Shown: positions 1-64,000 of the stretch, piece after piece
Layout of the letters: every line of letters starts with the position of its first letter
How positions within the stretch are numbered: the first letter of the stretch is position 1
Notes under the pieces: generated by a model
Database searches by the model: none
Seen by the model: only the letters and a program-made list of their open reading frames with translations
Told to the model about the DNA's origin: nothing
NCBI GenBank assembly: GCA_036385495.1
Contig: DASVKG010000004.1
Location: 12,085 to 76,084 of the forward strand
Reading direction: 5' to 3'
DNA from: Anaerolineales bacterium
GTDB lineage: Bacteria; Chloroflexota; Anaerolineae; Anaerolineales; Villigracilaceae
Length of the DNA: 64,000 nucleotides
Translations under genes and position numbers: made by a program

Positions 1-980
1 CTATTCGTCCAAGGATCGGGGGTCGGACACCCAGGCATAAATGAGACCTCGTTGCTAATATGGGTAATATCAGCCGCACGGAGGACCGTGCGAACCTCTT
101 CACCCGGGTACAAAACACCGTGAAGTTCCATCCGGTCGGCAGTGGCGCGCACCAGTGCGGTGGTGCCAGTCATTGCCAAAACGGTCAGCTTGCCAGGGTC
201 GCGGTTGGAAGGAAGAAGCTGAAAGGGGGCCAGATTCAAACTGAAATTGATCTTCAGAGGATATGATTCTGCGTTGAAATCATTATGGACAGGGGACTGA
301 CCATCCACGCTGAGAACCTTCCAGCGGGGTTCCAGCAATTCGAATGGGATAATCGCCCAGGCCGGACGATCTGCCCAGGCAGAGTTTACCAATTGGTCTG
401 CGGGGACCAATTGCACGGACCCAGCTGCCGGTGCGCCCCAAACAGCGCTGAACGCAGCCAAGGTTGATTCACTCATCCATAAAGGGCGGCCGGAGAAGGG
501 CCCAGTGTTTGATCCGCCCCAGGCATTTTGGATATCTGACAAGGAGACACTGTCCGTAATGGTCGGGAATGGCGCAACGAGAGCATAAATCCAGACCACG
601 GATTGGGCATCTGATGACAGTGAAACATCCAGACGGACAGTTGCACCAACTGAGTCACTTGCCAAGGGAAGACCGAATCCCAGCGCAAATTGGCGCAATA
701 CATCCGGGACAGCCGGGGAAATCCAAAGATTTGTCGCAACGGAGGTTTGCGCAGGTTCACCAGGGATTTGTATGGCAGTGACGGTCGGAGGCGCAAGATA
801 GCCTTCTGGCTGGAATGGAGTGGGGGTAGCCGTTCCTGCCACGGCAAGCGGAGAAGAAGTATCGACAGGCCCACCGGGAGCGGGTCCCAGTAATCCACAA
901 GCAGCCAATATGAGTGAACAGGCAAAAGCGGACAAACGCCAAAACTTGCGCTCAATCCCCAAAATGTGCCTCTGTCTCAC
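1..980 (-). CDS. CapA/PGA_cap-like lipoprotein (C-terminal part lies beyond window start)
   Basis: This frame is absent from the ORF track because no stop is reached before position 1. Hand translation shows it open from 986 down to 1, directly after the stop (987-989) of the upstream gene. GTG at 978-980 is preceded by GGAG; TTG 960-962 is an alternative start. The N-terminus RKFWRLSAFACSLILAACG is a signal peptide plus lipobox. The later stretch KLTVLAMTGTTALVRATADRMELHGVLYPGEEVRTVLRAADITHISNEVSF resembles CapA-family proteins (from memory). Confidence 0.55.
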   Translation of the reverse strand, partial: MRQRHILGIERKFWRLSAFACSLILAACGLLGPAPGGPVDTSSPLAVAGTATPTPFQPEGYLAPPTVTAIQIPGEPAQTSVATNLWISPAVPDVLRQFALGFGLPLASDSVGATVRLDVSLSSDAQSVVWIYALVAPFPTITDSVSLSDIQNAWGGSNTGPFSGRPLWMSESTLAAFSAVWGAPAAGSVQLVPADQLVNSAWADRPAWAIIPFELLEPRWKVLSVDGQSPVHNDFNAESYPLKINFSLNLAPFQLLPSNRDPGKLTVLAMTGTTALVRATADRMELHGVLYPGEEVRTVLRAADITHISNEVSFMPGCPTPDPWTN

Positions 981-986
981 TCCACT

Positions 987-2099
987 TTACTCCGCTTCCA
1001 TTTGTAATTCCGCCATCGTAAATTTCTTCAGAGCGTCTAGATCCAGAGTCACGCCCAGACCGGGGCCAGTGGGTACGTCAATTGTACTGTCAGGGTTAAG
1101 GAAAAACCTCTCGCGGGTAATATCTTCGGCATAGTAACGGCTTGAAGCCGAAATGTCAGCCGGCAAGACAAATCCGGGCAGGGATGCCAAAGCCAGGTTT
1201 GAGGCGCGCCCCACCCCCGTCTCAAGCATGCCCCCGCACCAAACCGGGACGCCACGCTGCCGGCACAAATCATGAATTGCAACTCCCTGGCTTAGCCCAC
1301 CAACCCTCCCGGCCTTTATATTAATAATTTTACAGGCTTCCATTTCCAAAGCATAACGCGCATGGCGAGGCGAAACGATGCTCTCATCTAAACAAATCGG
1401 TGTGCGCAATTCCTTCTGCAGTTTACGATGATCCCATATGTCGTCCTCGTATAGCGGCTGTTCTATAAGCAACAGGTCTAAAAGATCCAAAGGTTTCAAG
1501 ACCTCCCAAGTGGCTAATGTGTATGCTGAATTAGCGTCCACCTGGAGTTTTATGGTGGGGAATGCTGCGCGGACGGCTGCAGCGTCGCCCACATCCCTGC
1601 CAGGTTTGATTTTTATTTTAATGCGCCCATATCCAGCCGCGAGGTATTTCTCGACAGTTTTGACCAGTTCCTCGGGGGAGGACTGTAACCCCACCGATAC
1701 CCCAACATGTACACGATCCTGTACCCCGCCCAACATTTCCCTCAATGAACGCGCCTCGAGCTTGCCACGCAAATCCCACAGGGCCATCTCCACGCCAGCT
1801 TTTGCCAAATGATGCCCGCGGATATGCTCCACGCGGACCTGAAAGTCAGCCACGTCCGTAATATTCTGACCAAGCAGAAGCGGAGCGATAAATTCCTTCA
1901 AAATATGCCAGGCAGTACCGGTTGTTTCATAGGAATAACCCGGATCCCGGTCAGCCACACATTCTCCAAACCCGGTTAAACCCTCGGAGTGGAGAGAGAC
2001 CAGTATACACTCGCGATCAATTGTCCGCCCAAAGGATGTCTCAAATGGAGCTACAAGGGGCATTCGCAGATGGTGGAGAGTAAGGGAGTCGAGGTTCAT
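987..2099 (-). CDS. menC: Enolase-superfamily enzyme, o-succinylbenzoate synthase / N-acylamino-acid racemase type
   Basis: 370-aa ORF carrying the MR/MLE-type catalytic signature in order: KIKIKPG (KxK), QVDANSAY, LIEQPL, CLDES, IKAGRVGG. Confidence 0.75.
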   Translation of the reverse strand: MNLDSLTLHHLRMPLVAPFETSFGRTIDRECILVSLHSEGLTGFGECVADRDPGYSYETTGTAWHILKEFIAPLLLGQNITDVADFQVRVEHIRGHHLAKAGVEMALWDLRGKLEARSLREMLGGVQDRVHVGVSVGLQSSPEELVKTVEKYLAAGYGRIKIKIKPGRDVGDAAAVRAAFPTIKLQVDANSAYTLATWEVLKPLDLLDLLLIEQPLYEDDIWDHRKLQKELRTPICLDESIVSPRHARYALEMEACKIINIKAGRVGGLSQGVAIHDLCRQRGVPVWCGGMLETGVGRASNLALASLPGFVLPADISASSRYYAEDITRERFFLNPDSTIDVPTGPGLGVTLDLDALKKFTMAELQMEAE

Positions 2100-2323
2100 T
2101 TTTTTTCTTTACAAGCTCACCGAAGTCGGTTTCAAGGTTCTCTTGCATTATCATCGAAAGATTATCCAATTATAGTGCACTGCAGTGAAATACTAGCTTT
2201 GGAACATAAGGTATTTTGGGAATTCCCGGCATAAAAAAGATGGAGGTATTGAGAGCACAAATTCCGACCAACATTCTATATTTCCCCAGACTTGAAATTA
2301 AAAAATTCCGAAATGGTTCGAGT

Positions 2324-2364
2324 GTTAAAACAAAAATGGTACTCTGTTTTTCAGAGTACCATTT
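2324..2364 (-). terminator. Intrinsic terminator after the Flp pilin gene
   Basis: 13-bp perfect stem AAATGGTACTCTG / CAGAGTACCATTT (2334-2364) with a 5-nt loop. On the minus strand it is followed by TTTTTGTTTT. Confidence 0.7.
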
Positions 2365-2379
2365 CACCTGAAAGTGATA

Positions 2380-2541
2380 TTAGGCACCACTACCCTTGAG
2401 GGTATTATTAATCTTGCTGAAGACGTTGCCGATGACTGGGCCGAGGATCAACAATACAGCAATTACAACGACAGCAACCAAAACAAGGATCAACGCATAC
2501 TCGACCAGGCCCTGGCCTTTTTCTTTAGGGGCGAATAACAT
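2380..2541 (-). CDS. flp: Flp-family type IVb pilin (53 aa, below the ORF-track cutoff)
   Basis: Hand translation gives MLFAPKEKGQGLVEYALILVLVAVVVIAVLLILGPVIGNVFSKINNTLKGSGA. It has the class III signal peptide motif G/xxxxEY followed by a hydrophobic helix. A strong SD (GGAGGTGA) lies 5-6 nt upstream of the ATG. Confidence 0.8.
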   Translation of the reverse strand: MLFAPKEKGQGLVEYALILVLVAVVVIAVLLILGPVIGNVFSKINNTLKGSGA

Positions 2542-2655
2542 GGGATTTCACCTCCTTTCCTTTTTGGATTTCTAAGATTGCCATCTCTGAGATATTGGTA
2601 TTATATTCCAGTTCAATACGGGAAACGTGAATTTTTCATTACAAGAACTTAACAG

Positions 2656-3708
2656 TTATTTTATGTCAAACTGAACTGGGATAGACAAAGTAACACGCGC
2701 TCCTTTGCCGGGAGAACTATTTAATTCGAACGTCCCGCCAAGCATCTCGGTGCGTTCTTTAATTAATTTCAAACCTAAATTTTCTTCCTTGCCCAGGGCA
2801 TCTGTATCAAAGCCTTTGCCATTATCATCCATAAATAATTTGACAAGAGTGTCACCCATATCCAACTGGATTTTAACCAGGGTTGCCTGGTTCTGATCAA
2901 CAGCATTGCTCAACAATTCCTGCATGGCCCGGAAGACCATCACTTCAACATAAGACTCCATCCGACGTTCGCTGCTGCCAGTGACAGTCACACTCACTTC
3001 CACCCCGGCCTGTTCTTTGAACATATCGGCGTAACGGACAATAGTCGGAGACAAACCTAAATCGTCAAGCATCATGGGGCGGAGTTCAAAAATGAAATTG
3101 CGCACTTTTTGGAATGTGCTCATCGCAGCAACTTTAAGATTGCCGAGTTCGCTGCGCGCTTGGGCGGCATCGATATCGAACAACTTCAATGCAATTTCCG
3201 TTTGAAGGATAAAATTTGAAAGCGCCTGGGCAGGACCATCGTGCATCTGGCGCGATAGACGTTGTCGTTCCGCTTCCTGCACATTTACCAACATTTCAAC
3301 GCTGGATGAGCCGCTCCTGTCACCCTTCCCACCCTTGGCACCTCCAATGCTTACCGCACTCTTCAGGCGTTCCAACATACCAGCATAGCGTTCGAGATGA
3401 GCCTGATCGCCCTGCAGTTTTTCCAACTGTCCACGCATCACGAATAAACGCTGCTGCGTTTCCATGGCAGTATCGTAAACTGTGCGAACCTCTTCGCTGG
3501 AAATTTTGCCAATTTGAACCTGAATCTGCTGCAAATTTGCTGTTACAGCAGTATTACGTTGGGTCAGCTTGCCGACCTCGACGCGGCTCTGTTCCAACAT
3601 CAAGGTAATTTCCTTTAAAGCGCGATTAGTCTCTTCCATCTCCGACTGTATTAAATCATGAGGATCTTCAGTAGATGCAGACGTTTGGGTTAATTCGGGC
3701 AATGACAT
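2656..3708 (-). CDS. Cytoplasmic sensor histidine kinase, HisKA_3 / DegS-LiaS type
   Basis: The N-terminal half is coiled-coil with no TM segment. H-box LSRQMHDGPAQAL. HATPase_c motifs ELLSNAVD, DDNGKGFD and GLKLIKERTEMLGGTF. The SD lies inside the end of the upstream response-regulator gene. Confidence 0.85.
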   Translation of the reverse strand: MSLPELTQTSASTEDPHDLIQSEMEETNRALKEITLMLEQSRVEVGKLTQRNTAVTANLQQIQVQIGKISSEEVRTVYDTAMETQQRLFVMRGQLEKLQGDQAHLERYAGMLERLKSAVSIGGAKGGKGDRSGSSSVEMLVNVQEAERQRLSRQMHDGPAQALSNFILQTEIALKLFDIDAAQARSELGNLKVAAMSTFQKVRNFIFELRPMMLDDLGLSPTIVRYADMFKEQAGVEVSVTVTGSSERRMESYVEVMVFRAMQELLSNAVDQNQATLVKIQLDMGDTLVKLFMDDNGKGFDTDALGKEENLGLKLIKERTEMLGGTFELNSSPGKGARVTLSIPVQFDIK

Positions 3709-3711
3709 AGT

Positions 3712-4407
3712 TCACTCCTGCGAGACTTTATCATTTAGCTTTACCCATCCTCGTTTGAGGGCAAAGACAACAGCTTGCGTGCGATCCTCCACGCCAAACT
3801 TGCGCAGAATTGATGTTATATGATTTTTTACTGTCTGGTGGCTAATGCCCAGCAAGGAAGCAATTTCCTTATTACTCATTCCTTTTACTACACAGGTAAG
3901 TACCTCGGTTTCGCGTTCCGATAGCGGTTGGAAAGGGCTGCCCGGCTCACTGTATAGGTTCCGTGCTCCCCCCATCTCATTATCCAGCCAGCGGTCCAAC
4001 TCTTTTTGATTAAAAACGTGATTTTCAACGACGAACTTCCCGTTGACAACTTCATAAATGGTTTGGACAAGCCGGGCAGGATCTATGTCCTTGGCGCAAT
4101 ATGCTGCCGCGCCAGCAGCGGCCGCATGGACAATTTGTTCATGGTCGTCATAGGCGGTCAATAACACAACCCGGGTTGAGAGTTTTTCTTGAACAACCTG
4201 ATGGGTAACTTGCTGTCCGTTTATTCCGGGTAGGCTAATATCAACCACAGCGATAAGCGGGTGCAGGGACCGAATCATCTTCAATGCATCTTCACCGTTC
4301 GCTGCTTGTCCAACAATTTTGAATCCAGGCTCAAGGGAAAGCGTGTCGATAACCCCCTGCCGGAATAATTGGTGATCATCTACAACGACAATTGTGATTT
4401 CTTCCAT
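3712..4407 (-). CDS. Response regulator, NarL/LuxR (DegU-like) family
   Basis: REC domain (VVVDDHQLF ... DISLPG) plus a C-terminal LuxR HTH (LSERETEVLTCVVKGMSNKEIA). Start moved to the internal MEEITIVVVDD (ATG 4407); the track start at 4458 adds 17 non-REC residues. Confidence 0.85.
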   Translation of the reverse strand: MEEITIVVVDDHQLFRQGVIDTLSLEPGFKIVGQAANGEDALKMIRSLHPLIAVVDISLPGINGQQVTHQVVQEKLSTRVVLLTAYDDHEQIVHAAAAGAAAYCAKDIDPARLVQTIYEVVNGKFVVENHVFNQKELDRWLDNEMGGARNLYSEPGSPFQPLSERETEVLTCVVKGMSNKEIASLLGISHQTVKNHITSILRKFGVEDRTQAVVFALKRGWVKLNDKVSQE

Positions 4408-4535
4408 TTCATTCCTGCCGTGAATAAGGCTATCCAGAGTATAGCACAGGTCAACCAAGCCGACAATTTAAGGTAGTCAGGATCTGTCAAAATGCTGGGG
4501 AAGAAATTTGCAAAGACCAAAATGAAAGGAGCGTT

Positions 4536-5996
4536 TCACGGACCTGGCCAGCGGTACACCACCATGTTCGTCCCTCCCTGAGCCAGCGTATAGGGAGCTC
4601 CACTAGAATAAACCGGTTGGAGACCTGAAGTCAGGAGAGGATAAAAATCCGGAAAGGCAATCAGGTATTTCACTCCTTTGGAGTCCAAATAATGTGCCAA
4701 TTCGGTCTCGTTCCGAAGAAAAGGAATGACTTCCGGCGATATTAAGCCAGCCGTATCCACTAATTTATGATTTCCAAAATAACCGAGAGCACCGACATCA
4801 TGGGCAGCTAATAATGCATCATCTGGAAGATGTACTGCCACCCATTTAGCCGTGTCCACCATCTCGGATTCTATAAAGCGAACATCCTCACTATAAGATT
4901 GCATTCCCAAAAACCAGAAGCTAATACAAACCAGGATAAGAGCTATTCCCCAGGCAGTTTTGATAAACCACCATAGGCGTTCCTGCATTTTCCCATCCAG
5001 GTAATATTGATAAAATCCGATCAGCCCAATAAAGAAATAGATTGGCATCACAGGCATAAGGTAGCGGCCATGCTGGTAAGCCGGCAGACGGAGCAAGTAA
5101 ATCCCAAGATAGCCTATCACCCATAGAATCGCTGAAATATAGCCCCATTTTCTGTTCCTTATGGCCCATCGGGCAGTGATAATCACCCCCGGTAAAAGTA
5201 TGATCCCAGGACCCGTTATCATCTGCAATACCAACTCACCCAGCCGCATAAATATGGAACTTGCCTGCCAGTTAGCATATTCCGCCTGCTTGGCATAAAA
5301 TGTTGTGGGCAAAGCAGTATCGGCCAAGGCCAAATTAAACAGCAAGTAAGGAAAAAAGAAAATGCCAAACCCAAATAACGCTAAAAATATGGCGCGAGTC
5401 CTAATTTTCCAGGACGGTTGAGAAAAAAGAGCAGTGAATATTATCGGGCCAAGGAGAGTAATACCGTCAGGACGCACCCATACGCTTATGCCCGCCAAAG
5501 CACCCAACAACAACCAGTTGGAGGATTTTTTTATCAAAGATACCAACAAGATAAATGCTATCAAAGCATGTAATAACGTCTCCATCCCCGAAACTGACGC
5601 CCAGACCAAATGCCATTCTAGGGCGACCAATAATCCCACCCATGGAATAAAACCACGATACTCCTGGACCAAGTATCGCATATTTGATTCAGCGCAAACT
5701 GCCAGGCCAAAAAGTAACAGACCGCCAAGGAAGTAAGTCCAAATATAGGGGGAAACATTCAACCAGAATCCAATCGCCAGGAGGGCTGACCAAAGTGGTG
5801 CAGTGGAACCACCCGACGGTTGGCCGGGGATAAAAGACCATTCCGCGCGCAATGCCAGATTGCGAGCGAAAGTTTGATGGATCCACGAATCATCCAACGG
5901 GAATCCGATGCGATAAGAGATCGCACTGTAAGCGAGATAAGAGCAGGAACTTACAATGGCTGCAAGAACAAGAATTAGCCAGGTCCGCCAACCCAT
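4536..5996 (-). CDS. Polytopic membrane protein, GT-C-fold glycosyltransferase-like (first-loop FPLDDSWIH motif)
   Basis: About 12 predicted TM helices and an acidic DD motif in the first loop, as in ArnT/PMT-like enzymes. Start set to MGWRTW (ATG 5996), 7 nt after the upstream stop (6004-6006). The track start at 6110 would overlap the upstream gene by about 100 nt. Confidence 0.55.
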   Translation of the reverse strand: MGWRTWLILVLAAIVSSCSYLAYSAISYRIGFPLDDSWIHQTFARNLALRAEWSFIPGQPSGGSTAPLWSALLAIGFWLNVSPYIWTYFLGGLLLFGLAVCAESNMRYLVQEYRGFIPWVGLLVALEWHLVWASVSGMETLLHALIAFILLVSLIKKSSNWLLLGALAGISVWVRPDGITLLGPIIFTALFSQPSWKIRTRAIFLALFGFGIFFFPYLLFNLALADTALPTTFYAKQAEYANWQASSIFMRLGELVLQMITGPGIILLPGVIITARWAIRNRKWGYISAILWVIGYLGIYLLRLPAYQHGRYLMPVMPIYFFIGLIGFYQYYLDGKMQERLWWFIKTAWGIALILVCISFWFLGMQSYSEDVRFIESEMVDTAKWVAVHLPDDALLAAHDVGALGYFGNHKLVDTAGLISPEVIPFLRNETELAHYLDSKGVKYLIAFPDFYPLLTSGLQPVYSSGAPYTLAQGGTNMVVYRWPGP

Positions 5997-6003
5997 CAAC
6001 TTG

Positions 6004-7602
6004 CTATCTTGATGTGTTGATATGGAGAATAATGCTTTCATCAAGCGCTCCCAGGTATTTAAAGGCAGGATACTGTTCGGGATGGGTGTATAAATTTGCA
6101 AAATCTTCAAATGCCCCGTCGCGTTCCAGGACCAGATAACTTACATCGAATTTCCGTGCCACATTCAGGATCGAATTTACGTCTCCATAAGGGACAACGA
6201 CAGCCCGGCGTCCTGTCATAATAAAATAAGCCGGCGGGTTGCGCGTCATGATAATTTCATCAGGCCGGGCACCCTGCTCCACAAGAAATTGATCCACCGT
6301 GCGGTAAAGATACTCTCCTTCATTCCAACCTTTGTCGATTACACGAATCTTAACCAGCATACCGCTGAAAATAATCGCAACGACAGCAAGAGAAAACCGG
6401 AAAAGGGGTGCAATTTGAGGAAATGATTTATTGTTTTTCAGCAAGCGCACCAACAGGGCTTCAAAACCGACCGGGATTAGAGCGAACCATAACGCCTGGA
6501 ATGCCGTCCCGGCATGAAAGAATCCACCATTTACGCTGGCAAAGGGAAACAAAAGACTCTCGATTATTAACAATAGAAACCATCCGAACACTCCCACCTG
6601 AACACGAAACATGCGCCGACAACTGTAAATCCCGATCACTGCAAGGGGAAATAAAACAAGCATTCCTTGAGCAAAAATGGAGGTCAAGAAGTTCTGCAGA
6701 ATGGCTTCCCCCCGCACCTTTACCGCTACCTGCCACCCGGATGCAATCCAGGTTTGAAACGTGTAAATCTCAGGGGTGAAGGAAAAAATCTGATTGTAAC
6801 TCGTCATCCAAAGCAAATAACTGCTGCCTGGAGGTAACAATGAACCGAATACAGACAGATTTCGAATCATCCAGCCCCCCATCACGAGCAGATACCCTAA
6901 AAGACATAAAATACCGTTCCCGATAGAATTAAGGATTCGGGTCCGGACTGAAGCAGAGGGGGACTGGCGGTAGGTCATCACCAACACAACCAGAAGCGTA
7001 AGTGGCAGCCAGAGCAATCCGTCGCCACGTGCCAGGTTGAGGATACCTGCCAACAAACCAAGCACCGCCGCTTTTGGTAAAGACAATCGTTCAAGGATAA
7101 GGAAATAAATTGCGCCAATAAGCAGGTAGAGACCGTAATTATCAGTCGTGGCGACAAATGGAAGGTAATACCCGGAAAAAACTGCCAGAATGCCGGAAAG
7201 CAGCGCCAAAGGACGCCGCTTCGTAATACGGTAAGCGAGCATCATGGTAACCAATGGCGCCAGCGATGCCATTATTACAAAGCCAAGGCGCGCTGAAATA
7301 AAATTGATGGTACCGGTTAAGACCATTCCTCCAGCAGCAATAATCGAGGCCAATGGATACCAGTACGCATTAGAAGGATGGGGTAAACCCTGTGGGTGGT
7401 CCAGATAATTCCAGATAAATGGCTCCTGGAAGCCTACCCCCGCGGCCAACTGCGTACCGTCCGCATAGTAATAGGCTGCGTCCATATATCCGGGTACGGG
7501 CTGAAGTACGGCAACAGCCAGAGGGACAATTAACGCTACGATTAAAAGAACCCAGTAATCGCGACGCTTCAACACTGACTCAGGGCTGGACAATGAAAAC
7601 AT
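6004..7602 (-). CDS. Polytopic membrane protein, GT-C/PMT_2-like glycosyltransferase (paralog A)
   Basis: N-terminal loop PGYMDAAYYYADGTQL...WNYLDHPQGLPHPSNAYWYPLAS and C-terminal soluble tail NPPAYF...YLVLE. Clearly paralogous to 7580-9145. Start is uncertain: ATG 7602 or 7623, or GTG 7575 just after the upstream stop. Confidence 0.6.
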   Translation of the reverse strand: MFSLSSPESVLKRRDYWVLLIVALIVPLAVAVLQPVPGYMDAAYYYADGTQLAAGVGFQEPFIWNYLDHPQGLPHPSNAYWYPLASIIAAGGMVLTGTINFISARLGFVIMASLAPLVTMMLAYRITKRRPLALLSGILAVFSGYYLPFVATTDNYGLYLLIGAIYFLILERLSLPKAAVLGLLAGILNLARGDGLLWLPLTLLVVLVMTYRQSPSASVRTRILNSIGNGILCLLGYLLVMGGWMIRNLSVFGSLLPPGSSYLLWMTSYNQIFSFTPEIYTFQTWIASGWQVAVKVRGEAILQNFLTSIFAQGMLVLFPLAVIGIYSCRRMFRVQVGVFGWFLLLIIESLLFPFASVNGGFFHAGTAFQALWFALIPVGFEALLVRLLKNNKSFPQIAPLFRFSLAVVAIIFSGMLVKIRVIDKGWNEGEYLYRTVDQFLVEQGARPDEIIMTRNPPAYFIMTGRRAVVVPYGDVNSILNVARKFDVSYLVLERDGAFEDFANLYTHPEQYPAFKYLGALDESIILHINTSR

Positions 7603-9145
7603 GCGCCGCCTCCACCTCACCAAGATAATCCAAACCCGCCCATCCCTGTGGATTCTCGTAGACCGGTGTTAAACCGCCCGGCGTGCTCTCTTTTTCCAAA
7701 ATCAGGTATTGTGCTCCATAACGGTGTGCCACACCTAAAAGAGTTCCCAAGTCTCCATCCGGGACTGCAATCGCAGGATTTCCGGAGGCAAGATAAAACC
7801 CGGGTGGATTGGCAACCATGACGATCGAATGGTCAGTCATCCCTTCTGAAATCATAAATGTATTTATATGGTTATACGCTATATCTTCCCGTCCCCAAAG
7901 CTGGCTGCCGCCCCCGCCCATGACACGCCCGTAGATAATGACCGCCGACAGAAGGGTAACGACAACTACCAGCCCAAGCTGGAAAATTTTTCCTGACCGG
8001 ACAATATTCCAGCCGCGCATCCGGCTACCCCAGCCAATGAAGCGGTCTAGGCCCAAAGGCGCAAGTACCCACCAAACTGTCTGCACTGAGGCACCGGAGT
8101 GAAAAAAGCCGCCACGCGCCCCCGCAAATGGAAAGACCAAGGTCATGGCGGCAAGAGTTCCCAGCCAAGCAAGACCAGCCAACTGCACGCGCCGATCTTT
8201 TCGCAATTGCCAGAGACCAAGCCCAATCAGCGGGAGCAGGATTACTTCCCCCTGCACCGATAGGATATTGGAAAGGTTGAGACCCAACGCCCAAACTCGG
8301 GCTCTGAATATCGCCAAAAGACCAGACTGCCACCAGGCTGAAAACGTAATGTCACTGGCCGGGTAACCAAATAATTGGTCATATGAAGTAAGCCAAAGCA
8401 ATTTTAAGCCACCGGGAGCCAGTGGAGTGCCAAAGGCAGCGTAGTTACGGATAAACCAGGGAGTCATGACCAACAGGTAACCAGCTACGGTTAGTAACAA
8501 AAAGGTGAAAATATAATTAAAGCGGTGGTGGGAAGGTTTGGGCCAAACAATAAGAACAGCCAGAATGGCAATTAGCAACCAGAGCAAGCCATCAGCGCGA
8601 GTCAAATGCATCAGGCCAGCCAGCAAGCCGAGGAGTAAAGGGTTGAGGGGGGAGGATTTACGATTAAGGACGAGAAAAAATAAGCCTCCAAAAAGTATGT
8701 ACAAGCCGAAGGTGTCAGTAACTGGTAAAAAAGGCAGGTAAAAGGCAGGGAAAACCGCCAGCAAACCTGAGATGAGAGCCAAGTCACGGCGGGAAGAAAA
8801 GGACCACGCCAAGGCAGCAGTCAAAGGCGGGATAAGAGCAGCGACCAGAAGAAAACCGGCTCGCGCGGCGAACCAGGATGAGGGTCCGAAGAGAGCTGCA
8901 CCGGCAGCAGCGAGGAGGGATGCCATCGGCATCCAGTAGGCATGGGACGGATGAGGCAATCCGGATGGATCGTCCAGATAATTCCAAAGATAACTTTCGG
9001 TGAAGCCATGACCGTTGACTAATTGCAGGCCCCCTGCATAGTAATAGTCCGCATCCATATAACCAGGCGAAGGCTGATAGGCTGCGACAGAAGTCGCAGC
9101 AGCCAGACCCAGCAGAGCCAGGAGCAGAGTCAACCGCCATGTCAT
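7580..9145 (-). CDS. Polytopic membrane protein, GT-C/PMT_2-like glycosyltransferase (paralog B)
   Basis: PGYMDADYYYAGGLQL...WNYLDDPSGLPHPSHAYWMPMAS, matching paralog A. Start set to MTWRL (ATG 9145), which overlaps the upstream stop as ATGA. The track start at 9343 would overlap the upstream gene by 200 nt. Confidence 0.6.
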   Translation of the reverse strand: MTWRLTLLLALLGLAAATSVAAYQPSPGYMDADYYYAGGLQLVNGHGFTESYLWNYLDDPSGLPHPSHAYWMPMASLLAAAGAALFGPSSWFAARAGFLLVAALIPPLTAALAWSFSSRRDLALISGLLAVFPAFYLPFLPVTDTFGLYILFGGLFFLVLNRKSSPLNPLLLGLLAGLMHLTRADGLLWLLIAILAVLIVWPKPSHHRFNYIFTFLLLTVAGYLLVMTPWFIRNYAAFGTPLAPGGLKLLWLTSYDQLFGYPASDITFSAWWQSGLLAIFRARVWALGLNLSNILSVQGEVILLPLIGLGLWQLRKDRRVQLAGLAWLGTLAAMTLVFPFAGARGGFFHSGASVQTVWWVLAPLGLDRFIGWGSRMRGWNIVRSGKIFQLGLVVVVTLLSAVIIYGRVMGGGGSQLWGREDIAYNHINTFMISEGMTDHSIVMVANPPGFYLASGNPAIAVPDGDLGTLLGVAHRYGAQYLILEKESTPGGLTPVYENPQGWAGLDYLGEVEAAHVFIVQP

Positions 9146-10383
9146 GGGAGAGTATCGCTCCAGATGCGCGGAGGACGAACAGCCCACCAGCGCATCCAAT
9201 AAAGACCCACCACGAGCAAAACGGGGAATCCAAGCACCAGCACATCGGAAAGGGCTGCAAAGGAACCAGCAAGGAACAAGCTGGCAGTGATAAGCCAAAA
9301 CCCTAATATGATAATTATGAGAGCAAATCCCGCTAAACTCCAACGGCCAGAGCGGGACCAGCGTTCAGCCAAAATGGACAGGAAAAGAATCAGGGGGAAG
9401 AACAGCAACGCGTAGGTTTGGAGAATGACCGGGATACCCAAGAGCGGTGTGACCGCAAGAGTCATACTGGAAGTCCATAGAAAGTGACGAAAATCCTTGT
9501 GACGAACATCACGCCACTCGATGAAAAGAACCACAAACAAGAGGCCGGTCAACGCCCAGCCAAGGCGGGGACCCACCACCGGCCACCAGGACGCAAAAAT
9601 GCCACCAGGTGTAAGGGCTGGTTGGAATTTTATATGGGAAATCAATCCACCAATGAATGGTATAAACCAGTTTGATAAAATGAAGAACGATACAGCCAGA
9701 AGAATAGTGATGGTCATCAGAAAACCTGCAACAATACGACCGCGATGATGATAGACGGCCCACCAAATGATAATAAGTACCAGGAGAACAGAAACATCCA
9801 GCTGGAAAAATGGAACTACCAACAAAGCCCCAGCAAACTCGTCGCGCCCATCACGAATTGCGATCAAGAGAGCGACAATAGCCAGAGCGGAAAATATGAC
9901 CGCATTACCGCTTACCAAAGGGAGGAGCCCATAGACCCATAGTATCGAAAAGGTCAGCAATAACCACAATATGGCACGGGGCGGTTTCCAGCCGGTCAAC
10001 CTCAGGGAATAGATTGCCAAGGCAACCAGCGCAATTTCGAGGCAGGTCATCCAAAGACCCCGGGCGAGGGCATAATCCGAAACCAAGGCAAAGGGAAAAT
10101 AGATTAGTTCGACCGGGAAGGGGACGCTCAGCCGAAGCGGGTCCTGACCTGTGGTGGCAAGGCGACCATAATAGAGTACCTGGGCGCGCTGTGCAGCAGG
10201 TTCGCTGTAGGGACTATTGCCATACTGAAGCAAGGTGCCCGCCGCCAACCAAGGGACGAAAAAATCCTTCTCGCCAAGGTGAAGTCGGGCATAACGCGTG
10301 TTGGCCCAAGACAAACCGCCAATGATAGCGAGGACGAGGAATATGAGTGTGATCGTGGTGATGATATTGAGGGTGCGGGACAT
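9142..10383 (-). CDS. Polytopic membrane protein, DUF2029/GT87-like glycosyltransferase candidate
   Basis: 413 aa with more than 10 TM helices. It is the first gene of the four-gene membrane operon. The family call is from general resemblance only. Confidence 0.45.
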   Translation of the reverse strand: MSRTLNIITTITLIFLVLAIIGGLSWANTRYARLHLGEKDFFVPWLAAGTLLQYGNSPYSEPAAQRAQVLYYGRLATTGQDPLRLSVPFPVELIYFPFALVSDYALARGLWMTCLEIALVALAIYSLRLTGWKPPRAILWLLLTFSILWVYGLLPLVSGNAVIFSALAIVALLIAIRDGRDEFAGALLVVPFFQLDVSVLLVLIIIWWAVYHHRGRIVAGFLMTITILLAVSFFILSNWFIPFIGGLISHIKFQPALTPGGIFASWWPVVGPRLGWALTGLLFVVLFIEWRDVRHKDFRHFLWTSSMTLAVTPLLGIPVILQTYALLFFPLILFLSILAERWSRSGRWSLAGFALIIIILGFWLITASLFLAGSFAALSDVLVLGFPVLLVVGLYWMRWWAVRPPRIWSDTLP

Positions 10384-10392
10384 TTCGAGGGA

Positions 10393-10421
10393 ATTCTACC
10401 TTACAATCAACCCGTGGACAA
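10393..10421 (-). promoter_or_regulatory. Candidate promoter of the GT-C operon (near-leaderless)
   Basis: Minus strand reads TTGTCC (10421-10416), a 17-nt spacer, then TAGAAT (10398-10393). The -10 box ends 9 nt before ATG 10383 and there is no SD. Confidence 0.35.
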
Positions 10422-10646
10422 TCGATGAATTTCAATTTAAAAATTATCCAACAGAGATACATGTTAAGCAATTTTAATTTAGATTATGTGACGAATACAA
10501 CATTTAAAGCAATGGTAACGCCAGGATTATTTAGTCCATCTTTCCCTAACACGGATGGTTTGTTTCCAGCGTTACTCCCATAAAGGAAATTTGAAGAATT
10601 CCGGAGCTTTTGCATGCTAATAAATATATCCAAATAAGCAAGATTA

Positions 10647-10664
10647 ATTTGTCAATTGACAAAT
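10647..10664. promoter_or_regulatory. Perfect 18-bp palindrome ATTTGTCAATTGACAAAT (candidate dimeric regulator site)
   Basis: Exact inverted repeat read directly from the sequence. It lies in the AT-rich, ORF-free divergent region between the GT-C operon and asnA. Confidence 0.3.
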
Positions 10665-10978
10665 CGTTTAAAGATTGGAGACCTTACACACACCACACCA
10701 ATCCAGGACACAAAATTATCATGGACCATTCCCTCTCTTCCGACTCTTATTGCAGAAGGTTGGATTAAAGGTGCAAAAAAAGGAGAAACCGGAGAAATGG
10801 AATTCAGATTTCTGAATTATTCATCAACAGCCCTTGGTTATTCTTGAAGTCCAAGCAAGTGCGAGCCATAAGACCAGTCTTCCAAAAGAATATAATTACG
10901 GAGTATTTTGTTATTTTTAATTACACGTTTCAACCTTCGGATCAGTTTATGCTATAATACCGCCCATCTGAGGCAAGA

Positions 10979-11059
10979 ATGACTATTATTCGCTTCGCCA
11001 CCAATAATAACAATAACGATAATCGGCCTCCGGCCGCTGGGCGAAGCTTGCCAGGATAG
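10979..11059 (+). CDS. Leader peptide MTIIRFATNNNNNDNRPPAAGRSLPG (26 aa)
   Basis: ATG lies 5 nt after GAGG. Codons 9-15 are AAT AAT AAC AAT AAC GAT AAT (11003-11023). The TAG stop at 11057-11059 lies 10 nt after segment 2. Confidence 0.65.
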   Translation: MTIIRFATNNNNNDNRPPAAGRSLPG

Positions 11060-11079
11060 AGAACTCTCGATCCTTCCTT

Positions 11080-11113
11080 ATCGCCCAACGCAATCGCGGA
11101 GGGCGATTTTTAT
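11080..11113 (+). terminator. Attenuator terminator (copy A)
   Basis: TCGCCC..CGC / GCG..GGGCGA stem (6+3 bp with a 2x2 internal loop and AATC loop), followed by TTTTTATT. asnA SD and ATG follow within 30 nt. Confidence 0.7.
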
Positions 11114-11140
11114 TACCCATATTCCAAAAAAGGAGACCCA

Positions 11141-12178
11141 ATGAAAAAACTACTTATTCCATCCGATTACGAACCGCACCTTGATGTGAAACAAACGGAA
11201 CAAGCCATCAAGTTGATCAAGGATTTCTTTGAAGTCAACCTGGCCGCAGAACTACGATTGAGCCGAGTGACCGCACCTTTGTTCGTCCTGCGAGGGACCG
11301 GTATCAACGACGATCTGAACGGAGTCGAAAAACCGGTCTCCTTCCCCATCGTCGATATCAAAGGACAGACAGCCGAGATCGTCCAATCCCTCGCCAAGTG
11401 GAAGCGAATGATGCTGGCTGACTACGGCATCCAGCACGGATACGGTCTCTACACTGATATGAATGCCATCCGCCCGAGTGAAAATCTGGATAACCTTCAT
11501 TCAATTTACGTAGATCAATGGGACTGGGAAAGGGTTATCAGCCCTGGAGAAAGAACCATCTCGTTTTTGGAAGAAATCGTGCGTAAGATTTACGCGGTCA
11601 TCAAACGCACTGAATTCCATCTTTCAGATCATTACATGTTCATCAAGCCTGAATTGCCGGATGAGATCACGTTTATCCACTCGGAGGACCTGCAACGAAA
11701 ATACCCCGATCTGACTCCCAGACAGCGTGAGGAAGAAATCGTCCGCCAACATCGAGCCGTGTTTATCATCGGAATCGGTGCCGCCCTGGCTGATGGAATC
11801 CCTCATGACGGCAGGGCACCTGACTATGACGATTGGATCACAGAAACTAAAAATGGTTTGCGAGGTCTAAACGGCGATATTATCATATGGAACAATGTGC
11901 TGAATTGTTCCTATGAGCTTTCATCCATGGGAATACGCGTAGATGGGGAAGCATTGCTACGGCAATTGGAGGTTACCGGAACCATGGAACGAAAGGAGTT
12001 GCTTTTTCACCGCCGTCTGCTAAACAACGAACTACCACTTTCGATCGGCGGCGGGGTTGGTCAATCGCGGCTGTGCATGTATTTCCTTCGAAAGGCCCAT
12101 ATCGGTGAGGTCCAAGTGGGCATCTGGCCCGCAGAGATGATGGAAGAATGCCGAGCAAACAACATTTTCCTTTTGTAA
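11141..12178 (+). CDS. asnA: Aspartate--ammonia ligase (asparagine synthetase A)
   Basis: 345 aa with AsnA hallmarks: VDQWDWERVI, SSMGIRVD, GGGVGQSRLCMYFL. SD AAGGAGA lies upstream of the ATG. Confidence 0.9.
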   Translation: MKKLLIPSDYEPHLDVKQTEQAIKLIKDFFEVNLAAELRLSRVTAPLFVLRGTGINDDLNGVEKPVSFPIVDIKGQTAEIVQSLAKWKRMMLADYGIQHGYGLYTDMNAIRPSENLDNLHSIYVDQWDWERVISPGERTISFLEEIVRKIYAVIKRTEFHLSDHYMFIKPELPDEITFIHSEDLQRKYPDLTPRQREEEIVRQHRAVFIIGIGAALADGIPHDGRAPDYDDWITETKNGLRGLNGDIIIWNNVLNCSYELSSMGIRVDGEALLRQLEVTGTMERKELLFHRRLLNNELPLSIGGGVGQSRLCMYFLRKAHIGEVQVGIWPAEMMEECRANNIFLL

Positions 12179-12223
12179 ACCTGTAGATAATATGTGCTAT
12201 AATACCGCCAACCTGAGGCAAGA

Positions 12224-12304
12224 ATGATAGCAATCCGCTTCGCCAACAATATTAACGATAAGGATAATCGGCCTCCGGCGGTTGGGCGAAGCTTGCAAGG
12301 ATAA
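12224..12304 (+). CDS. Leader peptide MIAIRFANNINDKDNRPPAVGRSLQG (26 aa)
   Basis: Same length and frame logic as copy A. Codons 8-15 are AAC AAT ATT AAC GAT AAG GAT AAT (12245-12268). TAA stop at 12302-12304. Confidence 0.65.
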   Translation: MIAIRFANNINDKDNRPPAVGRSLQG

Positions 12305-12326
12305 GGACCATTCGGAAACCTACTCG

Positions 12327-12360
12327 TCGCCCAACGCCATTGCGGAGGGCGATTTGTTTT
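12327..12360 (+). terminator. Attenuator terminator (copy B)
   Basis: Same stem as copy A with a different loop (CATT), followed by TTTGTTTT. aspS SD GGAGG follows at 12367-12371. Confidence 0.7.
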
Positions 12361-12376
12361 GTAATTGGAGGCTTTC

Positions 12377-14143
12377 ATGTATAAAACTCATACTTGCGGC
12401 GAACTACGCGCCAGCCACGCCGGGCAGACCGTCACCGTGGCTGGATGGGTGCACAACTTCCGCACGTTTGGCGGAGTAGTCTTTTTGGTATTACGCGATC
12501 GTTTTGGCATCACCCAAATTGTTACCAACCCGGATAAATTCCCAGAAGCGGCCAAAGCAATTGAGGGGTTGAAAAACGAATGGGTTGTGCAGGTTGCCGG
12601 CAGCGTACGGATGCGCCCGTCGGACCAGTTTAACCCAAAGATGCCCACCGGTGAAATCGAGGTGGAGGCGCATGAAGTGACTGTTTTGAATGAGGCTAAA
12701 ACCCTGCCATTCGTAGTCAGCCGGGATGACGAGGAAATCGACGAGAACCTGAGGCTTAAATACCGCTACCTTGACTTAAGGCGTGAACGCATGAAGCGCA
12801 ACCTCATCCTTCGCCACGAGGTGGTGTTGTTCATGCGAAAGTATTTATCGGAACGCGGATTCATCGAGGTGGAGACACCCATGATGTTCAAGACCACTCC
12901 AGAGGGAGCGCGCGACTATCTTGTACCGTCGCGTGTCTACCCCGGGCAGTTCTACGCATTACCTCAAAGCCCCCAGCAACTTAAGCAACTATTGATGGTG
13001 GCAGGGATCGAGCGATATTTCCAAATCGCGCGCTGCTTCCGTGACGAAGACTCACGTGGAGACCGCCAACCTGAATTCACGCAACTCGACCTGGAAATGT
13101 CGTTCGTCCATCGCGATGATGTTCTAAATATGGTGGAAGGTTTGATCACCGCCATGCTTCCAGAAGTGGCTCCACAAAAGAAATTTTTGGCCTCGCCCTG
13201 GCCTCGCCTGACTTACAATGAGTCCGTGGAACGTTTTGGCACCGATAAACCCGACCTGCGCTTTGGAATGGAGCTTTATAACGCCAATGCTATCTTTGGG
13301 AAAAGCGAATTCGTCGTTTTCATTTCAGCACTGGAAACCGGCTGTATCATTAAATGCATTGTGGCTCCAAGCTGTGCAGGGTATACTCGCAAGCAACTCG
13401 ACGACCTGACGACGGCTGCCAAAGAACTGGGGGCAAAGGGACTGATAACTCTAGCGTTGACGACTGAGGGTGCGAAGGGGTCCGGAGCCAAATTTATCAG
13501 CGAGAAAGAAATCTCAGCCTTGACCCGATTAACCGGTGCAACCACCGGAGACCTGATCCTGTTCATCGCAGACAGCCCAAAGATAGTCCACAAAGTGCTA
13601 GGTGTATTGCGCAACAGGTTCCGTGACGCCCTGAAACTTGCCGATCCGGACGTGATGGCCTTTGCCTTCGTGCTGGATTTCCCGATGTTTGAGTGGAACG
13701 AAGAGTTCAAGAAATGGGACGCCTCACACCACCCATTCACCATGCCGCGCCTGGAGCACCTTGACCGGTTCGAAACTGATCCATCCACAATTCTTTCGGA
13801 GGCGTACGATATGGTCTGCAATGGCTACGAAATGGCCTCCGGATCAATCCGAATTCACCGGCGTGACATCCAGTCGAAAGTATTCAACCTGCTCGGAATA
13901 GAAGATGAGGAAGCTCAGTTCAAGTTCGGGCACATGCTGGAAGCTTTCGAGTACGGTGCACCGCCACATGGCGGGATTGCTCCCGGCATTGACCGGCTGG
14001 TAATGCTGCTGGCTGATGAACCCAACATCCGAGAAGTAATCGCCTTTCCAAAGAACCAGGCTGCCCGCGACGTGATGGCAAATGCCCCGTCATACCCGGA
14101 CGAGAGACAATTGAAGGAATTGCATCTAAAAATAACCGAGTAG
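12377..14143 (+). CDS. aspS: Aspartate--tRNA ligase (bacterial type)
   Basis: [11 protein letters not shown]... with an OB-fold N-terminus, class II motifs ([28 protein letters not shown]) and the GAD insertion. Start moved to ATG 12377, 5 nt after GGAGG; the track start at 12365 is a TTG. Confidence 0.92.
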
Positions 14144-14182
14144 GGAAAGAGGATTTCCCTCCTGCCATCCATGGAGACACAT

Positions 14183-15523
14183 ATGCCCATCATTCGCGTT
14201 GAAGAAATAGCAAAATATCCCGGCGAAGAAGTTACTGTGCAGGGCTGGGTCTACAGCCGCACTGACAAAGGGAAGCTGGTTTTCCTGCTCGTCCGGGATG
14301 GCTCAGGTTTTGTCCAGTGTGTAGCTTTCAAAGGTGACCTTCCCGAGGCAATCTTCGACCAGCTAACCCGCCTGCCGCAGGAATCCTCGGTCATTATCAG
14401 CGGACCAGTACGCGAAGACAAGCGCGCTCCCGGCATCCCCGGAGGGTACGAGATCGGCGTTAAGGAAATACAAATCATCCAGATGGCTGCCGAGGATTAT
14501 CCAATGGCGTTGAAAGAGCACGGGGTGGACTTCGCCCTAGACAACCGCCACTTGTGGATCCGCATGCCCAGCCAGTGGGCCATCCTGCGCATTCGCGGGA
14601 CGGTCATTTCGGCTATCCGTGAGTGGTTCGAACAGAACGGGTTTATCAATATGGACACGCCCATCCTGACTCCGGCAGCTGTAGAAGGCACCACTACTCT
14701 TTTCGAGACGGAATATTTCGACGAAGGTAAAGCCTACCTTAGCCAATCGGGCCAGCTTTATAACGAGGCGAATATCATGGCCTTTGGAAAGGTTTACTGC
14801 TTTGGCCCGACCTTTCGCGCCGAAAAATCCAAAACTCGCCGTCACCTGACCGAGTTTTGGATGGTCGAACCAGAGATCGCCTTCTGCGATCTGGATGGTT
14901 TAATGGAGGTGGAGGAGCAGTTCGTGACGCATATTGTCAAACGCGTCCTACGAGATCGGGGGCCTGAGTTGAAATCTCTGGGCCGTGACCTGACGAAGCT
15001 GGAAAAAATAGAGGTTCCCTTCCCGCGCATCTCCTACGACGAGGCTACCAAAGCCATCCAGGAGCTTTATGAAAAGGAAACTGACCCGGAAAAAAAAGAG
15101 ATGCTAAAATTCGAATGGGGCATGGACTTCGGGGCACCCCACGAGGCAGTCCTGACCAGCCGTTACGAGAAACCTGTCTTTGTCTACGGTTACCCTACTC
15201 AGGTGAAGGCTTTCTACATGGAACCTTGGCCAGGGCGTCCCGAGGTTTGCAAGTCAGTGGACTTGCTTGCACCGGAAGGATACGGAGAAATCATAGGTGG
15301 TTCGGAGCGCATGTCCAGTCCCGACTTGCTGCTGGAGCGCATCCACGAACACGGATTGCCGGAAGCAGCCTACAAATGGTACCTGGACCTGCGGCGTTAT
15401 GGCTCGGTCCCTCACTCCGGCTTTGGGATGGGCGTAGAGAGGACGGTAGCCTGGATCTGCGGAATCGAGCATATCCGTGAAACCATTGCCTTCCCGCGCA
15501 TGATCAAGAGAGTCTATCCGTAA
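14183..15523 (+). CDS. asnS: Asparagine--tRNA ligase
   Basis: AsnRS signature [21 protein letters not shown] and GGSERM...SGFGMGVER. Start set to ATG 14183 (GGAGA 6 nt upstream) rather than 14171. Confidence 0.9.
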
Positions 15524-15734
15524 TATTGTCGGGGATCTGCGGTATTTAAACCACTCTCTGAACTAATCCACCCATTATTTCATCCCAAAGGTGTTTCCAT
15601 AAGAACCTTAATCTTTCCCTACACACCCCTCTTACTTTATGGTATAAAACATCTACCCTGCTGTGCTCGCGATGTTGCACCTCCGTTCTGAGCCAACACC
15701 CACAAAAAGGGGTCCAATCTCGCGACAAGGATGC

Positions 15735-16229
15735 GATAGGCTTCGGCCAAGGCTGACTTGCCGGGTAGAACCCCGACCTGCGAAAGCAGGTTCAGAACCT
15801 TGCAGCACACGGCATTAGCGGGGTTATCTTATACAACCGAATACGGAGAACCAGCGACTGGCTCCCGGGAGAACCGGGAGTACGAGGTGGAGGTTCCTCT
15901 GCGCAAGCGGAGGTTAAGACCCTTACTCCAGCCCCTTTCCTATATAGAGGATAAGGGTTGAGGTTGAAGGTCGAAAATCGGATAGATCAGCGGATGCCTC
16001 CGGAGCCTGACCACGGGTTCCCTTCTCCCTTCCAGAAAAAGCGCACAGCAACGAACAGGTTTAAAAAAACTGTGTTTGTTGTCCAGTCCCAAAACTGACC
16101 GGTGACGGTCAGGACAAAGGATAGCCGCAGTGGTCCAGGCAGAAAACCAGCCTGCGTAAACATGGAAGGGCTGCCAGCCGGAAATTTTGTGGTACCAGAG
16201 GCATGCCCCTCAGGCATGCCTTTTTATTT
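15735..16229 (+). ncRNA. Large structured RNA with glmS-ribozyme-like core motifs (candidate; the 5' boundary is uncertain)
   Basis: No credible ORF. Hairpins capped by tetraloops that read as such only on the + strand: UUCG 15739-15748, GAAA 15776-15791, GAGAA 15862-15880, GCAA 15896-15913, GUGA 16095-16112. More hairpins at 15933-15957 and 16049-16081. Motifs AGCGAC, ACGAGG-U-GGAGGUU, GUCGAAAAUCGG, GCGGAUGCCUCCGG and GGACAAAGG occur in the order I remember for the glmS ribozyme. The element ends at an intrinsic terminator. Confidence 0.5.
16199..16229 (+). terminator. Intrinsic terminator closing the structured RNA
   Basis: AGGCATGCC / GGCATGCCT 9-bp stem with a CCTCA loop, followed by TTTTATTT. 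Confidence 0.75.
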
Positions 16230-16468
16230 ATGGAGTACCCAATGAGTAATGAAAAGAATTGGTTCAAATGGCATAAAGGATTGGCACGCTCCTCATGCGA
16301 AAACGGCGTCCAGCCATGGCCGGCGCGCCCGGTTTTTAGCTTGATCCGACCTGTACCAAGACCTGTCCCAAAGTCCGGTGCTTTCCGGCATATTCCATTT
16401 GTCAATAACCAGGAATCAACCATTCAGAAATAATTAATCCAAACCCCATAATCATTTAGAGAGGAAAT

Positions 16469-17806
16469 ATGGAACCCAAAGAATTAATTGCTCGTGTTAA
16501 ATCGGATAATGTCAAATTTATTTCCTACCAGTTCACCGACGTAACTGGCGCAGTTAAAAGTGTGGACGCCCCCATTAAGCAATTGGAGTCCACATTGGAA
16601 GATGGCGTCTGGTTTGACGGTTCATCGGTGGAAGGCTTCGCCCGGATACAAGAAAGCGACATGCGCCTGGTAATTGATCCGGATACCTATGCTGTCCTCC
16701 CCTGGAGTCCAGTCGAGGCGCGCCGGGCGCGCGTCTTCTGCGATATTTTTACCCCCGATGGACAACCCTTTGATGGTGACCCGCGAGGGGCACTCAAACG
16801 CATTCTTTCCAAAATAACGGAAAGGGGCTGGACCTATAACGTGGGGCCCGAACCTGAATTTTTCCTTTTCCGCCGCAACGGTGGAGAGGCCATCCACCCC
16901 GTGCCGCACGATGTAGGTAGTTACTTCGACTTCTCCGCTGACGATGAGGCTGTGCGGGTCCGCACTGAATTAATGGATGCGCTTAACAGTATGGGATTGG
17001 ATGTGGAAGTGGGGCATCACGAAGTGGCCATCGGTCAACATGAAATTGACTTCCGGTTCGCTGATGCTTTACGGACAGCCGACAACGTGTTGACCCTAAA
17101 ATACACTGTCAAAGCAATCGCCGCCAAACACGACCTGATCGCATCGTTCATGCCCAAACCCGTTTTCGGGATCAATGGTTCCGGCATGCACTGTCACCAA
17201 TCCATTTTTGACAAAAAGGGTAATAACCTGTTCTATGATGCCAAAGATGAATATCACCTTTCCCCCATGGCTTACGGGTTCATAGCCGGTCAATTAAAAC
17301 ATGCCCGCGCCCTGGCAGCAATCGTCGCACCAACTGTAAATTCGTACAAACGTCTGGTCCCGGGGTACGAAGCTCCGGTTTACATCGGCTGGGCGCAGAT
17401 AAACCGCTCTGCGCTGATCCGGATCCCCCGTTTCACCGAAGGCCGCATCAAAGCGATGCGAGCCGAACTGCGCTTCCCCGACCCGTCTGCCAATCCATAC
17501 CTGGCTTTCGCCGCTATCCTGGCTGCAGCGATGGATGGGGTTGACAATAAACTAACACCCCCCGCCCCGCTTAACAATATTAACGTATATCACCTAGATG
17601 AGGCAGAACGCGCCAAACTAGGTATTGCCTCCCTGCCCGGTTCCCTAGCCGAAGCCCTGGATGAATTAGAAAAAGACAAAGTAGTTCGCTCGGCATTGGG
17701 CGAGAACATTTACGATGCTTTCACTCGTGCCAAGCGGGATGAGTGGGATGCCTTCCGAATTAATGTGACTGACTGGGAAGTGAAACAATATCTTGAAACA
17801 GCATAG
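16469..17806 (+). CDS. glnA: Glutamine synthetase, type I
   Basis: 445 aa. Beta-grasp N-domain (FTDVTGAVKSV, DGSSVEGF) and catalytic-domain motifs (FMPKPVFGINGSGMHCHQS, NSYKRLVPGYEAP, NRSALIRIP). SD GAGAGGAAA upstream. Confidence 0.92.
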   Translation: MEPKELIARVKSDNVKFISYQFTDVTGAVKSVDAPIKQLESTLEDGVWFDGSSVEGFARIQESDMRLVIDPDTYAVLPWSPVEARRARVFCDIFTPDGQPFDGDPRGALKRILSKITERGWTYNVGPEPEFFLFRRNGGEAIHPVPHDVGSYFDFSADDEAVRVRTELMDALNSMGLDVEVGHHEVAIGQHEIDFRFADALRTADNVLTLKYTVKAIAAKHDLIASFMPKPVFGINGSGMHCHQSIFDKKGNNLFYDAKDEYHLSPMAYGFIAGQLKHARALAAIVAPTVNSYKRLVPGYEAPVYIGWAQINRSALIRIPRFTEGRIKAMRAELRFPDPSANPYLAFAAILAAAMDGVDNKLTPPAPLNNINVYHLDEAERAKLGIASLPGSLAEALDELEKDKVVRSALGENIYDAFTRAKRDEWDAFRINVTDWEVKQYLETA

Positions 17807-17894
17807 CAACCTCAATCTATTAGAAGAAATTGTGTAACTCCCCTCCGAAAATCATATCCGCTGTAAATGGACGAATCTTGATGAATTATTACAA

Positions 17895-17940
17895 ACAATA
17901 CAGCGATCAACATCATGCGTGATCGCTGTATTGTTTTCTT
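17895..17940. terminator. Bidirectional terminator between glnA and yhhQ (convergent genes)
   Basis: 15-bp perfect stem ACAATACAGCGATCA / TGATCGCTGTATTGT with T-rich flanks on both strands. Confidence 0.75.
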
Positions 17941-18036
17941 GTAGAGTGATCAGGTCTTTCGGGATTACCTGGGGAGAAACAGGGAATGTGAAATCCTTTT
18001 CCAGCATCATGAATTGCTCAAAAAATCTTCCGATTC

Positions 18037-18756
18037 CTAGACATGAAACGGATTAAAATTAGTGTCCCGGTCGTAATAGTCTTCATTTTCAGACTTCTTC
18101 AACCTACTGACTGCCGCATAGGTAACCGGTGTCATTAGCGCTTCGACGCCAACCTTAAAGAGATAATTGGTTAATACTAGGGTCAAAAACAAGCTCCAGG
18201 GGAAAACATGGAACATAGAAGCTATTATGATGAATACGAACGTGTCCACCAGTTCGCCGGCAATCGTACTCCCTATGGTCCGAGTCCACAACCAACGACC
18301 GCGGGTCAAAATTTTCATTTTGGCCAGCACAAACGAGTTGGTAAACTCTCCAGACCAATATCCTGCCAGGCTGGCCAGGACTATACCCCCGCTTGACATG
18401 CCGCCCAGAATGGCCAGGTAGGCTGCATTGCCCGCATATTGCTGCCACTGGGATTCGCCCGGCAGGATGCTGACGATCCAGAATATCACCGCGCTAAGAG
18501 CCAGACAGGCAAACCCTGCCCAAATTACCCGACGGGAGTTTTTATAGCCATATACTTCGGTAAGAATATCTCCAAAGATATAACTGACCGGAAAGAGGAG
18601 GGTTCCAGCATCAAAGGCCATACGAACGCCGAAGATGCTGAAGCCCCAGTCGACAATTTTGGCTGAAGAGGCGATATTGCTGACCACCAGTATTGTCACA
18701 AAGACAGCCATGATCAAGTCAAGATAACGATAACGCCTTTCCATAATTATCGGCAT
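18037..18756 (-). CDS. yhhQ: Queuosine-precursor transporter (YhhQ/DUF165, VUT family)
   Basis: Six or more TM helices and the family motif LLFPVSYIFGDILTEVYGY. Start ATG 18756 overlaps the ttuA stop by 1 nt (TGATG); ATG 18744 is an alternative. Confidence 0.75.
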   Translation of the reverse strand: MPIIMERRYRYLDLIMAVFVTILVVSNIASSAKIVDWGFSIFGVRMAFDAGTLLFPVSYIFGDILTEVYGYKNSRRVIWAGFACLALSAVIFWIVSILPGESQWQQYAGNAAYLAILGGMSSGGIVLASLAGYWSGEFTNSFVLAKMKILTRGRWLWTRTIGSTIAGELVDTFVFIIIASMFHVFPWSLFLTLVLTNYLFKVGVEALMTPVTYAAVSRLKKSENEDYYDRDTNFNPFHV

Positions 18757-19670
18757 CAGCGGTTCAACATCCTGCAAAACGAACACAGTCCCGGCGCGGA
18801 GGTTGGCTGTCCACAGTTGGGACATGGGTGCAGTTCGGCCTGTATAGTCTCACGTTCGGCGAACAAACCGGATTTGCGAGCTTCCAGGAAGGATAAGTAA
18901 AACGACTGTTTTGCACCGGGGCGGTCGCTCTCCAATTTATTAAATAATTGCTTGTAATAAATCGATGTCGAGCCGACAGAAAATGGGCATTCGTCGTAAA
19001 TATACTCAATGCCGCGTAAGAGTGCATAGGCCAGCATCTCGCGCTCATAGATGCGGAAGAGCGGCTTGACTTTTTTTGCCAGGCCCGGGACTTCCGGAAG
19101 CACCGGTCCCTGGCGGAGCAAATATTCTCCCGACCAGGAAAGGGTATTTCCGAAAAGAACTGCGACCTCGTCATCCAGGTTATGCCCAGTCGATAGAACC
19201 TCATACCCAAAGTCACGAGTGATGCGGTTCATTACATGACGTTTGACCAGGCCGCAAATTGAGCACGGCTTGACCCGACCACGATGGGATTTAAGTGTAA
19301 ATTGTGGTATGGTCGCACCATATTCCTTATGAATATCGACGATATGAAGTTTCAAGCCGCGCCCAGCAGCAAATTTCTCGGTCAGGCGCTGGGACTCGAT
19401 AGAATAGCTGAGCCCTTCATCAATGCCAAGACAAATGTACAAACCATCAGCTTGATAACCCAGGCGCTGAAGGATGTCCCAGAGCGATAGCGAGTCCTTG
19501 CCACCGGAGACAGCGACGAGAACCTTTTCTTGGTGCGTGAACATCTTGTACTTCTCGATGAATCGCTCGATTTGTTCCGGAATCCAAGCAAGGTAGTGTT
19601 CTTTACAGAGCGCCAGTTTATGCTGGCGCATGTTGACCACGGCTTTTTGACCGCAAGCCCGGCACTTCAT
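18756..19670 (-). CDS. ttuA: tRNA 2-thiolation PP-loop ATPase, TtuA/NcsA family
   Basis: N-terminal zinc finger C3-x2-C6...C22-x2-H25, PP-loop SGGKDS, cluster cysteines PCSICG and DECP, and a C-terminal zinc finger CPNCG...CSFC. Confidence 0.8.
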   Translation of the reverse strand: MKCRACGQKAVVNMRQHKLALCKEHYLAWIPEQIERFIEKYKMFTHQEKVLVAVSGGKDSLSLWDILQRLGYQADGLYICLGIDEGLSYSIESQRLTEKFAAGRGLKLHIVDIHKEYGATIPQFTLKSHRGRVKPCSICGLVKRHVMNRITRDFGYEVLSTGHNLDDEVAVLFGNTLSWSGEYLLRQGPVLPEVPGLAKKVKPLFRIYEREMLAYALLRGIEYIYDECPFSVGSTSIYYKQLFNKLESDRPGAKQSFYLSFLEARKSGLFAERETIQAELHPCPNCGQPTSAPGLCSFCRMLNR

Positions 19671-19862
19671 CTACCCTCCAGAGATCGCGGCGATAAGTTT
19701 AATGACATCCCCATCTTTTAATATCTCATCTTCGGTAATCAACTCCCCGTCTCGCGTGCAGAGAACTCCTTCAGACAGGATGCTGTTTTTCTTGAGGGCA
19801 TCCAACAGGGTCATACCGGGGCGGACTTCATATTCTTCATTGCGTAAAATGAGTTTAACCAT
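19671..19862 (-). CDS. ttuB: ThiS/MoaD-fold ubiquitin-like sulfur carrier ending in Gly-Gly (TtuB-like)
   Basis: 63 aa ending ...IAAISGG. The stop abuts the ttuA start. Confidence 0.7.
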   Translation of the reverse strand: MVKLILRNEEYEVRPGMTLLDALKKNSILSEGVLCTRDGELITEDEILKDGDVIKLIAAISGG

Positions 19863-19915
19863 AAAGCTCCAGTAAAATTATGAATATGATTTCAGTTGGG
19901 ATTATACCCTGCAGG

Positions 19916-19948
19916 ATAAAAATAATCGCGGGCTCGAATTCCCGCGAT
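19916..19948 (-). terminator. Intrinsic terminator after plsC
   Basis: ATCGCGGG / CCCGCGAT stem (19925-19948). On the minus strand it is followed by TATTTTTA. Confidence 0.6.
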
Positions 19949-19952
19949 AAAA

Positions 19953-20627
19953 TCAGGCAAAGCGAAGGTATTTTTGAGGCGGTGGATCACAATCCGCGTA
20001 TTGGCCGCGATATTCCTCAGGCATTAATATCGCAATTTGAGACATGATTTCATCCGCCATCGCCTGGCGAATCTTCCCATTCACTTTTTCGCCCCGGGGA
20101 TCCAGGTAAAACTGCTTTCCCACGCGGAAGTGAAAATCCGTTCGTTTGAGTTTCTTCAGGTTGGAATTGAAATCCTCCCCACCCCAGTGAGCAATTGGCA
20201 GGACGGGTGCCGCGGCGTGAAGAGCGATTAACGAAATCCCAGGCTGCCCACGCAGCAACCGTCCATCAAAGGACCGCGTCCCTTCAGGGGCAATGGCGAG
20301 GATATCCCCTATTTTGAGCACTTGCAAACAAGCGCGGACGGCATCCAGATCCACTTCGCCGCGGCGGACGGGGATTGCTTCCCAAAGATCAAATAGCCAG
20401 CCCATGAATTTGCTTTTCCAAGTCTCGATTTTTGCAAGTCCGATCATTTTTCGGGGCTGGAGATGGACAAACAACAGCGGAACTTCAAGCGAGTTGATGT
20501 GGTTCGTAACCAAAATCAGGGGGCCCCGGGCGGGGACTTTGAGAATATCACGCTTGTCGATCCGGCAGAGGATATCTGTCCCCAGCCGGATGACATGGTT
20601 CATAAACCAGCGAAAGATGGATTTCAT
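19953..20627 (-). CDS. plsC: 1-acyl-sn-glycerol-3-phosphate acyltransferase
   Basis: Acyltransferase motifs NHINSLE (HX4D/E block) and APEGTRS. Confidence 0.75.
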   Translation of the reverse strand: MKSIFRWFMNHVIRLGTDILCRIDKRDILKVPARGPLILVTNHINSLEVPLLFVHLQPRKMIGLAKIETWKSKFMGWLFDLWEAIPVRRGEVDLDAVRACLQVLKIGDILAIAPEGTRSFDGRLLRGQPGISLIALHAAAPVLPIAHWGGEDFNSNLKKLKRTDFHFRVGKQFYLDPRGEKVNGKIRQAMADEIMSQIAILMPEEYRGQYADCDPPPQKYLRFA

Positions 20628-21553
20628 ACAGGATTCCGGGTTATGAATTCGATTTGTTGTGGAAGAAGCTCGATAGTCAGGTCCTTGCCTTCAATGCAGA
20701 CGGTCTCTCCATCGCAATGAACCGGAAGGGTACCCTTAAGAGCCGTTACCTGAACCTTGCGAGCTTGGGCCATGGTCACTTCTTTTTGTGTGGCTTGGGT
20801 GCCCTTCATGAAGTAAGGGATGAGACCAAAAATGCGCAACTGACTAGCTGAACGTGCAATGCACAGGTCAAAACTACCATCGCCGGGGTCGCCATTGGGG
20901 GCAAAAAAGAAACCTCCACCCATACGACGGCCATTCATAATCGACAGCATCAATGGGGAGATTTCCAACACTTTGTCATCGTAGGTCAGTTTGACAGTGG
21001 GCGCCTTGTAATATACAAAGATCGTTTCGATGGCAGCAATGAGATAAAGGAGAAGACCACGAGTCCAACGAATTTTAGCGGCCACGAAACCAGTGGCGGC
21101 ATCGAAACCAATGCCCACCCCATTACCGAAGTAGCGTCCTTCAGGATAATCGCCTCCCCTGACAATCCCCACATCCATACGTCGGCGGTAGTTCTCGGCC
21201 AAGATTTTGCATCCGGCTTCCACCCCACCCGGGATCCCCATTCCAAAAGCAAAATCATTCCCGGTCCCTACTGCAATCTGCGCCATAGCTGTCTTATTAA
21301 ATCCAGCCAGCCTGGCACGCATCAGACCATTCAGCGCTTCGTTTGCAGTTCCATCACCGCTAGCAATAATGACAGTCTCGTATCCATTGCGAGCGCCTTG
21401 CTCTGTCAACTCGGCGGCGTGCCAAGGCCGTTCGGTCAGCACTAATTTGTAATCAATGTTATTTGTTTTTAATTCCTGTTCCATCGCAGGGAGGGAACGT
21501 CCAGCAAATCCGCGACCAGAAATAGGATTAACAATGAGCAGGGAACGGGGCAT
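20624..21553 (-). CDS. Diacylglycerol-kinase-family lipid kinase (YegS/BmrU type)
   Basis: IVNPISGRG, ASGDGTANEALNGL and a GTGNDFA-type motif. Overlaps plsC by 4 nt. Confidence 0.8.
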   Translation of the reverse strand: MPRSLLIVNPISGRGFAGRSLPAMEQELKTNNIDYKLVLTERPWHAAELTEQGARNGYETVIIASGDGTANEALNGLMRARLAGFNKTAMAQIAVGTGNDFAFGMGIPGGVEAGCKILAENYRRRMDVGIVRGGDYPEGRYFGNGVGIGFDAATGFVAAKIRWTRGLLLYLIAAIETIFVYYKAPTVKLTYDDKVLEISPLMLSIMNGRRMGGGFFFAPNGDPGDGSFDLCIARSASQLRIFGLIPYFMKGTQATQKEVTMAQARKVQVTALKGTLPVHCDGETVCIEGKDLTIELLPQQIEFITRNPV

Positions 21554-21639
21554 GAAACACTCTCCTGAAATAGGGTATGCTGTATTTTACTTGTAACCCC
21601 GGGAAAGGGGCAACGTTTCTGTTACAATAAACCCGAGAT

Positions 21640-23196
21640 ATGTTGATTCTTTTACCGCCCGTAGTGATGCTCCTGACCGCAGTGACGCTAATTCTTTTGC
21701 GTTTTGTGCGGCCAAATTTTAAATATCCCTGGATGCTTGCCGTCGGAGGAGCAACCCTGGCGCTCGCCGGGATATTCCTCTGGAAAATCATACTGCCTCA
21801 AAGCATTTCCCTGGCTCCTTGGCAACCGGTGACGCTTTTCTTCTTTTCGCCCACCTGGCTGGCTGACGGGATATCCTGGCCGTATGCCCTGTCGCTGGCA
21901 GCACTGTCCACCGCAATTATCTGGACCTCGGTGGTACGGGTGGAGAACGATCCAGCCGCCTGGGCCGGGACGCTCCTACTCACCGCACTGGGCATACTGG
22001 CAGTTGCGGCAGAAAACCCTCTCACGCTTGTTCTGGTATGGTCGGCGATAGACCTGGTCGAGTTATTTGCCATGCTCTGGTCCACCGAAGGAGAGGAACG
22101 CAACCAGGGAGTTGTGATTGCATTTGCGGTCCGCGTGGCCGGAACCGGGCTGGTCTTGTGGGCCAACCTCGTCAGCACGGCAGGCGGTAACTTGATGAAC
22201 TTCCGCGCTACTCCAGAGAACGTTGGAATATTCCTTTTGATCGCAGTAGCCCTTCGACTAGGCGTGTTCCCCCTCCATTTACCTTATCTGAAGGAAAATG
22301 TTCTCCGGCGAGGATTCGGAACATCCTTGCGGCTGATCTCAGCTGCGGCCAGCCTCTCCCTGTTAGCACGAATTCCTGCAGGCGCAGTACAAACATTTCT
22401 TCGACCTTACTTACTTATCCTGACAGCTATTGCCGCTCTTTACGCCGGCTGGATGTGGCTGCGTGCCTCCGACGAAATATTAGGCCGCCCTTTCTGGGTG
22501 TTGGGCATGGCCTCCCTGGCCGTTGCTGCCAGCTTACGCGGTAATCCCACTGGCAGCATCAGTTGGGGTGTCATGCTGATCCTTGGCGGTGGGTTATTGT
22601 TCCTTTTCTCAGCACGCCAGAGGAGCATCGTTTGGTTGCCCCTGTTGGGTTTATGGGGTTTATCTGCTTTACCTTTCTCCCCCACCGCATCTGCCTGGCA
22701 GACAGGAAACCAGATTTCTGGGTTATTTATTATTCCATTCCTCCCCGCTCAAGCACTATTGATGGCTGGACTGATCCGGCATGCCCTCCATCCAGGAGAG
22801 ACCAGGCTCGAATCGCAAGAAAGGTGGACTAAATCCCTTTACCCGACCGGATTGTTCCTTTTGGCTGCAATAATCATTCTTCTAGGGGTATGGGGCTGGG
22901 AGGGGGCGCGTACTATCGGACAATGGTGGGCAGCCATGATCACTAACATTCTGGCTGCCGGGTTTACTGCCCTGTCGTTTACGGTACTGGTCAGGCTGGC
23001 ACCCGCCAGAACTTCCAATCAATGGACGCACATCTTTCGCCTCAAGAGGTTATACAATATTCTGGCAAATGTGTATGGTTTTTTCTGTAGGATTGCGGGA
23101 ATTATTTCAGCGTCTCTGGAAGGAGAAGGTGGAATCCTCTGGTCATTCCTGCTGCTTGTCTTAATCCTCTCCGTCCTCTCAACTCGAGCACGGTAA
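21640..23196 (+). CDS. Polytopic membrane protein, degenerate Nuo/Mrp antiporter-like subunit (tentative)
   Basis: 518 aa with about 14 TM helices. The stretch LGVFPLHLPYLKE sits where antiporter-like subunits carry PxHxWLPxA. Weak family call. Confidence 0.4.
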   Translation: MLILLPPVVMLLTAVTLILLRFVRPNFKYPWMLAVGGATLALAGIFLWKIILPQSISLAPWQPVTLFFFSPTWLADGISWPYALSLAALSTAIIWTSVVRVENDPAAWAGTLLLTALGILAVAAENPLTLVLVWSAIDLVELFAMLWSTEGEERNQGVVIAFAVRVAGTGLVLWANLVSTAGGNLMNFRATPENVGIFLLIAVALRLGVFPLHLPYLKENVLRRGFGTSLRLISAAASLSLLARIPAGAVQTFLRPYLLILTAIAALYAGWMWLRASDEILGRPFWVLGMASLAVAASLRGNPTGSISWGVMLILGGGLLFLFSARQRSIVWLPLLGLWGLSALPFSPTASAWQTGNQISGLFIIPFLPAQALLMAGLIRHALHPGETRLESQERWTKSLYPTGLFLLAAIIILLGVWGWEGARTIGQWWAAMITNILAAGFTALSFTVLVRLAPARTSNQWTHIFRLKRLYNILANVYGFFCRIAGIISASLEGEGGILWSFLLLVLILSVLSTRAR

Positions 23197-23198
23197 TA

Positions 23199-23783
23199 AT
23201 GATTACCATTCTAAATTGGGTCGCCCTATTAATTGCTTTGGCCACATCTCTTGGTGTACTCCTCCAAAGGGATTGGCGGGTGGCTATTGGTTTAATGGCA
23301 ACCCAATATTTGAGCATTTTTTGGCTGGTCCAAACGCATTGGCCTGTATCGATGGCCGCAGGAAAACTGGTCACAGGCTGGATGGCCTGCGCAGTCCTCA
23401 GCATGGCACAACTTAATAGCGACTCCAAAGGAGAGACTGAATCATCCTGGCCTCAGGGACGCTTATTCCGACTTTTTACTGCCGGTATTTTCATGGCTGC
23501 CACTTTTGCACTTTCCTTGCGGGCCTCAAGCTGGTTAGGTCTCAGCCTCCCGATAGCCTGGGGCAGCCTGCTACTAGTAGGAATGGGACTTCTTCAACTC
23601 GGCATCAGCGCCCAGCCTTTCCGGGTGGTCCTAGGCCTGTTGACGGTCCTGGCTGGGTTTGAAATCCTCTACGCAGCAGTGGAGAGTTCCACTCTGGTAG
23701 CAGCCCTTCTATCAGCCGTCAATCTTGGTCTGGCATTAACCGGCGCCTACCTCCTAAACATGTCGCAGGAGGGAACTGTATGA
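23199..23783 (+). CDS. Small polytopic membrane protein (about 6 TM), unknown function
   Basis: 194 aa. Starts 2 nt after the upstream stop and overlaps the downstream start as ATGA. Has an intramembrane Glu (GFEILYAAVESS). Confidence 0.5.
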   Translation: MITILNWVALLIALATSLGVLLQRDWRVAIGLMATQYLSIFWLVQTHWPVSMAAGKLVTGWMACAVLSMAQLNSDSKGETESSWPQGRLFRLFTAGIFMAATFALSLRASSWLGLSLPIAWGSLLLVGMGLLQLGISAQPFRVVLGLLTVLAGFEILYAAVESSTLVAALLSAVNLGLALTGAYLLNMSQEGTV

Positions 23784-25177
23784 GCGCTCCGTCCTTATGG
23801 ATTTTCCTCCCTCTTATCATGGCGGGTTTTCTCATGCTTCTGCGAAATCAGAAAGTAATTACCCTAATTGCCTGTATCTTCGCCCTTATTCTGACCCTGG
23901 CTGCCTGGTTGCTGCCGGTTGATATTGTCATGACAATCGGGAACTGGTCATTCAAACTCACTTCATCCTTCGATATTCTGGGACGGCGGCTGGTACTCGG
24001 CTCATCCGATTTGTCTTTGCTGGCCCTGATTTACGGCTCGGCTTTGGTCTGGTTTACCGCTGCTCCGGCGGTAAAAACAGCCCGCCGCCTGAATTCACTG
24101 GGTTTGGCGATAATCGCCCTGTTGGTAGCTTCGCTTGCGGTGGAACCTTTCCTTTATGCCGCCCTATTGATCGAAATGGCAGTGCTACTTTCATTCCCAC
24201 TACTTTCAACTCCAAGGAAAAGCCCCGGCAAAGGGTTGATCCGCTTTTTAATATTCCAGACTCTCGCCATGCCGTTCATCCTCTTCTCGGGCTGGTTATT
24301 GGCAGGGATTGACGCCAACCCCGGTGACCTGGGATTAGTGCAACAAGCCTCCATATTGATTGGTCTTGGCTTTGCCTTCCTGCTGGCAGTTTTCCCCTTC
24401 TACAGTTGGATCCCCTTATTGATGGAAGAATCATCTCCCTTCATGGTCGGATTCATTCTTTGGATTTTTCCCACCGTGGCCTTATTTTTTGGGTTGGGAT
24501 TCCTGGACCATTACACCTGGCTTCGAGATGCACCCGCCCTTGGGAGTGTTTTGACAACTGTAGGATTACTCATGATCGTCAGCGGCGGTATCCTGGCGGC
24601 CTTCCAACAACATCTTGGGAGAATCATGGGTTACGCTGTCATCATGGAGACGGGGTTCTCTATCCTAACCATCAGCCTAGGGGGAACTGTCGGGCTAAAC
24701 ATATTCTTCATGCTTTTGGTGCCGAGAACACTCAGCTTGGTTGTTTGGGCTCTTTCATTAACCATTCTTAAAGAAGATATACCGACCTTTTTTTTGAGAG
24801 ACATCAAAGGCTTGGTACGCGCCTGGCCGTTCGCAACTTCGGGGCTGGTGCTGGCAAACCTGGCATTGGCCGGAATGCCCTTATTGGCTGGGTTTCCACC
24901 TCACCAGGCGATTTGGGAGGGACTTGCATCCAAATCTCTCCTCATGGTCATGTGGATGCTAACCGGTACCCTAGGTCTTTTCTTCAGCGCAGTTCGCGTA
25001 CTGATGGCCTTTGCCACAGTTCCTGAAGGAGCTCAATGGGAGTCTCGTGAAACTATCCCACAGCGCATCCTCCTTTCCATCGGCTTTCTGGCTCTCCTCC
25101 TGCTCGGATTATTCCCTCAGTGGGTGTTGCCTTTGTGGACGAAGCTTCCTGTTATTTTTACTCACCTAGGACAGTAG
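23780..25177 (+). CDS. Proton-conducting-transporter-like membrane subunit (NuoN/MrpD-like)
   Basis: 465 aa. FPFYSWIPLLMEESSPFMVGF resembles the PFHxWxPDxYEGxP block of NuoN/MrpD. About 13 TM helices. Confidence 0.55.
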   Translation: MSAPSLWIFLPLIMAGFLMLLRNQKVITLIACIFALILTLAAWLLPVDIVMTIGNWSFKLTSSFDILGRRLVLGSSDLSLLALIYGSALVWFTAAPAVKTARRLNSLGLAIIALLVASLAVEPFLYAALLIEMAVLLSFPLLSTPRKSPGKGLIRFLIFQTLAMPFILFSGWLLAGIDANPGDLGLVQQASILIGLGFAFLLAVFPFYSWIPLLMEESSPFMVGFILWIFPTVALFFGLGFLDHYTWLRDAPALGSVLTTVGLLMIVSGGILAAFQQHLGRIMGYAVIMETGFSILTISLGGTVGLNIFFMLLVPRTLSLVVWALSLTILKEDIPTFFLRDIKGLVRAWPFATSGLVLANLALAGMPLLAGFPPHQAIWEGLASKSLLMVMWMLTGTLGLFFSAVRVLMAFATVPEGAQWESRETIPQRILLSIGFLALLLLGLFPQWVLPLWTKLPVIFTHLGQ

Positions 25178-25330
25178 TCTAATATCATTGCCAAAGGGGG
25201 AAATAGCAGAAACCTTGTATCACCGGATGAGAAAGGAACAAACTTTCGGAATTTTTGCGACAAGCAGTATAATCAAAAAGATAAATATTTTCCCAACAAT
25301 AATCTCCACTCCCATTTGAGGAGATACTAG

Positions 25331-26506
25331 ATGGAATTCGAACAAATCATAAAGCGTTTGGACTGGCTGGATGAAGAGCATCGCAAAGATAAAAGCACTG
25401 TTGAGGTGCTTGTTCAACGCGCAAGCAACCTTGAAGGCGATTTGAAAACTGCCAACAAAAAAATCAAGGAACTCACCACCCAAATTTCGCACTTATCCAC
25501 AGCGCCTGCGCGCATAGAACAATTTGACAATGCCTTAGCCAAGCAACGGATAGAAATTATTAAATATATTGACGATCTGGATAAAAAACACCAAGGACAA
25601 CAACCAGAAATCGACAAGCGCTATCAAATCCAATTCGAAGGTCTTCATAAGTCGGTCGCCGACCTCCGCAAAATAAAAGAATCCATAGCTGAAATCAAAA
25701 GGGAGCTCAAAACCCGCGCTGATGAAGAGACTCGCCGCAACAAATTCAGCGCTGATTGGGAAATGCGCATGCAGGCCATGGTTAAGACAGTTGAAGATAT
25801 CCAGCATGCACAAAAAGCTACTGAAGAACCTCGCCGACAGGATAGCAAACGCCTGGCCGACCTCCAGGGAGAACTCAGTGCGGCACGCAAACGCCTGGAT
25901 GAAGCACGTGAGAAAACCGATCTGTTTACTGACAGCATTCGACGGATTGAGACTCGCCTCAATGAAATTCTGACCAATGAGGCGGAACGCCGCCAAATGC
26001 AAATCAATTTTATCGAAACGCAGGCCCGGTTGCAGGTCGAAAGGGAACGCACCTGGAAGGAATGGGAATCATATTTGAACAGCCTGCACACGCAGTCCGA
26101 AACCCTAGACCGCAATTTGCAGGATTGGGAAGTTACCCAGCGCACGGTCAAACGAACCCAGGAAAAATACGATGAAATCGTCCTGAAGTTCGAGCGCCGA
26201 ATCAATGAGATCACCGAAATGCAGCGATTGGTTGAAGATCGTTTTCGACAAGAATGGGTCACTTTCAAGGCTGACGATCAGAAACGCTGGACAAGTTTCA
26301 CCCTCTCCCAAGATGAAACTCATAAAGACACACGCGGCGATGTGGAAAAAATTGAAGAACGGTTGACCTCACTTGAAGACCTGACTCAGACCCAACAGGA
26401 TGTACTTCAACAAACCAAGGATGCCAACGAGCAGTTATTTCAGGGTGTGGTGGCTCAGATCCATGAATTACTTTCCGCGTATGAGCGGATCATGAGTACA
26501 AAATAA
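25331..26506 (+). CDS. Hypothetical coiled-coil protein
   Basis: 391 aa, highly charged with heptad-like composition throughout. SD GAGGAGA upstream. No recognisable domain. Confidence 0.55.
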   Translation: MEFEQIIKRLDWLDEEHRKDKSTVEVLVQRASNLEGDLKTANKKIKELTTQISHLSTAPARIEQFDNALAKQRIEIIKYIDDLDKKHQGQQPEIDKRYQIQFEGLHKSVADLRKIKESIAEIKRELKTRADEETRRNKFSADWEMRMQAMVKTVEDIQHAQKATEEPRRQDSKRLADLQGELSAARKRLDEAREKTDLFTDSIRRIETRLNEILTNEAERRQMQINFIETQARLQVERERTWKEWESYLNSLHTQSETLDRNLQDWEVTQRTVKRTQEKYDEIVLKFERRINEITEMQRLVEDRFRQEWVTFKADDQKRWTSFTLSQDETHKDTRGDVEKIEERLTSLEDLTQTQQDVLQQTKDANEQLFQGVVAQIHELLSAYERIMSTK

Positions 26507-26552
26507 TTCCGAAGGGATAGGAGACGCTTTTCTCCTGCGAAATTGAGGAAGC

Positions 26553-28442
26553 ATGCACGTCATCGGTACTGCCGGGCACGTGGACCACGGAAAATCCACC
26601 CTCATCGCCGCGCTAACCGGCATTCACCCCGATCGTCTTAAAGAAGAACAAGAACGGGAAATGACCATAGACCTCGGTTTTGCCTGGTTGACTTTACCAG
26701 ATGGCGAGGAAATTGGTATCGTGGACGTACCTGGTCACCGTGATTTCATTGAGAACATGCTTGCAGGTGTGGGTGGCATAGACGCGACCCTTCTGGTTAT
26801 CGCCGCTGACGAGGGAATCATGCCCCAGACGCGTGAGCACCTTGCCATCCTCGACCTGCTTCAAATTCAGGCAGGCATAATTGTGCTTTCCAAGATAGAC
26901 CTTGTGGATGACCCCGAATGGCTGGATTTGATGGAGGTGGATATACGCAATGCCTTGCGCGGTACCGTGTTGCATAACGCTCCCATCCAGCGGGTTTCCT
27001 CGGTCACCCATGCCGGTTTTCCGGAGCTTCTACAAGCGCTTGGTCTACTCCTGGAAAAAACGCCAACCCGCCCCAACTACGGCCGACCGCGGTTGCCTGT
27101 GGATCGGGTCTTCTCCATCGCCGGGTTCGGAACGGTCGTCACCGGCACACTATCGGACGGGAACCTTACCACAGGAGAAGAAGTGGAAATCCTGCCATCC
27201 GGTTATCGAGGCCGAATACGCGGCCTCCAGACGCATAAAAAGAAAGAGGACATAGCGGTCCCCGGGAGCCGCACTGCAGTAAACATTACTGGCCTGGATG
27301 TGCAACAAATCCAACGTGGCGAGCTGGTGACACATCCCGGTCAGTACAAGTCTTCCCAGCGCCTCGACCTCAGCTTTCGCCTGCTCCCAGACGTGTCCGC
27401 TCCATTGCGTCATCACACCGAAGTCAAACTTTATATCGGAACATCAGAGACCCTTGGAGACGTGCGCCTATTGGGCGCAGAAATCCTTTCCCCCGGCGAA
27501 ACCGGCTGGCTGCAACTTGACCTGCGCATGCCTGTTGTGGCTGCGCGTGGCGACCGGTTCATTCTGCGACGCCCGTCCCCCAGCGAAACCCTCGGCGGCG
27601 GCACGGTAGTGGACCCACAACCAACTCGACGGCATAAACGGTTCGACAAGAATATACTTCAGGGGCTTGTGACCATGGCACAAGGGTCGCCCGCTGAAAT
27701 TATATTGCAAGCGAGTCTCGCACTAGGTCCGGCTCCGGTCAAGGATGTAACTGCCCATTCCCGACTGGAAGTCCGCGCAGCCGAATCAGCGATTAACGCC
27801 CTCCTTGATACCAATCAGCTAGTCAAGTTGGACGATGGACCTTGGACGAGCGACAGCGTGGTGCTTGCTAGTTCGCAGTGGACCGAACTCAAGAATATTA
27901 TTGTAGAGGCTTTAGGTACTTATCATGGTGTCTATCCACTGCGAAAGGGCATGCCTCGCGAGGAGCTGAAGAGCCGGTTGAAACTGGCACCCCGCCCCTT
28001 CAACCTGATCCTAACAAAATTGGCCTCGGAGGGAGTCCTGAGGGAGGGTCCTAAATGGGCATCCCTCCCGGAACACACGGTCCGATTTTCCCCATTCCAG
28101 CAAGTGAAAGTTGATAAGTTATTGGAGCTGTTTTCAGCAGCACCAAACACCCCGCCTTCGGTGAAAGAGTGCCAGGCTGAAGTCGGTGAAGACGTATTCA
28201 GCACCCTCCGAGAGTCGGGCGATCTAGTCGCCGTCTCTGAGGAGATAGTCCTCCAGAAACGGGTTTATGAGGACATGGTGGAGAAAATCCGCCAAGCACT
28301 CATTCAAAATAAACAGGTTACCCTCGCTGAAGCACGTGATCTGCTCAATACCACCCGGAAATACGTGCAAGCACTTATGGAGCATCTGGACGCGATTGGC
28401 ATGACTGTGCGAGATGGAGACTACCGGCGCCTAAGATCTTAG
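26553..28442 (+). CDS. selB: Selenocysteine-specific translation elongation factor
   Basis: GTPase motifs GHVDHGKST, DVPGH and SKID. EF-Tu-like domains II and III, then a long C-terminal winged-helix extension. Length of 629 aa is typical of bacterial SelB. Confidence 0.85.
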   Translation: MHVIGTAGHVDHGKSTLIAALTGIHPDRLKEEQEREMTIDLGFAWLTLPDGEEIGIVDVPGHRDFIENMLAGVGGIDATLLVIAADEGIMPQTREHLAILDLLQIQAGIIVLSKIDLVDDPEWLDLMEVDIRNALRGTVLHNAPIQRVSSVTHAGFPELLQALGLLLEKTPTRPNYGRPRLPVDRVFSIAGFGTVVTGTLSDGNLTTGEEVEILPSGYRGRIRGLQTHKKKEDIAVPGSRTAVNITGLDVQQIQRGELVTHPGQYKSSQRLDLSFRLLPDVSAPLRHHTEVKLYIGTSETLGDVRLLGAEILSPGETGWLQLDLRMPVVAARGDRFILRRPSPSETLGGGTVVDPQPTRRHKRFDKNILQGLVTMAQGSPAEIILQASLALGPAPVKDVTAHSRLEVRAAESAINALLDTNQLVKLDDGPWTSDSVVLASSQWTELKNIIVEALGTYHGVYPLRKGMPREELKSRLKLAPRPFNLILTKLASEGVLREGPKWASLPEHTVRFSPFQQVKVDKLLELFSAAPNTPPSVKECQAEVGEDVFSTLRESGDLVAVSEEIVLQKRVYEDMVEKIRQALIQNKQVTLAEARDLLNTTRKYVQALMEHLDAIGMTVRDGDYRRLRS

Positions 28443-28452
28443 GAGAATTATT

Positions 28453-29121
28453 ATGTGCGGACGATATGCCTTAACCGTAGGCGCTGGCGAATTACAGGCC
28501 GCTTTCCCCGAATTTACATTTCCGGCGGAGGGTGTCCCGCGCTACAACATCGCTCCCAACCAGCCGATTCTTGCCCTGCCCAATGACGGGACAAACCATG
28601 CTGATTTCTTTGTCTGGGGTCTCATCCCATCCTGGGCAAAGGACCCTTCCATTGGAAACCGGATGATCAACGCCCGTGCGAAAACATTGGCCGAAAAACC
28701 AGCTTTCCGGTCAGCATATAAATATCACCGCTGCCTCATCTTTGCGGATGGCTTCTTCGAATGGCAAGCGCATCCGGGATTAAAGTCCAAGGTCCCACAC
28801 TATTTCAGGTTAAAATCCGGAGCGCCATTCGCCTTTGCCGGACTTTGGGAACACTGGCAATCGACAGACGGGTCCGAAGTCCGGTCCGCAACAATTATCA
28901 CCACCGAACCAAATGTGTTGATGGCAAGCCTACATAACCGAATGCCGGTCATCCTTCAATCAAATGCCTACGCGCAATGGATCGATTCCGCACCTCAGGC
29001 GCCCGACCGTCTTCAAACCCTACTAGTCCCCTTCCCAACCGAGGAAATGGAGGCCTATCCTGTCTCAACCCTGGTCAACAGCCCCGGAAACGACAGTGCA
29101 GAGTGTATCCTCCCAGTGTAA
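28453..29121 (+). CDS. SOS-response-associated peptidase (SRAP/YedK family)
   Basis: N-terminal MCGRY catalytic Cys2. Also NIAPNQ, WGLIPSW and FFEW motifs. Confidence 0.85.
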   Translation: MCGRYALTVGAGELQAAFPEFTFPAEGVPRYNIAPNQPILALPNDGTNHADFFVWGLIPSWAKDPSIGNRMINARAKTLAEKPAFRSAYKYHRCLIFADGFFEWQAHPGLKSKVPHYFRLKSGAPFAFAGLWEHWQSTDGSEVRSATIITTEPNVLMASLHNRMPVILQSNAYAQWIDSAPQAPDRLQTLLVPFPTEEMEAYPVSTLVNSPGNDSAECILPV

Positions 29122-29165
29122 GCCTTTCAGGCAAAATTCCCCTTAATCATAGATTAATTGGTCGC

Positions 29166-29194
29166 TTGACCGCCATATGGTGACATGTTATGAT
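29166..29194 (+). promoter_or_regulatory. Consensus-like promoter of the M23 peptidase gene (leaderless geometry)
   Basis: TTGACC (29166-29171), a 17-nt spacer, then TATGAT (29189-29194). The ATG at 29203 is 8 nt after the -10 box and there is no SD. Confidence 0.5.
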
Positions 29195-29202
29195 GGCGCC
29201 TT

Positions 29203-30390
29203 ATGGACAACAAGCCTTTACAGGAATTTCCTCAGATTAACGAGGAAAAACGGGGAGAAACATCCGAACAGCAGCCCAGTCTAGTCACAAGATGGATGGA
29301 ACGCCTTGCCCACCTGGGATTGGGTGAGATTTCGTCCCGCATTGGAACGAATGCACTGGCAGTGCTGCTGATTGTGGCAGTTGTCTGGATGCTCCAACTG
29401 GCGAACCTTGGGGGAACTTCAAGCCTTCCTGGAGGGACCAATCTTACCCCAGCACCCACTTCCCCAGTCTCGCAATTACCAGTTGAAAACGCACTTTCAT
29501 TGGAAGGAATCCCGCGCCAGGCAGAATTGCATACAACCATCCCTAGCCGGCCGCGCATGGATGTAATTACTTATACAGTTGTAACTGGCGATTCCATCTT
29601 TAAGATCGCCGATAACTTTGGGTTAAAGCCGACTACTATCCTGTTTGGCAACTACAATACTCTCAAGGATCGACCTGATCTAATTCAGGAAGGCCAGAAA
29701 CTCAATATCCTGCCTGTGGATGGAACTTATTATCAATGGCAAGGCACGGAAAGCCTGACGAAAGTGGCCGAAGTCTTTGGGGTTGATGCCGAGAGCATCG
29801 TCAATTTTCCTGGCAATCACCTCGATCCAGATACCATCGGGGACATGAGCCATCCAAATATTACAGCCGGAGCCTGGCTTATTGTCCCGGGCGGGAAACG
29901 AGAATTCACTTCGTGGACTGCGCCCGCGCAGCTCGTGAGATCAGACCCGTCAACCCACGTCTGGGGCCCAGGCGTGTGCGGTGGGATAAATTATGTTCAA
30001 GTGGGATATGGCAACTTTGTCTACCCTACCACCGACCACTGGCTCTCTGGAACCCCATATCGACCGGATCTGAGGCACTTCGGCGTTGACTTTGCAGGGG
30101 CGCAAGGAAATGGCGTCTTTGCCACAGATGCGGGTACCGTGGTGTATTCAGGATGGAATGATTGGGGATACGGCAACCTGGTGATTATTGACCATGGTAA
30201 TGGCTGGCAATCGCTTTACGCTCATCTGAGTGCGATCAATGTTTCGTGCGGTCAAAATGTTGGGCAAAATGATTTGGTTGGATTGGTCGGCATGACCGGA
30301 GGTACCTCGACCGGTCCACACCTGCATTTCGAATTGATGAATACTAGGCTGGGATATGTGAATCCTCTTGACTATTTGCCCGCGCCTTAA
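29203..30390 (+). CDS. LysM-domain M23 family metallopeptidase (membrane anchored)
   Basis: N-terminal TM helix, LysM (YTVVTGDSIFKIADNFG) and the M23 motifs HFGVDF and GPHLHFEL. Confidence 0.85.
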   Translation: MDNKPLQEFPQINEEKRGETSEQQPSLVTRWMERLAHLGLGEISSRIGTNALAVLLIVAVVWMLQLANLGGTSSLPGGTNLTPAPTSPVSQLPVENALSLEGIPRQAELHTTIPSRPRMDVITYTVVTGDSIFKIADNFGLKPTTILFGNYNTLKDRPDLIQEGQKLNILPVDGTYYQWQGTESLTKVAEVFGVDAESIVNFPGNHLDPDTIGDMSHPNITAGAWLIVPGGKREFTSWTAPAQLVRSDPSTHVWGPGVCGGINYVQVGYGNFVYPTTDHWLSGTPYRPDLRHFGVDFAGAQGNGVFATDAGTVVYSGWNDWGYGNLVIIDHGNGWQSLYAHLSAINVSCGQNVGQNDLVGLVGMTGGTSTGPHLHFELMNTRLGYVNPLDYLPAP

Positions 30391-30396
30391 GAATCC

Positions 30397-30425
30397 TTGC
30401 TTAAGCTTCTGACCTCGACTATAAT
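30397..30425 (+). promoter_or_regulatory. Promoter of tRNA-Val
   Basis: TTGCTT (30397-30402), a 17-nt spacer, then TATAAT (30420-30425). The tRNA starts 13 nt downstream. Confidence 0.6.
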
Positions 30426-30437
30426 CCCGCTCACCCC

Positions 30438-30511
30438 GGGCGCGTAGCTCAGCCGGTTAGAGCGCATCACTCACATTGATGAGGTCGGGGGTTCGAGCCC
30501 CTCCGCGCCCA
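30438..30511 (+). tRNA. tRNA-Val (anticodon CAC)
   Basis: Cloverleaf folded by hand: acceptor GGGCGCG/CGCGCCC, D stem GCTC/GAGC, anticodon stem CATCA/TGATG with loop CTCACAT, T loop TTCGAGC. CCA is not encoded. Confidence 0.9.
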
Positions 30512-30512
30512 C

Positions 30513-30542
30513 AAGACCGCCTTCACGGCGGTCTTTCTTTTT
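30513..30542 (+). terminator. Intrinsic terminator after tRNA-Val
   Basis: AAGACCGCC / GGCGGTCTT 9-bp stem followed by TCTTTTT. Confidence 0.75.
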
Positions 30543-30719
30543 GACGTCCCTGTAAGAGGCTAATAAGGTCGGGGGTCCCATAAAGGTGGAGCTTAATCGA
30601 GCTTTTCAGGAGCTTAACTTTCATGAATAGGTCCCCCTGAGAGTTCTGTGCCCTACAAACACCTATTTATTAGCAAAGATAGTCACTAGCAGATAGCAAT
30701 TTGAATCGGTAACCTTATT

Positions 30720-31157
30720 CTACTCCTCCCCGTTACAGGGTGAAATTAATAGGTGAGCTTGCTCCAGAATTAAATGCCGTTGATTCCTCGTCAGGCTTGT
30801 ATATTCTGAATTAAGTGTACTAGTGTCGCGGTTTTCCACCAAGACCACGCTGGCGTCCCGGCTAAGTAAAATGGTATGCCAACCATTGCGTTTGACGTTA
30901 TAGATTTTTCCCATTTCCATGGCCTGTGGGTAGATCCCGTCCACCTGCGCTGTATTCCCCCCCATCAGTAATACAGCCGATCCCTGAATCAACACAAAAA
31001 CCTCGTCAGTCTCAATGTGACGCTCCATCTCCTTGATTTGATCAGGCTGGATTTCGTCAAGATAACGCAATATGGCCACTCGCCATCCCCCGTAATCCAC
31101 CAGCGCCTTGTAGCCTTCACCATCATACTCCCGAATTTCAAGCAATTTCTCGTCCAT
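30720..31157 (-). CDS. Cupin-fold protein of unknown function (last gene of the glycan operon)
   Basis: 145 aa. Beta-rich sequence with an H..E..H-like pattern (ERHIETDEVFVLIQG ... NGWH). Sits 6 nt downstream of the GH94 stop. Confidence 0.5.
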   Translation of the reverse strand: MDEKLLEIREYDGEGYKALVDYGGWRVAILRYLDEIQPDQIKEMERHIETDEVFVLIQGSAVLLMGGNTAQVDGIYPQAMEMGKIYNVKRNGWHTILLSRDASVVLVENRDTSTLNSEYTSLTRNQRHLILEQAHLLISPCNGEE

Positions 31158-31163
31158 CCCTAT

Positions 31164-33569
31164 TCAAGGCTGCCTGCCCAGCCAGACCTCTACCTGTTGC
31201 TCGTCACCCACTAAATCATGAGGCACGAGATTCCCTGGGAAATCTTTCCCATTTATAATCATTTTAATTACGCCTTTACAAACACCTTCTGGATTATGGA
31301 CGGTGATGCGAAGTGTTCGCCCCCTAAACTTGCGAACTGCCGAAAAACCAACCCACGCAGACGGGATACACGGCTCAATTCGCAGGCCATCCAACTCTGG
31401 CTGCAGCCCAAGGATGGATTGTGTTGCGCTGAAATATCCCCAAGCTGCCGCACCGGTCAGCCAGGAAGTGCGGGTATTGCCAGGACGCGGAGAAAATGTG
31501 GAGTAGGTGGTCTGTCCCTGCACGTAGGGCTCGCATTGACGGATTTCTGCGCGTGTGTTGTAGGCCGCCGGCATAGAGGCACGGTAATACTCATAAGCCC
31601 GGTCACCATGTCCCAGCAGGCATTCAGCCATCACCCCCCATCCCTGAGTATGATTGAAGATACCAGCGTTCTCTTTGATCCCGGGATTAAAAACTACAGC
31701 CCGCATAACATCAATGGGTGTATTAATAAAGGGTGGCGTCGAGAGCATCAATCCGAATGGAGTAGCAAGGCGGTCCTGGACAGTTTGCATGCAGGTTTCA
31801 GCCTGTTCAGGTGTTGCTGCTCCACTAATCACCGACCAGACCTGGGTGTTCAGGTAGATCTGGCCCTCTTCATTTTGTTTAGTACCGTAAACCGTGCCAT
31901 CCTCACCGAAGGCCCAGATAAACCATCTACCATCCCATCCACATGCTTGAATGTTGGTGTCCAACTTCTCGCGATAGCGAAGTGCCCAAGTGATTTCTTC
32001 GGGTTTGTTCAACCGTTCAGCGATTTCGGCATAGACAGTCAAGCCCATCCTTAATTGGAAAGCGACAAAAAGACTCTCGCCAAAATAACCCAATTTCAAA
32101 CAATCATTCCAGTCAGCAAGCAGACCGCAGGGCAGGCCATGTTTGCCCATACGCTCCAAGTTGAATTCCAGTGCCCGCCGTAAGTGGCCGAATACTGTGG
32201 CTTCCCCCTTATCGGCATAAGGTAATTTTATGTTATAGAAATCCAAGTTGCTAGTCTCGTTAACATATGCAGGAACAGCATTGAAAAACCACAAACAGTC
32301 GTCCGAGCGATAATCTTCCGGAGCCGGGGCTTTTTCGCGGCCTGGTTTGTGCTCGAAAGGTCGCACAATCGGTATAGCCCCCCCGGATGATACCTGCCCG
32401 GTCAGCATCAACTCGAGTCGCTGCCTGGTTTCGTCCGGAATAGCTGCCACCACGCCCAATGTATCCTGCACTGAGTCACGAAATCCCAACCCATCCCGCT
32501 CACCATTGTAGACCAGACTGGCTGAGCGCGACCAGGCAAATGTCACCAAACAATTGTACAGTCCCCACACATTGACTGTATGATTAAATTCTTCGTCCGG
32601 GGTTTCCACCACCAGGCTGCCCAGTTTTTCGTGCCAGTGATCCTTTAGTTTTTGAAGTTCAACTGTGGCAAGTTCAAGCGATCCATACTCGGACATTGTT
32701 TTTCTACCGATCGAATTCGCATCGCCTATGCCTACAAGAACAAGAAATTCCCGGCTTTCTCCCGGATGAAGAGTTATATTCGTTTGCAGGCTGCCGCAAG
32801 CGTTATCGCCATAGACTTTGCTATTGGAACAACATCCCTTCTCCACCGCTAGTGGACATTGGTAGCTGCGATATGGACCTAGAAACGCTTCGCGGCTGGT
32901 GTCAAAACTTTCCACCGGAGATCCAATGAGACCCACCCAAGCGTGGCGCGCGATATCATGGATGAAAAAACTTCCGCCTTTTGGAGTCAGATTATCCTGT
33001 ATGGCTATGCGCAGAAGGTTGTCCGTTACCCGCTCTCCACGTACGATAAAAAGCGAATACTGCAAATTGACCTGGTCCTGGAAGGTATCCCACTGATTGG
33101 TAAACTCGCAAAATGAGAAAAGAGATAGGTCGCGCAGACAGTCGCTTTCGTTAGTGACCCTCACCCTCCAGTATTCAAATGTTTGCCCCAAGGGGACGAA
33201 GTAGGTTGTTTCAGCAGCAATCCCCGCGTACCGTGATTCGATGACAGTATATGCAGTACCATGCCTGCAAGTGGAGTGGTATTGATCCAGCGGTTTTCCG
33301 ACCGGCTGCCAGGAAGCTGACCAGTAGTCATTGCTCTGGCGGTCGAGCAGATAGATATAACGGCCCGGCTGGTCTAACGGGACATTATTAAAATGCAATC
33401 GCAGAAACCGGCCGCGCGCCCCTGATTGATAAAACCCATAACCGCCAGCATTGTTGGTAATGATCGCTCCGTAATCGGTCGACCCCAAGTAGTTACTCCA
33501 CGATTGAGGTGTATCCGGGCGAGTGATGACATATTCTTTAGCTTTGTCGTCAAAATATCCGTATTGCAT
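31164..33569 (-). CDS. GH94 glycoside phosphorylase (cellobiose/cellodextrin/chitobiose phosphorylase family), copy 2
   Basis: Starts MQYGYFDDKAKEYVITRPDTPQSWSNYLG, the typical GH94 N-terminus. Start set to ATG 33569, overlapping the upstream stop by 1 nt. The track N-terminal extension lies inside the upstream gene. Confidence 0.85.
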   Translation of the reverse strand: MQYGYFDDKAKEYVITRPDTPQSWSNYLGSTDYGAIITNNAGGYGFYQSGARGRFLRLHFNNVPLDQPGRYIYLLDRQSNDYWSASWQPVGKPLDQYHSTCRHGTAYTVIESRYAGIAAETTYFVPLGQTFEYWRVRVTNESDCLRDLSLFSFCEFTNQWDTFQDQVNLQYSLFIVRGERVTDNLLRIAIQDNLTPKGGSFFIHDIARHAWVGLIGSPVESFDTSREAFLGPYRSYQCPLAVEKGCCSNSKVYGDNACGSLQTNITLHPGESREFLVLVGIGDANSIGRKTMSEYGSLELATVELQKLKDHWHEKLGSLVVETPDEEFNHTVNVWGLYNCLVTFAWSRSASLVYNGERDGLGFRDSVQDTLGVVAAIPDETRQRLELMLTGQVSSGGAIPIVRPFEHKPGREKAPAPEDYRSDDCLWFFNAVPAYVNETSNLDFYNIKLPYADKGEATVFGHLRRALEFNLERMGKHGLPCGLLADWNDCLKLGYFGESLFVAFQLRMGLTVYAEIAERLNKPEEITWALRYREKLDTNIQACGWDGRWFIWAFGEDGTVYGTKQNEEGQIYLNTQVWSVISGAATPEQAETCMQTVQDRLATPFGLMLSTPPFINTPIDVMRAVVFNPGIKENAGIFNHTQGWGVMAECLLGHGDRAYEYYRASMPAAYNTRAEIRQCEPYVQGQTTYSTFSPRPGNTRTSWLTGAAAWGYFSATQSILGLQPELDGLRIEPCIPSAWVGFSAVRKFRGRTLRITVHNPEGVCKGVIKMIINGKDFPGNLVPHDLVGDEQQVEVWLGRQP

Positions 33570-36055
33570 TAACCAATCCTTACAATCACTCGAACTTCCC
33601 TGGTTCCAACAGGTGGCATGGGGATGATAGTGCCCTCGAGGGATTTCCCAGCCACCTCCAGAAGGACGCCATTCCCAACTCCGCAGCGCTCGGCTGTGAT
33701 CACAAATCGGACTCCACGGAACTCCCGTATAACTTGAAATCCAGCCCATTTAGAGTGGACAACCGGTTTAATTTCCAACCCATCGTATGTAGGCCGTATA
33801 CCTAAAATCCACTGAGTGATGGCGACATAATTCCAGGCAGCTGCTCCTGTAAGCCAGGAATTTTTTGCCTCACCATGAACCAGGGCATCCTTGCCAGCAA
33901 TCATCTGAGCGTATACGTACGGCTCACAACGATGCAATTCACTTAAATCTTCCCGCGCTGATGGATTGATACGCAAGTAATAATCGTAGGCCTGGTCGCC
34001 GCGTCCGATTTTCGCCTCGGCAATCATAATCCAGGGATTCGTGTGGCAAAAAATGCTTCCATTTTCCTTGTATCCTGGTGGATAGGAAGAAATCTCTCCA
34101 AGATGAAGGTAGTAGCGGGTGTATGCAGGTTGAAGCAATACAATCCCATGTGGAGTTGCAAGGCGATTCGACACAGAGTTAAGAGCCTGAGCTGCGCGTC
34201 CATCCTCCACGCCGAGGCCAGCCATGACACACATTCCCTGAGGTTCGATAAATATTTGTCCTTCCTCACATTCTTTTGATCCTACCGGCCTGCCAAAATT
34301 ATCGTATGCCCGCCGGAACCATTCACCGTCCCAGCCAGAAGACCAAATGGCGTTTTCCATTTCTGTAATATTTTGAAGGAGGGTGGTGAAAGGAATCAAG
34401 GAAAAGCTGTCTACTGCCTTTCCTTCTTTCCTAGCAACTTCCAATTTTTGGCCCAATTCCAGCATTTCCCGAACAACCAACACGAATAAACCAGCTATAA
34501 ACACACTTTCTGCTACTTTGCCAGCCTTATTTGTTGTGGTTTGAAATGACTGTCCGGGTTGATCAGAGAAACAGTTCAGGTTCAGACAGTCATTCCAGTC
34601 GGCGCGCCCGATCAAAGGCAAACCGTGCGGACCAATGCGCTCCAGCGTGTATTGGATCGACCGCTGCAAATGTCTATAAAGTGGTTCCTCTGTACCAACC
34701 TGGTTATCATATGGCACACGCTCGGCAAGAATATCCCAATCACCAGTCTCTTTAATGTAAGCGGTCACCGATAAGATCAACCATAGGGGATCGTCGTTGA
34801 AACCGGATCCGATGTCGTTGTTACCACGCCGGGTCATGGGTTGGTATTGGTGATATGCTCCACCACTTGCTAGTTGTGTGGCGGCCAAATCGAGAATTCG
34901 GAGTCGGGCCCTTTCAGGAATCAGGTGCATAAAACCGAGCAGATCCTGATTGGAATCGCGAAAGCCCATGCCGCGCCCAATCCCGGATTCGAAATACGAG
35001 GCTGAACGTGAGAAATTGAATGTCACCATCAATTGGTAAGCGTTCCAGATATTCACCATTCGGTTTGTGTGTTGATCCGGGGTATTCACTTGCAGTTTTC
35101 CCAGCAGCCCATCCCAGTAAACTCGCAGTGCCTGGAATGCCTTATCCACTTCAGTGGCTTGCAAATAACGGGTAATCACCGGATTCAATGTGCGTTTGTT
35201 TATTGTCTGCGAACAAGAGGGCTCAAATTTTTCCGCCTGCAGGTTTTCATGATATCCGAGTAAAAAGATGATCTTCTTTTGTTCTCCCGCGCTCAACCGG
35301 ACCTTGATATGGTGGGCACCGATCGGTTGCCAGCCCAGCGCGAGAGAATTATTCATTTGTCCGATTTTCACCGCCCTGGGTGAGTCCCATCCCTGGTAAG
35401 GTCCCAGAAAAGCTTCGCGTTGTGTATCAAACCCCGCCAACGGCTCAGAGCAGGCAAAATAGGCGAAATGATTGCGGCGTTCACGATATTCGCTCTTGTG
35501 ATAGATTACACTGTCAACGACCTCGACTTCGCCGATTGAGTAATTCCGCTGAAAATTTGTGGCATCGTCTTGAGCATCCCAAAGGCAGAATTCCAGTGCC
35601 GAAAACACCGACAGGTCTGTCGATCCCCCACGCTGATTCGTGAGGGTTAATTCCCAGATTTCCAAATTTTCTCCGAGTGGGATGAAGAAGCGGGTCTGAG
35701 CCTCAATTCCGGCCAGTTTTGAGCGGATCTTAGTGTACCCCAACCCATGACGGCACTCGTATTCGTCAAGCGTGCGCCGTACCGGCTGCCAAGCAGGCGA
35801 CCAGATTAATTGGTCGGACTGATTATCATCCCGCAGGTAAATGCAACGTCCGCTGGAATCCAAAGAAGCATTGTTATAGCGATAGCGGGTAAGCCTGCGA
35901 AGACGAGGATCACGATAAAAAGAATATCCGCCCCCCGTGTTTGAAATGATGCCAAAATATTCCTCATTACCTAGGTAATTGATCCATGGCAAAGGGGTAT
36001 CCGGCCGTGTTATGACGTATTCTCGGCGCTCATCGTCAAAATATCCAAACTGCAT
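33569..36055 (-). CDS. GH94 glycoside phosphorylase, copy 1
   Basis: MQFGYFDDERREYVITRPDTPLPWINYLG..., 828 aa, colinear with copy 2. Conserved blocks RDSNQD, ADWND and WLTGAAAW. Confidence 0.85.
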   Translation of the reverse strand: MQFGYFDDERREYVITRPDTPLPWINYLGNEEYFGIISNTGGGYSFYRDPRLRRLTRYRYNNASLDSSGRCIYLRDDNQSDQLIWSPAWQPVRRTLDEYECRHGLGYTKIRSKLAGIEAQTRFFIPLGENLEIWELTLTNQRGGSTDLSVFSALEFCLWDAQDDATNFQRNYSIGEVEVVDSVIYHKSEYRERRNHFAYFACSEPLAGFDTQREAFLGPYQGWDSPRAVKIGQMNNSLALGWQPIGAHHIKVRLSAGEQKKIIFLLGYHENLQAEKFEPSCSQTINKRTLNPVITRYLQATEVDKAFQALRVYWDGLLGKLQVNTPDQHTNRMVNIWNAYQLMVTFNFSRSASYFESGIGRGMGFRDSNQDLLGFMHLIPERARLRILDLAATQLASGGAYHQYQPMTRRGNNDIGSGFNDDPLWLILSVTAYIKETGDWDILAERVPYDNQVGTEEPLYRHLQRSIQYTLERIGPHGLPLIGRADWNDCLNLNCFSDQPGQSFQTTTNKAGKVAESVFIAGLFVLVVREMLELGQKLEVARKEGKAVDSFSLIPFTTLLQNITEMENAIWSSGWDGEWFRRAYDNFGRPVGSKECEEGQIFIEPQGMCVMAGLGVEDGRAAQALNSVSNRLATPHGIVLLQPAYTRYYLHLGEISSYPPGYKENGSIFCHTNPWIMIAEAKIGRGDQAYDYYLRINPSAREDLSELHRCEPYVYAQMIAGKDALVHGEAKNSWLTGAAAWNYVAITQWILGIRPTYDGLEIKPVVHSKWAGFQVIREFRGVRFVITAERCGVGNGVLLEVAGKSLEGTIIPMPPVGTREVRVIVRIG

Positions 36056-36187
36056 GTTATCCTCTCTGCGATAATGAAGGTCTAACGAAAAGGAATTACC
36101 AGGTGCGACCCGGGTTCAATAGAAGATATAAGCCGAGAATAATTCTAGCCGATCATACGGGTTTAAATCCCGGAAACCGAGGGCCAG

Positions 36188-38455
36188 TTAATTATTTAGG
36201 CTTATTTGCGCAAGCAAGCCATCCACAAAATCTTCAGGCGGCATCGGAATAGTTACCTTCTGAAAATGAAGCACCTCCAGCAATGGCATTTCCATCAAAA
36301 AGCCCATAGTGTCCATACCGGCCGCCTCGCCCCCACCAAAGGCGGTCTGGGTCTGGGCTACCATTTGCTGGAATATGGGAGCGAAGACGCGGTTGCCGCG
36401 CGGATCCTCCATCCAGTCAAGAAGGGTCGATTCGCGGTTCAGCAAGCAGGGAAGTTCCAGAGAGGACTCCAACGTGACGGTCTGGATGCAACGGATGTCG
36501 GCAGACGAAGCCCCGATCAGGATGTCGAATTCTCCATCCTCGGTGATCCACTGCTTATATGCAGGATGGTAATAGGCAAAGGCGCGGAAATCGAGTGCCA
36601 GGGACACAGTCCTGGTCTCCCCTGGTTGGAGCTCAACCTTGGTGAAGCCCTTGAGCTCCTTGGGCGGGCGGACCAATCCGGATTTGCGATCGTGCAGGTA
36701 TACTTGAACCACTTCCTTGCCAACCACCTTGCCGCTGTTGGTCACATCCACAGTAACAGTCAGACCATCCTTATCCCTGAATGTTGTCGCTGACACTTTG
36801 GGATTCTTGTAAGTAAAAGTTGTATAGCTCATCCCGTAACCAAAGGGGAATTGGACCGTTACTTCTTTGGCATCATAATAACGATAGCCAATGAAGATGC
36901 CCTCACCATAACGCACCTCTCCGTTTCCTCCGGGGAAGTTGATGTGGGCGGGTGTATCTACCAGCTTAAGCGGGTAAGTTTCCGCCAGCCTGCCGGAGGG
37001 GTTGACCTTTCCATAAAGTACATCAGCAATTGCCCCGCCGCCGGCTTGTCCCATCATCCAAGCCTCCAGCACGGCAGCCGTACCGTCTATCCATTCGCTC
37101 ATCACAACAGGGGCGCCATTATTTAAGATGATGACTGTTCTTGGTTGCACGGCCGTCACCGCTTTGATTAACGCAACCTGCTGCAATGTCAGGTCGAGGT
37201 CGTGCCGGTCGTAGCCTTCCGACTCCTTATAATCTGGCAGCGCGATATAAAGCAAGGCCACATCGGCGGAACGGGCGCTATTAACTGCCGCGTCGATCAG
37301 CGTCTGATCAAAAGCAATGCCTGCCGGATACCCCTCAGAATATGTCAGCGCAGCAATCCCGGCCAATTTTTGAAGTTCTTTAAACGGGTTATCCACTTGG
37401 GTGGGGTTTATGTGCGAGCTGCCTCCGCCCTGGAAGTGAGCCTCTTCAGCACCGCGCCCGATGACGGCGATATGCTGCTGTTCCTTCAAAGGAAGAATCC
37501 CGTTGTTCTTGAGCAGGACCATGCCTTCTGCAGCAATCCGGCGTGCCAAAGCGTGGTGCATAGCAGTATCATACGAACCGCCTTTAGTCGTCTCGGCTGC
37601 CTTGAAGACGATGCCCATGATCCGTCGCACTGATTCGTCGAGCACAGATTCATCCAGTGCACCAGAGAGAACAGCTTCCTCGACAGCGTTTACCCGCCGT
37701 TCCTTTGGGCCAGGCATTTCCAGGTCCAGGCCGCCTTTCAAAGAGACCACCCTGTCATGTACGGCACCCCAGTCGGAGACGACGAAGCCTTCGAAACCCC
37801 ACTCTTCCTTGAGGATATCCACCAGAAGCTTGTAATTCTCGGAGCAATAGGTGCCGTTAAGTTTGTTATAAGCGCACATTACCGTCCAGGGCTTGGCTTT
37901 TTTGACGGCGGTCTCAAAGGCGGGCAGGTAAATCTCCCGCAAGGTACGTTCGTCCATCTCGGAGCTGATGGTGAGACGCTGATACTCCTGATTGTTGGCG
38001 GCGAAATGTTTTAGGGAAGTGCCCACACCTTTGCTTTGCACACCGCCGATGAAACTGGCGGCCATTTGCCCAGCCAGATAGGGGTCTTCAGAGTAATACT
38101 CGAAATTGCGCCCTCCCAGAGGGGTGCGCTTCATGTTCGCCCCGGGGCCGAGTACTACGTCAACTTTCAGGGTGATGCACTCCTCCGCCAGGGCTTGCCC
38201 CATGGCGTGGATTAAATCCACATCCCAGGTGGAGGCCATACAGGAGGCGGTCGGGAAGCAGGTGGCGGGCAGACTTGCTGCAATAAAGTCGTTAACATCA
38301 GCCACGCGGCGCACACCGTGCGGTCCATCCGAAACGGTCAATTCCGGCAGGCCGAGGCGTTCTATCGGAGTCGTCGTCCAGGGGCTGGCTCCGGTACACA
38401 AGGCGGCTTTTTCTTCTAGAGTCATTTTTTTAATCAAGTCGTTAATATTGTTCAT
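36188..38455 (-). CDS. GH3 beta-glucosidase
   Basis: MTLEEKAAL, SDGPHGVR, KHFAANNQE and the nucleophile block GFVVSDWGA, plus a C-terminal FnIII-like domain. Start set to MNNINDL (ATG 38455). Confidence 0.85.
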   Translation of the reverse strand: MNNINDLIKKMTLEEKAALCTGASPWTTTPIERLGLPELTVSDGPHGVRRVADVNDFIAASLPATCFPTASCMASTWDVDLIHAMGQALAEECITLKVDVVLGPGANMKRTPLGGRNFEYYSEDPYLAGQMAASFIGGVQSKGVGTSLKHFAANNQEYQRLTISSEMDERTLREIYLPAFETAVKKAKPWTVMCAYNKLNGTYCSENYKLLVDILKEEWGFEGFVVSDWGAVHDRVVSLKGGLDLEMPGPKERRVNAVEEAVLSGALDESVLDESVRRIMGIVFKAAETTKGGSYDTAMHHALARRIAAEGMVLLKNNGILPLKEQQHIAVIGRGAEEAHFQGGGSSHINPTQVDNPFKELQKLAGIAALTYSEGYPAGIAFDQTLIDAAVNSARSADVALLYIALPDYKESEGYDRHDLDLTLQQVALIKAVTAVQPRTVIILNNGAPVVMSEWIDGTAAVLEAWMMGQAGGGAIADVLYGKVNPSGRLAETYPLKLVDTPAHINFPGGNGEVRYGEGIFIGYRYYDAKEVTVQFPFGYGMSYTTFTYKNPKVSATTFRDKDGLTVTVDVTNSGKVVGKEVVQVYLHDRKSGLVRPPKELKGFTKVELQPGETRTVSLALDFRAFAYYHPAYKQWITEDGEFDILIGASSADIRCIQTVTLESSLELPCLLNRESTLLDWMEDPRGNRVFAPIFQQMVAQTQTAFGGGEAAGMDTMGFLMEMPLLEVLHFQKVTIPMPPEDFVDGLLAQISLNN

Positions 38456-38551
38456 AACTTGCACCTTTCTGGCATCCCGATCTACGGGAAAGAGATAAGC
38501 ATCAATATCGTCACTAGGATGACCAAGTAACAAAATGGAAATTCCAGGCTC

Positions 38552-41044
38552 TCAAGCTGCAGCACTGTGTGAATAAGAGTCAAAGACTGAGCGGAGCCGA
38601 AATGCTTTTTTCGCCCGGCTTAGAGTCCAACCGGCTGGGAGCGAGCAAGAAATCCTGGTTGTCCGACCAGGAGGCAAGTTAAAGTAGTTATCGCTAAATA
38701 CGACGTCGGCGCCAGTCAGAGCCACCTCCACCAAGAGCGCCAGAGAATGGGAAGTCAGGCCAACGATCAATTGTCCCTGCTCGGCACGAAGGTCCACGGT
38801 CACCGCCGGGTCAGCCAGGGATAAGTGCTTGATGGGGGCGAAGCCCGCTGTTTGCCGGGTCACAAACCGATCCCCCTGCCAAAGTTCAGCTATGAAAACC
38901 AACATGCGGATGTTGTCATCCGAGATGTGGTCGGAAAAGTTGAGAAGACAAACCCGGGTCGCGGCTTGGGGGGCGGCCTTGACCGGCGCTTCTCCCGAGG
39001 TGAGGACCTCGCCAGCGAGCGTCTCCAGCGACCAGCGAACACTCCCCTCCCAGGGCACGAGCAGGTCATTGGAGACATAAACTCCCTGTTCGGGCGGCTT
39101 GTCTTCGATGGAAAGCATCAGTGGTGCATAGAAGCGGCGTGCGGCGTAGTGCAGTGCCTTCCAACGCCCGAAGTAATCCAGGCTGGACCAAGAGGCCACC
39201 GGCCAGCAGTCGTTGAGCTGCCAGTACAGGATCCCGGCGATGCGATCGGGATGGCGCCGCCAATGTTCCACGCCGTAACGGATTCCCTCCGCCTGGAGCG
39301 CCATGCTCAGGTAAACCAGCGAAACAAAATCCTTGGGCAGCCGGAAGGTGTCCAGCATCTGTCCGACCATCAGGGAGTTTCCACTGGCATTTTTCTGGTG
39401 CATTTCCATGATGTAGGAGGTCATATTCCAATCGGCTTCGTCGGCGTAGGTGCGGATGGTCTCCAGGGGTGGGAGCGCCTGGAAACCGAACTCACTCATA
39501 AAGCGCGGATACTGGTCGCGATAAGAGGTGAAGGGTTTTCGCCCATGCCAAACGTCCCAGTAATGGGAATCTCCCTGGTTCTGGCCGTTCGGATTTTCAA
39601 ATGGGATATCGGAGGATGGCGAGCTGGGCCAATAAGAGTGATCGGGATCTTCAACCTGGCACCATGTGGGCAGTGTATGGTGGAAAAACCGATCATAGGC
39701 GGCTTTCAATTCCTCATATTCGGGACGTTTCCAATTCCACTCCACCCATCCCCATTCCATCTCGTTGTTGCCGCACCACAGTGCCAGGCTGGCGCGATGG
39801 CGCAAGCGGTGGATATTCTCGACCACTTCCGCGCGGATGTTTTCGAGGAACTCCGGAGAGTCCAGCGGATAAATGCTGCACGAAAAGATGAACTCCTGCC
39901 AGACCAGGATGCCGTAACGATCGCAGAGATCATAAAAGCGTTCCTCCTCATAAAAACCACCACCCCAGACGCGCAGCATGTTCTGGTGCGTTTCGGCCGC
40001 TGAGCGTATGAGGAATTCCAGGGACTCGTCCGTAATCCGGGTGGGGAAGGAATCAGCCGGGGCCCAATTGGAGCCTTTGACGAAGATCGGAACGTTGTTT
40101 ATCACAAAGACAAAAGAGCGTCCCCACTGGTCTTCCTCCTGGCGCAATTCAATCGTACGCAGCCCAAGTTGGTAAGAACGCAGATCCAGAATGCCTGCCC
40201 CGGAAGAATCGACCGACACGAGTGATATTTCCACCTGGTAAAGTGGTTGACCGCCATAGCCATTAGGCCACCATAGTTCAGGTCTGGGAATCGGCACCTT
40301 CACAATCGCCTCATCCCGAGTAGTAATTACTGCTTTTTGTTCGAAGACCTCACCATCCGGTGCCTTGATGTGTACTACCGCGGCGAGATGCGTCCCTCCC
40401 CAGCGCTGGACGGGAACCCGGATTTCAATAGCGACTTGCCCGCCGGTGTGGATCTGGCGCAGATGGACTTCCGCTAGGCGCGCCCCGCTGTACCCCTCCA
40501 AGCGGATATCCTTCCAGATGCCGATCGGAGGGAGTTGCGGGCCCCAGTCCCAGCCGAATTGATAAGGGGACTTGCGCAGATGTGGGCCACCGGGAATCGC
40601 CTGAGGGACACCTGGCAGAGGACGAATGGCTTGCTTTTCCGCCGCGTATTTCACCGGCGAAGAGAAGGTGATCGTTAAGTCGTTGGCACCCTTTGCATTT
40701 AATAATTGTTTGATCTCCCATTGATACCGGCGGAACATGTTATCCGTGTGACCTAGCTCATGGCCGTTGAGGACAACCGTCGCCAGGGTGTCCAACCCGT
40801 CGCAAACCAGAAAAACCTTTTCTTCAGCAAGCAACCCGTCCGTGCAGGTAAAACTGGTCCGGTACACCCAATCGGACTCGGCGATCCACAGGACGCGTTT
40901 CTCGTTGTCGGCACCAAAAGGATCCGGAATTCGGTCGATTGCCAAGAGATCCATGTGAACACTTCCAGGAACGCTGGCCGGCAACCATTTTTTTGTTCCA
41001 ACTTGCTGAAATTTCCACTTTTCCGTCAAAGGTTGAATTTGCAT
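38552..41044 (-). CDS. GH2 beta-mannosidase
   Basis: N-terminal WKFQQVGTKKWLPASVPGSVHMDLL...IPDPF. Catalytic region WCGNNE and ...SEFGFQ, as in GH2 mannosidases. Start set to MQIQPL (ATG 41044). Confidence 0.75.
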   Translation of the reverse strand: MQIQPLTEKWKFQQVGTKKWLPASVPGSVHMDLLAIDRIPDPFGADNEKRVLWIAESDWVYRTSFTCTDGLLAEEKVFLVCDGLDTLATVVLNGHELGHTDNMFRRYQWEIKQLLNAKGANDLTITFSSPVKYAAEKQAIRPLPGVPQAIPGGPHLRKSPYQFGWDWGPQLPPIGIWKDIRLEGYSGARLAEVHLRQIHTGGQVAIEIRVPVQRWGGTHLAAVVHIKAPDGEVFEQKAVITTRDEAIVKVPIPRPELWWPNGYGGQPLYQVEISLVSVDSSGAGILDLRSYQLGLRTIELRQEEDQWGRSFVFVINNVPIFVKGSNWAPADSFPTRITDESLEFLIRSAAETHQNMLRVWGGGFYEEERFYDLCDRYGILVWQEFIFSCSIYPLDSPEFLENIRAEVVENIHRLRHRASLALWCGNNEMEWGWVEWNWKRPEYEELKAAYDRFFHHTLPTWCQVEDPDHSYWPSSPSSDIPFENPNGQNQGDSHYWDVWHGRKPFTSYRDQYPRFMSEFGFQALPPLETIRTYADEADWNMTSYIMEMHQKNASGNSLMVGQMLDTFRLPKDFVSLVYLSMALQAEGIRYGVEHWRRHPDRIAGILYWQLNDCWPVASWSSLDYFGRWKALHYAARRFYAPLMLSIEDKPPEQGVYVSNDLLVPWEGSVRWSLETLAGEVLTSGEAPVKAAPQAATRVCLLNFSDHISDDNIRMLVFIAELWQGDRFVTRQTAGFAPIKHLSLADPAVTVDLRAEQGQLIVGLTSHSLALLVEVALTGADVVFSDNYFNLPPGRTTRISCSLPAGWTLSRAKKAFRLRSVFDSYSHSAAA

Positions 41045-41241
41045 GATGTTATTCTTTTGCGAATGGAATGATTGATTTCGTTCTACAATTCTGTCACGAA
41101 CCTGCAAAAACATGTAATGTCAATTTCTTGGCAGGGAAGGTTCTGGCCACCACCCTTCCCCATGTAAAACCCGGGGTGTGTCATGTTTAGAATTCAGAGC
41201 ATTTCGTTAATTCTTTTGAATCCAAACTTAAGGGGAATGCA

Positions 41242-42054
41242 TTACACAGTTGAGAGATCCCACACTTCATGGATCTTTGGAACATCACTGATCAAGCGTC
41301 GAGTGTAGGCCTCTTTAGAATGCAGAATCACATCATCGGCACATCCGCTTTCAACAAATTTCCCATGCTCCATAATATATACGCTGTCAGAAACATAATA
41401 CGCCAAGCCAATATCATGGGTAATGAAAATAAGCGTCATCCCGGTTTCTTTACGCAGCTGCATTAACATATCCAGGATCGTGGCACGACAACAGGCATCG
41501 ATCATCGAGGTTGGCTCATCCGCCAGCAGGATCTTCGGCTTCAGCAGGAAGATACGGGCAATCATTAAGCGTTGCATCTGTCCGCCGGATAGCTCAAAAG
41601 GATACTTGTTGGTCAATTCCTCGAACTTCAAGTTCACAAAGCTGCAAGCCTCTTTCATCAACTCCACTTTTTTCGCACGCGGAAGTCTTCCGCCCCCGCG
41701 CATGCGAATACAATCCAAGAGCACGGCATCGATTTTACTAAAGATATTGTACGAAGAGAAAGGATCCTGAAAGATCGCCTGAATGTTTTTCCAATATTCC
41801 TGTTTCTTTTTTTGAGTACTGATATCACGCTTCTTCCCCTGGAAGTAAACCTCACCCTCTGTGACGCTGATCAATCCCAAAAGCATCTTCGCCAGTGTCG
41901 TCTTTCCACTGCCTGATTCGCCCACGATCGAGACGATTTCGCCATTGCAAAAATTAAAATCCACATGATCAACGGCGACGCATTCCTGACTGCCAAAACC
42001 AAAGACCTTGGTGAGCCCTGATCCAGTCAGGCAGGGTGTATTTTCATTAGCCAT
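41242..42054 (-). CDS. ABC transporter ATP-binding protein (OppF-like)
   Basis: Walker [10 protein letters not shown], signature LSGGQMQR, Walker B LLADEPTS. Confidence 0.88.
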
Positions 42055-43054
42055 TTTTATATGCCTTTCTCAGTTCTTCTTCAGAATAGATACACCGGTA
42101 AGTGCGACCGTCTCCAACTTCACGAAGGTCGATGGAATGCGTCTTGCATTCTGATATAACATACGGGCAGCGTTCGGCAAACCGGCATCCAACTGGTGGA
42201 TTTTTTAGATTGGGCGGTACCCCGGGAATAGCAGACAGTTTTGTTCCCCGCAGACCTTTTTCAGGCACAATGATCGAGCCCATGAGACCCTTGGAATATG
42301 GGTGGAGTGGATCAAACACGGCTTCCTTTGCGGTGCCTTTTTCCACGATCTGCCCTGCATACATCACCATAATATCATCGGTCACGTTGTAAAGCAGCGG
42401 AAGTTCATGCGTGATAAAGATCATCGCTTTAATGTAACCTTTTTCCATTAAATCCCGCAGCATCTTGATGACCATCTTTTGTGAAGTGACATCGAGGGCG
42501 GAGGAAGGCTCATCGGCTATCAACACGAGTGGTAATAAGATCACAGAAATCGCGATCACCGTGCGCTGTTTCATGCCGCCTGAAAGTTCAACGGGGTATT
42601 TTTGCAATACCTCGGCTGGAAGTCCCAGGATCTCAAAACGTTCCCTGGCAAGGTCATAAATCTCTTTCCTGGAAATGTCCGAATGATGCGCTTTAATGAC
42701 ATCCTCGACAAAGTTGATGATCTTCAGGGTGGGGTTAAGCGAGTCCATCGCGCATTGGGGGATATAGGAGATCTCCGTCCCCAATATCGATCTGCGGACC
42801 TCATCAGGGGCCATACCGATAATATTATGCCCGTCGACGATGATCTCTCCGCTCGTATAATGCAGCGGAGCGAAGTAATATCCCATCAAGCTGAGGGCGA
42901 GGGTCGACTTTCCGCAGCCGGATTCTCCAGCAATTCCCACCGATTTCCCTTCTTCAACTTTCAATGAAACATGGTCGACCGCGTAAACATCCTCCCCAAA
43001 CCGGGTGATGTATTTTGTCGTCAGTTCCTTGACCTCTAACATTACTCTTGACAT
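42047..43054 (-). CDS. ABC transporter ATP-binding protein (OppD-like, with C-terminal oligopeptide-type extension)
   Basis: Walker [10 protein letters not shown], signature LSGGMKQR, Walker B LIADEPSS. The C-terminal CRFAERCP motif is also present. Confidence 0.88.
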
Positions 43055-43063
43055 ATCAATCGC

Positions 43064-44317
43064 CTAGTCCCGCAATGCCGGGTTGAATACCTGGTCGAGA
43101 CCCGTATTCATCAAATTCATCGAGAATGTAATCAGGGCAATAGTGACGATCACCGGGAAGTACGCCCACCATTTTCCCAGGATCTCTGCCTGGTAGATCA
43201 TCGCCCAGTTCATCATCAAACCCAATGTTGGTACGTCTGTGGTCCTGGGTCCCAAACCAAGGATCGATAACCCGGCCTCCGCCAGGATGCCCGAGGAAAT
43301 CTGCAGAATAAACGCCATGACAACGTACGAAGCAATGTAAGGCAGAATATCCGTGGCGATGATGTGAACGATGGAGTGCCCGGAAAGTTTCGACAGGTTG
43401 ACATGGTCGCGGTTGCGCAGGGATACCACTTGCGACCGCACCGCCCTGGCAGTCCAGACCCAGGAGGTGAACCCGATCACTATTGCGATCGTGACCGCGC
43501 CGCGTTTCTCCTGCCCGATACTGAATGAAATCAAGATCAACAGTACAATAGAGGGGATCACAGTAAATATATTTGTGATGAACATGATGATGTCATCCAC
43601 AAATCCACCGATATACCCCCCCAGCAATCCCAGCGTCAAACCGATCAGGGTTGCAATGATACCGGCGACAAGACCGATCTGCAGGGATACGCCGGCGGCC
43701 TTAACCAGCTCCGTCAGCACATCCCTGCCGAAGTTATCGGTTCCAAGCAACAAAACGCGCACATTTGCAATATTACTGATATTCACGTAATCAGTCGAGT
43801 TGATGATGCCCGTCTGCGTCAGGACACCTGTCGTCGGGTTTGGTGCTGCAATGATCAACCCTTCGGTTGATAGAATTCCCTGGAGCGAGGCATTGACCCG
43901 AACATAGTAATTTCGCTTGGCATTGGTCATCCCAGGCAAATTTTGGTTGGAGTCATAATTTTTTTGCCACAGATCCAGGAGTGAGACTATGTCCGAAGTG
44001 TCTATTTGTGTGGCAGGGATCCCATCCGATACCAGCCATTCTTTCATGGCAAGGCGATCATCATTGCTCAATTTGATGGCAATCCGCTTCGCAGCGGCAT
44101 CATCAAGCATTAGTGTGTATGTTGTAGGGGCATTAATGCTGTCAAAAGTATTTACGTAGATGCCAGGTGGAAAGAAAGTACCCTTACCGATAATCTGCAA
44201 TGGAGGATATTTTATGACCAGCGGATAACCGATCACTATCAGCAGCAATGCCATAAAAATGGAAAAACCGACAATAAATTTTCCTGAGTGAAATACTTGG
44301 CGAAGCGTATGTTTCAT
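43064..44317 (-). CDS. ABC transporter permease (OppC-like, with a large periplasmic insert)
   Basis: BPD_transp_1-type core with the EAA-like block [11 protein letters not shown]. An N-terminal TM helix is followed by an extracytoplasmic loop of about 150 aa. Confidence 0.8.
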
Positions 44318-44331
44318 AACAGCCTCTATCC

Positions 44332-45336
44332 TTAATCAGCCTGGGCTGCTTTAATGCGCGGGTCAATGATGCCGTAAAGGATTTCGATTACAAAGGTCGC
44401 AACAAGCACCATCACCGTGATGATCAATGTTGAGGCTGAGATCAGCGGATAATCCTGCCCCACTACACTGTGCAAGAGAGTGGTACCAAGGCCTGGATAG
44501 CTGAAGATGATCTCCGCAAACAGGGCGCCACCGACCATGGTACCAACCGATAACGCCAGACCAGTCACCTGCGGAAGCATTGCATTTCTAAATACATAGC
44601 CGACGATCTTCCGGTCCGGGATTCCCAGGAAGCGGCTGTATTTTACATAATCCGCATTCAGTTCATAGATGGACATGGAGCGCATGCCAATCGCCTGACC
44701 GCCGATGGCGATCAAAACGATCGACCAGAACGGCAGCTGGTAATGGACGATCACCGACCACATAAATCTCCAGCTCAGGCTGGGAATCAGGTCAAACCCG
44801 TATCCGCCTGAAGTCGGGAACCATTTTAATGTGACCCCAAAAATGACCAGCAAAATGACTGCCATACCAAAGGCCGGGAAATTACTCACAAAAATACTAA
44901 CAGGCATGAGGACTTTATCAAAGCCTTTTTTAAGATAAGCTGCCAACGCGCCAAGCGTGTTGCCGATCAGCCAGCCAACGATGATCGCGGGGAATTGCAG
45001 ACACACCGTCCACCAGACGGAAGATTTTAGAACATCTGCAACCGTCCTGGGATATTGGCTGAAAGAGAAACCGAAATCGCCGTGCACGACGTTTCTTACG
45101 TAGAGAAAGAATTGTTCGAGCATGGGTTTGTTGGTGCCAAACAGTTCCGTGTATTGCTGATAGATCTTTTGGATGCCAGTAGCATTGCTCATGCCCTGGG
45201 CAAGCCTTGCTACGATGGCTGCCACAGGATCTCCCGGCATCAAGCGGGGCAGGATGAAATTCAACAAGAATGCGAAAACAAAAGTAACCAGGAACCAAAG
45301 CAGCTTGTTAAGGAAATATTTCCGGTATCCTTTCAA
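44332..45336 (-). CDS. ABC transporter permease (OppB-like)
   Basis: 334 aa, 6 TM helices, typical DppB/OppB organisation ([16 protein letters not shown] block). Confidence 0.8.
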
Positions 45337-45491
45337 CGCGACATCTCCTCGGATATATAATTGGCATTAAGCAGGAATAAAGTAATAGGCAAAAGGGGGA
45401 ATCAGATATTGGTTTACGGCTTCAGAGAATTGCGCTAATGGGGGCAAAGTCAGTATCAAGCTTATTATATATGATGGTTATTAGAAATTGG

Positions 45492-45524
45492 CAGCCATGT
45501 TCCGTTGTTGGCGGAACATGGCTG
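45492..45524 (-). other. Intra-operon stem-loop just downstream of the SBP gene
   Basis: 13-bp perfect stem CAGCCATGTTCCG / CGGAACATGGCTG, 18 nt after the SBP stop. There is no good U-run on the coding (minus) strand. Confidence 0.5.
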
Positions 45525-45541
45525 TTTTGTTATCTTACGGT

Positions 45542-47434
45542 TTACGGTTTCACAAGCGTCAGGTTATAGAGACCTGCAATACTCCAACCGTCAGTCAAGT
45601 CCAGCGGCGGGACGGGCGGGACGGTTTTATCATCCTGGTGCGGGAAGCCTGTCCAGACACTCTCGTTCACAGCATGGAACGATTGGGGACGATACATGAG
45701 TGTGAAGGAGGGGACATCGGTCAGGTAGATCTTGACCAATTCCGTGTAATCTGCCTTCAGCTTGGCGGGGTCCGTCAAAGTGGGGATCTCTTTGATCAAT
45801 GTATCTGCGGCAGGATTACTGTAACCGCCCCAGTTGCCATTCCAGTTCACCGCCATACCATTGAACTCAGAGCTCATCAAATGGCGGATACGGCTCCAAG
45901 GCTGGGTTGGGCCTGCGCCGTCACTCCACATCATGAAGATGTCATAGCCGGCGGGTAGGGGTGCATCCGACTTGGTGACGATGGACTGATAAACCGCCGC
46001 GTCCGGGTAGTTGGTGGTGATGTCGATACCGATCTTTTTCCCGGCGGCAGCAACCACTTCAATCGCGGCCTGCCAGTCGGACCAGCCCTGCGGGCAAGTG
46101 GCTACATAGTGAAGTGTCTGGCCTTTGTATTGGCGGAAGCCATCGGGGCCGACCGTAACACCGGCGTCATCAAGAAGCTTCTTGGCGCCTGCAATGTCGT
46201 TGCCAGCCCACTGCAGATCCGCAACCGCCGCGTGGTCATACATGGCCTGCTCGCCGGCAGTTGGGTTCATGAGGGAGCGCGGAACCTGGGTGAAGGTAGC
46301 CGATTGGTTGGTCATGGCGTTGGCAATGATGGTGGGATAGTCAACCGCTATGGCGATCGCCTTGCGGATCGCAACCTGGTCCAAACCGGGGGACTTCAGG
46401 TTGTAGAAGGCGGTCGGGAGGCTGGCCCCAATGCCATAAGGAGCATCGGGAAGGTAAGTTGAGACGGGCAGCGCGTAGTTAAGCCACAACACCTGAATAT
46501 TGGAGTTGAACTGCTGGCTGACGTCCACTTCACCTTGCGCCAAAGCTATGGAACCTGCCGCGTTATCCTTGAAGATGGTATGCGCCAGGTACTTTGGAAT
46601 AGGCAGCTTGCCAAACATGGAAACATCCTTGCCCCAGTAATTGTCATCCCGAATCATGACAACCTTGGTATCGTCCGTGAAGAATTTGTGATAGGGACCG
46701 GAGAAAACGACGTCTTCCGCAGTATCTGCCATGAACTTGGTGGCATCGCCACCGACACGAGCTTCCAGTGTCTGAGTCCAGGCTTTCTGGATGACATAGT
46801 TGGTGCTAACATAAGAAACGACCAGGAGAGGATTGACAGCTTTGCCATCCGCGCCTAGTTTGGCTTTGATAACTACCGTCTGGGGATCAGATGCTGTGAT
46901 GGTGTCGATATAAAGTTTGTTGGCAGTGCCGGTTGGGGTATTGTATTTGAGATGAGAGGCCCAGGTATAAGCAACATCATCAGCGGTAACCGGGGTGCCA
47001 TCGCTCCAATGTGCAGCAGCCTTGAGCTTGAAGGTGATCGCGGTCATGCCTGCATCCCATGCCCAGGGGCCAGCTGCCAGCAGAGGATACTGCTTGCCAT
47101 CGAGCATATCGTACAGGTACGGAGTTTCGAACATGGTGACCCGGGCGTTATCCTGCTGGTTAATGCCCATCGCATTGTTGCAGCTGGAAGAGTATGGATT
47201 CCAACAGACAACCGCACCCCACTGTTGACCATTGAAGTACAGGGTCTCGTTGCGGGGCAGGGAGGCAGCAATGTCCGCAGGTGCCGGGGTTGGGACTGCC
47301 GTTGGGGGTACTGCAGTCGGTTGCCCTGGAACACTCGTGGCTGGAGCCACGGTGGTGGCTGCAGGGCCGCAAGAGGTCAGCACCATGGTTGCAGCCATAA
47401 AGATCGCAACCAAGATATAAATTGACTTACGCAT
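45542..47434 (-). CDS. ABC transporter substrate-binding lipoprotein, family 5 (oligosaccharide-binding Opp/Dpp type)
   Basis: Signal peptide with lipobox LTSC, then a Pro/Thr/Ala-rich linker and an SBP_bac_5-like body. SD AAGGAGAG upstream. Confidence 0.8.
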
Positions 47435-47511
47435 TCTTCACTCTCCTTCTTAGAATAGGGTTGGGGTCGGGAGTAACTCCGACTCATTGGTAGGACATTG
47501 AATGTAGGGGA

Positions 47512-48564
47512 TTATTGATCAATTGGGATCTTGCTATTATCACCTCCTTCAGTCTTGGTTTTCAAAGTGCCACAGGATTCCCGGATCACCAATTCAGTGG
47601 CGACGAGAATGCTTCGCGTCTCTGTTCCAGGATGATTAATGACATCGATGAGGGTTTCAACCGCCAACATGCCCATGGATTCGATGGGCTGGCGAATGGT
47701 TGTGAGAGGGGGCTGGGTTCTTGATGCATTTGGAGTATCATCGAACCCGACCACCGCCACATCTTCAGGTACACGTAAATGGGCTTCATGGATCGCCCTT
47801 AAGGCGCCGACTGCCATTACATCATTAGCCGCGAATAATGCATCGGGTTTATGTGGGAGCAGCTGACGCATGGCTGCGTAGCCACCTGCTTCAGTCCAAT
47901 CCCCCTCGGTAGTCAGTTCAGGCAGAGCTTGTTGATTCCGGTCGCTTATGGCTTTGAGGTAGCCTTGATAGCGATCATAACTGGCGATCTGGTTCTGCGG
48001 ACCGGTGATCGTCGCAATACGCTTGCGGCCCTGGCGCATCAGGTGTTCGGTCGCCTCCCGGGCTGCCCGGACGTTATCCACATCGAGGTAATTCACGTCC
48101 AGGGTCGGGTGACGGCCAATCAGAATGAATGGCATTTTACTTTCATATAACGACTTAACGATCGGGTCGTCCATCAACGCCGAGGATAGGATTACCCCGT
48201 CCACCAAGCCGTTATGCAAAATCTGGCTGATGGTTCGACGCTCGAATTCGGGTTCTGCCAGCCAGAGCATGACGGAACGATTATGGGCGTTACATGCCTC
48301 AGAAACACCCTGAATCAGGACGGGGAAATAAGGGTCCGTGAAGATGAACCCCACTCCAGCCGGAATAACCAAACCGATGATATTCGTTCGTCCTACTGCC
48401 AACCCCCTTGCTGCAAGGTTGGGTTGAAAATTTTTATTATGGATAACTTGTAAAACCTTTTGACGTGTTTCCTCTTTGACATTGGAGTCAGCATTAATCA
48501 CCCGCGAAACAGTCGAGCGGGAGACACCACTGAGACGTGCAATATCCTCGAGAGTGAGTGGCAT
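47512..48564 (-). CDS. LacI-family transcriptional regulator (CebR/CelR-like)
   Basis: N-terminal [23 protein letters not shown] followed by a periplasmic-binding-protein-like sugar domain. Start set to MPLTLEDI (ATG 48564). Confidence 0.85.
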
Positions 48565-48572
48565 AATGGTTA

Positions 48573-48588
48573 TTGGGAGCGCTCCCAA
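48573..48588. promoter_or_regulatory. LacI-family operator, perfect palindrome TTGGGAGCGCTCCCAA (contains the CebR/CelR box TGGGAGCGCTCCCA)
   Basis: Exact 16-bp inverted repeat, 9 nt upstream of the regulator ATG and about 10 nt downstream of the -10 box of the promoter at 48599-48627. Confidence 0.75.
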
Positions 48589-48598
48589 CTTTCCATTC

Positions 48599-48627
48599 AT
48601 TATACAAACTTTTTTGCAATGAGTCAA
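48599..48627 (-). promoter_or_regulatory. Consensus-like promoter for the regulator / glycan operon
   Basis: Minus strand reads TTGACT (48627-48622), a 17-nt spacer, then TATAAT (48604-48599). Confidence 0.65.
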
Positions 48628-48753
48628 CTGCTTTGTGAGAAATGGTGCAAGTTATTATTATGGCCTGGCTGCTATTTTAGAGTAAAATACGATTCGCAGA
48701 GTGGTGAAGAGATTGACGAATTCCACTTTCTTGACGAAGGAGATATCTTTTTA

Positions 48754-49725
48754 ATGAATTACCCTCCCTTGCCAAATATCCCTTGGGAAGAACGGCCTGC
48801 GGGTTGTTCTGATGTAGTATGGCGCTACAGTGCCAACCCGATCATTCCCCGAAACCTGATCCATTCATCAAACAGTGTTTTCAACAGCGCTGTTGTACCT
48901 TTTCGGGATGGCTTTGCGGGTGTTTTCCGCTGTGACAATAAAAAGCGCGAGATGAATTTAAATCGCGGCTTCAGTAAAAATGGCATTGCATGGGAATTGG
49001 AAAATGATCCCATCGAATGGGTGTGTGATGACCCAGAAATTGGCTTATACCAATACCGATACGACCCGCGCGTGATCTGGCTGGAAGACCGCTTCTATGT
49101 GACCTGGTGTAATGGTTACCACGGTCCTACCATTGGCATCGGTTATACGTTCGATTTTGAAAAATTCCATTTCCTCGAAAACGCCCTACTACCATATAAC
49201 AGGAATGGAGTATTATTTCCCCGAAAAATTAATGGCAAATATATTATGCTCAACCGCCCAAGCGATAACGGCCATACCCCTTTTGGGGATATCTACCTGA
49301 GTCAAAGTCCCGACCTAATCCATTGGGGAGAGCACCGCTTCGTAATGGGTGTCAAAGGTGGCTGGCAAAGCACAAAGATCGGAGCCGGCCCGGTTCCCCT
49401 TGAAACACCTGAAGGGTGGCTGCTGTTTTATCACGGTGTGCTTACGTCGTGCAATGGATTTGTCTACAGCTTTGGAGCCGCGCTCCTAGATTTGGATCAA
49501 CCCTGGAAAGTAATTCATCGGGGAGGACCTTACCTACTTTCTCCCCAGACTTATTACGAATGTGTAGGTGATGTGCCAAATGTGGCATTCCCGTGTGCGA
49601 CATTATTCGACCAGCCTACAGGTAGAATTGCGATTTATTACGGCGGAGCGGATACTGTAACAGCTCTTGCATTTGCCCACCTAGATGAGGTAATTGATTT
49701 TTTAAAAACCACCTCAGAAATTTAG
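48754..49725 (+). CDS. GH130 beta-1,4-mannoside phosphorylase (mannosylglucose / mannooligosaccharide phosphorylase family)
   Basis: Conserved GH130 blocks: [55 protein letters not shown] and IYYGGADT. Start set to MNYPPL (ATG 48754, AAGGAG 11 nt upstream). The first 98 track residues run through the divergent promoter region. Confidence 0.85.
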
Positions 49726-49804
49726 CAATTGTTGAATGGAAAAGTGACACGCAAGACGTGTTGGCAAGAGATTTCTGCAAAAAATGGGTATATAACAAGT
49801 AACT

Positions 49805-49833
49805 AAAAACGCTTCTTCAGAGGCGTTTATTGT
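49805..49833. terminator. Terminator hairpin between convergent GH130 and lipid kinase genes
   Basis: AAACGCTTC / GAGGCGTTT stem with a TTCA loop, flanked by A-rich and T-rich sequence. Confidence 0.5.
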
Positions 49834-49844
49834 ATCCCGAACGA

Positions 49845-50750
49845 TTACGGCATCAGCATCTGTAACCTGCCAGGGTAAATATGATATTCAAGATCCTGGA
49901 TTGAGTTCGAGAAAAGTTCTCCATCCGTGTGTGCCGGTGATGGGTTATTAAGGTGGATTTTAATCCAAGTGGCATTCTTCTCAAAAATCCCGTCCATCTC
50001 AACATAACTTCCCGCATCAGGTTTCATGGCGCGGGGTAGGGTGGACAACATTGCCAGGCGAGTTGAACGATACCCATAAACAAAAGTCAATTTTCCGTCG
50101 AAGGGATCAGCATGAGGGATCATATAAAACACCCCTCCCGAACGAGCACCATTCCCGATTGTTACCAACGAGACCGGGCCATTGAACTCACCATCGTCCC
50201 ATTTAATATTCGCTACCCATTTTGGTCGTTCCATGATCGCCCATACTGCAGCAACCAAATATCGAAGAATGCCGCTGATCCAGGTAATCCGAATTTGCTT
50301 GGTCGTAACGTAGGGTTCAAGACCTGCAGCCGAATTATTGGCGAAATAGAGGTCATTGACCCTGCCAACATCCATTCGGCGCGTATTTCCAGTTTTAATA
50401 ATTAGAGCTGATGCCTGGAGATCCGTGGGTAAGTGTAAATTATATGCCATGTCATTAGCAGTCCCCAATGGGAGGATACCAAACGGACCCAACAAATCCT
50501 GCTCGGATTTTGCAGCATGTGCCAGCCCATTTACAGCTTCGCCAATCGTGCCGTCACCACCAGCGGCAATAATCGGGGAAAATCCTTTACGGGCGGCCTG
50601 TTCAGCCAATTCGATGATGTGACCCGGGCGTTCAGAGATAGCCAGATCGAAATCCACGCCCGCAGCCTTGAGGGCTGCTTCTGCCTGCGGCCAGCGTTCC
50701 CTGGCCTTCCAACGATTCGAATAGGGGTTGAGAATTACTTTAGCGGTCAT
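49845..50750 (-). CDS. Diacylglycerol-kinase-family lipid kinase (second copy)
   Basis: ILNPYSNRW, AAGGDGTIGEAVNGL and GTANDMA motifs. Paralog of 20624-21553. Confidence 0.8.
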   Translation of the reverse strand: MTAKVILNPYSNRWKARERWPQAEAALKAAGVDFDLAISERPGHIIELAEQAARKGFSPIIAAGGDGTIGEAVNGLAHAAKSEQDLLGPFGILPLGTANDMAYNLHLPTDLQASALIIKTGNTRRMDVGRVNDLYFANNSAAGLEPYVTTKQIRITWISGILRYLVAAVWAIMERPKWVANIKWDDGEFNGPVSLVTIGNGARSGGVFYMIPHADPFDGKLTFVYGYRSTRLAMLSTLPRAMKPDAGSYVEMDGIFEKNATWIKIHLNNPSPAHTDGELFSNSIQDLEYHIYPGRLQMLMP

Positions 50751-51013
50751 TTGATCCTCATTCTACCATTTATAATTTGCGGACTTATCACCTCATTCGG
50801 TATCTACACACAACCCAGCATTAGCAGGGGAAGCAGCGACTGATGAAAAAAATTACCATAGGAGCTGCCAAGATTGTATATGGACTTTTGTTATCCAGTC
50901 AAACCAAGCGAAATAGTAAAATACTAACCTTTAACATAGTAACAAGGAATTTGAAGGCCCAATTTGAGGCACCTGGACATAATTCGGGTGGATTGTTCAT
51001 CCCCCCGAACAGA

Positions 51014-51985
51014 TTATTCCACTATTACTTTCCAGGCTGAGGCTTTATCCAGGGCGGATTTTTCGGCAGGGGTGAGATGCACATCAATCGCGCCAAGATT
51101 GTCCTTCAATTGCTCAATCGAATTCGCTCCAATAATCGGGCTGGTTACGAGCGGGTCTGCCAGGAGCCATGCCAATGCAATCTGCGATATACTGGCACGC
51201 TTCTCTTTCGCCAACGCTTCCATCTGATCAAGGAGAGACCAATTACGCTCGTTAAAATAGCGTTTCGCCCCGCTGGATCGGGCCGAAATTGGGACAAGGT
51301 TGCGGCGGTATTTTCCGGTCAGGAATCCTCCTGCCAGAGGGCTATATGGAATGACGCCAAGATGATATGTCTTACATACTGCGGACAGTTCGCGCTCAAA
51401 TTCATCTCGATGGACCAGATTGTAGTGCGGCTGCAAGCTGTTGTAACGGGCCAGATCGTTCCGGTCCGAGTCCCAAAGGGCTTGCATCAATTCCCAGGCG
51501 GAATAGTTCGATGCACCCACAGACCGAACTTTCCCTTGCCTTACAAGTTCGTCAAAAGCACGCAGTGTCTCCTCAATGGGAGTCTTCTCATCCGGCCAGT
51601 GGGCTTGATAGAGATCAAGATGGTCCGTTTGCAAGCGACGCAATGAATTCTCGACCGCCTGCAGGATGTGCCTATGGGAAAGCCCTTCATCATCGGATCC
51701 GCCGCCCATATTGCCGCGCACTTTTGTGGCAATGATAATCTTTTCGCGTGAAATATTGTTTTGTTTCATCCATCGCCCGATAATCTGTTCAGCAACTCCC
51801 CCTGGATTCCCATCTGCCCAACGAGAATAGATATCTGCAGTGTCAATGAAATTAATACCTGCTTCGTATGCTGCGGTAAGGACGCGCTGCGACATAGCCT
51901 CATCGGCAGTCCAACCAAACTGCATGGTACCCAGGCAAATCGGAGAAACATTCAGACCAGTCAGCCCAAGAATCCGGTACTCCAC
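51014..51985 (-). CDS. Aldo/keto reductase
   Basis: [30 protein letters not shown], ..[10 protein letters not shown]. Start set to GTG 51985 with GGAGGTG 4 nt upstream. The track start at 52060 adds 25 atypical residues. Confidence 0.85.
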
Positions 51986-52218
51986 AGAACACCTCCATCG
52001 CCCAAACGATAGAAAAAAAAGGATCTCTCCAATTTTCGCATTATTCAGGGTATTATCCAATCAAAATACTGAATTTACATGGTTCGTAATTTGCACCTGT
52101 GCTTAAAGCAACGTAAATCTGCCATTTTTTAGGTACCTAGTAATTTTACTTGATTTATCCAGATATTGCTCTACAGGAGACTCCGCGCTATAATCCGCAC
52201 ACACTAAGGAGTGATCCT

Positions 52219-52449
52219 ATGCCTGAACAAACTGCACAACCACGCAAACATTTTGAAAGTAAAATTTCCGAAGAGACACGTCAACATTTCCGCGCGGCAC
52301 GAGAGGAATTCCACAAGAGTATCGAAGGGATGCTCCCTCCACAGTTCGCCGAACACCACCGCAATGCCCGAAAAGAAATGCTGCTTGCATGGCGCAGCAT
52401 GATTGACGCCACGCTAGAACGGATGGAAGAGCGAAAGAAAAAGGCTTAA
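52219..52449 (+). CDS. Small charged helical protein, unknown function (76 aa)
   Basis: MPEQTAQPRKHF... with AAGGAG 7 nt upstream of ATG 52219, followed by a strong terminator. No family recognised. Confidence 0.5.
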   Translation: MPEQTAQPRKHFESKISEETRQHFRAAREEFHKSIEGMLPPQFAEHHRNARKEMLLAWRSMIDATLERMEERKKKA

Positions 52450-52458
52450 CCAATAATC

Positions 52459-52489
52459 AAGACCGCCCCGTTAGTGACGGGGCGGTCTT
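52459..52489. terminator. Terminator between convergent genes
   Basis: 12-bp stem AAGACCGCCCCG / CGGGGCGGTCTT. Confidence 0.65.
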
Positions 52490-52494
52490 CTCTC

Positions 52495-54192
52495 TTAGGG
52501 GTGGAACCGCCGAGAATTTGAACGACCAAAGAAGATAGTCCATATCAGAGATAAACCCGAAGATCCAAAAAGGATATAAGCCAAGAGTTCTTTTCCATTG
52601 CCGTAGAGCATAATACTACCAAGCAAAAGAGCGGCAAAAATGACACTGCCTGTCAACCGGTTGACAGCCTTTTCCAAGGAACCCATCTGGCGGCTGACCC
52701 CAGGTACCTGAACAGTCAAATCACCACGTTCCACCTGGCTTAGTACCCGTCCCATTTTCGTTGGGATGGTGATTAATTCTTTCAGCACATTCCCTAATTC
52801 GTCCAGCCAAACGCGCCAGTTGGAACCTACTTCCTGCGAGACCAGCTTGGTAGCGTATGGTGCCAGCTGATTCCACAGATTAAACTCCTTATCCAATCCA
52901 ACGCACATTCCTGATAAGATGGCGACAGTCCTTCCCAACATTAAAAGGTTTTGCGGGAGCTGGAATGGCATATTGTACATCAGGTCACGGAACCGGTCTG
53001 CAAAACGCATCATTTCTTCGGGGTTAAGCTGACGAATATCATCCATGGATTTACCCCAGAACATGTCAAACATCGACGCGCTCATTTGCTCAAGTTGTTC
53101 CAGATCCGTGCCGGGCAGGAGCACATGAAGGATCTGGAAGGAGCGAATTAACCGGGATGCATCCTGCATTCCTATGGCAACCAGCATTTCCCTAAGACCG
53201 CTGCGCAGGTTATCAGGGACATGTCCCACCATTCCGAAGTCCACAAAGGTGAGCCGCCAAGCTGGTTTCCCATTTTCCATTTGACCAGGTAGCGGCGTCA
53301 CAAACAGGTTTCCTGGGTGCGGGTCAGCATGAAAGAATCCATCCACAAAAATCTGTTTGAGGTAGGTGTCGAGCAAAGTATTCGCCACCTCTGACCGGTC
53401 GATACCAGCAGAATTGATGGCATCATAATCAGTGATTTTTATGGCAAACACATCTTCCAGTGTCAATACGCGGCGTGTAGTGTGACTCCAAACAACGCGT
53501 GGGACGTGGACTCGGGGTAAATCTTTGAAGTTTTCAGCAAAAACCTCGGCATTCCGACCCTCGGCAAGGTAGTCCACTTCTTCGCGAATGGTGGTGGAAA
53601 ATTCTCCCACCAGGGCGGATACATCCGCCCGTTTGGCAATGGGCGGGTATTTCTCCAACCAAGTTCCCACTTGTCTCAGGGCAGATAAATCCACTTCGAT
53701 TAATTGTTCAATGAAAGGGCGTTGGATTTTTACAACGACGTCGCAAAAATCTCCCCTGACATCATTCACACACAAACGGGCACGGTGTACCTGCCCAAGC
53801 GAAGCCGCTGCCAGCGGAGTTTCGTCGAACGAATTGAATTTCTCTTTCAGGGGAGCGCCCAGACCGGCCTCTGCTTCACGACGGATATCTCCAAATTTTT
53901 CCGGAGGCACCTCGTCCTGTAAACCTGACAACTCCTCAGTGATTTCGGGTGGAAGAACATCCAGCCGGGATGATAGGAATTGGCCGACTTTGATCATCAC
54001 TCCCCCCATGCGGATTGCCAAAAGTCGGAACTGCGCTGCAACCTGCCGGTAACGATTGGAACGCGTCCGGCGAGTTAAAGCTCGAAATCCGATGCGTGCC
54101 AGAATTAATTCCCAAAAAATAATTCCAAATGTGGTACGGGCGAAAAATATTATGATGCGCCAATAACGGAGGCGCAGTTGGGAAGCTTTCAT
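52495..54192 (-). CDS. ABC1/UbiB-family atypical kinase with C-terminal TM helices
   Basis: ABC1 domain motifs LGQVHRARL, HADPHPGN and VDFGMVG, plus two C-terminal TM helices. Confidence 0.8.
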   Translation of the reverse strand: MKASQLRLRYWRIIIFFARTTFGIIFWELILARIGFRALTRRTRSNRYRQVAAQFRLLAIRMGGVMIKVGQFLSSRLDVLPPEITEELSGLQDEVPPEKFGDIRREAEAGLGAPLKEKFNSFDETPLAAASLGQVHRARLCVNDVRGDFCDVVVKIQRPFIEQLIEVDLSALRQVGTWLEKYPPIAKRADVSALVGEFSTTIREEVDYLAEGRNAEVFAENFKDLPRVHVPRVVWSHTTRRVLTLEDVFAIKITDYDAINSAGIDRSEVANTLLDTYLKQIFVDGFFHADPHPGNLFVTPLPGQMENGKPAWRLTFVDFGMVGHVPDNLRSGLREMLVAIGMQDASRLIRSFQILHVLLPGTDLEQLEQMSASMFDMFWGKSMDDIRQLNPEEMMRFADRFRDLMYNMPFQLPQNLLMLGRTVAILSGMCVGLDKEFNLWNQLAPYATKLVSQEVGSNWRVWLDELGNVLKELITIPTKMGRVLSQVERGDLTVQVPGVSRQMGSLEKAVNRLTGSVIFAALLLGSIMLYGNGKELLAYILFGSSGLSLIWTIFFGRSNSRRFHP

Positions 54193-54387
54193 TCGACCTC
54201 CAAATTAACAGTCCGATTGTATCACCATACAAAAACCGTCCCACCCAGAAATATTTGTTTAGGCATGCCATGAAAGCCCAGAAACCGAGTGTTTACCCCT
54301 ATTATGGATTTCCCAAAACTTGTTTAAATAAATTCTCCGAAATTTAAGATGAGTAATTATCGATTGGTTTTGACGATCAAAATAACT

Positions 54388-54416
54388 TTGACAAATCCCC
54401 ATGCACCTGCTATACT
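54388..54416 (+). promoter_or_regulatory. Consensus-like promoter upstream of rnj
   Basis: TTGACA (54388-54393), a 17-nt spacer, then TATACT (54411-54416). Confidence 0.65.
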
Positions 54417-54520
54417 GACTCTGCCTTGATAGAATATCACTTTGGTGCACTATCGTAAAAAAAGTAAACTTTTACTGCCAAATGGCAGTTGGCAATCTCA
54501 CAATTTATCCGTTCCACTTA

Positions 54521-54557
54521 CCCCTGCAAAATGCAAGGGGCGTTTTGTGTTTTATTT
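54521..54557 (+). terminator. Terminator-like hairpin inside the rnj leader
   Basis: CCCCTGCA / TGCA(A)GGGG stem with one bulge, followed by CGTTTTGTGTTTTATTT. It lies 30 nt before the rnj ATG. Confidence 0.5.
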
Positions 54558-54588
54558 AATGGGCGGGTAGAATAATAAAGGAAATAAA

Positions 54589-56232
54589 ATGAGTAAAGAA
54601 CAAAAATTACGAATCATTCCCATTGGTGGCCTGGGCGAAGTGGGCAAAAACATGATGGCCTACGAGTACGGCGGTCGTATCCTGGTGGTGGACGCCGGGC
54701 TGATGTTCCCAGACAACGATATGCTGGGGGTGGATTACATTATCCCGGACTTCCAGTATTTGCGTGACAATGCAACCCGTGTGGACGGGATTTTCATTAC
54801 CCACGGACACGAAGACCATATAGGTGCCATCCAACACTTGCTGGCAGTTGTGCCCGCTCCGGTTTATGCCACTCCACTTACCCGGGGACTGATCGATGTC
54901 AAACTGGCTCGAAATGGTCTTTCGGGGAAGTCCGATCTGAGGACAGTGCAGGCCGGTGAAACAGTTCAGATTGGTCAGTTCCAGGTGGAAACCTTCCATG
55001 TTTGCCACTCCATCCCGGATGCCATTGGCCTGGGCATCACCACCCCCGTCGGATTAATTGTCCACACCGGCGACTACAAGTTTGATCAGACACCGGTGGA
55101 TAACTGGCCGACAGATTTTGCCAAACTGGCTGAGTTTTCAGCGCGTGGAGTGGCTGTCTTGCTTGGCGACTCGACCAATGCCGAACGCCCGGGCTGGACA
55201 CCCTCCGAGCGAGTGATCGGCCCAGCTTTTGACGAGGTTTTTCGGATTGCCCCGGGTCGTATTATCATCGCGACCTTTGCATCCCTCATTGCCCGGATGC
55301 AGCAAGTGGCCAACGCTGCGGTACGACATAACCGCAAAATGGCTTTTGTGGGGACGAGCATGGTGGATAACGCCAAGATCGCTCAAAAGATGGGTTACCT
55401 TGAAATACCAGAAAAATCTCTAGTCAGCCTGGACGAAGCTTTGCACTTGCCAGATAAAGAGGTGGTATTGATGTGTACCGGTTCCCAAGGGGAACCGTCG
55501 TCCATCATCGGACGGCTCGCCACCGGCACCAACCGCCAATTCGACGTTCAAAGCGGCGATACAATCGTGCTCTCATCACATCCCATTCCCGGAAACGAAG
55601 AAGCCATCAGCAAAACAATCAACCGTCTCATGCGGCGGGGGGCAGAGGTGGTCCATGAGGCCATCTCGCCGGTACATGTATCAGGTCACGCCAGTTCGGA
55701 GGAAATGAAACTCCTGCTCAATCTGGTACGACCCACTTTCTTTATACCCATCCATGGCGAACTCCACCAGTTAAGACGGCATGCCAACCTGGCAAAACAA
55801 GTCGGCATCCCGACGGAGAATATCGCTGTTGTTGAGAATGGGCAGGTGGTAGAACTAGCCGATGGCAAACTCTCGTTAGCCGAACGCATGCCGGGGGGAT
55901 ATATTTTCGTCGAAGGCGATAGCGTAGGCGAAATTGACCTGGACGTGATGCGCGAGCGTGAGCAACTGGCACGTTCCGGTATTGTCCTTATAACTGCAAC
56001 ACTTGACAAATATTCCAACCGCTTATTAAAAGACCCAGAGGTCATCACGCGAGGTTTCATCTCCCCTGAAGATGCTGAGACACTCGTCCCAGCTGTCCAA
56101 AAAAAGGTTACCGACCTGGTTAATAGCGGCGGCTCGGATGACGAAAAAACAATCACCAACGCTGTGAGAAGTCTGCTTCGCAACCAGACCGGCCGCAGGC
56201 CAATGATCTTTGTGGCGGTGACGAAAGCTTAA
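54589..56232 (+). CDS. rnj: Ribonuclease J
   Basis: Metallo-beta-lactamase/beta-CASP nuclease: IIPIGGLGEVGKNM, THGHEDHIGA and HVSGHAS, plus the C-terminal domain. Confidence 0.92.
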   Translation: MSKEQKLRIIPIGGLGEVGKNMMAYEYGGRILVVDAGLMFPDNDMLGVDYIIPDFQYLRDNATRVDGIFITHGHEDHIGAIQHLLAVVPAPVYATPLTRGLIDVKLARNGLSGKSDLRTVQAGETVQIGQFQVETFHVCHSIPDAIGLGITTPVGLIVHTGDYKFDQTPVDNWPTDFAKLAEFSARGVAVLLGDSTNAERPGWTPSERVIGPAFDEVFRIAPGRIIIATFASLIARMQQVANAAVRHNRKMAFVGTSMVDNAKIAQKMGYLEIPEKSLVSLDEALHLPDKEVVLMCTGSQGEPSSIIGRLATGTNRQFDVQSGDTIVLSSHPIPGNEEAISKTINRLMRRGAEVVHEAISPVHVSGHASSEEMKLLLNLVRPTFFIPIHGELHQLRRHANLAKQVGIPTENIAVVENGQVVELADGKLSLAERMPGGYIFVEGDSVGEIDLDVMREREQLARSGIVLITATLDKYSNRLLKDPEVITRGFISPEDAETLVPAVQKKVTDLVNSGGSDDEKTITNAVRSLLRNQTGRRPMIFVAVTKA

Positions 56233-56256
56233 CGGTAAAAGGGAAGTATTCTATTG

Positions 56257-56302
56257 ATGATAAAAATATCGCGCACCCATTGGTGCGCGATATTTTTATC
56301 AT
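56257..56302. terminator. Bidirectional terminator between rnj and eno
   Basis: About 21-bp stem ATGATAAAAATATCGCGCACC / GGTGCGCGATATTTTTATCAT with a 4-nt loop. Confidence 0.8.
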
Positions 56303-56313
56303 TTATCCGACTT

Positions 56314-59296
<2,983 letters not shown>

Positions 59297-59306
59297 GATC
59301 ACCTCT

Positions 59307-59355
59307 CAAAAAACAAAGGACGTGGGGAGGGCCGTTTAGTGGCTTCCTCCCCACG
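59307..59355 (-). terminator. Terminator-type leader hairpin immediately upstream of the pyrG SD
   Basis: 10-bp perfect GC-rich stem CGTGGGGAGG / CCTCCCCACG (59321-59355). On the minus strand it is followed by TCCTTTGTTTTTT, then GAGAGGTGATC-ATG. Confidence 0.6.
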
Positions 59356-59397
59356 CGGGTTGACAGGCGCAGCCAAAAGGCTGTGAGAAAATTTGCT

Positions 59398-59778
59398 TCA
59401 TCCGACCAATTTGACCAGGTCCTCTGCGGCCCGGCGCATCTCCAGGAAAATGATACCTAGTTTGCCCTCCTGACGAGCCAGTGCGGTCAACACAGCTTCC
59501 GAGCCAACTGAAGTCAGGATAATAAAGCCATTGCTGCCTTTAATATAGACCTGGTTCAAACCACCACGACCAAGTTCCTCAGAGATCCGCTCGCCCAAAC
59601 TGAGCATCGCCGCTGACATGGCTGATACACGGTCTTCTTCTACCTCGGCAGGTAGAGCCGAGGCCATTATTAATCCGTCCACAGAAACGATCGCAGAGGC
59701 TTCAATATCCGGTGCGGCGGCCTGCATGGAGCGCAGGCGGTTAACCATCTGTTCGCTGCGATTTTGATTCATTCTCAA
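59398..59778 (-). CDS. Roadblock/LC7 (MglB-like) domain protein
   Basis: 126 aa. The pattern AIVSVDGLIMAS...MSAAMLSLGE...FIILT is typical of Robl_LC7. Confidence 0.7.
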   Translation of the reverse strand: MRMNQNRSEQMVNRLRSMQAAAPDIEASAIVSVDGLIMASALPAEVEEDRVSAMSAAMLSLGERISEELGRGGLNQVYIKGSNGFIILTSVGSEAVLTALARQEGKLGIIFLEMRRAAEDLVKLVG

Positions 59779-59862
59779 ACTCCAAAGGGCATTTTTCAGA
59801 AGATTTTGTAATTATACGGGAAACTTGGAAATTGTGCATGTTTTTCTGAATGCAAATGTTCA

Positions 59863-60186
59863 CTAATATCTTTTGACCAATAACTTCCAAAAAGTTCGGC
59901 GGATGAAGTTGCCTGCCAAAGCCCCGATAAAAACCGCCACGACCAATCCCCCAAAAAAAACGATGCAGGTCAAGTTAGTCAACACATTTGCAGAGAGGGT
60001 TTGTAAAAACATTTGATCATTAAAGAGGAGAAACAATGCAATCCAAAACCCTAGGCACAAAACGACGGAGGTGAATGTCAGTGCATTGACAACGCGCCCG
60101 GCACAGGTATGTTCCAGCGCCCGGTAAGACTGGCTGGCTGCGGTCAGTTTGCCAGATTTCTGCAAGCTCCTCAATCGTTTTTTCAT
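59863..60186 (-). CDS. Small membrane protein (3 TM), unknown function
   Basis: 107 aa. The start abuts the guaB stop (1-nt gap). Three hydrophobic helices. Confidence 0.5.
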   Translation of the reverse strand: MKKRLRSLQKSGKLTAASQSYRALEHTCAGRVVNALTFTSVVLCLGFWIALFLLFNDQMFLQTLSANVLTNLTCIVFFGGLVVAVFIGALAGNFIRRTFWKLLVKRY

Positions 60187-60187
60187 T

Positions 60188-61699
60188 TCAATCCTGGGTC
60201 AGTTGATAATTCGGTGCTTCTTTTGTGATGATGACGTCGTGAGGATGGCTTTCAATTAAGCCTGCATTGGTTATGCGCACCAAGCGTGTTTTTGTACGTA
60301 AATCATCCAAAGACTGCGCGCCTGCATATCCCATCCCAGAGCGCAGCCCGCCGACCAACTGGTAAACAAAATCGTGCAATTGACCCTTGAAGGGCACGCG
60401 CCCTTCGATTCCCTCGGGGACAAGTTTTCCACCACCTGCTTTGAGCGATGGAGAAAGACTAGTCTGAGCGCTGGCATAGCGATCCCTTCCATATCCTTGC
60501 AAGGCGCCCAAACTGCCCATCCCACGGTATTCTTTGAACCGCCGTCCTTCAAGCAAAACCACATCACCCGGTGACTCATCCAAACCCGCCAGCAGGCTAC
60601 CAAGCATTACCGTGTCAGCCCCGGCAACGATAGCCTTGATAATATCACCGCTGAACTTGATGCCTCCATCCGCAATTATGGGAATGTTGAATGGTCGGGC
60701 TGCCTGTGAACAAGCATAGATGGCAGACAATTGAGGCATCCCTGCACCAGCAACGACACGTGTCGTGCAAATGGATCCGGCACCGACCCCCACTTTGACA
60801 GCGGCTGCTCCAGCCTCGATCAGCGCCTGTGTGCCTTCAGAAGTAACAATGTTTCCGGCGATGACGGGAAGTATTGACCACTTCTGATGAACCCGGCGGA
60901 TGGCATTCAACACCCCCTTTGAGTGACCGTGAGCAGTGTCTATGACGATCACATCCACACCTGCATCCACAAGATTTCCAACCCGCGTTTCTAGGTCAGC
61001 GCCAACTCCGACAGCCGCCCCTACCAGAAGTCTGCCTCGCTCGTCATGGGCTGCATTGGGATAGTCGCGCTCCTTCTGAATGTCCTTGACTGTCAATAGC
61101 CCTTTTAAATGACCAGCGGCATCCACCAATGGGAGCTTCTCGATGCGATGCTTTTGGAGAATTGCTTTGGCATCCTGGCGTGAAATTCCAACCGGTGCTG
61201 TCACAAGTGGCTGAGGCGTCATAAACTTACTGATGGGTTGGCCAAAATCAGAGGGTTCGACGAAACGGATATCGCGGTTGGTCAAGATACCCACCAATTT
61301 CTTCTCCTGATCCACAATGGGAACACCGCTGATCTTGTAATTAGACATGATGTCTTCCGCCTGCTGCAGTGTCGCGTTCGGGGGAAGAGTAATTGGATCA
61401 GAAATCATACCTGATTGCGAGCGTTTGACCATGTCGACTTCATTGGCCTGTTGTTCCACCGACAGGTTTCGATGGATAATCCCGATGCCGCCTTCGCGCG
61501 CCAATGCAATTGCCAGACGCGCCTCGCTGACAGTATCCATGGCTGCTGAGAGCAGGGGGATATTTAAACGGATATCTGCGGTCAAGCGCGCGGTCACATC
61601 TGCCTCATTGGGCAGGACCTCACTATAAGACGGAACCACCAGAACGTCGTCGAAAGTAAGGGCTTCAGAGGACTGGAAAAGATCCTGATTATTGTCCAT
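60188..61699 (-). CDS. guaB: IMP dehydrogenase
   Basis: TFDDVLVVP, a CBS pair, the catalytic loop [11 protein letters not shown], and GGIKFSGD. Start ATG 61699 with AGGAGA 5 nt upstream. Confidence 0.95.
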
Positions 61700-61980
61700 A
61701 TTTCTCCTGTGGGACATCGGAAATGTCCAGACGATTTTACATCAAAAGGGAATGATGTGGGGGCCTTTTTCTACTGCTCGCATTAATACGTGGGCTTTTA
61801 ACAATCAAAATACCTGGATTTCCAGTAATTTCGGTCCACATTTTTGCACATTAGCCTATAAATGGCTTTTGGGAACTTACTTGATAGAAGGAAAGATATG
61901 GGGAGGTTGATGGCAGAAATTGAGGGAAGAAAATGTTGACCCGCGCCTCCCTTCGTGTTAGACTCAATCCTTGACTTTCT

Positions 61981-62577
61981 ATGCGCATTTTGACTATTTC
62001 CCTAATTTTCTGGATGGTTTTGACATCCCTTCATCTGACGCAAACTTCCCAAGTCGGAGACCCGGTCATCGATGAGCCGCGCTCGGGGGGTGTGCTCCAG
62101 GGTGTCGTGGCAATTACCGGGACCAGTGATACAGCCGGGTTTATCTCGGCAGAAATTTCGTTCACTTATACGGATGATCCGACTGGTACCTGGTTCCAGA
62201 TTGCGATTAATAAGCAACCAGTCTCCAACAATACACTGGTGACGTGGGATACAACGATCATAACGGATGGGAATTATGTAATACGGTTGCGTGTTTATCT
62301 GACAGATGGGAGTACCCGCGAGTTTCTCGTTTCGGACTTGCGTGTACGTAATTACTCCCCTGTGGAGACACCTACGCCATCTCCAGTTGCCCCGGAGGCA
62401 ACACCTCTTCCCACGATTACACCAACCGCAATGCCCTTCCCCACACCGACGGTATTGCCGCGCAATCCAGCCACGTTGGCACCAACGGATGTCTCTGTAA
62501 GTATTCTTTATGGAGGGCTGGCGGCAATTTTGACTTTTGTCATTATCGGCATTTATCTCAGGTTGCGACGGAAATAA
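61981..62577 (+). CDS. Secreted, C-terminally membrane-anchored protein with Pro/Thr-rich linker, unknown function
   Basis: Signal-like N-terminus, a beta-rich domain of about 110 aa, a PT-rich linker and a C-terminal TM helix ending RLRRK. Promoter TTGACC-17-TAGACT at 61936-61964. Confidence 0.6.
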   Translation: MRILTISLIFWMVLTSLHLTQTSQVGDPVIDEPRSGGVLQGVVAITGTSDTAGFISAEISFTYTDDPTGTWFQIAINKQPVSNNTLVTWDTTIITDGNYVIRLRVYLTDGSTREFLVSDLRVRNYSPVETPTPSPVAPEATPLPTITPTAMPFPTPTVLPRNPATLAPTDVSVSILYGGLAAILTFVIIGIYLRLRRK

Positions 62578-62579
62578 AT

Positions 62580-63158
62580 ATGAGAGAAACTTATTTGATA
62601 ATCGGCCTAGGTAACCCCGGCCGCGAATACCGCGAAACCCGCCATAATGTTGGTTTCATGCTGTTAGACCGCTTGACGGTCAAGCTTCACGCGCGCTTTT
62701 CCCGACTGCAATCCAAGGCGTTGGTGGCAAGTGCGAACTACCAGGAGCGCAAGATCATCCTTGCCAAGCCGCAGACTTTCATGAATCTTTCCGGTCAGTC
62801 AGTGAAGGGGCTATTGCATTTTTATAAATTACCACTGGAGAATTTGCTGATCGCCCACGATGATCTTGACTTGCCGGTTGGCGCCATCCGCATTCGTCCT
62901 GATGGCAGTTCGGCAGGACAAAAAGGGATGACATCCACCATCGAGCGGCTTGGAACGAACGAGTTTCCACGGTTGCGTCTGGGGATTGGTCGTCCACCCG
63001 GGCAGATGCAAGCTCCGGATTATGTCCTCCAGGAATTCTCAGATGATGACCTGATAACAATCTCCGAGACGCTTAACCGCGCCGTAGAAGCTGCCCTTAC
63101 TTGGGTTACGGATGGGTTGGAGTCGGCAATGAATAAGTATAACGGGATTATTTCTTAG
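62580..63158 (+). CDS. pth: Peptidyl-tRNA hydrolase
   Basis: LIIGLGNPGREYRETRHNVGF, HDDLDLP and the rest of the canonical Pth sequence. Confidence 0.92.
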   Translation: MRETYLIIGLGNPGREYRETRHNVGFMLLDRLTVKLHARFSRLQSKALVASANYQERKIILAKPQTFMNLSGQSVKGLLHFYKLPLENLLIAHDDLDLPVGAIRIRPDGSSAGQKGMTSTIERLGTNEFPRLRLGIGRPPGQMQAPDYVLQEFSDDDLITISETLNRAVEAALTWVTDGLESAMNKYNGIIS

Positions 63159-63224
63159 GGACCGCATTTTTCTCATTCCCAAATTACCTGAAATGGACTT
63201 ACATTTTAGTCCAGTGCCATCATC

Positions 63225-64000
63225 ATGAAATTTCTCCTCGAACAAATTCGTTCCATCCCTGCTTACCAGCATCTTCTGGCTGACCTGCAGACCGGGAAGC
63301 AACTTCCTGGCCTAGCTTTGCCACGCGCGGCGCGTTTGCCCATCCTGGCCGCTCTGAACGAAAACCTAAGACAGCCCATCGTGTTAGTGACCGACCGCGC
63401 CGACCATGCGCTTCAGTTGCACGACGAACTTGCTTTCTGGGCACCGGAAGTCTCCCGATACATTTTCTCCGAGCCAAACCCGCTGTTCTACGAAAACGCC
63501 GCATGGGGTAATGCCACCCGCCGTGAACGCCTGCAAACGCTTACCGCTCTTTCAGCATACCACTTGCCTTTTGTGGAAAAACCGTCCACGCCACCGATCA
63601 TAATAACAACCGCGCGGGCTCTGATGACTCGTACTCTACCTCGGCGGGATTTCCTCAAGGTCAGCAAATTGCTCAAGGCTGGGCAAAGAATCCCGCCGGG
63701 TTCCCTGCTGGAAACTTGGGTGAGCATAGGCTACCAACCTGTTGATACCGTCCTTGAACCGGGACAGTTCTCTCATCGTGGTGGCCTTCTGGATGTGTGG
63801 CCGCAATTTGAACCGCATCCAATCCGCTTGGATTTCTTCGGGGATGAAATTGACGCCCTGCGACGCTTTGACCCAACGTCACAGAGAACCATTGAAAAAA
63901 TTGGATCAATTCTGATTACGCCTGCCCGTGAATTTATCGTGGGGGAAGATGGCCATCCGCCAATCCCTGAAATATCTGAATTTCATATCCCGCTCTTGCA
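63225..64000 (+). CDS. mfd: Transcription-repair coupling factor, N-terminal part (continues beyond the window end)
   Basis: Not in the ORF track because there is no stop in the window. Hand translation gives MKFLLEQIRSIPAYQHLLADL...GGLLDVWP...IRLDFFGDEIDALRRFDPTSQR, the UvrB-homology module of Mfd. The pth-mfd synteny is classical. Confidence 0.8.
   Translation, partial: MKFLLEQIRSIPAYQHLLADLQTGKQLPGLALPRAARLPILAALNENLRQPIVLVTDRADHALQLHDELAFWAPEVSRYIFSEPNPLFYENAAWGNATRRERLQTLTALSAYHLPFVEKPSTPPIIITTARALMTRTLPRRDFLKVSKLLKAGQRIPPGSLLETWVSIGYQPVDTVLEPGQFSHRGGLLDVWPQFEPHPIRLDFFGDEIDALRRFDPTSQRTIEKIGSILITPAREFIVGEDGHPPIPEISEFHIPLL

Follow-up and report, generated by a model that had tools for sequence, protein, structure and literature searches.

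This study revealed that the window, a 64,000-nucleotide stretch of DNA from an Anaerolineales bacterium, carries two paralogous leaders, one upstream of asnA and the other upstream of aspS-asnS. Both are highly likely to be transcription attenuators of the ribosome-mediated (leader-peptide) type, and very probably switch on asnA and the enzymes that charge the Asp and Asn tRNAs when Asn and Asp become scarce. An attenuator of this kind had been proposed at asnA from the sequence, and everything that the proposal predicts at this level holds in the window and in more than 120 relatives, which is consistent with the mechanism.

The leaders upstream of asnA and aspS-asnS

All features described below lie on the + strand unless otherwise indicated. 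In leader A, upstream of asnA, an extended -10 promoter element (TGCTATAAT, 10950..10958) and the Shine-Dalgarno (SD) motif GAGG (10970..10973) can be read directly in the sequence, and are followed by an ATG-initiated leader ORF of 26 codons (MTIIRFATNNNNNDNRPPAAGRSLPG and a stop codon, 10979..11059) with homologues in relatives. Transcription is predicted to start near A10966, about 7 nt past the extended -10 box. The ORF contains seven consecutive codons, AAT AAT AAC AAT AAC GAT AAT (N N N N N D N, 11003..11023), of which six specify Asn and one Asp. Across the six frames of the 64-kb window, seven-codon stretches with at least six Asn/Asp codons occur in this ORF alone, and Asn accounts for 3.6% of the codons of the window's genes.

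Segment 1 (GCTTCGCC; RNA GCUUCGCC; 10992..10999) pairs with segment 2 (CCGCUGGGCGAAGC, 11034..11047; core GCTGGGCGAAGC, 11036-11047), and the resulting helix would act as an anti-antiterminator, or 'protector'. Segment 2 contributes its 3' part to this helix and its 5' part to the antiterminator, which it forms with segment 3 (TCGCCCAAC, 11081-11089). An apical hairpin (CGGCCUCCGGCCG, 11024..11036), supported by folding and by covariation in the family, abuts segment 2, its 3' arm overlapping the 5' end of the antiterminator strand. Between segments 2 and 3, a further hairpin of the minimum-energy fold (11053..11074) contains the leader stop codon (UAG, 11057-11059), about 9-10 nt past segment 2; analogous hairpins of differing sequence are visible in the family alignment. 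Segment 3, as the 5' arm, and segment 4 (GGGCGA, 11101-11106, then TTTTT) form the predicted intrinsic terminator A (11080..11114, U-tract included), which folding and conservation support. The original prediction had placed the promoter element, SD, ORF, codon run and all four segments correctly, to the base. It was also right about the terminator segments and the T-run, but the stem is longer than it had stated: it spans 11080-11107 (AUCGCCC..CGC-loop-GCG..GGGCGAU), with 7 + 3 bp around a 2x2 internal loop, and is followed by UUUUUAUU.

The three duplexes of copy A are of comparable energy (-16.6 kcal/mol for 1:2, -15.6 for 2:3 and -14.9 for 3:4). The minimum-energy structure of the leader combines the 1:2 helix with the 3:4 terminator, and its fold has a z-score of -5.2 relative to dinucleotide shuffles. 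Pairing of the SD region (GGCAAG) with CUUGCC just past segment 2 also occurs in the fold of copy A; it was discarded as a candidate element and, judged by eye, is not consistently kept across the SD class. The gene downstream of leader A is asnA, encoding aspartate-ammonia ligase (11141..12178; Pfam AsnA, E = 8.7e-104; NCBIfam asnA equivalog, 388 bits against a cutoff of 293), and it is very probably the gene that leader A regulates.

A second copy, which had already been noticed, was located at 12195-12361, upstream of aspS-asnS, and is 83% identical to copy A. The covariance model has exactly two matches in the 64-kb window, namely copies A and B (116.2 and 115.6 bits), the latter spanning 12223-12361. 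Leader B has the same extended -10 element (TGCTATAAT, 12195..12203), a GAGG SD and an ATG-initiated ORF (MIAIRFANNINDKDNRPPAVGRSLQG and a stop codon, 12224..12304), whose run (12245-12268) mixes Asn and Asp codons. Its segment 1 (12237-12244) is followed by segment 2 (GGUUGGGCGAAGC, 12280..12292) and segment 3 (UCGCCCAAC, 12327-12335), the last two sharing nine continuous base pairs, and by the predicted intrinsic terminator B (12326..12361; stem 12327-12352, then UUUGUUUUG). From the predicted transcription starts, both window copies have a 13-nt 5' UTR with an SD. The first gene behind leader B is aspS, a bacterial-type aspartate-tRNA ligase (12377..14143; NCBIfam aspS equivalog, 821 bits), whose start is likely ATG 12377, preceded by GGAGG, rather than the upstream TTG 12365 of the ORF listing. 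The asparagine-tRNA ligase gene asnS (14171..15523; NCBIfam asnS equivalog, 539 bits against a cutoff of 414) begins 28 nt past aspS. No covariance-model match was found between the two genes, and asnS is presumably co-transcribed with aspS under leader B.

In E. coli, a divergently transcribed asnC-like regulator gene adjoins asnA. AsnC/Lrp-type control by a divergent neighbour was considered for the present locus and rejected, the upstream ORF (9142-10383, minus strand) having no Pfam or NCBIfam family; an AsnC/Lrp-type regulator may be encoded away from the locus. At the place of this ORF, homologous loci list a weak GT87 match.

The leader family in relatives

Relatives were searched with a pattern made of RNA elements only, namely segment 2 plus the terminator (segments 2, 3 and 4 fixed), which included neither Asn codons nor segment 1. 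This pattern retrieved 120 metagenome loci. Both the codon run and the small ORF, whose loss from homologous leaders had been named as contrary evidence, are kept in about 118 of the 122 unique pattern matches, where an ATG opens an ORF in frame with an Asn/Asp run. In a few members the ORF is degenerate (the asnA copies L099 and L148, and L143), and the frame is broken in L208, a long-read assembly with many split genes. The element always lies directly upstream of aspS or asnA on the same strand: among all 131 pattern matches, the 3' gene is aspS in 103 and asnA in 14, with 10 sequences too short to tell and 4 unknown. The family is thus mainly an aspS leader, followed by aspS with asnS or aspS with gatCAB, and asnA is a minority target. 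The original prediction of control over the gene that makes asparagine very probably holds for the leader at asnA, but most of the family stands at aspS, where both Asn and Asp appear to be sensed.

Loci chosen by protein alone gave a similar picture. The leader was present in all six aspS loci selected in this way (108-127 bits) and in four of the five distinct asnA loci of relatives, or five of six when a duplicate assembly is counted (L001, L081, L082/L083, which are one sequence in two assemblies, and L084); it is absent from the fifth, L007. Among the matches listed, the AsnA protein search of genome contigs returned mostly Bacteroidota asnA loci, L001 and L007 being the only ones from Anaerolineales. 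The 78 asnA loci of other phyla among these listed matches were reused as a negative control, in which no leader was detected and the best covariance-model score was 26 bits. The matches of the AspRS protein search, with at least 76% identity, all come from uncultured relatives, and no cultured host carrying the element was found among them.

The codon run is under selection at the level of codons. Family-wide, it comprises 712 Asn, 316 Asp, 7 Lys and 7 Glu codons, and its third positions are T in 709 cases, C in 431, A in 19 and G in 29, so that pyrimidines (1140) make up 96% and purines 48 of 1188. Run length ranges between 5 and about 20 codons, and the distance between segments 1 and 2 changes in 3-nt steps (41, 44, 47, 50). 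In 107-109 of about 120 sequences, the stop codon follows segment 2 at a distance of 9 nt. Eight members carry one extra nucleotide in the apical loop, which shifts the frame over segment 2 so that it reads RWAK rather than VGRS; each of them nevertheless stops 5 nt past segment 2, in seven cases at a newly gained TAG. Given that these members keep both the RNA and the stop site, segment 2 is conserved as RNA and the end of the ORF as a position. The peptide outside the run is not conserved, and the N-termini vary freely.

Codon content is linked to the downstream gene. Every aspS leader has Asp codons, the averages being 6.1 Asn and 2.8 Asp, whereas asnA leaders of lineages more distant than that of the window have pure Asn runs of 5-9 codons. 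The aspS-operon leaders would accordingly sense Asn and Asp, and most asnA leaders outside the window's lineage Asn alone.

With regard to the start signals, 112 of 118 members have TGnTAYAAT no more than 35 nt upstream of the leader ATG. Approximately 32 members, both window copies among them, combine an SD-like motif with a -10 box whose end is about 20 nt from the ATG. Another 77 lack an SD, and in these 7-11 nt separate the end of the box from the ATG. Most family members therefore appear to be leaderless ORFs, and the window copies to belong to an SD-bearing minority class.

Alternative pairings and competing explanations

The alternative 1:2, 2:3 and 3:4 pairings that had been proposed were recovered both in the folding of copy A and in helix counts across the family. 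The 1:2 helix (8 bp), whose segment 1 lies outside the search pattern, pairs in 91-93% of cells versus 36-43% in slid controls. The 2:3 antiterminator (10 bp), which overlaps the 5' arm of the terminator and is mutually exclusive with the 1:2 helix, pairs in 98.9% of cells, and the terminator in 99.5% (covariance-model alignment, internal-loop pairs left out); slid controls over the three helices range from 21 to 43%. Terminator columns outside the search pattern are paired in 98-100% of sequences, and every member retains this element. As the pattern fixed segments 2, 3 and 4, the helices of most members show conservation rather than covariation, and the six protein-chosen loci are nearly identical in the segments of all three helices. 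Compensatory changes in 1:2 and 3:4 are few: a U-A to G-C change in the 1:2 helix of L137, and four UA-to-AU cases at the pair of alignment columns 138-166. The apical hairpin does covary, with one pair found as AU in 67 sequences, GC in 33 and CG in 6, and with 45 distinct arm pairs. Because the MAFFT alignment contained two registers, the second of which scored poorly, this hairpin was evaluated by a per-sequence search, which gave a mean stem of 6.0 bp versus 4.1 in shuffles.

The predicted switching was reproduced in silico for 118 sequences. To approximate co-transcriptional folding, transcripts were truncated ahead of segment 4, and the ribosome footprint was imposed as a constraint. A ribosome placed on the first regulatory codon gave the antiterminator in 116 of the 118, one on the middle codon in 113, and one on the stop codon in a single sequence. 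Free cut RNA adopted 2:3 in 67 sequences and 1:2 in 50. When full-length leaders were folded at equilibrium, the free RNA formed the terminator in 112 of 118. A ribosome on the run made the antiterminator the lowest-energy fold in only 41 and 39 of 118 (about 35%), and one on the last codon in none. Given that the terminator prevails at equilibrium despite a ribosome on the run, the switch must be kinetic, as in the E. coli trp attenuator.

These data bear on three other explanations. One is that a structured cis-regulatory RNA, such as a riboswitch, a tRNA sensor resembling a T-box or a site bound by a protein, for instance AspRS, controls the terminator, with the ORF and its AAY/GAY run being incidental, for example an A-rich linker. 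The RNA segments are indeed very strongly conserved, segment 2 remaining unchanged even where its reading frame shifts, and aminoacyl-tRNA synthetase (aaRS) genes are often controlled by T-boxes or autoregulatory RNA mimics. Nevertheless, no Rfam family matches the window at the gathering threshold, or the region 10900-12420 even at E <= 10, the T-box model (RF00230) included, and a T-box riboswitch was discarded as a candidate. Moreover, an incidental linker would not avoid purines at third positions (48/1188) while exchanging T and C freely, vary in length by whole codons only, retain an ATG that has an SD or lies close to the promoter, regain a stop codon after a frameshift, or lose its Asp codons specifically upstream of asnA. 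We therefore regard this explanation as very improbable.

The retained Arg-Pro-Pro directly after the run could instead point to a leader that depends on translation without being specific for an amino acid, that is, a general translation-rate sensor or an EF-P-dependent stalling peptide (RPP) that sets basal read-through, with the Asn/Asp codons being of minor importance. This motif is kept in the SD class, where synonymous changes within it weaken the apical hairpin. There is also a precedent in the Streptomyces ilvB leader, in which mutation of the candidate regulatory codons had no effect (PMC1262725), so that a leader ORF followed by a terminator does not guarantee classical attenuation. 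However, RPP is missing from most of the family, the leaderless class having DDPCIV, DDLRIV and similar sequences in its place, whereas the Asn/Asp run is found throughout it, with a composition that varies with the downstream gene. Stalling at PP would furthermore place the ribosome over segment 2 and favour termination rather than read-through, and we consider a non-specific sensor quite unlikely. Finally, a conserved ORF with its own promoter might encode a functional small peptide, either a RiPP precursor or a small regulatory protein, with the hairpin merely being its terminator, and Asn/Asp-rich peptides do exist. Such a function is hard to reconcile with a sequence that is not conserved outside the run, a run of 5 to about 20 codons, a C-terminus that turns from VGRS into RWAK upon a frameshift that leaves the RNA unchanged, the constant position of the element before aspS or asnA, and the lack of adjacent modification enzymes at the loci examined; it is extremely improbable.

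Proposed mechanism and comparison with known systems

For leader-peptide attenuation, we propose the following course of events. Transcription would start about 7 nt after the extended -10 element, and a ribosome would translate the 26-codon ORF behind the moving RNA polymerase. When charged tRNA-Asn (and, for leader B, charged tRNA-Asp) is plentiful, the ribosome would reach the stop codon and cover or unwind segment 2; segment 3 would then pair with segment 4, and the terminator and its U-tract would end the transcript before asnA or aspS. Termination would also be expected if the leader is not translated, segment 1 and the apical hairpin then sequestering segment 2. When Asn-tRNA or Asp-tRNA is scarce, the ribosome would stall within the codon run. 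As this run forms the 5' bulge of the 1:2 structure, a stalled ribosome would keep both segment 1 and the apical hairpin open. The freed strand of segment 2, CGYUGGGCGA, would pair with segment 3 over 10 bp and block the terminator, and the polymerase would read into asnA (leader A) or aspS-asnS (leader B).

A wider reading is put forward only tentatively, and we would not expect all of it to hold. According to it, this is the first amino-acid-specific ribosome-mediated attenuator in Chloroflexota, and its main form is a leaderless dual sensor of Asn and Asp for the whole Asp/Asn-tRNA charging module (aspS with asnS or gatCAB). In aspS-gatCAB genomes, the Asn codons would report on the tRNA-dependent asparagine route, in which a non-discriminating AspRS is followed by the GatCAB amidotransferase, and the Asn-only form would be an offshoot recruited to asnA. 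Attenuation of this kind would imply transcription-translation coupling in these bacteria, a feature that is not common to every phylum, Bacillus having been reported to differ; if the leaderless dual sensor is real, coupling would be tight from the very first nucleotide of the transcript. Gene regulation in Chloroflexota is scarcely explored because few members have been cultured. The more than 120 instances and the covariance model provide a sequence-defined regulon marker and correct the annotation of the intergenic regions before asnA and aspS. Leaders with Asn only (asnA) and with Asn plus Asp (aspS-asnS, aspS-gatCAB) constitute a natural experiment on codon content and sensor specificity, and the apparent coexistence of SD-led and leaderless versions offers a way into leaderless initiation in regulation.

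Leader-peptide attenuation is known for Trp, His, Phe, Leu, Thr, Ile/Val and Cys, mostly in Proteobacteria and Actinobacteria, and would now extend to Asn, Asp and the phylum Chloroflexota (Anaerolineae). In agreement with the original prediction, no Asn leader-peptide attenuator, nor one for Asp, was found in the literature searched, subscription-only papers being outside its coverage. What we describe is most likely a textbook mechanism applied to amino acids (Asn, Asp) and a phylum for which no earlier description was found. In E. coli, the aaRS operon pheST is preceded by an attenuator with Phe codons in a short ORF (the pheM leader peptide), 1:2, 2:3 and 3:4 hairpins and a terminator. The leaders described here likewise include a predicted transcription attenuator in front of an aaRS operon, but they use Asn/Asp rather than Phe, occur in another phylum and have no sequence or Rfam similarity to pheST. 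They share the long consecutive regulatory run of the his leader of Proteobacteria (7 His codons), and the use of two or more amino acids per leader with the thr (Thr plus Ile) and ilv leaders of that phylum. Unlike in the his, trp, thr and ilv leaders of Proteobacteria, the codons lie between segments 1 and 2, in a 5' bulge closed by an extra apical hairpin, and the phylum is Chloroflexota. There is no Rfam homology to these leaders: the His, Trp, Thr, Leu and Phe leader models were tried and gave no match, which makes the likeness one of function.

In Firmicutes, T-box leaders control aaRS and amino-acid genes, including Asn- and Asp-specific ones. The genes are comparable to those found here, and in both cases the charging of the cognate tRNA would be sensed and the output would be terminator versus antiterminator. 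A T-box, however, binds uncharged tRNA directly and requires no translation, whereas a translated ORF is predicted here. The mechanism of the poly-Cys ORFs of mycobacteria reportedly does not depend on an intrinsic terminator, unlike the Asn/Asp leader family with its canonical terminator and antiterminator. These leaderless short ORFs have been described as Cys-responsive attenuators (bioRxiv 10.1101/834739), and resemble our 77 leaderless members in having an ORF at or near the 5' end of the transcript with consecutive cognate codons, the window copies differing in their 13-nt 5' UTR with an SD. In Bacilli, a His leader peptide has been predicted upstream of hisS/hisZ paralogues (Naville and Gautheret 2010, PMC2965389). 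As in the present study, this was a comparative-genomics prediction made for bacteria other than Proteobacteria, in front of an aaRS gene and in a position that a T-box occupies in other taxa, although amino acid, taxon and sequence are all different. A further difference from E. coli pheST is that a single leader family appears to control a biosynthetic gene as well as a synthetase operon.

The asnA and aspS leaders of the window

This analysis supports a family of putative Asn/Asp-sensing leader-peptide attenuators in Anaerolineae-type Chloroflexota, located chiefly in front of aspS operons and secondarily in front of asnA. The original prediction had described such an element upstream of asnA; it was borne out, and its scope had to be widened. 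All features predicted for the asnA leader (leader A, 10950-11115) were found: a -10 box, TGCTATAAT (10950-10958), a GAGG Shine-Dalgarno (SD) sequence (10970-10973), an ORF with an ATG start encoding MTIIRFATNNNNNDNRPPAAGRSLPG (10979-11059), a run of seven codons comprising six Asn and one Asp (11003-11023), and RNA segments 1 (10992-10999), 2 (11036-11047), 3 (11081-11089) and 4 (11101-11106), the last preceding a T-run. As had been claimed, the gene downstream is asnA (11141-12178), with a Pfam E-value of 8.7e-104 and an NCBIfam equivalog score above the cutoff. Asn accounts for 3.6% of codons in the window genes, and no further site with at least six Asn/Asp codons per seven was found in any frame of the 64-kb window. 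Between promoter A and a divergent 413-aa ORF without a family match (9142-10383, minus strand), about 570 nt (10384-10949) hold no convincing gene; a relative, L081, has a 527-aa gene at the matching position.

Folding of leader A (10965-11120), proposed as a check, gave a minimum energy of -53.9 kcal/mol (z = -5.2 relative to dinucleotide shuffles). The structure contains both the 1:2 helix and the terminator (11080-11107), which has 7 + 3 bp flanking a 2x2 internal loop and is followed by UUUUUAUU. It also contains a small apical hairpin abutting segment 2 (11024-11036) and a hairpin holding the stop codon (11053-11074).

A paralogous leader (leader B, 12195-12361) shares 83% identity with leader A, including an identical -10 box and SD sequence. 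Its ORF (12224-12304) encodes MIAIRFANNINDKDNRPPAVGRSLQG with a mixed run of Asn and Asp codons, and its segments 1-4 are those of leader A, with a better antiterminator of 9 continuous bp. Downstream lie aspS (12377-14143, probable ATG at 12377) and, 28 nt further, asnS (14171-15523), both identified as NCBIfam equivalogs. A covariance model, a check that had been suggested, recovered leaders A and B (116.2 and 115.6 bits) as its only matches in the window. Directly downstream of asnS is a 6S (SsrS) RNA gene (15652-15828, plus strand; Rfam RF00013, 60.5 bits, above the gathering score), and two terminator-like hairpins (16197-16223 and 16318-16334) separate it from glnA (16469-17806).

Distribution and codon-level selection

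The window AsnA is 100% identical to that of an Anaerolineales MAG. Among relatives with 73-88% AsnA identity, homologous asnA leaders were found in L001, L081, L082/L083 (a single sequence in two assemblies) and L084, with Asn runs of 5-8 codons in otherwise divergent peptides; the leader is absent from the asnA locus of L007 (68% AsnA identity). Public metagenome contigs were scanned with an RNA-only pattern covering segment 2 and the terminator, TGGGCGMAGC N{20,50} CGCCCRRCGC N{5,14} GGGCGWT, which includes neither the codon run nor segment 1. At least 120 metagenome loci matched. For the 131 matches listed, which include loci already in the set, the downstream gene was aspS in 103 and asnA in 14, with 10 sequences too short and four genes unknown; two of these four have no ORF and resemble GC-rich chance matches. 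An ATG ORF that spans an Asn/Asp run followed by segment 2 was present in about 118 of the 122 unique sequences among the matches listed. In an unbiased sample of six aspS homologues (77-86% identity) chosen by protein search alone, all six carried the leader (108-127 bits), ending 33-126 nt upstream of aspS. The covariance model found nothing above 26 bits in 78 asnA loci of Bacteroidota and other phyla (about 0.8 Mb).

Family-wide, the run comprises 712 Asn, 316 Asp, 7 Lys and 7 Glu codons, with T, C, A and G at 709, 431, 19 and 29 third positions; on these sequence counts, synonymous change is free and non-synonymous change avoided. The spacing between segments 1 and 2 is 41, 44, 47 or 50 nt, less often 35, 38 or 53, which implies that the run gains and loses whole codons. 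The stop codon begins 9 nt past segment 2 in 107-109 of about 120 sequences. In eight members, an additional base in the apical loop causes an unchanged segment 2 to be read R-W-A-K rather than V-G-R-S, and all eight stop 5 nt past segment 2: seven through a change of GCTGGTTGA to GCTAGTTGA, which creates a stop in the new frame, and L200 at TGA. Thus, conservation acts on segment 2 at the RNA level and, independently, on the place where the ORF ends.

The promoter motif TGnTAYAAT precedes 112 of 118 leaders. In 77 members without an SD sequence, the -10 box ends 7-11 nt (mostly 9) from the ATG, which predicts that the ORF is leaderless or nearly so; in about 32 members with an SD sequence, including leaders A and B, this distance is about 20 nt. 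Arg-Pro-Pro follows the run directly in both window leaders (11024-11032 and 12269-12277) and in SD-class leaders of L087, L095, L099, L112, L123, L194 and others. It is kept through synonymous changes (first Pro CCT, CCA, CCC or CCG; second CCG or CCA), some of which make the apical hairpin weaker. Selection may thus act on the peptide in the SD class only, possibly for a polyproline pause.

The aspS leader at L106:1069-1252 has about 20 AAT (Asn) codons in a row, so the run is evidently able to lengthen as a trinucleotide microsatellite does. Two asnA-linked copies (L099:6840-6977 and L148:1982-2119, both minus strand) retain the RNA segments and terminator, but little is left of their Asn run (MTIICFTNLPKYLNYHPLIFGRSLQG; MSTISFINNYNNCGMQPLGEA); these leaders may be in decay or may have been re-purposed. 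In the long-read contigs L081, L206 and L208, aspS, asnS, glnA and gatA are fragmented by frameshifts, most likely through sequencing error, which probably also explains the broken leader frame of L208.

Alternative helices and in-silico switching

In an alignment of 122 sequences (A2), the pairing of segment 1, which is free of ascertainment, with segment 2 holds in 91% of cells, that of the antiterminator in 98.9% and that of the terminator in 83%, the deficit lying in the 2x2 internal loop; slid controls gave 21-40%. The covariance-model alignment was paired in 93.3% of cells overall and in 99.5% for the terminator, with internal-loop pairs omitted. As segments 2-4 were fixed in the search pattern, their helices demonstrate conservation rather than covariation. 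A U-A to G-C double change was observed in the 1:2 helix of L137. The apical hairpin, which lies outside the pattern, covaries: one pair is AU in 67 sequences, GC in 33, CG in 6 and UA in 2, and 45 distinct arm combinations give a mean stem of 6.0 bp, versus 4.1 in shuffles. Its 3' arm overlaps the 5' end of the antiterminator strand, so that segment 1 and the hairpin jointly sequester the entire strand CGUUGGGCGA. The regulatory codons form a bulge between them.

The three duplexes of leader A are close in energy (1:2, -16.6; 2:3, -15.6; 3:4, -14.9 kcal/mol). Free full-length RNAs folded into the terminator in 112 of 118 cases, as did 111 when a ribosome occupied the stop codon; placing the ribosome on the first or middle codon of the run gave the antiterminator in only 41 and 39. 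As the terminator wins at equilibrium even with the run occupied, the switch must be kinetic, as it is in the E. coli trp attenuator, where the terminator is likewise favoured at equilibrium. Transcripts cut just before segment 4 served as a stand-in for the moment of decision. In these, the antiterminator formed in 116 of 118 cases with the ribosomal A site on the first regulatory codon, in 113 with the ribosome on the middle one, and in one with the ribosome on the stop codon. Absent or complete translation would thus lead to termination, and a ribosome stalled on the run would permit read-through. This is the three-state logic of classical attenuation; transcription starts, pausing, termination and the physiological response are predictions from sequence. 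Codon selection, the 1:2, 2:3 and 3:4 pairings and in-silico switching together favour the proposed leader-peptide attenuation, which is very probably how the element works.

Specificity and relation to known systems

Asp codons are always present in aspS leaders. Mean counts of Asn and Asp codons are 6.1 and 2.8 for aspS (95 sequences) and 6.6 and 1.0 for asnA (11 sequences). Outside the window's lineage, asnA leaders have Asn-only runs of 7, 8, 5, 9, 9 and 7 codons. In the window's own lineage, the asnA leader seems to have been copied recently from the aspS leader; this origin would account for its single Asp codon. Structure does not force Asp codons, since asnA leaders retain the apical hairpin with other codons (AAC GCC G.., GTC CTC). 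In 32 loci with enough downstream sequence, aspS is followed by true asnS in 14, by another class IIb synthetase in 5 and, in the directly adjacent position, by no synthetase homologue in 13. Two of the six protein-chosen loci have aspS-gatC-gatA behind an Asn+Asp leader (L208:3001-7767; L210:3001-7764, the latter also with gatB). The gatC-gatA-gatB genes encode a tRNA-dependent amidotransferase, which suggests that control by the leader can extend to the indirect route to Asn-tRNA(Asn). With asnS or gat genes beside aspS, the module under the Asn+Asp leader would be tRNA-Asp and tRNA-Asn charging.

No match to leader A or B was found in Rfam 15, even at E <= 10, so the element is neither a T-box nor homologous to the curated His, Trp, Thr, Leu or Phe leaders. 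In the openly accessible full-text literature, nothing relevant was found on Asn/Asp leader peptides or attenuators, asnA/aspS leaders or Chloroflexi leader peptides. The nearest items are a generic 'tRNA synthetase leader' predicted at Shewanella aspS (PMC2659441), a His leader belonging to hisS paralogues of Bacillus (PMC2965389), candidate leader peptides of Actinobacteria (PMC1262725) and mycobacterial leaderless poly-Cys attenuators (10.1101/834739).

Two further candidates were observed elsewhere. Upstream of asnA in a Flavobacteriales MAG (L074:4846-4965), an unrelated short ORF, MMNIFFNNNFNYYRLPGGG, 5 of whose 19 codons are Asn, precedes a strong hairpin and T-run (AAGCCTTTCTCCC...GAGAAAGGCTTTTTTATTTT). 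The end of this ORF carries GGGAGGAGG, which could pair with the 5' arm of the terminator, and the locus may represent an Asn leader attenuator that arose independently in Bacteroidota. A weaker candidate Asn leader, ...IKNNKNNNWVVTATQ, occurs in L032 (Aminicenantes).

Every feature of the leader-peptide attenuator class that sequence can reveal was found in the Chloroflexota element. It differs in amino-acid specificity, target genes and phylum, in carrying the regulatory codons within a bulge that segment 1 and an additional apical hairpin flank, and in its apparently leaderless majority form.

Follow-up and report, generated by a model that had tools for sequence, protein, structure and literature searches.

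A conserved leader-peptide element with a mixed Asn/Asp codon run upstream of aspS-asnS in Anaerolineales, a probable transcription attenuator

The DNA analyzed in this work, hereafter the window, is a stretch of 64,000 nucleotides from an Anaerolineales bacterium that carries the genes asnA, aspS, asnS and glnA, whose identities were assigned with NCBIfam equivalog models. Two copies of a short element, a putative attenuator, lie in front of asnA (copy A) and in front of aspS (copy B). The genes and the parts of copy A are:

10950-11115, plus strand: copy A of the putative attenuator, with the same layout as copy B
10979-11059, plus strand: leader ORF A, peptide MTIIRFATNNNNNDNRPPAAGRSLPG
10992-10999, 11036-11047, 11081-11091 and 11096-11106, plus strand: segments 1 to 4 of copy A
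11107-11115, plus strand: U-tract of copy A
11141-12178, plus strand: asnA, aspartate--ammonia ligase, downstream of copy A (TIGR00669, 388 bits)
12377-14143, plus strand: aspS, aspartate--tRNA ligase, with the SD sequence GGAGG at 12367-12371 and the ATG at 12377 (NCBIfam NF001750, 821 bits)
14171-15523, plus strand: asnS, asparagine--tRNA ligase, 27 nt past aspS (NCBIfam NF003037, 539 bits)
15652-15828, plus strand: 6S (SsrS) RNA gene, between asnS and glnA (Rfam)
16469-17806: glnA (NCBIfam equivalog model)

No terminator was predicted in the gap between aspS and asnS. Some 130 nt, in which no terminator was predicted, separate the 6S RNA gene from the end of asnS, and a 6S RNA gene also follows the aspS operon in the related contigs L138 (6772-6948), L139 (7167-7343) and L118 (4374-4555). 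In other parts of the window, the minus strand carries four consecutive large ORFs (4536-10383; 524, 539, 587 and 413 amino acids) with no Pfam match, the last two of which (587 and 413 amino acids) have no NCBIfam match either; the gene for the selenocysteine-specific elongation factor SelB is located on the plus strand at 26553-28442, and a tRNA-Val(CAC) gene at 30438-30512.

A sequence check placed the whole of copy B at 12195-12362, with its terminator ending 14 nt upstream of aspS. It includes the following features:

12195-12203, plus strand: extended -10 promoter box TGCTATAAT, identical in 40 of 40 leaders
12215-12218, plus strand: SD sequence GAGG of the leader ORF, 5 nt upstream of the ATG and nearly invariant in the leader alignment
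12224-12304, plus strand: leader ORF B, 26 codons and TAA, peptide MIAIRFANNINDKDNRPPAVGRSLQG, with orthologous ORFs in 29 distinct aspS leaders
12237-12247, plus strand: segment 1 (GCTTCGCCAAC), one strand of the protector helix, the other being segment 2 (minimum free energy (MFE) fold; 92-93% of cells paired in 43 sequences)
12245-12268, plus strand: putative regulatory codons AAC AAT ATT AAC GAT AAG GAT AAT (4 Asn, 2 Asp), kept by codon identity and not by nucleotide
12267-12277, plus strand: accessory segment X (ATCGGCCTCCG), complementary to segment 4 (stall-masked MFE; tentative)
12281-12292, plus strand: segment 2 (GTTGGGCGAAGC), partner of segment 1 or segment 3 (MFE, energies and pairing in the alignment)
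12302-12304, plus strand: TAA stop codon of leader ORF B, 10 nt past segment 2
12327-12337, plus strand: segment 3 (TCGCCCAACGC), which contributes the 3' strand of the antiterminator and the 5' strand of the terminator (pairing of 96% with segment 2 and of 99.7% with segment 4)
12342-12352, plus strand: segment 4 (GCGGAGGGCGA), which with the interrupted U-tract TTTGTTTTGT makes up the predicted intrinsic terminator (12342-12362)
12353-12362, plus strand: U-tract TTTGTTTTGT, interrupted, of the UUU-R-UUUU type

The original prediction for this region had described copy B as a repetition of copy A, with the same promoter box, SD sequence, 26-codon ORF and four segments; this agrees with the sequence check and with the 82% identity of both copies over the aligned stretch, in which the likeness starts abruptly at TGCTATAAT. 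The run of four Asn and two Asp codons was also found as predicted, at 12245-12268, and it begins (12245) within the 3' end of segment 1 (12237-12247). The pairing of segments 2 and 3, claimed to be perfect over 9 bp, is so, given that the core of segment 2, GTTGGGCGA (12281-12289), is the exact reverse complement of the core of segment 3, TCGCCCAAC (12327-12335). The terminator (12327-12362) is formed by the stem TCGCCC..GGGCGA and TTTGTTTTGT; the stem has a predicted energy of -17.6 kcal/mol and is followed by UUUGUUUUGU, that is, a GC-rich stem with a U-tract. A simple terminator scan listed the hairpin of copy A and did not list that of copy B, in which the U-tract is interrupted.

In the public assembly examined, gene callers annotated no small ORF between asnA and aspS. 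When all six frames of the 64-kb window were scanned for small ORFs with a run rich in N and D, three matches were obtained, of which two are leaders A and B; because of this proportion, and because the element recurs in related contigs, the leaders exceed what is expected by chance.

The distribution of the element was analyzed with nhmmer, using the two copies of the window as seed to search contigs related to it. This search gave 50 instances, and four more were found in further assemblies (54 in total), all of them upstream of asnA or aspS; the short leader ORF, with its own SD sequence and start codon, is present in all orthologs. A metagenome scan with AspS gave 57 loci (47-93% identity), many of which keep the order asnA-aspS-asnS, and the AspS homologues that bear names are labelled Anaerolineaceae, Anaerolineae or Anaerolineales. 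The best match of AsnA among GTDB genomes (77%) is encoded by an Anaerolineales MAG (L001), where the gene is preceded by an orthologous leader; seven Asn codons follow one another in this leader (MSIIFFANNNNNNNV...), and its terminator is perfect. This was the only leader among the 80 AsnA loci of the GTDB scan, which are mostly from Bacteroidota, and therefore asnA is not generally accompanied by the leader. Eight of the other 79 loci have a short AAY run and no comparable ORF; L074 has a short YNNN ORF without the leader, and L032 an unrelated Asn-rich small ORF. The leader was likewise not found in six AspS relatives at about 72% identity (L109, L110, L113, L116, L117 and L121), and an Rfam scan of these six loci and L118 gave no T-box.

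The MFE structure of each of the two copies in the window consists of a 1:2 helix that encloses the codon run and a 3:4 hairpin before the U-tract. When compared with shuffled sequences, the energy of copy A has a z-score of -4.27, and that of copy B, with z = -1.45, is not unusual. The four-segment architecture is kept in 42 of 42 leaders, and in all 42 the protector, antiterminator and terminator helices can be formed, with mean energies of -18.1, -20.8 and -17.9 kcal/mol, respectively. In an alignment of 43 sequences, 96.3% of the cells of the 2:3 helix are paired, and 95.6% of those of 1:2 plus 3:4; if the partner is slid by one to three columns, pairing falls to 27-48%. Helix 2:3 has two double-sided compensatory changes, from G-C to A-U in L088 and from U-A to A-U in L089, a number that was matched by 7 of 500 shuffles. 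Covariation in 1:2 plus 3:4 of the same alignment was no better than in shuffles, and it is scant because the helices are almost invariant; RNAalifold recovered only the terminator from the 43 sequences. Therefore, the structural argument rests on conservation, on the energies and on the two compensatory changes of helix 2:3.

Folding of copy B with the nucleotides occupied by a ribosome masked gave the 1:2 helix and the terminator when no ribosome was present, the 2:3 antiterminator when the ribosome was stalled at the start of the run, and the terminator when it was at the stop codon. Across the leaders, the mask at the stop codon gave the terminator in 41 of 42; at equilibrium, the stall mask gave the antiterminator in 24 of 42, copy B included, while the terminator was still preferred in the other 18, copy A of the window among them. 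The switch would therefore have to rely on the order in which the segments are transcribed, as occurs in classical attenuators. The pairing between ATCGGCCTCCG (12267-12277) and segment 4 may tentatively represent a second layer of antitermination; 75% of its cells are paired across leaders, with no compensation.

The codon run and the RNA segments show opposite patterns of conservation. The original prediction depended on the codon run being conserved in orthologous leaders, and the run is indeed kept at the same place in leaders of both classes (29 distinct ones before aspS, 13 before asnA). Across leaders, AAT and AAC replace each other freely; the runs of the aspS leaders add up to 139 Asn codons (97 AAT, 42 AAC), 70 Asp codons (56 GAT, 14 GAC) and a single Ser codon, and other residues are rare. 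Given this synonymous interchange within a reading frame that is kept, selection in the run is on the translated product and not on the RNA sequence. In contrast, the four RNA segments are nearly invariant, third codon positions included, and the nucleotides that link the stop codon to segment 3 vary freely. In L115 the nucleotides of segment 2 are conserved even though they are read in another frame (RWAKPC), which points to a constraint at the RNA level.

The codon content and the terminator differ between the two classes of leaders. The mean number of codons per leader is 4.8 for Asn and 2.3 for Asp in the 29 distinct aspS leaders, and 5.9 and 1.1, respectively, in the 13 distinct asnA leaders; the ratio D/(N+D) is 0.33 versus 0.14 (Mann-Whitney p = 7e-5, in a test that ignores phylogeny). 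The codon mix of copy B had been said to match the Asp- and Asn-tRNA ligases encoded downstream, and this is in line with the NCBIfam identities of aspS and asnS and with the richer Asp content of the aspS leaders. The purest Asn runs (7-9 Asn, 0 Asp) occur only before asnA, which is metabolically sensible because AsnA consumes aspartate. The U-tract is of the UUU-R-UUUU type in 29 of 30 aspS leaders and consists of 4-8 uninterrupted U in 12 of 12 asnA leaders; from the interruption we infer that the terminator of the essential synthetase operon is leakier. The aspS leaders of different genomes are more similar to each other (0.84-0.99) than to the asnA leader of their own genome (0.64-0.90), therefore the duplication is old and both copies have been maintained.

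Asn-tRNA(Asn) can be produced by an indirect route, which uses AspRS and the amidotransferase GatCAB, or by a direct route that uses AspRS and AsnRS. The original prediction had named gatCAB among the genes that might carry the same leader, and the mixed Asn/Asp leader was in fact found upstream of aspS-gatC-gatA-gatB in five relatives (L101, L104, L106, L107 and L115), where GatA matches TIGR00132 with about 600 bits and GatB was identified too. The presence of the leader before aspS-gatCAB gives independent support to the Asn codons being functional, and it appears from these gene orders that the leader accompanies whichever machinery supplies Asp-tRNA and Asn-tRNA.

Regarding the origin of the direct route, the nearest AsnA proteins outside the leader-bearing clade (loci L002-L080) belong to Bacteroidota, with 60-68% identity; an exact-sequence look-up of the AsnA protein of the window found no record. 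The Dehalococcoides genomes available to an earlier survey lack AsnRS (PMC2494555). This absence and the Bacteroidota-like AsnA hint that the Asn genes of the direct route could have been acquired horizontally.

The promoter of copy B had been predicted to overlap the end of asnA. This is not the case for the -10 box, which lies 17 nt past the stop codon of asnA (12176-12178), and would be true only for a hypothetical -35 box; the sole candidate that overlaps the stop codon, TTGTAA, is poor and has a spacer of 19 nt. Among 40 leaders no conserved -35 box was found, and the sequence upstream of the -10 is not conserved. The promoter region (12190-12212 and 10945-10967 in the window) thus has an invariant extended -10 (TTTRTGCTATAAT) and no conserved -35. 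Downstream of the -10 there is a GC-rich stretch, ACCGCC(AAC), which is conserved, is similar to segment 1 and has the look of a stringent-type discriminator. As for the proposal that asnA and aspS-asnS are separately attenuated units, each has its own leader; nevertheless, no terminator was predicted between asnA and leader B, and therefore transcripts reading through from asnA would also meet attenuator B.

The element has every defining feature of leader-peptide attenuators that can be recognized in a sequence, and it lies outside all curated sequence families. On these grounds we consider, with a probability of roughly 80%, that copy B is a ribosome-mediated leader-peptide transcription attenuator that senses charged tRNA-Asn and tRNA-Asp and sets the read-through into aspS-asnS. 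According to this model, transcription would start a few nucleotides past the extended -10 box, and the 26-codon leader would be translated while the RNA polymerase advances. When Asn-tRNA and Asp-tRNA are plentiful, the ribosome would reach the stop codon (12302-12304) and sit on the 3' part of segment 2; with segment 2 covered, segments 3 and 4 would pair, and the hairpin and the U-tract would end the transcript 14 nt before aspS. If there is no ribosome at all, 1:2 and 3:4 would form and transcription would terminate too. When either charged tRNA is scarce, the ribosome would stall in the run (12245-12268), directly past segment 1, either covering segment 1 or sitting between segments 1 and 2; segment 2 would then form the 9-bp helix with segment 3 before segment 4 has been transcribed, no terminator would form, and aspS-asnS would be transcribed. 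Copy A, in which the Asn run is purer and the U-tract stronger, would act in the same way on asnA. Whereas the anatomy and the conservation of the element, the codon content of each class and the operons in which it occurs are direct observations, the coupling of transcription and translation, the stalling and the actual termination are what we infer from them; we know of no study of transcription-translation coupling in Chloroflexota. The distance from the terminator to the aspS start codon ranges from 13 to 216 nt across leaders, given that relatives carry variable inverted-repeat inserts in this interval, and this favors a transcriptional mechanism over a translational one based on sequestration of the ribosome binding site.

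Other explanations can be weighed against this model. An unlikely one is that the leader senses Asn only, the Asp codons being tolerated neighbours (AAY to GAY is one transition) that were left from the duplication and have no regulatory meaning. Several asnA leaders do share the run NNNNDNDN with aspS leaders, the two leader peptides of L103 differ at one residue, Asn codons exceed Asp codons in every class, and the enrichment in Asp was evaluated with a test that ignores phylogeny; however, at least one Asp codon is present in 29 of 29 distinct aspS leaders, the Asp share of the two classes differs as described above, and Ser, whose codons can also be reached from those of Asn by one transition, is 70 times less frequent than Asp in the runs (1 versus 70 codons). 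The restriction of the pure Asn runs to asnA leaders also argues against this explanation and fits the consumption of Asp by AsnA. We see little chance that the conserved tail of the peptide (DNRPPAVGRS) is an arrest peptide which senses, for instance, EF-P activity or a small molecule, with the Asn/Asp run in a secondary role. Pro-Pro motifs are generally known to slow ribosomes, and NRPPAVGRSL is conserved in most leaders, but this tail coincides with segments X and 2, whose invariant third codon positions indicate that the constraint is on the RNA; moreover, RLN, RLK or DPSRS replace RPP in several leaders, and L115 reads segment 2 in its other frame.

The hairpin and the U-tract might instead terminate asnA constitutively or insulate it, and the small ORF would be incidental or act in translation only. 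Since no other terminator lies between asnA and aspS, the hairpin could end the asnA transcripts; yet the element, with its own -10, SD sequence and ORF, precedes aspS in loci without asnA upstream (L092-L101, L104-L107, L114, L115 and L139) and precedes asnA itself, and the codon run and the three mutually exclusive helices are conserved; we find this explanation hard to credit. Finally, it would be most surprising if the element were a T-box-like, tRNA-binding RNA or a metabolite riboswitch instead of a ribosome sensor, even though aspS and asnS are regulated by T-boxes in some Firmicutes and T-boxes occur in some Chloroflexi (PMC2494555). The element has only about 140 nt, and its AAY/GAY run, which is conserved in frame and varies synonymously, makes sense only if it is translated. 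The search of Rfam 15, T-box included, gave no match at the gathering score, and at E <= 10 only chance-level hits of unrelated families in the region 10700-12500, none of them on the leader; the T-box covariance model (RF00230) and the amino-acid leader families (His, Leu, Thr, Trp and others) gave no match, and a scan of 16 related loci revealed no T-box or any other family beyond 6S RNA.

Leader-peptide attenuation is textbook knowledge for Trp, His, Phe, Leu, Thr and Ile/Val in Proteobacteria, and it is known for a few operons in Actinobacteria and Bacteroidota. In E. coli, the pheS-pheT operon (pheM) has the same arrangement as proposed here, i.e. a leader-peptide attenuator before a synthetase operon, with a run of cognate codons, alternative hairpins and an intrinsic terminator. 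In that case the amino acid is Phe, whereas the element described here would respond to Asn and Asp, belongs to a different phylum and has no sequence relationship to it, as judged by the lack of a match to the Rfam leaders; in addition, it precedes two synthetase genes, or those of a synthetase and GatCAB, and a paralogous copy precedes the biosynthetic gene asnA. Mixed codon runs and the classical 1:2, 2:3, 3:4 logic are shared with the E. coli leaders of thr (Thr and Ile) and ilvGMEDA (Leu, Val and Ile), in which limitation of any one of the amino acids relieves termination. Those leaders control biosynthetic operons of Proteobacteria; in contrast, in the element of this work the Asn:Asp mix differs between the two paralogous leaders of one genome according to the gene controlled. 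The T-boxes of aspS and asnS in Firmicutes serve the same purpose, given that they provide more synthetase in response to the uncharged cognate tRNA by means of antitermination (PMC2494555). Nonetheless, T-boxes bind the uncharged tRNA directly and without translation, whereas the element analyzed here has no T-box features and is proposed to use the translating ribosome as sensor.

In full-text literature searches and Rfam 15, we found no Asn/Asp leader peptide and no leader-peptide attenuation at aspS, asnS, asnA or gatCAB or in Chloroflexota, and a prior mention in an attenuation survey of 2010 is possible; this work (Lopatovskaya et al., Mol Biol 44:128) reportedly surveyed the attenuation of amino-acid and aminoacyl-tRNA operons. 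The regulatory element is real and conserved, the reading of it in the original prediction is supported, and the mechanism proposed is a classical one; we did not find its specificity (Asn and Asp), its targets (AspRS/AsnRS, AspRS/GatCAB and AsnA) or its phylum described. If the proposed mechanism is correct, it adds a new amino-acid specificity to this class of attenuators, shows how bacteria without a T-box at these genes couple the levels of synthetase and amidotransferase to tRNA charging, and flags small ORFs that are missed by gene callers; it would also provide a natural pair of paralogous attenuators, with codon mix and terminator strength fitting their targets, as a compact system to test how the composition of a leader determines its input logic. 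A broader proposal, to which we give an even chance, is that of a lineage-wide, two-input (Asn and Asp), ribosome-sensed regulon in Anaerolineae. One ancestral leader would have been duplicated, with the Asn:Asp ratio and the strength of the U-tract tuned for each target (near-pure Asn and a strong terminator for asnA, mixed codons and a leaky terminator for aspS), and the leader would have been retained while the route to Asn-tRNA (aspS-gatCAB versus aspS-asnS) differs by lineage. Were this regulon to exist, the sensor would predate the pathway under its control and be more stable than it, and the amidotransferase GatCAB would for the first time be seen under leader-peptide control.

Some leaders and their surroundings depart from the common pattern. 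The inserts between the terminator and aspS are variable inverted repeats of about 100-200 nt, present in L081 (2375-2500), L084, L087, L089, L107, L103 and L106; they are of the type CACAAAG/CACGAAGG...CTTTGTG/CCTTCGTG, MITE- or REP-like, and absent from the window. In L084 (1819-2199), a truncated copy of the leader and only the last ~70 codons of asnA are found upstream of an intact aspS leader, as a deletion remnant. The asnA leader of L095 and L096 (991-1156 and 550-715, respectively) has lost the Asn run (MTIICFTNLPKYLNYHPLIFGRSLQG) and kept the RNA segments and the terminator; it may be a decaying copy or one that terminates constitutively. L118 (2330-2500) carries a distant aspS (68% identity) preceded by a different small ORF (..TSATDNNPEAQ..) with a strong GC hairpin and a U-tract; this upstream region gave no match to the leader model. 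In L032 (3800-3995), from an Aminicenantes MAG, a TTGACA/TATAAT promoter is followed by the Asn-rich small ORF, which ends in ...VIKNNKNNNWVVTATQ, and about 60 nt upstream of asnA there is a hairpin, UGGGUGG..CCACCCA, with no clear U-tract; this small ORF and the hairpin may constitute an unrelated Asn-sensing leader.

Follow-up and report, generated by a model that had tools for sequence, protein, structure and literature searches.

The glmS ribozyme is, to our knowledge, the sole natural ribozyme that uses a metabolite as catalytic cofactor and the sole self-cleaving ribozyme of bacteria with a biology that is regarded as understood. In the survey of McCown, Roth & Breaker (2011, RNA 17:728), all but two of 463 glmS representatives were reportedly located in glmS mRNAs, and variants with additional core stems and an altered periphery are said to occur in Deinococcus-Thermus. 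The family described below resembles these variants in its extra core stems and altered periphery, but the Deinococcus-Thermus variants reportedly lie in glmS mRNAs and the present family never does. Current understanding of glmS ribozyme biology rests on an exclusive position in the glmS leader (PMC6765202). In Bacillus, the cleavage product, which carries a 5'-hydroxyl, is degraded by RNase J (PMC10810187).

The glutamine riboswitch (RF01739) is likewise a structured RNA found before nitrogen-assimilation genes, with no sequence or structure similarity to the RNA reported here. In E. coli, 6S RNA forms the 5' portion of a longer ssrS-ygfA transcript, from which it is excised by host RNases; the present locus would likewise produce a 6S-first precursor, but has a predicted self-cleaving ribozyme at the 3' boundary of 6S RNA instead. 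In the enterobacterial GlmY/GlmZ-RapZ system (PMC4152352), stand-alone sRNA genes are each equipped with a promoter and a terminator, and sRNA abundance reports glucosamine-6-phosphate (GlcN6P), which is sensed by the protein RapZ, while the sRNAs base-pair on glmS mRNA. Both are stand-alone RNA genes, but the RNA described here would itself be the sensor.

Here, the asnS-glnA gap in a 64,000-nucleotide stretch of DNA from an Anaerolineales bacterium (contig DASVKG010000004.1; hereafter the window) is very probably composed of two RNA genes read as a single transcript, 6S RNA and then a divergent glmS-class ribozyme. The ribozyme is one member of a family, at least 102 strong, located away from glmS, with its own promoter and terminator and found by 6S RNA and by glnA or glutamate synthase, which would amount to a second life of the fold. 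This context of an orphan glmS-class ribozyme family appears to be without precedent; a literature search on glmS ribozymes in Chloroflexi/Anaerolinea or with 6S RNA found no account of it. If such a role is borne out, a natural glmS ribozyme would for the first time be seen to control something besides glmS, linking amino-sugar levels with glutamine synthesis and with a global transcription regulator; the family also raises the question of GlcN6P feedback on nitrogen assimilation and 6S maturation in Chloroflexota.

Composition of the asnS-glnA gap

The initial annotation had read the gap as one large glmS-like RNA flanked by asnS and glnA, whose boundaries agree with the gene calls. The 3' two-thirds of that RNA is a glmS homolog, but its 5' third belongs to a standard 6S RNA; this is what had been taken for some 120 nt of additional structure on the 5' side, and it starts at 15652, upstream of the proposed start at 15735. 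Every hairpin that had been listed is present: 15739-15748 and 15776-15791 lie in 6S RNA, 15862-15880 is P1, 15896-15913 is P2a, 15933-15957 falls in a variable insert, 16049-16081 is an insert in P4 and 16095-16112 is P4.1. The supposed density of structure on the + strand is borne out by a fold energy for 15829-16229 of -158.7 kcal/mol, against -126.9 +/- 6.2 for shuffled sequences (z = -5.18), as compared with z = -2.85 for the - strand, and the hairpin helices are supported by pair counts in 52 homologs. The glmS-like motifs and the proposed A15853/G15854 site were well placed, as the Rfam glmS model aligns colinearly in homologs and assigns the same position; the insertions relative to the canonical fold also fall where they had been put. 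A terminator scan recovered the strong intrinsic terminator (stem of 11 bp with 6 GC pairs, followed by the U-tract). The absence of a credible ORF stands for 15735-16229 but not for the whole gap, in which a conserved small ORF begins at 16242.

As the annotation had noted, no glmS gene is nearby, tblastn giving no match to GlmS in the window or in 211 related loci, and the window does include a gene for RNase J. Searching the gap with Rfam recovers 6S RNA at 60.5 bits but leaves the glmS-class element of the window below threshold, which homologs reach. No glmS match was returned for the whole window at the gathering threshold or for the 945-nt gap (15524-16468) at E ≤ 10, and at the same E value 15524-16468 held no covariance-model match to the glutamine riboswitch. 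Features of the locus are collected in Table 1.

Table 1. Coordinates of genes, RNA elements and structural parts of the locus (positions in the window).
Feature	Position	Strand	Details
asnS	14171-15523		5' neighbour of the gap
Putative promoter of 6S-ribozyme transcript	15620-15648	+	read from the sequence; candidate -35 TACACA 15620-15625, 17-nt spacer, extended -10 TGgTATAAA 15640-15648
6S RNA (SsrS)	15652-15828	+	60.5 bits to RF00013 over model positions 1-187 of 187; gathering score 46.4
Conserved leader, 6S to ribozyme	15829-15853	+	UUAUACAACCGAAUACGGAGAACCA; A15853 is nucleotide -1
Divergent glmS-class ribozyme	15853-16170	+	3' tail continues to terminator end at 16229
Predicted self-cleavage site A/G	15853-15854	+	aligned to A/GCG site of Rfam glmS model in homologs
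P2.2 5' strand	15855-15861	+	C2 G3 [A4 bulged] C5 U6 G7 G8; pairs with UCAGCG 15987-15992
P1 hairpin	15862-15880	+	CUCCCGG-GAGAA-CCGGGAG
Catalytic core strand	15882-15895	+	ACGAGG-U-GGAGG-UU; P2.1 5' CGA 15883-15885, P2 5' GGAGG 15889-15893
P2a, extra core hairpin	15897-15912	+	CUCUGC-GCAA-GCGGAG
P2b, second inserted hairpin region	15918-15972	+	variable length; hairpin predicted by RNAalifold
Core strand GAAAAUCGGAUAGAUCAGCGGAUGCCUCC	15973-16001	+	longest invariant block of the family; P2.1 3' UCG 15978-15980, P2.2 3' UCAGCG 15987-15992, G57 equivalent 15993, P2 3' CCUCC 15997-16001
P3 hairpin	16002-16021	+	GGAGCCU / GGGUUCC, loop GACCAC 16009-16014
Pyrimidine tract CUUCUCCCUUCC	16022-16033	+	pairs with leader GGAGA and with GGAAGGG 16164-16170
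P4 domain	16041-16128	+	P4 strands 16041-16045 and 16124-16128; lineage-specific insert hairpin 16049-16081; P4.1 16095-16112 with GUGA tetraloop, flanks CAAAAC and GGACAAAGG
P3.1 pseudoknot 3' strand	16130-16135	+	GUGGUC to P3 loop GACCAC; perfect 6 bp in the window
3' extension	16136-16170	+	hairpin CAGGC..GCCUG 16136-16154; GGAAGGG 16164-16170 closes helix with 16027-16033 (RNAalifold consensus and pair scan)
Intrinsic terminator of 6S-ribozyme transcript	16197-16229	+	hairpin 16197-16223, U-tract UUUUUAUUU to 16229
Small ORF	16232-16433	+	SD GGAG 16232-16235, 3 nt past the U-tract; ATG 16242
glnA, type I glutamine synthetase	16469-17806	+	next gene; PF03951 and PF00120 in homologs
RNase J	54589-56232	+	Pfam RNase_J_b_CASP 157 bits, RNase_J_C 68 bits

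A glmS-class family in Anaerolineae

The window copy falls short of the Rfam glmS threshold because of its insertions of ~75 nt in the core and ~33 nt in P4. Its relationship to glmS is visible only when short stretches are searched, where RF00234 (gathering score 37) gives 18.4 bits to 16087-16121 and 9.3 bits to 15853-15969, and in compact homologs. Four of the latter match the full model, 1-167 of 167, at or above the gathering score (L153, 41.5 bits; L106, 37.9; L198, 37.6; L104, 37.2); other family members score 21.7-35.1 bits, and L003, for example, reaches 24.0 bits over model positions 11-167. Many members thus escape Rfam's glmS model. A single-sequence nhmmer search with the 3' module gave a match only in L003, and further homologs were recovered with a two-sequence profile and then from GlnA-anchored contigs. 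With the GAAAAUCGGAUAGAUCAGCGGAUGCCUCC core block as search pattern at least 120 metagenome loci were found, and the family comprises at least 102 non-redundant Anaerolineae sequences, whose HMM matches the window at E = 1e-70 in a single copy.

Covariation was assessed by pair counts in an alignment of 52 diverse homologs, in which P1, P2, P2a, P3, P3.1, P4 and P4.1 all covary. Overall 92.5% of cells are paired, compared with 41-49% for slid partners, and none of 500 shuffles reaches any observed measure. Changes on both sides of the helix occur at six of seven pairs of P1 (98% of cells paired), six of six of P2a (99%), seven of seven of P3 (94%), five of five of P4 and all seven of P4.1, the loop of which is GUGA, GCGA, GUAA or GCAA across the family. 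The GGAGG strand of P2 covaries with CCUCC, with GC replaced by AU in seven sequences and a first pair that is GU, GC or AU (100% paired). Double changes affect three of the six P3.1 pairs, one of which is UA in 31 sequences, CG in 11 and UG in 9, and another AU in 17, GC in 8 and GU in 8. All P2.2 pairs are possible in every one of the 52 sequences; position 8 pairs to U as G-U in 31 and as A-U in 21, and the bulged nucleotide is variable and sits at position 4, not 6. The P2.1 strands are complementary yet invariant and hence uninformative for covariation. P2b is found in all copies at ~15-80 nt, and its column count of 53% paired reflects misalignment owing to this variable length.

The catalytic core does not vary. 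AGCG at the cleavage site and ACGAGG are invariant in 52/52 sequences, as are AUCGG and CAGCGG.UGCC, and the GAAAAUCGGAUAGAUCAGCGGAUGCCUCC block aligns colinearly to UCGA..UCGGCGGAUGCCUCC in the Rfam consensus. The third pair of P1 (columns 48:77) is C:G in all 52; its G sits 4 nt before ACGAGG and corresponds to the receptor position for the L4 tetraloop at canonical spacing (PMC11602151 for comparison). The pyrimidine tract is nearly invariant, with CUUCC:GGAAG and the 7-bp CCCUUCC:GGAAGGG each 99% paired. The roles of active-site and cofactor-pocket nucleotides are taken from PMC7125110 and PMC11602151.

Features shared with the canonical glmS ribozyme (RF00234; Bacillus subtilis, B. anthracis and Thermoanaerobacter tengcongensis) are the A/GCG site, the P1 receptor G-C, ACGAGG including the catalytic G (G15884 in the window), P2 GGAGG/CCUCC, P2.1 CGA/UCG, P2.2 formed with the nucleotides directly 3' of the cleavage site, the G57 equivalent, P3 and its P3.1 pseudoknot, and a P4/P4.1 whose loop is of the GNRA type and whose flanks are AAAAC / ACAAAG, as well as an RNase J encoded in the genome. 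Judged by these shared parts, the window element is a glmS-class ribozyme homolog that keeps the whole architecture of P1, P2/P2.1/P2.2, P3/P3.1 and P4/P4.1, and since all core nucleotides are also kept, we infer that it would cleave at A15853/G15854 with GlcN6P as cofactor. Unlike canonical glmS ribozymes, the Anaerolineae family lies outside the glmS 5' UTR with glmS not nearby, and its copies are promoter-driven or fused behind 6S RNA. P2a and P2b, 40-80 nt, stand between P2 and P2.1; P2a is absent from the canonical model, and the alignment at this place has an insertion of 45-60 nt where the model has 4-12. P2.2 has the form GCG-N-CUGR / YCAGCG with its bulge at 4, in place of GCGCC-N-G / CGGCG with its bulge at 6, and the window lineage has an additional hairpin within P4. 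A 3' extension of ~120 nt adds two hairpins, a new helix CCCUUCC:GGAAGGG that closes it and an intrinsic terminator of its own, and the conserved 25 nt of leader before the cleavage site are without a canonical counterpart. The shifted bulge is of the kind that mutational scanning suggested to be tolerable, a type of P2.2 rearrangement deduced from mutational data that showed partial rescue (PMC7125110). Together with the stems between P2 and P2.1, it provides natural test cases of core tolerance.

Transcription units and neighbouring genes

Homologs of 6S RNA are found 3' of asnS in relatives at 55.6-73.1 bits (RF00013). In L004, L007, L008, L010 and L011 the ribozyme is absent and 6S RNA has its own terminator directly 3'. 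L081 also lacks the ribozyme; glnA lies ~60 nt after 6S RNA with no visible promoter between them, and CTTTATGGTATAAAAC occurs 5' of 6S RNA as it does in the window. The putative promoter at 15620-15648 was not detected in a strict consensus promoter scan. In 26 fused copies the U-tract behind 6S RNA is degenerate (in the window, GGGGUUAUCUUAU) and the ribozyme begins 24-44 nt past 6S RNA, with 24 nt to the cleavage site in the window. None of these 26 carries the promoter motif, which is present in 64 other copies. Neither a terminator nor a promoter was found between 6S RNA and ribozyme in the window, so the ribozyme can be made solely as a 3' extension of 6S RNA, and co-transcription of the two is obligatory.

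The leader consensus ACAAYUGAAUA..GGAGA...A is kept in all copies, whether fused to 6S RNA or promoter-driven. Its GGAGA (15845-15849) is complementary to UCUCC at 16024-16028 (97% paired, few covariations). A pair scan for a partner of ACAAYUGAAUA gave weak, non-discriminating 4-bp options only, because the RNA is rich in purine and pyrimidine tracts.

Among the 102 listed copies, 64 have their own promoter and 88 their own terminator. In 87 of the 88 terminator-bearing loci the T-run begins 42-64 nt past GGAAGGG (median 52.5), and both the terminator stem and a hairpin preceding it covary. As the terminator is strong, conserved and covarying, most transcripts probably end before glnA. An antiterminator pairing of core GGAUGCC with the terminator arm GGCAUGCC was considered and rejected: the stem covaries simply as a hairpin, and two copies with a GGGUGCC core show no matching change in the terminator arm.

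Downstream genes seen in the family are glnA, glutamate synthase, an Ada-like regulator and EamA, with glnA or glutamate synthase next in 40 of the 102 listed loci and the Ada-like regulator in 47. The glnA start lies <130 nt after the ribozyme in 11 loci and glutamate synthase is next in 11 more. In many loci a gene of ~2 kb separates the module from glnA, and glmS was considered as its identity; its Pfam matches are to an Ada/AraC-MGMT regulator and an EamA transporter. The small ORF behind the terminator encodes 63 aa in the window, whereas its version in relatives has 31 aa and ends in …GIQPWPARP(V/A)-stop. It differs between loci mainly at third codon positions and its peptide has no Pfam or NCBIfam match; it would represent a conserved leader peptide, not described before, that precedes glnA. 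A weak promoter match at 16423-16452 falls inside the 240-nt spacer before glnA, which may contain a separate glnA promoter.

Possible roles of the ribozyme

The explanation that we favour, with modest confidence, is that of a composite locus in which cleavage frees 6S RNA and destabilises read-through RNA including glnA. The promoter at ~15620-15648 would drive 6S RNA, the 25-nt leader, the ribozyme and its 3' tail up to the terminator as one primary RNA. The ribozyme would cut A15853/G15854 with GlcN6P as cofactor, freeing a 6S RNA that bears a 25-nt tail and leaving a ribozyme body with a 5'-hydroxyl as the entry point for RNase J. RNA reading through the terminator would run into the conserved small ORF and then glnA, and cleavage would destabilise this small ORF-glnA message, giving negative feedback from the amino-sugar pool on glutamine synthesis.

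A regulatory role directed at glnA is more tentative, and is put at somewhat below an even chance. Read-through and a cis role are supported because start codons cluster behind the terminator in glnA-adjacent loci (SD and start codon within ~40 nt in 21/25, compared with 8/44 Ada-adjacent loci, Fisher p = 1e-7), because glnA or glutamate synthase directly follows the ribozyme in some loci and because glnA closely trails 6S RNA in L081, where there is no ribozyme. The initial annotation had proposed a ribozyme recruited to the nitrogen block, and this remains its most attractive suggestion, given that glnA or glutamate synthase stands behind the terminator in some copies, but it is not the whole story, as 47 of the 102 listed copies precede an Ada-like gene. 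Conservation of the ribozyme in these 47, with an unrelated Ada/AraC-MGMT gene next, argues for a family function independent of glnA. In a wider formulation, a glmS-class lineage uncoupled from glmS would gate read-through glnA or glutamate-synthase RNA, and in the window lineage also 6S release, sensing GlcN6P, or a related amine that it may bind if the pocket has drifted; this is possible but more doubtful again.

That the ribozyme is an autonomous trans-acting sRNA, or gives rise to one (the freed leader, for instance), is unlikely, although several features suit it. Its abundance would be set by GlcN6P-triggered self-cleavage and RNase J, its targets would be distant, e.g. an unlinked glmS mRNA as for GlmY/GlmZ, and its link with 6S RNA and glnA in the window would be inherited gene order and not functional. 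Members with their own promoter (64/102) and with their own terminator at a fixed distance (88/102 listed copies), the covariation of the terminator stem and preceding hairpin, and retention of the RNA before the Ada-like regulator (47 loci), where a start codon lies near the terminator in only 8/44, all fit an independent RNA gene, as do the ~120-nt 3' extension and conserved 5' leader, both dispensable for canonical ribozymes. GlcN6P circuits acting in trans do exist (PMC4152352). Against this, glmS and its leader were in none of the sequences searched (window and 211 loci), and a trans role leaves unexplained both the start of glnA or the small ORF right behind the terminator in 21/25 loci and the loss of the promoter in the 26 fused copies.

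Another reading is that the ribozyme merely processes the 3' end of 6S RNA in the window lineage, replacing a terminator, with no metabolite regulation. The five loci in which 6S RNA has a terminator and no ribozyme (L004, L007, L008, L010 and L011), and the 26 fusions in which the degenerate U-tract is followed by a ribozyme 24-44 nt on, would suit such an exchange, but most members are unfused with their own promoter, so this cannot be the family's conserved function. Moreover, ordinary RNases mature 6S RNA elsewhere, as at E. coli ssrS-ygfA, and a cofactor-dependent ribozyme of 320 nt would be an extravagant cutter. This reading is accordingly given a low probability.

It is very improbable that the RNA is of an unrelated class, as the initial annotation had allowed, or a glmS-derived fold with another ligand or lost catalysis. 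The extra core stems, shifted P2.2 bulge, new 3' domain and new leader might suggest such a change, as might a context of nitrogen assimilation and not of amino-sugar synthesis. However, compact members give colinear glmS covariance-model matches at or above the Rfam threshold across the full model, and the published active-site and cofactor-pocket nucleotides A-1, G1, C2-G56, the G of ACGAGG, U43-C44-G45 and G57 are all kept, which excludes chance resemblance; a ligand switch would be compatible with the sequence. The remaining suggestion, that the RNA is the decaying remnant of a leader from which glmS moved off in a rearrangement, would account for the lack of a nearby glmS and for a window copy under the Rfam threshold, but is effectively refuted by covariation and family size: at least 102 non-redundant copies are under purifying selection, with invariant core blocks, compensatory changes in helices and a conserved promoter and terminator, and none adjoins glmS in 211 loci.

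Two RNAs in the asnS-glnA gap

The gap between asnS and glnA, whose limits agree with the initial annotation, had been read as a single large structured RNA with glmS ribozyme-like motifs, and all of the hairpins, motifs and the terminator described there are found in the sequence where that annotation places them. As one RNA this reading fails, since the 5' third is a 6S RNA (60.5 bits over the full Rfam model; curated gathering score 46.4), which accounts for the two 5'-most tetraloop hairpins and for what had seemed additional structure at the 5' side; the glmS-class ribozyme holds for the 3' part (Table). Many relatives also carry 6S RNA downstream of asnS, and the gene order aspS-asnS-6S-…-glnA-Vut_1 is kept in relatives; the window is DNA of an Anaerolineales bacterium (Chloroflexota), and the closest species-representative matches to its AsnS are Anaerolineales and Chloroflexota MAGs (73-82% identity). 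In five relatives (L004, L007, L008, L010 and L011) the 6S RNA runs directly into its own terminator, whereas in the window and the related locus L003 the two are separated by 330-400 nt of conserved sequence, and five further copies of this stretch were obtained via GlnA-anchored contigs. The 3' part is a module in its own right; in L081/L082, from a close relative (GlnA 91% identical), 6S RNA is present without the module. From 15829 to 16229 the + strand folds to -158.7 kcal/mol versus -126.9 +/- 6.2 for shuffles (z = -5.2), with z = -2.9 for the - strand.

Table. Features of the asnS-glnA gap and of other loci in the window
Feature	Position	Strand	Basis or remark
asnS	end 15523
Putative 6S promoter	15640-15648		extended -10 TGgTATAAA, read by eye; same motif in L081
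6S RNA	15652-15828		Rfam
Conserved leader ACAAYUGAAUA	15829-15844
glmS-class ribozyme	15853-16170
Terminator	16197-16229
Small ORF	16232-16433		SD GGAG 16232-16235, ATG 16242; 63 aa
First CCGG motif	16318-16334
Second CCGG motif	~16375-16392
glnA	start 16469
Vut_1 transporter	18037-18825	-	Pfam
SelB	26553-28442	+	Pfam SelB wing domains
tRNA	30438-30511	+	Rfam, 68.5 bits
RNase J	54589-56232	+	Pfam
CTP synthase	57674-59302	-	Pfam
IMP dehydrogenase	60188-61717	-	Pfam

A search of the whole gap with Rfam gave no match to the glmS model (RF00234) even at E <= 10, and when short stretches were searched the window copy matched in two pieces only (18.4 and 9.3 bits) and the L003 copy over model positions 11-167 (24.0 bits). 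A metagenome scan with the invariant, family-specific block GAAAATCGGATNNATCAGCGGNTG recovered at least 120 loci, giving with the earlier copies a set of at least 102 sequences mutually less than 95% identical, to whose profile the window matches as a single copy (E = 1e-70). Compact members match the glmS model over positions 1-167 of 167 with 41.5, 37.9, 37.6 and 37.2 bits (gathering score 37), and others score 21.7-35.1 bits. The resemblance is thus real homology, and the earlier suggestion of an unrelated new RNA class is rejected. Literature searches found no published description of this Anaerolineae ribozyme family.

Predicted structure of the ribozyme

The search for homologs and covariation proposed in the initial annotation returned both. 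In an alignment of 52 diverse family sequences (A2), with a structure model that includes pseudoknots and helices named after the crystal-structure nomenclature of PMC7125110, 92.5% of cells are paired, versus 41-49% for slid partners, and none of 500 shuffles attained any observed measure. Pairs are changed on both sides at 6/7 positions in P1, 7/7 in P3, 5/5 in P4, 7/7 in P4.1, 6/6 in the inserted hairpin P2a and 3/6 in the P3.1 pseudoknot (for example UA 31, CG 11, UG 9). P2 (GGAGG/CCUCC) has 1/5, with GC replaced by AU in 7 sequences and a first pair that is GU, GC or AU. The blocks AGCG, ACGAGG, AUCGG and CAGCGG.UGCC do not vary at all. With covarying helices and an invariant core across the family, the copy cannot be regarded as a relic.

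P2.1 is formed by ACGAGG/AUCG and P2.2 by GCG-N-CUGR/YCAGCG, the next G being the equivalent of G57, and P4.1 ends in a GNRA loop in every copy. An invariant C:G pair in P1 sets a G 4 nt ahead of ACGAGG, the same spacing as that of G33, the L4-tetraloop receptor in B. subtilis (PMC11602151). Judged from sequence, the predicted ribozyme is shown to retain all features linked with catalysis or with binding of the cofactor. It departs from the canonical fold in several respects: the P2.2 bulge lies at position 4 instead of 6, a register (C4 bulged, position 6 paired) of the type inferred in PMC7125110, where A6C partly rescued C4A; P2 and P2.1 are separated by two extra hairpins, P2a and P2b; in the window lineage P4 contains one more hairpin; a 3' extension adds a hairpin and closes with a new helix, CCCUUCC:GGAAGGG; and a conserved 25-nt leader precedes the predicted cleavage site. 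In this leader GGAGA is complementary to UCUCC (97% paired in A2, little covariation), and ACAAYUGAAUA is conserved in all copies, be it behind their own promoter or behind 6S RNA; no convincing pairing partner for the latter was found. The 3' part of the gap RNA belongs to a known ribozyme class, of which it is a variant new in both structure and context.

Inserts of 60-150 nt occur within P1 at loci L095, L124, L136, L147, L179, L180, L181, L185, L188, L190 and L203. The recurring sequence that they share (…GAUGUCAC.GCGAGCG…GAGAUUGCUUCG…CUCGCAAUGACAU…) points to one more conserved sub-domain, grafted onto P1.

Genomic context of the family

No GlmS homolog is encoded in the window, as previously noted, or at any of the 211 loci examined. 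Among the 102 copies listed, ribozyme length ranges from 229 to 513 nt (median 294). The promoter motif TTGAC-N17-TAnAAT is found in 64, its end 29-81 nt (median 36) ahead of the cleavage site; 26, the window included, have no such motif and start 24-44 nt past the 3' end of 6S RNA, and none of the 102 combines the promoter motif with direct 6S fusion. In a further 24 the 6S RNA sits 45-200 nt upstream, and in 10 an opposite-strand flavin amine oxidase gene lies between the two RNAs. An intrinsic terminator with a covarying stem is present in 88/102, its T-run beginning 42-64 nt past GGAAGGG in 87 of the 88. The next same-strand gene encodes an Ada/AraC-MGMT regulator in 47 of the copies listed, GlnA in 29, glutamate synthase in 11 (PF01645, 373 bits), EamA in 6 and an unknown product in 9.

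The selenocysteine elongation factor SelB is encoded in the window, and locus L210 has a tRNA-Sec at 1149-1241 (Rfam, 77.2 bits), ~500 nt from the ribozyme locus. With its anticodon loop read as CUCACAU, the tRNA in the window would be tRNA-Val(CAC).

Proposed cleavage and read-through into glnA

The 6S RNA and ribozyme of the window must be co-transcribed, given the 24-nt spacer, the lack of a promoter and the merely degenerate U-tract after 6S. GlcN6P-dependent self-cleavage at A15853|G15854 would free 6S RNA with a 25-nt tail and leave the ribozyme body, and likewise any read-through message of small ORF and glnA, with a 5'-OH as an entry point for RNase J. Cleavage of the glmS ribozyme in Bacillus leaves such a 5'-OH for RNase J (PMC10810187), and RNase J is indeed encoded in the window.

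At 11 loci the start of glnA lies under 130 nt past the ribozyme, with an SD 15-30 nt after the T-run, and window-type loci have a conserved small ORF past the terminator in its place. In relatives (L135, L171, L194, L101, L123, L211, L087 and L088) this ORF encodes 31 aa ending in …WPIGLPRSSCGRGIQPWPARP(V/A)-stop; the window copy has lost this stop, and its frame runs on. Differences between loci sit mostly at third codon positions, which suggests that the ORF is translated. The peptide has no match in Pfam or NCBIfam, and its W/P-rich pre-stop end resembles those of ribosome-arrest leader peptides (TnaC, SecM). An SD and start codon lie within ~40 nt of the terminator in 21/25 glnA-adjacent versus 8/44 Ada-adjacent loci (p = 1e-7). 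At L081/L082 (3258-3503), where there is no small ORF, the SD and ATG of glnA follow the U-rich 6S end within ~60 nt; no recognisable promoter is seen between 6S and glnA in L081, so transcription from the 6S promoter may continue into glnA there.

Transcription therefore appears, from the arrangement of these signals, to run on past the ribozyme terminator into the small ORF or glnA, and the 6S-linked ribozyme may regulate glnA via cleavage. The 47 Ada-adjacent copies, each with its own promoter and terminator, demonstrate a further role of the family that does not depend on glnA. The main alternative is that the family RNA acts in trans or as a self-limiting small RNA.

Two conserved hairpin-like CCGG-YGCGC-N-CCGG motifs lie between the small ORF and glnA and may belong to an attenuator of glnA. 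The first of them shares sequence with the end of the 31-aa ORF; only in the window does a U-run come after it, and there it scans as terminator-like.
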